Below, piece by piece: positions 1 to 10,134 of a DNA stretch of 10,134 nucleotides. Position numbers and translations under genes: made by a program. Numbering within the stretch: position 1 is the first letter of the stretch; each line of letters opens with the position of its first letter. The notes beneath the pieces were generated by a model. The model did no database searches. It saw only the letters and a program-made list of their open reading frames with translations, and was not told the DNA's origin. The stretch lies in UHGV virus genome UHGV-1424210. One strand, given 5' to 3'. The DNA is from a virus.

Positions 1-96
1 AGATTCGCGCCATGTGCTTTTGCCCTTGAGCAATTCCTTAAAGAGTACAGGGAAACGCGCCCATTGCAGGTATGGCAACGAACTGAACCAGACTGA
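1..96 (+). CDS. Possible 3' end of a gene entering from the left edge (partial, 31 codons, stop TGA 94-96)
   Basis: Frame 1 is open from the window edge to TGA at 94-96 (…RFAPCAFALEQFLKEYRETRPLQVWQRTEPD). A plus-strand intrinsic terminator lies about 65 bp downstream. No recognisable motif. Confidence 0.25.
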   Translation, partial: RFAPCAFALEQFLKEYRETRPLQVWQRTEPD

Positions 97-160
97 TTGC
101 ATTGCCCACCAGCCTGATAGCGGCTATCATCCCCGTGCTTATGTTTAGTGTTTTCCCATT

Positions 161-189
161 GGCGACCGCCCCCGGTCGCCTTTGTTTTA
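161..189 (+). terminator. Rho-independent terminator, plus-strand orientation
   Basis: Perfect 8-bp GC-rich stem GGCGACCG (161-168) / CGGTCGCC (173-180) with loop CCCC, followed by TTTGTTTTA (181-189). On the minus strand the hairpin is not followed by a U-tract. Confidence 0.5.
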
Positions 190-207
190 TGTGTCATATG
201 CTCCCCT

Positions 208-417
208 TTACACTGCCTTACCTGAATTAATGCGATCCCGGCTTTTAACCCATTCCATAACCTCGGACAGCAGCCACCCTACAGAACGACCGCCCAGATT
301 AAGACGTGACGGAAAGCTCCCTTTTTTCTCCAGTTCGTAGCGTGTAGTGCGACACACTCCAGTTAACTTACGACATTCATCCTCACGGATTACGCGATCT
401 TCATTTATTTCACGCAT
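208..417 (-). CDS. alpA: AlpA-family (prophage CP4-57 regulatory protein / excisionase-like) helix-turn-helix regulator, about 69 aa
   Basis: Translation MREINEDRVIREDECRKLTGVCRTTRYELEKKGSFPSRLNLGGRSVGWLLSEVMEWV fits the AlpA/Xis-like HTH pattern. Start set at the ATG at 417-415. The ORF-track start at 504 is a GTG directly abutting AAGAGG, with no usable spacing, and would add 29 non-conserved residues. Confidence 0.75.
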   Translation of the reverse strand: MREINEDRVIREDECRKLTGVCRTTRYELEKKGSFPSRLNLGGRSVGWLLSEVMEWVKSRDRINSGKAV

Positions 418-758
418 ACAAAAACCTACATAAAAATTACGTATATAAACTTTTCTCTTAGCTGTAGATATATGAGATCGGATATTACTTAGATTCTTTT
501 TCACCTCTTAAATTAAAAACACAACCATGCTAAAGGCTTTGTTCGCTAAGGTTCGTAGAAGCTCGTTAGTGTTTAAAATCGTGTCACGAGTTTTTAAGCG
601 ACGCAACAAAAAATGTCGTCATTTGGCATGACACCTTAATTACCTCATTAAAAACAAATAGATAAACCATCAGGTGTTGGAACAATCAAGAAACAGAGAA
701 TAAGAACTCAGAAGAAGACATTTCAATTTTTTTCGATAGTTGACACATATAAAGAGAA

Positions 759-784
759 GATATTTGCAGATATTCCCCGATATT
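759..784. promoter_or_regulatory. Three GATATT hexamers at exact 10-bp phasing (759, 769, 779) in the AT-rich int-alpA spacer
   Basis: gatatttgca gatattcccc gatattctaa; helical phasing suggests a protein-binding array. It lies upstream of alpA and just downstream of the int stop. Confidence 0.35.
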
Positions 785-798
785 CTAAGATCTATTCA

Positions 799-830
799 CG
801 GCTGTAATCTCTTAAAGAAAAAACAGCCGT
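799..830. other. Inverted repeat ACGGCTGT (799-806) / ACAGCCGT (823-830) immediately downstream of the int stop
   Basis: Perfect 8-bp inverted repeat separated by 16 bp of A/T-rich sequence. Not a canonical terminator because no U-tract follows on the minus strand. Confidence 0.3.
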
Positions 831-836
831 AATTTG

Positions 837-2075
837 TCAAGAATTTTGGGGGTAAATTCGCGGGGTCATAACAACGATTTTTTCATCATTGTTCTGGAGA
901 AGCTCGAGACGGTCTACCCATAGATTAAGAGCATCACGTTTTGCATCAAGGTAGCGGGAGTGGTTATAGACTCGTTGCATCCCTGGCATCTGGTGGGCTG
1001 TAAGCTGCTCGACAATATGCGGATCCACGCCTAAATCGTTCAGCATGGTTGTAAATGTGTGCCGGATATCGTGTAACGTCCAGGGGGCTTGATTAATTCG
1101 TCTGTGCGCTGTTCTTCCGTACTCTGCTACCGAAGATTGTCCTTTCAGTTCACCAAGCAATAAGCCTGTGTGTCTGTTCTGCTCCACCAGTTGCGTGACG
1201 AACGGCAAAATGCTTTCCGGTATTGGCCTGAATATGGCGACCTTCGTTTTGCTGTGCTCCTTCGGTACTGTCCAGAGCATTTCTTTAAAATCCCACTCCT
1301 GCACCTCAGAGCGCCTTAGCTCAGTGGTACGGCATCCAAAAACAATCAGGAGGCGAATTAGGGCGCTGTAGTATGGCGGGAATATTTTGTCATCCAGGGC
1401 GCGGAGTAATTCCCCAAGCTCCTTATTTGTTAGTACGCGCTCGCTCACTTCTGCTTTTTTTCCCACATCACCGACAACCATATCATCAAGAACGTTGCTG
1501 ATTGCGTATCGTCGTTTTCGGCAGTACTTAAGCGCCTGTTTGCATACCTGTAGCAAAAATCCGGCAGATACAGGGCTTCGCTTTGCCATCTGGTCAAAAC
1601 ATGCCAACCAGTGCCGTAGCTCGCATTTTTCCAACGGCAAAGCGCCAATCTGGCTGATTATGTGTTTATTGATCCGGCTTTTCAGTGATTCGTAGTCAGT
1701 GCGCTTTTCCTTTGCATACGATTCAAGCCAGTAAGTGAGCGCTTCCTTAACTGTCACGGGGGCTAACGCATCCTGTACAGCACGATTAAGCTCATAGCGC
1801 GGATTTTTCCCCTCAGCCAGCCAGGCGCGACACTGTGCTGCTTTTTCCCTGGCTGCTTTCAGGCTCAGATCGGGATAATTGCCCAGTCTCAGACGTTCCG
1901 GTGATACCTGCCTACCAGTTCCGGCCCTGTAAGTGAAATACCAGGTTAACAGGCCGCTGGTGGAATGTCTTACGCTAAGATTGCCACCGTCATTAAAAAA
2001 GGCGTTTTTTGTGGTTGGTGATCCGCTTAATTTTCGTAAAAGAGTGTCGCTAAGTCTATGAATTGCGCTGCTCAT
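837..2075 (-). CDS. int: Site-specific tyrosine recombinase (P4-type integrase), 412 aa
   Basis: Full-length ORF starting with ATG at 2075-2073. C-terminal catalytic-domain signatures: conserved Arg in LIVFGCRTTELRR, His-x-x-Arg box WTLHDIRHTFTT, and a C-terminal Tyr region QRVYNHSRYLD. Overall resemblance to P4/CP4-57-type integrases. Confidence 0.9.
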   Translation of the reverse strand: MSSAIHRLSDTLLRKLSGSPTTKNAFFNDGGNLSVRHSTSGLLTWYFTYRAGTGRQVSPERLRLGNYPDLSLKAAREKAAQCRAWLAEGKNPRYELNRAVQDALAPVTVKEALTYWLESYAKEKRTDYESLKSRINKHIISQIGALPLEKCELRHWLACFDQMAKRSPVSAGFLLQVCKQALKYCRKRRYAISNVLDDMVVGDVGKKAEVSERVLTNKELGELLRALDDKIFPPYYSALIRLLIVFGCRTTELRRSEVQEWDFKEMLWTVPKEHSKTKVAIFRPIPESILPFVTQLVEQNRHTGLLLGELKGQSSVAEYGRTAHRRINQAPWTLHDIRHTFTTMLNDLGVDPHIVEQLTAHQMPGMQRVYNHSRYLDAKRDALNLWVDRLELLQNNDEKIVVMTPRIYPQNS

Positions 2076-2098
2076 GTTTAGCGTTTCCGGTCATCAAA

Positions 2099-2355
2099 AT
2101 TAACTACACCATTGACTACACCGTGCATCGTACAAGGGCAAACCGTGACGAACAAGAGCGAACAAGGAAAACAAAATTTTCCTTTATAATCATAGCGATG
2201 AATGCACACAAAACACTACCACGAACACCCGCGAACACTAGATGATAAATAACTATCATTTATATCATTTAGTTAATTAGTCTTTATTTTTCATTATGTT
2301 GCAAATAACAAGCCCGTCAAAAACAGTGATATTAACTACACCATTAACTACACCG
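2099..2355. repeat. Pair of 25-bp direct repeats, ATTAACTACACCATT(G/A)ACTACACCG, at 2099-2123 and 2331-2355
   Basis: The two copies differ at one position and are 232 bp apart. Each is itself a tandem duplication of ATT(A/G)ACTACACC. They flank the putative int promoter. Confidence 0.7.
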
Positions 2356-2386
2356 CTTCACGAACAATATCGAACAACCGCGAACA
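2149..2386. repeat. Seven CGAACA hexamers in helically phased (10-bp) groups upstream of int
   Basis: CGAACA at 2149 and 2159; at 2222 and 2232; and at 2361, 2371 and 2381, with exact 10-bp spacing within each group. Candidate integrase arm-type or AlpA/RDF binding sites. Confidence 0.6.
2293..2320 (-). promoter_or_regulatory. Candidate sigma70 promoter directed toward int
   Basis: On the minus strand: -35 TTGACG (reverse complement of 2315-2320), 16-bp spacer, -10 CATAAT (reverse complement of 2293-2298). Predicted leader of about 210 nt to the int ATG at 2075. Lies between the repeat groups. Confidence 0.35.
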
Positions 2387-2642
2387 AAGATCAACACGCT
2401 TTAATCATTATCATTTTCCGGCTATCCGTCATGAAGCTGGTGGATGATCTGCGTGGTGATTTCCACCATTCAGAGCAGGGGCGGTCATCATGACCATGCC
2501 ATAACAAAAACCCCATATTCGTGGTTTTTCTGTGTCGGGGCTATTCTGCTGTTGCCGTGCTGGTGGATATTCTCCGGTATGCGGCTCCCCATATCGGCAT
2601 CAGGCCCACCAGCGTGAAGCGTTTTTCATTTTTCGCGGGTAT

Positions 2643-2702
2643 AAAAAATCGATGGGGCGGGCAGTCCTGAAGACGTCAGGGTACAGAGATTTGACCCGCC
2701 CC
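2643..2702 (-). terminator. Intrinsic terminator (minus strand): compound GC stem followed by U6
   Basis: GGGGCGGG (2654-2661) pairs with CCCGCCCC (2695-2702), enclosing an inner hairpin CCTGA-agacg-TCAGG (2666-2680). On the minus-strand RNA this is followed by AUCGAUUUUUUAU (plus-strand A-run 2643-2648). Confidence 0.5.
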
Positions 2703-2716
2703 TCCCTGTGCATGAG

Positions 2717-2752
2717 CACAATAAGTAACCGAAGGCGGAATTCCGCCCTCGG
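2717..2752 (-). terminator. Intrinsic terminator (minus strand): 10-bp stem around GGCGGAATTCCGCC plus U-rich tail
   Basis: Minus-strand RNA CCGAGGGCGG-AAUU-CCGCCUUCGG (one G-U pair) followed by UUACUUAUUGUG. First terminator reached after the packaging operon. Confidence 0.5.
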
Positions 2753-2784
2753 TACTTACATATGAGAAACGATATTTCTTCCAC

Positions 2785-2925
2785 CGATACCCTTTATTTG
2801 GGTATCGCGAGTAAGCCCCAAAATCTGGGTGTTACTCTTACTACCCAAACTACGGGTAGTTTCCGTAGTTTCATGGTCGAGTTGCAAATCTGCAACTCAC
2901 CCACCAGCCAACGCAATTTTGCGTT
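2785..2925. other. Cluster of four hairpins / inverted repeats in the untranslated region downstream of the packaging genes
   Basis: H1 CGATACCC-tttattt-GGGTATCG (2785-2807); H2 alternative stems ACTACCC/GGGTAGT (2840-2860) or AAACTACGG/CCGTAGTTT (2847-2871); H3 GAGTTGC-aaatct-GCAACTC (2879-2898); H4 AACGCA-attt-TGCGTT (2910-2925). Confidence 0.45.
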
Positions 2926-2943
2926 ATCGGGAATATCAGCAAG

Positions 2944-3324
2944 TTACCGCCGCAGTCGTTCCGGCTTCTTCCACTGGTAAGTACTTTTCGCGCTCTCCCT
3001 CCGTTGTTGAGAACGGCGACGGTATGCCAGCAACTCAAGGACTCTGGTTCGTATGTTGCGCATATCCACGCCGTTAAGCTCAATACCATCACGGCGCATC
3101 ACCTCAGCAACAACACGCGCGTAATTTTCGGCTATCACGCTGTCCGGCTGCGTGGCCTCCTGTTCGCCAGCCTGCTGGCTGATTCCGGTAATACTGCGGA
3201 TTATCCCGAGCGCTTCGGTCTCGGTCATGGTCATGGTCATGGCCTCCATAGTGATGGCGGGTCCTCCTTGTGGGGTGCCCTGCCACGGGGCGGGAGCATC
3301 GCGGAAAAAGGCTAGTTTTTGCAT
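2944..3324 (-). CDS. Hypothetical protein downstream of terS (126 aa from ATG 3324; more likely about 101 aa from ATG 3249)
   Basis: Same strand as the operon. A strong SD, AAGGAGGA, lies 13 nt upstream of the internal ATG at 3249; the ATG at 3324 has no SD. Contains an in-frame (ATGACC)3 repeat encoding MTMTMT. No recognisable family. Confidence 0.45.
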   Translation of the reverse strand: MQKLAFFRDAPAPWQGTPQGGPAITMEAMTMTMTETEALGIIRSITGISQQAGEQEATQPDSVIAENYARVVAEVMRRDGIELNGVDMRNIRTRVLELLAYRRRSQQRRESAKSTYQWKKPERLRR

Positions 3325-3485
3325 TTTTATTCGTCATCACCACCAATGCAATATATTGATATGACTTGATGTTTTATTTTTCGGTGTCGATTTCGATTGT
3401 TTTTTGTTCATCACTGACGCATAACGCCCACCAGCGCAACGCTGAAAGCCAGTCAGTAAACTGGCTTCGGTCATTGTGCACTACG

Positions 3486-4028
3486 TTACTTGTCTTTATC
3501 CGGCTGAAACTTATCAGGCACATTTCCGGTAGTTTCCATCAGATAATCGGACAGCATTCGCGGGATGTTTTCATCAAGTTTTGTGCATGCGTTACAGGCT
3601 CTGACAACTTCTTTTTTCAGGCCATCCAGCATGACGGGGGTCATCTGTGGGAAGCTCCTTTGCATAGTAAGCGGGAGGCTGTCCATGATTGATGAAATCT
3701 GACTCGCCAGTTTTGAAAGCGCGTACATGCAAAACTCTGTATCAATCACGTCACCGCGATCGCGCTCGTTTTTAAGTTCCTGCGCCTCCGCCTGTGCTGT
3801 CAGTAATCTGATCCTGACTCGTAAGAGTTCATCATCATCAATCTCGCCTTTGTCGTTTGTAAGCTGGCTAATTGCATTGTTAACCCTATTGTCTATCACG
3901 CTGGCAACATCATAAAACGCCTCACGGCCTTTACGTTCAACGGGAGTCACTCCCCACTTGTCGAATGCTGTAGCACTTACCCGGCAGCTTTGCGCCATGG
4001 TTTTTTTGTTCATCAGGTGCGATTTCAT
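3486..4028 (-). CDS. Terminase small subunit, lambda Nu1-like
   Basis: Full-length collinear similarity to lambda Nu1 as recalled: RLLTAQAEAQELKNERDRGDVIDTEFCMYALSKLASQISSIMDSLPLTMQRSFP… versus lambda RLTRAQADAQELKNARDSAEVVETAFCTFVLSRIAGEIASILDGLPLSVQRRFP…; C-terminus ENIPRMLSDYLMETTG versus ELIPGLLSEYIEQSG. The ORF-track start at 4031 is TTG; ATG candidates are 4028 and 4013 (MNKK…, matching lambda MEVNKK…). Confidence 0.85.
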   Translation of the reverse strand: MKSHLMNKKTMAQSCRVSATAFDKWGVTPVERKGREAFYDVASVIDNRVNNAISQLTNDKGEIDDDELLRVRIRLLTAQAEAQELKNERDRGDVIDTEFCMYALSKLASQISSIMDSLPLTMQRSFPQMTPVMLDGLKKEVVRACNACTKLDENIPRMLSDYLMETTGNVPDKFQPDKDK

Positions 4029-4129
4029 CAATATCCCAACTTGGTCAAGGTTTCAGGTTGGTGTGTTGGTGTTATCTTTCCCTTTTTATTCATGGAGATA
4101 GAGCAAACAACAAAACCACCACCACCACC

Positions 4130-4215
4130 CTGAAAAAGCTCATAAATAGCGAAAAACCGCAAGGTCGCCGCCCCGTAGCCTACCGGATCGCCGGAAAGGA
4201 CCCGCCAGCCAGAAC
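4130..4215 (-). other. Lambda-type cos site (cosQ/cosN-like); cosN cohesive-end sequence at 4162-4173
   Basis: Minus strand reads GGGCGGCGACCT at 4173-4162, identical to the lambda 12-nt cohesive end as recalled. Both flanks also resemble lambda: CGGGTCCTTTCCGGCGATCCGGTAGGCTACG upstream and TGCGGTTTTTCGCTATTTATGA downstream. About 135 bp upstream of the terS start, as in lambda. Confidence 0.8.
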
Positions 4216-4229
4216 GGGACCTAATTTCA

Positions 4230-4613
4230 TCAACCAATCAACTTATAGCGACCATCCCGTGCATTGCGACGTACACGCTCAATCTTGAGGCATAGCGCCG
4301 CATCTGGCTTTTTTGGGACAGGTACGCGGCAATATTCAGAAGCTCGAGGAATATTGTTTATCCAGTCGATCACTTCACTTAAATACCAGGCCTTACGCCC
4401 TTCCGTAACCTGTACGCGCTCGGGGAACTCTCCGCGAGCCTCAAGGTTTAGCAATGTGCGACGGCTAAGGGTAGTAAGTTCCATCACCTGATTCATATCA
4501 ACAAGGCGTTCACTTAAACGCATTTTGTCAGCAATAGCCTTTAATTCCTCTACTGCTGGATCCGGATACATCATTTCGGCAATTGGCTTAAGGTCATTGT
4601 AATGATTCTGCAT
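4230..4613 (-). CDS. AlpA-family HTH protein with an approximately 45-aa N-terminal extension (127 aa)
   Basis: C-terminal part VMELTTLSRRTLLNLEARGEFPERVQVTEGRKAWYLSEVIDWI matches the AlpA/excisionase-like HTH pattern. ATG at 4613 is preceded by SD AAGGGGGA at 5-nt spacing. Sits between the D-like gene and cos. Confidence 0.75.
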   Translation of the reverse strand: MQNHYNDLKPIAEMMYPDPAVEELKAIADKMRLSERLVDMNQVMELTTLSRRTLLNLEARGEFPERVQVTEGRKAWYLSEVIDWINNIPRASEYCRVPVPKKPDAALCLKIERVRRNARDGRYKLIG

Positions 4614-4624
4614 TGTATCCCCCT

Positions 4625-4966
4625 TTACACACGAGCCAGCGGCTGAACAGAAATACCTGAGCCAACAAACGCGGCAACCTTTGCCGACAGTTCTTTTACA
4701 GACTCAGGCCAGTTCAGAGCATCAACATTTAAAACACCTGTCTTATAAACCTGTGCCTGTGTTTTTTTCGCTGTGTCGATTTGTACAGCGGAAACATAAA
4801 CCGCTTTGCCTGCGCTCGTTCCATCCCATACCACTAGCGCACCAGTTGCATCTTCCTGCATCAGTGGCGTAAACGCAGGTATTACCCCTTTATTGGCTGA
4901 AAATATCCCCAGCGTAGTAACCAGTGCTTCAGTGCCAGACATGAGTTCAGTGTAATGAGTAGCCAT
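4625..4966 (-). CDS. Head decoration protein, lambda gpD-like (113 aa)
   Basis: Similar length to lambda D (110 aa), with shared motifs THY, TPLM, WDGT, KTG, WPE and a C-terminal AF-G-x-IS. SD AAGGGGGAG upstream of the ATG at 4966. Starts 10 bp after the capsid gene stop. Confidence 0.8.
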   Translation of the reverse strand: MATHYTELMSGTEALVTTLGIFSANKGVIPAFTPLMQEDATGALVVWDGTSAGKAVYVSAVQIDTAKKTQAQVYKTGVLNVDALNWPESVKELSAKVAAFVGSGISVQPLARV

Positions 4967-4975
4967 TGCTCCCCC

Positions 4976-6022
4976 TTAGCCAATGCGAACGGTAACAAAA
5001 CGATTGATGCGGGCCGGTATTGGCTGTGGTGCTGAATGTGTCTGCACATATTCAATAGCCGGATCACCAGGCACAATATAGTTTTTCGGTGCAAGTTCGG
5101 CTTTAGTCAGCCCCATCCGGATTAGCTCCGGATCCTGAATACCGCCATAAGCGACAATCCCCTGAAGAGCCGTATTGCCAAGCACCATCAAATCAGGATC
5201 AAGGAAATATTTTTCAGTTCCGTCCTCGTCGGTATAACGCCCGCTGTAAACAACAATCGCAACATCGCCCATATACCCTTTAAAACTCACCGAATCACCA
5301 AGGTCTTTAAGGGCCGTTTCCAGTTCGGAATTAGAACCACGACGAGTATCCAGAGCCTCTTTTATCGCCCTGAATGAACGGTATTTCTTCCATACATTAC
5401 CGCCCATAATGATAATATTAGTGACGCCCTCACTAAATTCTGCGTAGCTCTCAATATCATCATTTGGATCAAAAGCTTCTTTATCCTTACCTGACCACTC
5501 AGCACCGCCAGACTGAGTGATGATATTTTGTGGTTTAATATTCCAGTCCAGCTCATAACGTTCAATACCATCGCCCTCAATGATATTTTTCCCCGTTGTG
5601 ATTGCCTGAACGGCAAGCCATTCAATACGTGCACGAATAGCTTTAGCCTGATTTACAATCGCCTGTTTAACTTTAATATTACGCGCTCCAAAAGCATTGT
5701 ATTGCTCAGGTGATACACCAGCAGGGCGCACAGCTAACTTATTTGGATCAATGCTGCTTTTCGGTTTCATATAGCCAGGGCGAATTGTTTTTGATTCGTA
5801 TCCCTCATCTCGTGAAACTTTACTGCCCACCATAGGAGAGCAAAACGCCGCGATCGGGATATTTGGATCGTCGATCGTATCAAGAATAATGTCTCTCGAT
5901 TCAAACATTACCGAGCGAGTGAAAAACAAACTGGTAAACAACGCATTTAATTTTTTTTGCACATCTTCAGCATTAGCCACCTGCACAAGCTGTGTAGGCG
6001 AATATAAGTCAACCATACTCAT
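4976..6022 (-). CDS. Major capsid protein, lambda gpE-like (about 348 aa)
   Basis: Collinear similarity to lambda gpE as recalled, e.g. NIITQSGGAEWSGKDKEAFDPNDDIESYA and ALDTRRGSNSELETALKDLGDSVSFKGYMGDVAIVVYSGRY versus lambda NITQSGGTEWSKRDKSTYDPTDDIEAYA and KLDTRRGSNSELETAVKDLGKAVSYKGMYGDVAIVVYSGQY. Start set by homology at MSMVDLY (ATG 6022); the alternative ATG at 6016 has better SD spacing. The ORF-track start at 6103 is TTG. Confidence 0.9.
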   Translation of the reverse strand: MSMVDLYSPTQLVQVANAEDVQKKLNALFTSLFFTRSVMFESRDIILDTIDDPNIPIAAFCSPMVGSKVSRDEGYESKTIRPGYMKPKSSIDPNKLAVRPAGVSPEQYNAFGARNIKVKQAIVNQAKAIRARIEWLAVQAITTGKNIIEGDGIERYELDWNIKPQNIITQSGGAEWSGKDKEAFDPNDDIESYAEFSEGVTNIIIMGGNVWKKYRSFRAIKEALDTRRGSNSELETALKDLGDSVSFKGYMGDVAIVVYSGRYTDEDGTEKYFLDPDLMVLGNTALQGIVAYGGIQDPELIRMGLTKAELAPKNYIVPGDPAIEYVQTHSAPQPIPARINRFVTVRIG

Positions 6023-6187
6023 CCTCTTTACATTCATTACAAATAATTGTGAATATATTCTATTACCGATGTCTGCTATGCGAATACATGCAACCAAGTG
6101 CAATGTTGTATAAAATATGCTGTGACAACTTCAGTGCTGATAATTCGTGTTAATGTATTTACTTCCTTTGGTCGGGATTTATGTAGC

Positions 6188-6216
6188 ATGCCGGAAAATC
6201 TATTTTTTTCCGGCAT
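6188..6216. other. 11-bp-stem hairpin between the SSB-like and capsid genes (terminator-like)
   Basis: ATGCCGGAAAA (6188-6198) / TTTTCCGGCAT (6206-6216) with a 7-nt loop. A T-rich tract follows on the plus strand only, so its role in the minus-strand operon is uncertain. Confidence 0.35.
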
Positions 6217-6233
6217 CTTTTTGTTTGCAGAAT

Positions 6234-6656
6234 TTAAAACGGTATATTATCGCCGTACGGATCATCATTCCCCGACTGTTGTTTTGCCCTGTTCAGTGCG
6301 TCAGTGGCCTGCCCCTGCTGGCCTTTTTTGCCGCCCGGTCGCGCTGTTCGCGCACTGATCACGCTGTCTGCGATAACCTGCCAGCCCTGCCGCGTTTCGC
6401 CGTTCTGGCCTGTCCACTGGCTTACCTGCATGTTACCCGCCACGCTCACCAGTTCGCCTTTGTGGTGTTTTGCCAGTGCGTCGGCCTGTCTGCCAAACGC
6501 CAGGACGGATAACCACATCATCGCCGTTCCGTCATCTGCCTGGCTGCACGGAAGGGGGACCGCCATACTAGCCATCGCCATTTGTGTACCCTTGCTGGTG
6601 GTCTTTAACTGCGGGTCAGCCACCAGCCGTCCGTAAGCCGCTATCTGTGCTGTCAT
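6234..6656 (-). CDS. Single-stranded DNA-binding protein (SSB)-like, 140 aa
   Basis: OB-fold-like core WLSVLAFGRQADALAKHHKGELVSVAGNMQVSQWTGQNGETRQGWQVIADSV resembles E. coli SSB [51 protein letters not shown]. Gly/Gln-rich linker and acidic C-terminal tip DDPYGDNIPF (compare SSB DFDDDIPF). SD GGAGAG upstream; the start ATG overlaps the upstream stop (ATGA). Confidence 0.65.
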   Translation of the reverse strand: MTAQIAAYGRLVADPQLKTTSKGTQMAMASMAVPLPCSQADDGTAMMWLSVLAFGRQADALAKHHKGELVSVAGNMQVSQWTGQNGETRQGWQVIADSVISARTARPGGKKGQQGQATDALNRAKQQSGNDDPYGDNIPF

Positions 6657-6895
6657 GCTGTCTGCTCTCCGGTTTTAACGTTGATGGTTGTCACCTGTTC
6701 CGCTTCGGCAATCTCCCGTTCTGTCAGCGTGGCAAAGTTTGCAGCTGCCGTTGTCATGAATGCGCTAATCAGTTCGGGATGTGCTTTCGCATATCCTTCC
6801 CCGGCGTTGCGGTCGATGATTTTTATCGCCACTCTCAGCCAGTGCTCTGTAAGGTCAATAGCGCGGTAGTGTGGTTGTTTGCGGTTTTCCTTCAT
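6653..6895 (-). CDS. Hypothetical protein, 80 aa, translationally coupled to the SSB-like gene
   Basis: ATG-initiated ORF whose stop overlaps the SSB-like start (ATGA). First gene after the iteron region. No recognisable motif. Confidence 0.5.
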   Translation of the reverse strand: MKENRKQPHYRAIDLTEHWLRVAIKIIDRNAGEGYAKAHPELISAFMTTAAANFATLTEREIAEAEQVTTINVKTGEQTA

Positions 6896-6935
6896 AGTTC
6901 AGATCTCAATTTTTCGTATATATATACAAAACAGT

Positions 6936-7250
6936 GCGGGTTATGCGGGTTAGCGGGTTATCTTCGCTTGCTAAGTATTTTTTATTCCTTAATATCAATA
7001 CATTACAAAATTAACTGTTTACTGTTTAGCCGTGGCGTAACCCGCAAAATGCTCAAAATAACCCGCAAACGGGGTTTTTTCTGCGGGTTACGCGTGGCTG
7101 TTTGCTGTCACTTCCTGTTATTCATCTGCGGGTTATAATCGCACTTTTGCGGGTTATAACTGCCGTTTTGCGGGTTACGTGCGGGTTATTGATTTCCTTT
7201 TTATTCATGCAGTTAATGCACTTATACACAGAGTAACCCACATAACCCGC
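6936..7250. repeat. Iteron array (9-bp GCGGGTTAY) flanking an AT-rich stretch: candidate replication origin
   Basis: Direct copies at 6936-6944, 6945-6953, 6954-6962, 7083-7091, 7128-7136, 7149-7157, 7170-7178 and 7181-7189. Inverted copies (TAACCCGC) at 7036-7044, 7058-7066 and 7242-7250, plus a degenerate one near 7233-7240. AT-rich region 6962-7030. Immediately downstream of the Rep stop at 7274. Confidence 0.7.
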
Positions 7251-7273
7251 AACTTTTCACCTCACACAGGGGG

Positions 7274-9397
7274 TTAATCTTCTGCCTCAGGCTGGAACAT
7301 CAGCACGTAAAAAACATGCTGCTTCCCCCCAATTTTGCCGAGAGCCTTTTTCTTGTAACGGCGATCGTTACCCGCTTCCAGCATTCCGGCAGCACTCAAC
7401 GCGCGGGCAAAGTGGGACGGGTTAAATCCCTGTGCGATCTCCCCCTCAAACACATGAGGAAACGTGTAAAAACGGAACTCATCATCTTCATTTCTGATAC
7501 TCCCCTTTCTGTATCCGGCAAGGTCTTTAATCGGTAAATCACGTTCATCACTGTTTGGGTAAGGAAGGTATCGACTGAACCCGAACGACGACAAAAACGC
7601 CTCAGCCTGTTCAACCATCTGTTTAAATTCCCTGTTACCCGTGCCGAACTCCTTCACCCAGGCATTAAAGTTATGCTGTATTGCGTCCCGGCATTCCTGC
7701 GCGGCCCAGCCAGTTACATGACCGGAAAGCACAAGCGCGGCCTCCAGTATGGCGAAACGCTCACCCACGCGGTGGACTTGCTCGCCGTAGCTCTCCGGTA
7801 TCAGGTTGCGCCACCGTTCGCGGCATTCCCTTACCGTATCCTTTGCCTCCTGCTGGTGGCCTGCCAGCCATTTAACCCACTCACGACCCGCTGCCCCGTG
7901 ATTTTCTGTCCAGGCATCCTTTAACGCGTCTGCGTGCGCCTTTCCGGTGCTGTATTCGTGAAAGTGCGTGGCTTTTTCCATCGGAACGTTAAGCAGGCGG
8001 ACAAGCTGCCCCGCTTTGACTTTTATCCCCTCCGTTTTGAGGAATGTCTCAACGTCCATTTCTCCGGTGCTGATTGCCACCGTGCGCCAGTGTTTTATCT
8101 CCCGGTTGCCGCCGTCCTTCGCCCCCTGTAATTTCCCGGAACCGTTAAACAACGTATAGGCTGACGTGGACACCTCCCGCGCGTTTCCGGCCTGGCCTAT
8201 TTCATCCAGGGGTAACAGCCCGTCGTTGTGCGCCTCTGCCTCGTTAGCGATACCTAACGCTGTGCCGTACCAGGTCAGCCGTTGTGCGTCCGGCTCTCCC
8301 CATAAACTTGATGCGATGTTCTGCGTGGTGGTTTTCCCTGCCGATGACTGTTCGAAAAGATGTACCCCGAAGCCGTCAGCACCAACAAGGCCAATCAAAG
8401 GTGCTGCCAGTGACGTGGCAACACCCAGCATCATGGACGGATTGCCACCAGCCAGCCGCGCCACGCAGTCGCGCCAGCCCTCCGACGTACCCGCAACCGA
8501 ATAGCCATTAACAGTGGCACTTTTTCCGGTAAACAGGATCGGTTTTTCAGAATCACCAATGATTGAGCCGTCCGGCATGATATACGCGCCAAAATGCCAG
8601 CCCGTTGTTGTGCTTAGCTGCCATTCCTCATGGCTTCCGCTTAACTGCATCCAGTCAGCCAGGATAGCCCTGTATTTGCCGTTTGTTGTCACGTTCAGCC
8701 CGTGATCTTTAAGCAACCGCCAGCCGTCACGGTCGCCAATGCCACCACACGGGATCGCCATTGTGATGACTTCATGGTTTGCTAATTTTTTCCAGCGCAT
8801 CACGCGGTAATGCTCTTTACCGATCGTCCCCGTTCCCAGTAGTTCAAGCGGAGAACATAACCACGTCTCAGGCCGGATAATTTCGCCTGACTGCTTATCC
8901 ACTTTGGGCGTTACCCAGAAAACACCATCGACGCGACTTTCAACGCGGGGCTTTAATTCATCATCCTGATAGCATGGCTCTTTTTTCTTTACAGGCAGTT
9001 CAACTACCTTTTTCTTTTCCGCCTGCTCTGCCCGTTCACGTTCCAGATATTCGCGCCAGTTCTCCCGTTTCTGGCTGTGCATTCCTTCAGGGTAATAATC
9101 AGCATCCCTGACACCTGCCGCTGCCAGTTTCTGCCCGATGGTATTAACAAGCCCCGGACGCAATAACCCCGCCTGGTAGAGACGCACGCGATAGCGTCCG
9201 TCCGGTACGATTTGCAGGTTGTCCAGTTCGGCAAGTTGTTGCTCTCCAAGCCAGACAGGTGGCACGTTATCGCCAGCCAGTCGCCCGTCCTGTTCCTGCC
9301 ACTGCTTCGCATGTGCCCACGCATCACTACCCGCAAAAATGATGACTTCCGTCATTTTGTCACGCGGCTGGTGTTTTAAATTTGGCGCTTTTTTCAT
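7274..9397 (-). CDS. Replication initiator (primase/helicase-like ATPase; resembles DUF927-type proteins of CP4-57/PICI-like islands), about 707 aa
   Basis: Long ORF with P-loop-like motif FEQSSAGKTT and Walker-B-like LLPLDEIG. Adjacent iteron origin. Start set at ATG 9397 (SD GGAGAGAG, ATGA overlap with the upstream ORF stop); the ORF-track start at 9412 is GTG. Family assignment is from memory, not from a search. Confidence 0.8.
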   Translation of the reverse strand: MKKAPNLKHQPRDKMTEVIIFAGSDAWAHAKQWQEQDGRLAGDNVPPVWLGEQQLAELDNLQIVPDGRYRVRLYQAGLLRPGLVNTIGQKLAAAGVRDADYYPEGMHSQKRENWREYLERERAEQAEKKKVVELPVKKKEPCYQDDELKPRVESRVDGVFWVTPKVDKQSGEIIRPETWLCSPLELLGTGTIGKEHYRVMRWKKLANHEVITMAIPCGGIGDRDGWRLLKDHGLNVTTNGKYRAILADWMQLSGSHEEWQLSTTTGWHFGAYIMPDGSIIGDSEKPILFTGKSATVNGYSVAGTSEGWRDCVARLAGGNPSMMLGVATSLAAPLIGLVGADGFGVHLFEQSSAGKTTTQNIASSLWGEPDAQRLTWYGTALGIANEAEAHNDGLLPLDEIGQAGNAREVSTSAYTLFNGSGKLQGAKDGGNREIKHWRTVAISTGEMDVETFLKTEGIKVKAGQLVRLLNVPMEKATHFHEYSTGKAHADALKDAWTENHGAAGREWVKWLAGHQQEAKDTVRECRERWRNLIPESYGEQVHRVGERFAILEAALVLSGHVTGWAAQECRDAIQHNFNAWVKEFGTGNREFKQMVEQAEAFLSSFGFSRYLPYPNSDERDLPIKDLAGYRKGSIRNEDDEFRFYTFPHVFEGEIAQGFNPSHFARALSAAGMLEAGNDRRYKKKALGKIGGKQHVFYVLMFQPEAED

Positions 9398-9693
9398 TTC
9401 TGCTCTCTCCACGCGGCAATCATGTTTTTCAGTTCCTGTAGTTTTTTATCCACATCCACACGTGACACATGGTTATTTCTGGAAGTCGGGATTTCCCGCC
9501 GGAATCTGCAAATAAAGATCTCCACGTTCAGCGAACTAAGAAATGAATAGCCATCACGGATAAAATACACACGGTCAAACATCAGTTCTTTTACCGTTAC
9601 TCTGTTACCGTTCTTATCCAGATAAATAGCGCCGGGGATAATTTGGGGGTGTGCATAACCGCTGGCAGTCAAGCCAGATAAATACGTTCTCAT
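9394..9693 (-). CDS. Hypothetical protein, 99 aa, translationally coupled to rep
   Basis: ATG at 9693 with an upstream GGGGAT; stop overlaps the rep ATG. No recognisable motif. Confidence 0.55.
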   Translation of the reverse strand: MRTYLSGLTASGYAHPQIIPGAIYLDKNGNRVTVKELMFDRVYFIRDGYSFLSSLNVEIFICRFRREIPTSRNNHVSRVDVDKKLQELKNMIAAWREQK

Positions 9694-9699
9694 GATTAT

Positions 9700-10020
9700 T
9701 TATCCCCGATTTGAATCAGTATTCGCTTTCTTTATAGCATTTAATGCATCTGTGGCATTTTCAATGGTGCACCGTAACGAAATATCAAAATGTCCAAGCA
9801 TTGCCAGTAACAAACCGATATTACCCATATCAATGCGCATGGCCTTTTCGTCATAGTCCTCATTTTCTGACGCATGCCACATCAGGCTACCAATTGACGC
9901 AACAGCCATTGATATATTGTCAGTAGCCCCATCCGCAGCGGAATAAACCTTTTTAGCAATATCATGCTCACAGTTAAAATGCGGATTAATCAGGTACTGG
10001 TAATTTGACATATCAGGCAT
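9700..10020 (-). CDS. Hypothetical protein, 106 aa
   Basis: ATG-initiated ORF. Its start overlaps the stop of the upstream partial ORF by 8 nt. Six bp separate its stop from the next start. Confidence 0.55.
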   Translation of the reverse strand: MPDMSNYQYLINPHFNCEHDIAKKVYSAADGATDNISMAVASIGSLMWHASENEDYDEKAMRIDMGNIGLLLAMLGHFDISLRCTIENATDALNAIKKANTDSNRG

Positions 10021-10134
10021 GGCACACCCCCTGACGAATACGGGCAGCGAATACCATCACGCAGCCAGCCGGGGATTGCAGGCGTGCTTCCTGTTCGCTG
10101 GTGGCCTCAATGGTAATCACGCGCGGTTGTGCCG
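10013..10134 (-). CDS. Partial CDS (C-terminal 39 codons) entering from the right edge
   Basis: Open minus-strand frame from the window edge to TGA at 10015-10013 (…VITIEATSEQEARLQSPAGCVMVFAARIRQGVCHA), overlapping the next gene start; indicates an operon of at least four genes. Confidence 0.4.
   Translation of the reverse strand, partial: AQPRVITIEATSEQEARLQSPAGCVMVFAARIRQGVCHA

Follow-up and report, generated by a model that had tools for sequence, protein, structure and literature searches.

Positions 6936–7250 of the window (the whole 10,134-bp stretch of DNA analysed here) are very probably the vegetative replication origin of an E. coli PICI, bound by the island's Rep protein through twelve iterons. 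The observations made here are of the repeats, their architecture, their conservation and their covariation with the C-terminus of Rep. As an origin, the region is a DUF927-Rep, GCGGGTTAY allele of an origin type that is already known. What would go beyond expectation is a family-wide, fixed 12-site scaffold on which, as judged from sequence, the iterons and the wing of Rep change together.

The element that carries the array is a Gram-negative E. coli PICI of the cspD-clpS att family. It has an integrase gene, alpA, genes that all run in one direction, a PICI att site, and cosN together with terS. In a 99.9%-identical E. coli record it sits between clpS and cspD as an island of about 10.7 kb. 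All long open reading frames of the window lie on the minus strand, and they include the following, identified by Pfam except for the 80-aa gene.

208–504, minus strand: second AlpA
837–2075, minus strand: tyrosine integrase
3486–4031, minus strand: Nu1-like small terminase (TerS)
4230–4613, minus strand: AlpA-like protein
4625–4966, minus strand: lambda D-type decoration protein
4976–6103, minus strand: lambda E-type major capsid protein
6234–6656, minus strand: SSB
6653–6895, minus strand: 80-aa gene that immediately follows the origin and is itself followed by SSB; 91% identical to its EcCICFT073 counterpart
7274–9412, minus strand: DUF927 protein (Rep)

An exact lambda cosN, GGGCGGCGACCT, is present at 4162–4173 on the minus strand, between the AlpA-like gene and the Nu1-like terS and just upstream of the latter, and points to a lambda-like cos helper for packaging. 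Relative to the integrated island, the window is circularly permuted: 2242–10134 is the attR-side part, 1–2263 is the integrase side, and the integrase and terS ends are joined over a 22-bp overlap that contains ATAACTATCAT (att core 2249–2259). ATAACTATCAT is the reverse complement of the cspD-clpS att core given for EcCIIHE3034 and EcCI18098 in Table S1 of PMC6092414, and the att core of the island, ATGATAGTTAT, is that of the same two elements. Because this permutation is joined across the att core, the window represents the excised or circular form of the PICI or a concatemer junction. Between the window ends, 596 bp of the island are missing (L001 15286–15881, including a YlcI/YnfO gene). 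The origin region is present in 306 of 5,426 complete E. coli genomes.

GCGGGTTAY has 10 exact matches in the window, all of them inside 6936–7250, against a chance expectation of 0.18 (mean of dinucleotide-preserving shuffles, none of 200 of which reached 10 matches). Allowing one mismatch added two copies within the array, GCGGGTTAG at 6945–6953 on the plus strand and GTGGGTTAC at 7233–7241 on the minus strand; the remaining one-mismatch matches were scattered singletons at close to the chance rate. The array thus totals 12 copies with a common GGGTTA core, eight on the plus strand (starts at 6936, 6945, 6953, 7083, 7128, 7149, 7170 and 7181) and four on the minus strand (starts at 7037, 7058, 7233 and 7242), in keeping with the sequence-only reading, which had counted at least eleven copies of a 9-bp unit in both orientations. 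Neighbouring iterons of the same orientation are 8–9, 11 or 21 bp apart, start to start. Over the whole island, with the 596 bp that the window lacks, we found no second GCGGGTTAY cluster. The parts of the array, listed from the rep stop outwards, are as follows.

7233–7250, minus strand: iteron pair nearest the rep stop, GTGGGTTAC and GCGGGTTAT, with a 9-bp period
7190–7232, no strand: AT-rich spacer 1, 43 bp, 70% AT, a candidate melting region
7128–7189, plus strand: four iterons, inverted relative to the proximal pair and spaced by 21, 21 and 11 bp, their positions kept in a seven-genus alignment
7083–7091, plus strand: single iteron between the two half-origins (from the repeat search and the seven-genus alignment)
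7037–7066, minus strand: iteron pair bounding spacer 2, spaced by 21 bp
6962–7036, no strand: AT-rich spacer 2, 75 bp, 69% AT, containing an IHF-consensus match and the block TCTTCGCTTGCTAA
6936–6961, plus strand: distal triplet of abutting iterons, with a period of 8–9 bp

The array has two similar halves. Each of its two AT-rich spacers, in a window that is 52% AT as a whole, lies between oppositely oriented sets of iterons, two against four around spacer 1 and two against three around spacer 2. The earlier description of iterons flanking AT-rich DNA was right in this respect, but the AT-rich DNA is two spacers and not the one stretch that had been described. The same reading had placed the array directly 3′ of rep, which is true on the minus strand: since the genes lie on that strand, the array starts 23 bp after the rep stop (stop codon at 7274–7276, nearest iteron ending at 7250).

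Several other sequences in and around the array were recorded. An IHF-consensus match, TATCAATACATTA, lies at 6993–7005 on the plus strand within spacer 2, and its TTGA core alone is semi-conserved among relatives; the window holds two IHF-consensus matches against 0.46 expected. The block TCTTCGCTTGCTAA (6962–6975) abuts the distal triplet; within the xxGGGTTA class it is kept in six of seven genera, in a spacer that has otherwise diverged, and a hairpin of this block with the neighbouring iteron was not conserved. A box, TTTTGTATATATATACGAAAAA on the rep strand (6910–6933), adjoins the distal triplet and is kept in relatives of any iteron class, so that it is not what the specificity domain of Rep reads; it could serve for unwinding or priming or as part of a promoter. 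DnaA boxes form no cluster in the array, and the closest site to one there, at 7222, has one mismatch. A perfect DnaA box, TTATCCACA, occurs at 9446–9454 on the plus strand, within the DUF4222 gene just upstream of rep, and DnaA-box matches with up to two mismatches number 46 in the window (shuffles: mean 31, largest 44). Four terminator-like hairpins were all on the non-coding plus strand, and the one examined was not conserved among relatives. No Rfam family was detected in the window at gathering thresholds, and annotated phage records gave only three distant partial matches and no annotated origin.

The gene next to the array encodes the predicted initiator, of which the relevant segments are as follows.

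7274–9397, minus strand: rep, a 707-aa DUF927 replication initiator-helicase (Pfam DUF927, E=3.7e-47; RefSeq annotation of a 100%-identical record)
7277–7681, minus strand: C-terminal 135 aa of Rep, a predicted winged-helix origin-binding domain (from a structural model)

The mechanical open reading frame begins at a GTG at 9412 (712 aa), and the annotated ATG at 9397 overlaps the stop of the upstream DUF4222 gene. Rep has the P-loop SSAGKTT, and a profile built from 15 Rep homologues matches the SaPIbov1 replication initiator-helicase (PDB 8tch, E=4.8e-16, residues 210–605) and SCCmec Cch (5dgk, E=6.5e-5). Foldseek returned 5dgk as the top match to a full-length AF2 model of Rep built from 15 close homologues, a model that is poor overall (pLDDT 44.7) and usable for the N-terminal domain only. 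A separate model of the C-terminal domain, built from 25 sequences, is a winged helix closest to 8tch, a TcpK-oriT complex and Cch; the Pfam match of Rep to the Cch HTH domain is below threshold. The last ~50 residues (7277–7426) carry the iteron-specificity signature AGMLEAGNDRRYKKKALGKIGGKQHVFYVL.

We also considered whether the Rep C-terminus is homologous to the origin-binding domain of P4 alpha, and rejected this on finding no HMM or profile-profile similarity: the C-terminal Rep profile had no sequence match in the PDB, and hhalign to the P4 alpha C-terminus gave a probability of 1.3%. The profile of alpha-like Reps, by comparison, does match the P4 origin-binding domain (1ka8). DUF927 is the only Pfam hit on the window's Rep, which by this measure does not count as an alpha-type primase-helicase.

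The N-terminal ~150 aa of Rep (residues 1–140 are encoded at 8978–9397, minus strand) are about 50% identical to the N-terminus of the EcCICFT073 Pri-Rep, which is P4-alpha-like and otherwise unrelated. Pfam does not recognise this segment, which AF2 models with confidence as an alpha/beta fold and for which Foldseek gave only weak hints to DnaG/Toprim. In other genera, the N-terminus of many relatives is different and longer, in proteins of ~900–950 aa.

The 15-homologue Rep profile led to 80 loci from as many Enterobacterales species, one of which had no stop in the available DNA. The other 79 were reduced to 71 by setting aside three with too short a stretch past the stop and five that lacked a strong repeat in the first 450 bp; the analysed set consists of these 71, the window and two CFT073-type control islands. 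DUF927 loci including the window number 72, and some counts, such as the '73 loci' used for spacer AT content, also include locus L050. Each of these 72 has a strongly repeated 8-mer in the first 450 bp beyond the rep stop; counted over the 79 related loci with at least 300 bp of DNA past that stop, which span many Enterobacterales genera, the number is 73. Most arrays have 12 copies, about 20 loci have six, and throughout the family the spacings between iterons of the same orientation are dominated by 9, 21 and 11 bp, or about one or two helical turns. The layouts are nearly superimposable on that of the window, as the iteron offsets after the rep stop (in bp, with orientation) illustrate for one relative.

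Window: 23+ 32+ 85- 96- 117- 138- 183- 207+ 228+ 313- 321- 330-
Winslowiella: 26+ 35+ 87- 98- 119- 140- 158- 181+ 202+ 277- 285- 294-

All 73 loci counted have an AT-rich rep-proximal spacer, with a mean AT fraction of 0.79 and a median length of 45 bp; of 43 relatives, 11 have a GC-rich distal spacer. In L021, L026, L030, L035, L036, L038, L046, L051–L053 and L057 the second spacer has given way to a conserved GC-rich segment, CCAGnnnTGGCGCGGnCTG. About 20 loci (L019, L020, L023, L028, L031, L032, L039, L041 and others) carry the rep-proximal half only, as three plus three inverted copies, which suggests that this half is the minimal origin.

The sequence of the iterons, in contrast to their layout, differs between loci. 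There are at least 17 variants, among them GTTGGTTCA, GTCGGTTCA, GTTGTCTCA, GTTGTCCCA, CTTATCCCA, GTGGGTTA, ACGGGTTA, CGTGGTTCA, GTTGTACCA and AGTGTGTCA. Alignment of origins of the xxGGGTTA class from seven genera showed that the invariant columns are essentially the iteron cores and that the spacers have diverged. A variable iteron position (GCGGGTTA, GTGGGTTA or ACGGGTTA) is switched in all 12 copies of a locus together, and such concerted change appears to be the mark of an array of sites that evolves together with a single protein binding it.

To compare iterons with Rep, 70 Reps were aligned and classed by iteron. The excess of within-class over between-class identity is 0.32–0.38 in the last ~50 residues of Rep and ~0.1 along most of the protein, and class-specific motifs lie in this terminal segment between a conserved AGML and a conserved YVL. 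In the C-terminal model, the class-specific residues would map to the wing, in its loop and its first strand. The distance between iterons correlates much more strongly with the distance between C-termini (Spearman 0.78) than with that between cores (0.39); once the core is controlled for, the partial Mantel correlation of iterons with the C-terminus is 0.74, a value reached in 0 of 999 label permutations, and that of iterons with the core given the C-terminus is -0.13. Prediction of the iteron from the Rep C-terminus alone in three further proteins gave the expected sequence in two (CGTGGTTCA for P0111 and GTGGGTTA for P0039) and a one-base variant in the third. The latter, P0010, is an E. 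coli Rep that is 80% identical overall to that of the window but has a swapped C-terminus; its iterons are GTTGTCCCA, which differs by one base from the predicted CTTGTCCCA, and GCGGGTTA is absent. For P0101, which had no exact prediction, we found a new iteron variant, GTTGCCTCA. Iteron class thus appears, from these alignments, to follow the last ~50 residues of Rep. What the covariation shows is that the wing and the iterons are inherited and change together, not that they bind physically.

Experimental precedents come from two groups of islands. In Gram-negative PICIs, according to the text of PMC6092414, the origin is the region immediately 3′ of pri-rep, in which sets of iterons flank an AT-rich region, and a plasmid carrying rep and ori of EcCICFT073 was maintained only with both intact (Fillol-Salom et al., 2018, PMC6092414), showing Rep- and ori-dependent replication for this relative. 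A later survey likewise has the PICI ori downstream of pri, and DUF927 is one of the Pfams that it lists for PICI 'primases'. The window has the corresponding arrangement, with an array 3′ of rep (as in 73 relatives) and inverted sets around spacers of 70% and 69% AT. The suggestion that rep followed by ori is a layout typical of phage-inducible islands was therefore borne out by the PICI gene set and by EcCICFT073, which has the same layout, and the proposal of an iteron origin is supported by this precedent together with the covariation of the repeats with the C-terminal domain of Rep.

EcCICFT073 resembles the window in the order DUF4222, rep, origin, small gene, ssb, capsid and decoration, and its small downstream gene is 91% identical to the 80-aa open reading frame of the window. 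In contrast, its Pri-Rep resembles the window's Rep over the N-terminal ~150 residues only and has a P4-alpha-like 'DNA primase family' helicase core in place of DUF927, and its iterons, GGTAGAYA/CTGTCTACC, are present in ~10 copies in a different arrangement. With a neighbouring gene so similar and with the Rep core, the Rep C-terminus and the iterons all different, the iterons therefore follow the Rep core and C-terminus and not the neighbours. None of eight named E. coli PICIs examined has a DUF927 Rep; those of CFT073, IHE3034, ATCC 25922, RM13514, Ecol_224, 042, 11128 and D i14 are all of other types. Among the others, RepA-type helicases are paired with AAAAGTGGGGAG, and P4-alpha-like Reps with ACTGTTCACC, which contains the P4 type-1 repeat TGTTCACC. 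The users of ACTGTTCACC are EcCI224 and EcCIRM13514 (L090 6713–7300 and L087 8055–8545; P4 is L091), and the EcCI224 Pri-Rep has 50.7% identity with P4 alpha in the part of alpha that covers the helicase and origin binding. GCGGGTTAY does not occur in the text of the supplement of PMC6092414, although Fig. 2a may draw it.

The second precedent is that of the SaPIs. Experiments on SaPI Reps showed that a C-terminal winged helix binds and recognises the iterons. These Reps are described as helicases that load themselves and need no ATP to bind and melt the origin; their origins have 6–12 iterons immediately downstream of rep, with an AT-rich centre and at least two iterons in opposite directions on each side (PMC9371898). 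The window fits this description in having an initiator homologous to SaPI Rep and Cch and 12 iterons directly after rep, and would fit it also in the predicted C-terminal winged helix. It differs from the Rep/ori systems of SaPIbov1, SaPI1 and SaPI5 and from SCCmec Cch in its Gram-negative host and its different N-terminal domain, in iterons of 8–9 bp with a GGGTTA core (5–6 bp in SaPIs), and in having two AT-rich spacers and a fixed 12-site scaffold. It also differs from iteron plasmids (RepE, pi and similar) in that the initiator is itself the helicase and the array has no DnaA-box cluster.

From these relationships we infer how Rep would bind, melt and load itself at this locus. After induction, the island's own Rep, a presumed self-loading hexameric helicase of the SaPI/Cch type with a DUF927 core, would bind the twelve GCGGGTTAY iterons through its C-terminal winged-helix domain. 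Since the iterons lie about one to two helical turns apart and in opposite orientations beside the AT-rich spacers, Rep oligomers would assemble on both sides; they would then melt the AT-rich DNA, most likely at the rep-proximal spacer (7190–7232), and self-load to serve as the replicative helicase, with the unwound strands coated by the SSB whose gene lies just downstream.

P4 offers a reason to consider a different role for the array. Like the island in the window, P4 is an enterobacterial satellite with a two-half iteron array, in both orientations, immediately 3′ of an initiator-helicase gene. That array, crr, is located 46 bp beyond the stop of alpha and consists of two direct repeats of 120 bp that hold 10 type-1 repeats; the ori is annotated at a distance of 4.5 kb, so position alone is no proof of initiation here. 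By analogy, the window's array, which adjoins a rep stop and also has two similar halves, could be a crr-like cis-acting enhancer of replication or a copy-control (handcuffing) region that is bound by Rep, with synthesis starting elsewhere. We consider this unlikely. P4 has TGTTCACC repeats in two cis regions, ori and crr, whereas the island has GCGGGTTAY in a single cluster and no second cluster of the motif; about 20 relatives have the rep-proximal half and nothing else within 450 bp; the window's Rep is of the SaPI/Cch type and not alpha-like, with no profile similarity to 1KA8; and in EcCICFT073 the region after rep, together with rep, sufficed for plasmid maintenance.

The array also fills the intergenic gap before the next gene (start at 6895), and the class-independent box at 6910–6933 lies between the last triplet and that start. 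The repeats might then be operators for the downstream ssb, capsid and packaging genes, bound by Rep or by another regulator, as their sole or an additional role; iteron-binding plasmid Rep proteins commonly also regulate promoters. We found no sigma-70-like promoter between 6800 and 7350 on either strand, however, and iteron class tracks the Rep C-terminus rather than the downstream gene, a gene that islands with unrelated iterons share at 91% identity. Twelve sites in inverted sets around AT-rich spacers are, moreover, the architecture of a SaPI origin, and an operator function seems very unlikely, although the repeats may have a regulatory role as a second function. That the repeats are TerS-binding sites of a cos or pac packaging signal, as the Nu1-like small terminase of the island and the repeated Nu1-binding sites of lambda cosB might suggest, is so improbable that we rejected it: the exact lambda cosN at 4162–4173 lies elsewhere, directly upstream of terS and 2.8 kb from the array, and in relatives the array is always at the rep stop and covaries in sequence with the Rep C-terminus.

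Identification of the region as a PICI origin would by itself matter little, as it predicts that the island drives its own replication after induction, which is expected of a PICI. What is gained comes from the comparison: at least 17 iteron sequences are carried on one rigid architecture, each matched to a short segment of the wing, and an initiator of Gram-negative PICIs is linked by sequence and fold to the self-loading helicases of staphylococcal SaPIs and SCCmec. These comparisons may be of use in predicting which satellites are able to share a cell, in studying how initiator-origin specificity evolves, and in building orthogonal replicons.

We tentatively extend this to a broader proposal, to which we give slightly less than an even chance, that the DUF927-Rep origins of enterobacterial satellites make up a large, naturally occurring collection of orthogonal Rep-origin pairs on the fixed 12-site scaffold, in which a few residues of the wing set specificity and a swap of the last ~50 codons with concerted replacement of all iterons re-sets it. 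Candidate pairs of wing motif and iteron would be YKKKAL with xCGGGTTA, YQRKS with GTTGGTTCA, YQG(R/K) with GTTGTCTCA and WQIRT with TTGTCCCA. If this is true, such pairs could let co-resident satellites avoid cross-initiation and incompatibility, and would provide a protein-DNA recognition code that can be read, as well as a toolbox of compatible replicons.

Follow-up and report, generated by a model that had tools for sequence, protein, structure and literature searches.

Positions 7274–10134 of the window (by which we mean the whole 10,134-nt stretch of viral DNA analysed here) probably make up the early (replication) operon of an EcCICFT073-type PICI, a phage-inducible chromosomal island of Gram-negative hosts, an assignment that takes in the gene order and the mechanism proposed below. 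On the minus strand the order runs from an Icd-like leader cistron through X106, a 106-aa protein, and an RgdR-family DUF4222 protein to Pri-Rep, which joins an N-terminal domain (PriN) to a DUF927 helicase, and then to an iteron origin. The features on which this rests are as follows.

208–417, minus strand: alpA (Pfam Phage_AlpA, 3.1e-16)
837–2075, minus strand: int (Pfam, PHROG and NCBIfam matches)
6934–7253, no strand assigned: replication origin, its AT-rich stretches flanked by at least 12 iterons TGCGGGTTA[T/C] of either orientation
7274–8976, minus strand: DUF927 primase/helicase body of Pri-Rep (Pfam DUF927, 3.7e-47; phrog_1139 ‘DNA primase’, 6.6e-180)
8977–9397, minus strand: PriN, the N-terminal ~140-aa domain of Pri-Rep (phrog_2850; identity to locus L023)
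9394–9693, minus strand: RgdR-family (DUF4222) protein, 99 aa, basic, pI 9.8 (Pfam DUF4222; position)
9700–10020, minus strand: X106, acidic protein of 106 aa, pI 4.8 (phrog_15327, synteny, AlphaFold)
10013–10134, minus strand: 3′ part (39 codons and stop) of the Icd-like leader cistron (NCBIfam NF033153, phrog_6196)

The sequence-only reading had taken the element for a phage satellite, and its gene content bears this out, as int, alpA, pri-rep with an iteron origin, a 10.7-kb length and capsid E, decoration D and Nu1-like genes are all present as in EcCICFT073. The window is a permuted copy of an E. coli PICI of that type, whose unit spans 10,724 bp between att cores of 18–22 bp, and it contains an attP-type junction compatible with either an excised or a tandem form of the island. 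The complete island, at 100% identity, is found in the chromosome of E. coli C 237-04, and its attachment site in E. coli lies between clpS and cspD. Pfam, PHROG and NCBIfam matches identify int, AlpA, SSB, capsid E, decoration D, a Nu1-like TerS, DUF927, DUF4222 and Icd-like products. Set against the published criteria for Gram-negative PICIs (Fillol-Salom 2018, PMC6092414), the island carries int and a regulator of the AlpA family together at one end, the origin behind its pri-rep consists of two iteron sets around an AT-rich region, and its att-bounded length falls within ~10–15 kb and includes no full phage structural or lysis set, the only structural or packaging genes in the unit being lambda-like capsid E, decoration D and Nu1-like TerS. 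Such islands have been described as transcribed in one direction (PMC6092414), and here the island departs from the description: an opposite-strand gene of the YlcI/YnfO family adjoins the operon promoter in the 100%-identical chromosome copy (locus L001), in CFT073 and in L023, and homologues of it occur in Serratia and Pantoea loci as well. The antisense RNA predicted below would be a second departure from single-direction transcription. Identity as a cf-PICI was considered and rejected; of the HK97 capsid, protease, portal, connectors, TerS and TerL that mark that class, no portal, protease or TerL was found in the 10.7-kb unit, and its capsid is of the lambda E type. The P4-like set (psu, delta, sid, epsilon/Phage_ASH and a Pox_D5-type alpha) was likewise not found among the window proteins scanned, a set that includes part of the small ORFs.

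The closest comparison is with EcCICFT073 and EcCIEDL933 (OI-51, Sp7), as described by Fillol-Salom 2018 (PMC6092414) and in the cf-PICI preprint (10.1101/2022.09.08.507074). The island shares with them int and alpA, a small-gene run, the overlap of a DUF4222 gene with pri-rep, an iteron origin, an 80-aa gene and ssb; with EcCICFT073 it also shares homologues of capsid E and decoration D (c1499/c1500), and with Sakai Sp7 a primase that is 89% identical. It differs in its attachment site, in a DUF4222 allele that is only 30–33% identical, and in a small-gene run that consists of X106 alone, whereas CFT073 has four unrelated small ORFs at this place and Sakai has ECs1577–1580.

The tightly coupled operon ending in a replication gene that had been read from the sequence is upheld, as four minus-strand ORFs follow one another across an 8-nt overlap, a gap of 6 nt and a shared ATGA. 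The stop TGA of the partial ORF (10015–10013) falls in the 8-nt overlap ATGCCTGA with the start of the 106-aa ORF (ATG, 10020–10018); the stop TAA of the latter (9702–9700) is followed after 6 nt (9694–9699) by the ATG of the 99-aa ORF at 9693; and the stop TGA of this ORF (9396–9394) shares an ATGA with the primase start at 9397, all on the minus strand. For the primase the ORF list gives GTG 9412, but both RefSeq and the overlap geometry favour ATG 9397, which yields a protein of 707 aa. Shine–Dalgarno-like purine runs precede each start, and a consensus scan of the minus strand turned up neither promoter-like nor terminator-like sites inside the chain. Four genes is a lower bound for the operon, as the window end truncates the first gene and, past the origin, an 80-aa ORF and ssb continue in the same orientation. 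In the 100%-identical chromosome copy this first gene is 67 aa long (RefSeq annotation, L001 15014–15217), so that 39 of its 67 codons lie within the window and the first 28 outside; the putative operon promoter and the predicted antisense RNA also lie beyond the window end. The 39 residues in the window match NCBIfam NF033153 ‘Icd-like’ at 53.7 bits (cut-off 25), and phrog_6196 at 1.7e-21.

The arrangement is more than chance. ATGA-type junctions recur in CFT073, O157 Sakai, Klebsiella, Hafnia and Serratia, where the proteins are only 25–35% identical, and among 47 distinct E. coli copies dN/dS is 0.27 for X106 and 0.36 for the 99-aa ORF, which places both under purifying selection. The reading of one or both small ORFs as chance ORFs in a long primase mRNA leader, which could draw on the lack of a curated family for X106 and on the fact that the gene status of both is assigned here from sequence, is effectively refuted: to the selection values are added homologues in other genera at 25–35% identity that keep the motifs and the synteny, an alignment-driven fold predicted with confidence for X106, a Pfam match for the 99-aa ORF, and a reported deletion phenotype for the homologue of the latter, RgdR (PMC3378721).

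That the two small proteins carry no recognisable motif, as the sequence-only reading had it, holds for X106, which has no Pfam family, but fails for the 99-aa protein, which matches Pfam DUF4222 at 8.8e-17 (60.9 bits, cut-off 27). The profile and structure-prediction searches which that reading had proposed for both proteins were similarly uneven in outcome, placing the 99-aa protein in the DUF4222/RgdR family and giving for X106 a helical hairpin with no informative fold match. Neither protein shows confident homology to a housekeeping protein, the finding that was to have counted against the reading. The roles which that reading had suggested for such genes, helper sensing, derepression or phage interference, are conceivable for both. 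Many Klebsiella homologues of X106 do bear the name ‘Ubiquinol-cytochrome C reductase’; the name has no Pfam or NCBIfam support and the genes are located in satellites, and we treat it as a propagated misannotation. A defence function was also considered and rejected, with no PADLOC match for either small protein.

By its sequence, the 99-aa protein is a divergent member of the RgdR/DUF4222 family. It is 30–35% identical to RgdR (ECs1581/c1493; 30% for ECs1581), like ECs1581 it is basic, and like both ECs1581 and c1493 it is 99 aa long and encoded directly 5′ of a primase gene that it overlaps. It differs from ECs1581 at residues 20–22, where P20-G21-A22 in the window allele replaces the RGD tripeptide, a motif reported to be functionally important (Flockhart 2012, PMC3378721). 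Its core is predicted, at low confidence, to form a small SH3/Tudor-like barrel with a C-terminal helix. According to PMC6092414, every E. coli PICI analysed there encodes RgdR, which is listed among their accessory genes. RgdR binds DNA non-specifically, and its expression in EHEC and UPEC switches on LEE1 and type III secretion, reduces motility and changes Congo-red binding (PMC3378721). Those phenotypes and the accessory listing could suggest that the RgdR-like gene is a host-directed ‘moron’ regulator of virulence and motility that plays no part in the life cycle of the satellite. Against this, the gene lies within the core early operon, overlapping the primase start, in LEE+ and LEE− strains alike; prophage DUF4222 ORFs hold the same place before initiators; and the window allele is without the namesake motif of RgdR, in which a change at residue 20 (the ED1a variant) abolished activation of type III secretion (PMC3378721). 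We regard such a host-directed role as quite improbable. The combination of raised LEE expression, reduced motility and raised curli resembles hns phenotypes, that is, loss of H-NS silencing, and would fit a general DNA-binding or anti-silencing activity better than a switch dedicated to virulence. In e14/SfIV-type prophages, DUF4222 genes lie directly 5′ of, and overlap, an O-like replication-initiator gene, and these positions show that overlap with an initiator gene is habitual for DUF4222 genes. Such phage ORFs were reached by tblastn of phage records only with the classical RgdR query; neither of the window's small proteins found a match among 50,697 phage records. Most likely the RgdR-like protein is a companion of the replication initiator, in the form of a small and basic barrel that binds DNA, and the reported effects of RgdR on host transcription would be a by-product of this.

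X106 matches phrog_15327 (2e-71) and has no match in Pfam, NCBIfam or PADLOC. Profile searches of 1.84 and 5.8 billion proteins returned only Enterobacterales proteins of ~100 aa, and the family comprises ~133 clusters in that order, to which locus scans added Gilliamella members. Wherever the flank sufficed, X106 lay within the run of small genes that precedes a satellite primase. Among 93 loci the commonest order, in ~59 of them, was Icd, X106, DUF4222, PriN and then D5 or DUF927; in other genera an X115 or phrog_2196 gene is interposed in this run. On the strength of these sequence comparisons, X106 is a conserved, uncharacterised and apparently satellite-specific narrow family of Enterobacterales and Gilliamella. 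AlphaFold predicts a two-helix hairpin (pLDDT 85, alignment-driven) that bears one sharply conserved surface motif. Foldseek searches of the PDB and BFVD returned only generic helical hairpins (best E 0.5–0.8), which we set aside as uninformative, and profile searches of PDB sequences for solved relatives gave nothing below E 0.27. A membrane location was considered and judged less likely than a soluble protein, given a maximum 19-residue Kyte–Doolittle value of 1.47 (family median 1.37), below the usual 1.6. Judged by its position, X106 most likely acts on the host or the helper as an early factor that dimerises and binds protein.

The satellite P4 offers a comparison. The P4 left operon reads vis (ORF88), ‘cI ORF’, epsilon, ORF151, ORF106, alpha, and both elements have an AlpA/Vis-type gene upstream, then an Icd-like ORF that shares 8 nt with the gene of a ~100-aa protein (epsilon, 95 aa, in P4), and further small genes leading to a primase–helicase; P4 is moreover RNA-controlled, as is predicted for the island. 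In PHROG, the families matched by the Icd-like ORF are named ‘transcriptional repressor’, as is the P4 ‘cI ORF’ product; a BLASTP comparison of the two products gave no significant match (E 0.13). The differences are also considerable, as X106 and the DUF4222 protein have no detectable homology to epsilon, ORF151 or ORF106 (for epsilon and ORF106, hhalign probability below 1%, on which homology was rejected), alpha is of the Pox_D5 type and without PriN whereas the island primase is of the DUF927 type, and psu, sid and delta were not seen in the island. The shared geometry, the acidic hairpin with its single conserved surface motif (typical of protein binders), and the conservation, together with the primase, of an antirepressor and a member of the Ash family (that of P4 epsilon) in EcCIMP1-like PICIs (PMC11773190) would together favour X106 as a helper-directed early protein, an antirepressor or interference factor, in the slot of P4 epsilon or P1 immI Ant. 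We consider this specific role unlikely: X106 resembles neither epsilon nor known antirepressors in sequence or fold, it is 90–100% identical across 474 genomes whereas helper-specific factors often diversify, and the characterised E. coli PICIs are induced by helpers, not vice versa.

The small genes travel together with the first part of the primase. In E. coli, X106 and the window's DUF4222 allele occur as one block in 471 of the 474 X106-bearing genomes. PriN, which has no Pfam family, is common to DUF927-type and D5-type PICI primases and is co-inherited with both small genes. The DNA identity of 99.5% to L023 stops at window position 8977, beyond which the primases are unrelated, and in strain CFSAN061763 the small proteins, which do not differ from their counterparts in the 100%-match chromosome copy, precede an unrelated D5-type helicase body, with the breakpoint at window 8977; the DUF927 body of the island, for its part, is 89% identical to the O157 Sakai primase ECs1582. 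These comparisons show that in E. coli X106, the DUF4222 allele and PriN form what is evidently one cassette, recombining with different helicase and packaging modules. We rejected a tie between DUF4222 and a single primase type, the same allele preceding DUF927-type and D5-type bodies, with the qualification that PriN travels along.

This linkage bears on a further possibility, namely that both small proteins are dedicated accessory factors of Pri-Rep replication, a copy-number regulator or loader akin to P4 Cnr, acting at the iteron origin and not on the helper or the host. The origin lies immediately 3′ of pri-rep, and a repeat search gives a layout that matches the PICI ori (PMC6092414). 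In every lineage the small genes are immediately upstream of the primase and translationally coupled to it; their co-inheritance with PriN, the overlap of DUF4222 ORFs with O-like initiator starts in e14/SfIV-type prophages, and the DNA binding of RgdR all fit such a role, as does P4, in which cnr is located between epsilon and alpha and Cnr acts on the alpha primase. However, the rep gene and ori of EcCICFT073 alone supported plasmid maintenance (PMC6092414), and therefore the small genes are non-essential for initiation; neither protein resembles P4 ORF106 or ORF151 in sequence, unrelated small genes replace X106 in CFT073 and Sakai, and identical small proteins serve two unrelated helicase bodies. 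The co-inheritance with PriN may come from linkage rather than function. On balance we find dedicated accessory factors possible but doubtful.

Control of the operon may lie in its leader, just beyond the window. Directly adjoining the icd ATG (L001 15218–15290), Rfam SymR (RF01809) is matched at E 1e-4 over the full model (positions 1–77), at 32.8 bits and hence below the Rfam gathering score of 61, so that the predicted RNA resembles SymR but stands outside curated membership of RF01809. In E. coli K-12, SymR is a ~77-nt antisense RNA of two hairpins with a promoter inside the 5′ end of its target ORF (Kawano 2007, PMC1891008). The RNA predicted here would likewise have two hairpins over ~77 nt and full complementarity to the 5′ UTR and Shine–Dalgarno sequence, with a promoter within the target ORF; it differs in that score and in a target which is the Icd-like cistron heading a satellite replication operon rather than an AbrB-fold toxin. 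Compensatory changes occur in 12 of 24 pairs, and pairing is kept in 96.8% of cells, against 35–54% in slid controls (0/500 shuffles); 96 G.U cells pair on the antisense strand only. A model built here gave 22 of 22 matches on the antisense strand, loci outside the training set included. A terminator-like hairpin is present, and 36 of 36 leaders share a putative extended −10 box, TGnTAT[G/A]AT, a conservation confounded by its position within conserved codons. We therefore predict a covariation-supported cis-antisense RNA that overlaps the operon leader. A sense RNA of the C4/CI type was rejected, as the Rfam matches listed at E up to 1 include none to the C4 family and the model built here finds nothing in P4, whose CI RNA comes from the sense strand. 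In P1 immI (c4 RNA, icd, ant), a small RNA blocks an Icd-family leader at its ribosome-binding site and the downstream gene is controlled by translational coupling; the c4 RNA is processed from the same transcript and is not cis-antisense. The island would resemble P1 immI in an Icd-family leader cistron, predicted to be RNA-gated, coupled to a downstream gene; it differs in the other genes that follow and in the absence of a C4 match.

We propose the following sequence of events. Helper-phage-triggered expression of AlpA activates EcCICFT073 (PMC6092414), and by extension from that island helper-triggered AlpA would start transcription ~80 nt upstream of the Icd-like gene, from a promoter outside the window. 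The SymR-like cis-antisense RNA would cover the Icd-like Shine–Dalgarno sequence and gate its translation. X106, the RgdR-like protein and Pri-Rep would then be made together because the short overlaps and the gap would pass ribosomes down the chain. The same translational-coupling logic operates in P1 c4-icd-ant. It is conceivable, if rather unlikely as a whole, that these elements amount to an RNA-gated switch of the P1-immI/P4 type, undescribed for PICIs. In such a switch the SymR-like RNA and island-specific operator repeats beside the divergent YlcI-like gene would block translation of the Icd-like cistron, and the block would extend through the overlap chain to X106, the RgdR-like protein and Pri-Rep; X106, at the position of P4 epsilon and P1 Ant, would be a new antirepressor-like protein directed at helper or host. 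DUF4222 proteins would be general initiator partners, of both PICI Pri-Rep and lambdoid O, and their DNA-binding or anti-silencing activity would lie behind the pleiotropy of RgdR and may add to phenotypes credited to the overlapping ymfM frame in e14.

The operon touches on the wider question of how Gram-negative PICIs are silenced and switched on, with AlpA as the sole reported regulator and without an identified repressor (PMC6092414). About a quarter of complete E. coli genomes carry the genes that lie between alpA and the primase, and these are essentially unstudied except for RgdR, itself known only as an EHEC virulence regulator. The analysis contributes the placement of the 99-aa gene in the RgdR family, the habitual overlap of DUF4222 genes with initiator genes, and the definition of X106 as a conserved satellite gene. 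If real, the antisense RNA would add a post-transcriptional layer to PICI induction and would explain why the genes are so tightly chained.

The 3.1-kb region that holds the operon is 100% identical to the chromosome of E. coli O2:K2:H1 strain C 237-04 (record L001), where it lies within a 10.7-kb island between clpS and cspD. This island carries, in order, int, alpA, an Icd-like pseudogene, a divergent YlcI/YnfO-family gene, an Icd-like gene, a hypothetical 106-aa gene (product here called X106), a DUF4222 gene (the RgdR-like protein), a DUF927 primase gene (Pri-Rep), an 80-aa gene, ssb, genes for a lambda E-type major capsid and a lambda D-type head decoration protein, a second AlpA-like HTH gene, a Nu1-like small terminase gene and a hypothetical gene. 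Relative to the 10,724-bp island, the window is circularly permuted, with the int/alpA end at 1-2263 and the remainder at 2242-10134, and the two parts meet at an 18-22-bp att core in attP configuration (window 2242-2263; ATGATA[A/G]ATAACTATCAT). This is compatible with an excised or tandem form of the island, of which 596 bp, including the operon's promoter region, are absent from the window. Immediately 3' of the primase gene, at least 12 copies of TGCGGGTTA[T/C] are arranged in both orientations around AT-rich DNA, an iteron array that is the origin layout of phage-inducible chromosomal islands (PICIs).

Overall, the element fits the Gram-negative PICIs as described by Fillol-Salom et al. 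2018 (PMC6092414). It is not P4-like, as the primase differs and psu, sid, delta and epsilon genes were not found among the window proteins scanned; a capsid-forming PICI is ruled out by the lack of portal, protease and TerL genes in the island. Within the packaging module, the 'small terminase' (window 3486-4031, minus strand) comes after the second AlpA-like HTH gene (4230-4613, minus strand) and matches the Nu1 profile in its C-terminal half only (positions 77-161 of 164); it may be a packaging-redirection (Rpp-like) protein instead of a true TerS. Beside the island, the chromosome carries a single CRISPR-DR4 repeat (Rfam, 50 bits; L001 4295-4322, minus strand) within the infA/tRNA-Ser to clpA interval, which is probably E. 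coli's known residual CRISPR repeat of that locus.

The sequence-only reading had described a chain of four genes linked by overlapping stop and start signals, and this description is accurate for the minus strand of the window:

Window end to 10015-10013 (TGA), minus strand: partial Icd-like ORF, entering from the window end
10020 (ATG) to 9700 (stop), minus strand: X106 ORF, 106 aa
9693 to 9394, minus strand: DUF4222 ORF, 99 aa
9397 to 7274, minus strand: primase gene, 707 aa

The Icd-like and X106 ORFs overlap by 8 nt (ATGCCTGA), a gap of 6 nt separates X106 from the DUF4222 ORF, and the TGA of the latter shares ATGA with the primase ATG. A purine-rich, Shine-Dalgarno-like run precedes every start in the chain, and a consensus scan of the minus strand found no promoter-like or terminator-like sites within it. 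The partial ORF is identified as Icd-like by NCBIfam NF033153 (53.7 bits against a cut-off of 25) and also by phrog_6196. A second Icd-like gene lies directly downstream of alpA (window 1-197; L001 15598-15928); as it is annotated as a pseudogene in L001 and lacks the C-terminus, the island holds the remnant of a second copy of the first operon gene.

Comparison across islands shows that the Icd-like, X106 and DUF4222 genes are inherited as a unit together with PriN, the ~140-aa N-terminal domain of Pri-Rep, and that this unit recombines at the primase linker. In strain CFSAN061763 the small proteins are identical to those of the C 237-04 copy and the att site is the same, but the primase downstream is of the D5 type and the head module differs; the stretch homologous to the window ends at 8977, inside the primase gene and just past PriN. 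It is these identical small proteins ahead of a varying primase, with homology ending after PriN, that mark the four elements as one inherited unit. PriN itself (window 8977-9397, minus strand; MKxAPNxK...VIFAGSDAW...) belongs to no Pfam family and is common to DUF927-type and D5-type PICI primases, whereas P4 alpha lacks it, and the inter-island recombination breakpoint falls in the lysine-rich linker that follows it. X106 occurs in 474 of 5,426 complete E. coli genomes, in 471 of which it forms one block with the window's DUF4222 allele (at least 90% identity), and both small genes are under purifying selection (dN/dS 0.27 for X106 and 0.36 for the DUF4222 ORF; 47 distinct E. coli copies).

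At 93 loci (genomes and viral contigs), X106 lies within a run of small genes between alpA or an Icd-like gene and a satellite primase, and ATGA overlaps are seen repeatedly at the junctions of such runs. The commonest order, at about 59 of the 93 loci, is Icd, X106, DUF4222, PriN and then a D5-type or DUF927-type body. Capsid-forming PICIs of Hafnia and Serratia have a 112-115-aa protein (phrog_6610) instead of DUF4222, a phrog_2196 gene is interposed in Klebsiella islands within prophage late genes, and in Gilliamella X106 is the first gene. In the islands of CFT073 and Sakai, which carry the classical RgdR alleles, X106 is replaced by other small genes (phrog_1478, 5146/2512, 24341, 2196, 5796 and 3672). 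Two Klebsiella records (L004/L005, 4258-10532) have an X106-homologue island inserted between prophage head genes, flanked by a minor capsid gene and a major capsid fragment on one side and by tail genes on the other, an arrangement that matches the 'helper-embedded PICI' configuration (PMC10111431).

X106 gave no Pfam, NCBIfam or PADLOC match and is assigned to phrog_15327 only. Searched exhaustively with HMMER, 1.84 billion representatives yielded 21 proteins, and a profile search of 5.8 billion returned 133 clusters, all of ~100-aa proteins, from Escherichia, Klebsiella, Hafnia, Serratia and Yersinia; locus scans added homologues from Pantoea and Gilliamella. The family shares the motif GxSxIGxLM[FW]xAxxxxxY...DMxxIG. 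AlphaFold predicts two long helices that form a hairpin (pLDDT 85), for which Foldseek found no significant match in the PDB or BFVD, and the protein is acidic (pI 4.8) with a hydropathy under the usual transmembrane threshold. With modest confidence, we regard X106 as a dimerising, protein-binding early factor directed at the host or the helper. Many homologues from Klebsiella, Serratia and Raoultella (P0076, P0080, P0085 and others) carry the name 'ubiquinol-cytochrome C reductase' in both NCBI and UniRef entries; since domain support for this name is absent and the genes lie in satellites, we reject it as probably a propagated misannotation.

Both small proteins had been said to have no recognisable motif, which is wrong for the 99-aa protein, as it carries Pfam DUF4222 (8.8e-17). 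One member of this family has been published, namely RgdR (ECs1581 in O157 Sakai, c1493 in CFT073), a basic 99-aa protein of O157 island OI-51 (PMC3378721; review PMC10877973). RgdR binds DNA non-specifically; it is an activator of LEE1 and type III secretion and a repressor of motility, and it alters Congo-red binding (PMC3378721). In both CFT073 and Sakai, the primase gene of the island directly follows the RgdR gene, with a 4-nt overlap. The window protein is equal to RgdR in length and position but only 30-33% identical, and has PGA at RgdR's RGD site. Compared with the well-established hns phenotypes, the published RgdR phenotypes look as if they may reflect relief of H-NS silencing.

The family's position in other elements is informative here. 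A tblastn search with RgdR retrieved DUF4222 cores from 43 records of temperate phages, among them SfIV, SfII, Klebsiella and Stx2a phages. Phage vB_EcoM-720R4 (L096 3438-3659) and the K-12 prophage e14 (L098 3002-3181) carry a DUF4222 ORF in an alternative frame (Pfam 3.2e-19 in the phage copy, whose sequence the K-12 copy shares). The ORF is nested within the 3' half of ymfM, a gene annotated as a cell-division inhibitor, and its stop overlaps the start of an O-like replication gene by 11 nt. This ORF is unannotated in the K-12, SfIV and vB_EcoM-720R4 records; the published ymfM clone would hold most of it. DUF4222 genes thus habitually lie directly before, and overlap, replication-initiator genes of unrelated types, which argues for a replication or early-module role and not a dedicated virulence function. 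We suggest, again with modest confidence, that the RgdR-like protein binds DNA as a small basic barrel protein and works beside the replication initiator and, no more firmly, that any effects on host transcription would follow from this.

The sequences upstream of the operon suggest two possible further layers of control, located as follows in L001:

15218-15297, plus strand: predicted ~75-80-nt cis-antisense RNA, 84-163 nt beyond the window's right end
15300-15420, outside the window: promoter, repeats and divergent gene, with equivalent regions in records L006, L023 and L024-L082

The promoter (TTGACG-17-TAAATT) is sigma-70-like and flanked by three GTGTTnAACAC repeats; the neighbouring YlcI/YnfO-family gene is transcribed divergently from it. 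In other islands the repeats at these positions differ, and so does the N-terminal sequence of the YlcI-like gene, so that repeats and gene look like a putative repressor-operator specificity set. Gram-negative PICIs have been reported as having no known repressor and as transcribed in one direction (PMC6092414).

The antisense RNA is predicted from a match to SymR (RF01809), the sole Rfam match in the 1.7 kb upstream, which spans the full model length at 32.8 bits (E about 1e-4; the scan was run at an E-value threshold, and the gathering score of 61 is above the observed one). The match runs antisense to the operon, its first base adjoining the Icd-like ATG, and the RNA would cover the 5' UTR and Shine-Dalgarno sequence of this first cistron. 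Across 25 distinct 80-nt leaders, drawn from 36 distinct leader-plus-5'-ORF segments, the common layout is hairpin, TCTAACCACCAACG, hairpin, Shine-Dalgarno sequence and ATG. On the antisense strand, RNAalifold gives two hairpins and a U-rich tail, with compensatory changes in 12 of 24 pairs; 96.8% of cells pair, as against 35-54% with slid partners, and none of 500 shuffles reaches the observed values. In the same columns of the sense strand only 80.8% of cells pair, because 96 G.U cells become C.A, from which we infer that it is on the antisense strand that selection maintains the structure. At Icd-like codons 3-5, 7 nt ahead of the predicted antisense start, all 36 sequences have an extended -10 box (TG[G/A]TAT[G/A]AT), whose conservation is confounded by coding constraint.

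The leader alignment was also used to train a covariance model, which matched 22 loci, every one on the antisense strand and including Pantoea, Serratia, Gilliamella and O157 Sakai loci outside the training alignment, and gave no match in P4, the Klebsiella islands or e14. The predicted RNA sequence occurs in at least 1,323 of 5,426 E. coli genomes; among the 30 matches listed it almost always abuts an Icd-like gene (the exceptions being one ash-family gene and a few unannotated sites), and no RNA annotation is present at any of them. The predicted RNA has the geometry of symE/symR, in which the antisense promoter is located within the target ORF and the RNA acts mainly by blocking translation (PMC1891008).

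For EcCICFT073, it has been reported that a helper phage induces AlpA, by which the island is switched on, and that rep and ori suffice for replication (PMC6092414). In the present island, the putative operator-flanked promoter would give a leader transcript whose ribosome-binding site the antisense RNA would mask. Once the Icd-like cistron is translated, ribosomes may be passed on across all three junctions (8-nt overlap, 6-nt gap, ATGA overlap), and X106, the RgdR-like protein and Pri-Rep would appear together through this hand-on. Such gating has the logic of P1 c4-icd-ant, in which an RNA-gated Icd leader cistron controls the downstream gene. P4 offers a further parallel: its Icd-like 'cI ORF' is likewise overlapped by exactly 8 nt by epsilon, and the gene positions correspond to cI-ORF/epsilon/.../alpha.

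Much of what the sequence-only reading set out is ordinary, and it did point at a real gap in knowledge. In the searchable literature, coverage of which is incomplete, the antisense RNA and the rule that DUF4222 precedes an initiator gene are apparently undescribed. Operons and islands of this type are already known, as is the RgdR family; the island is a new combination of alleles, and X106 is a conserved satellite gene family.
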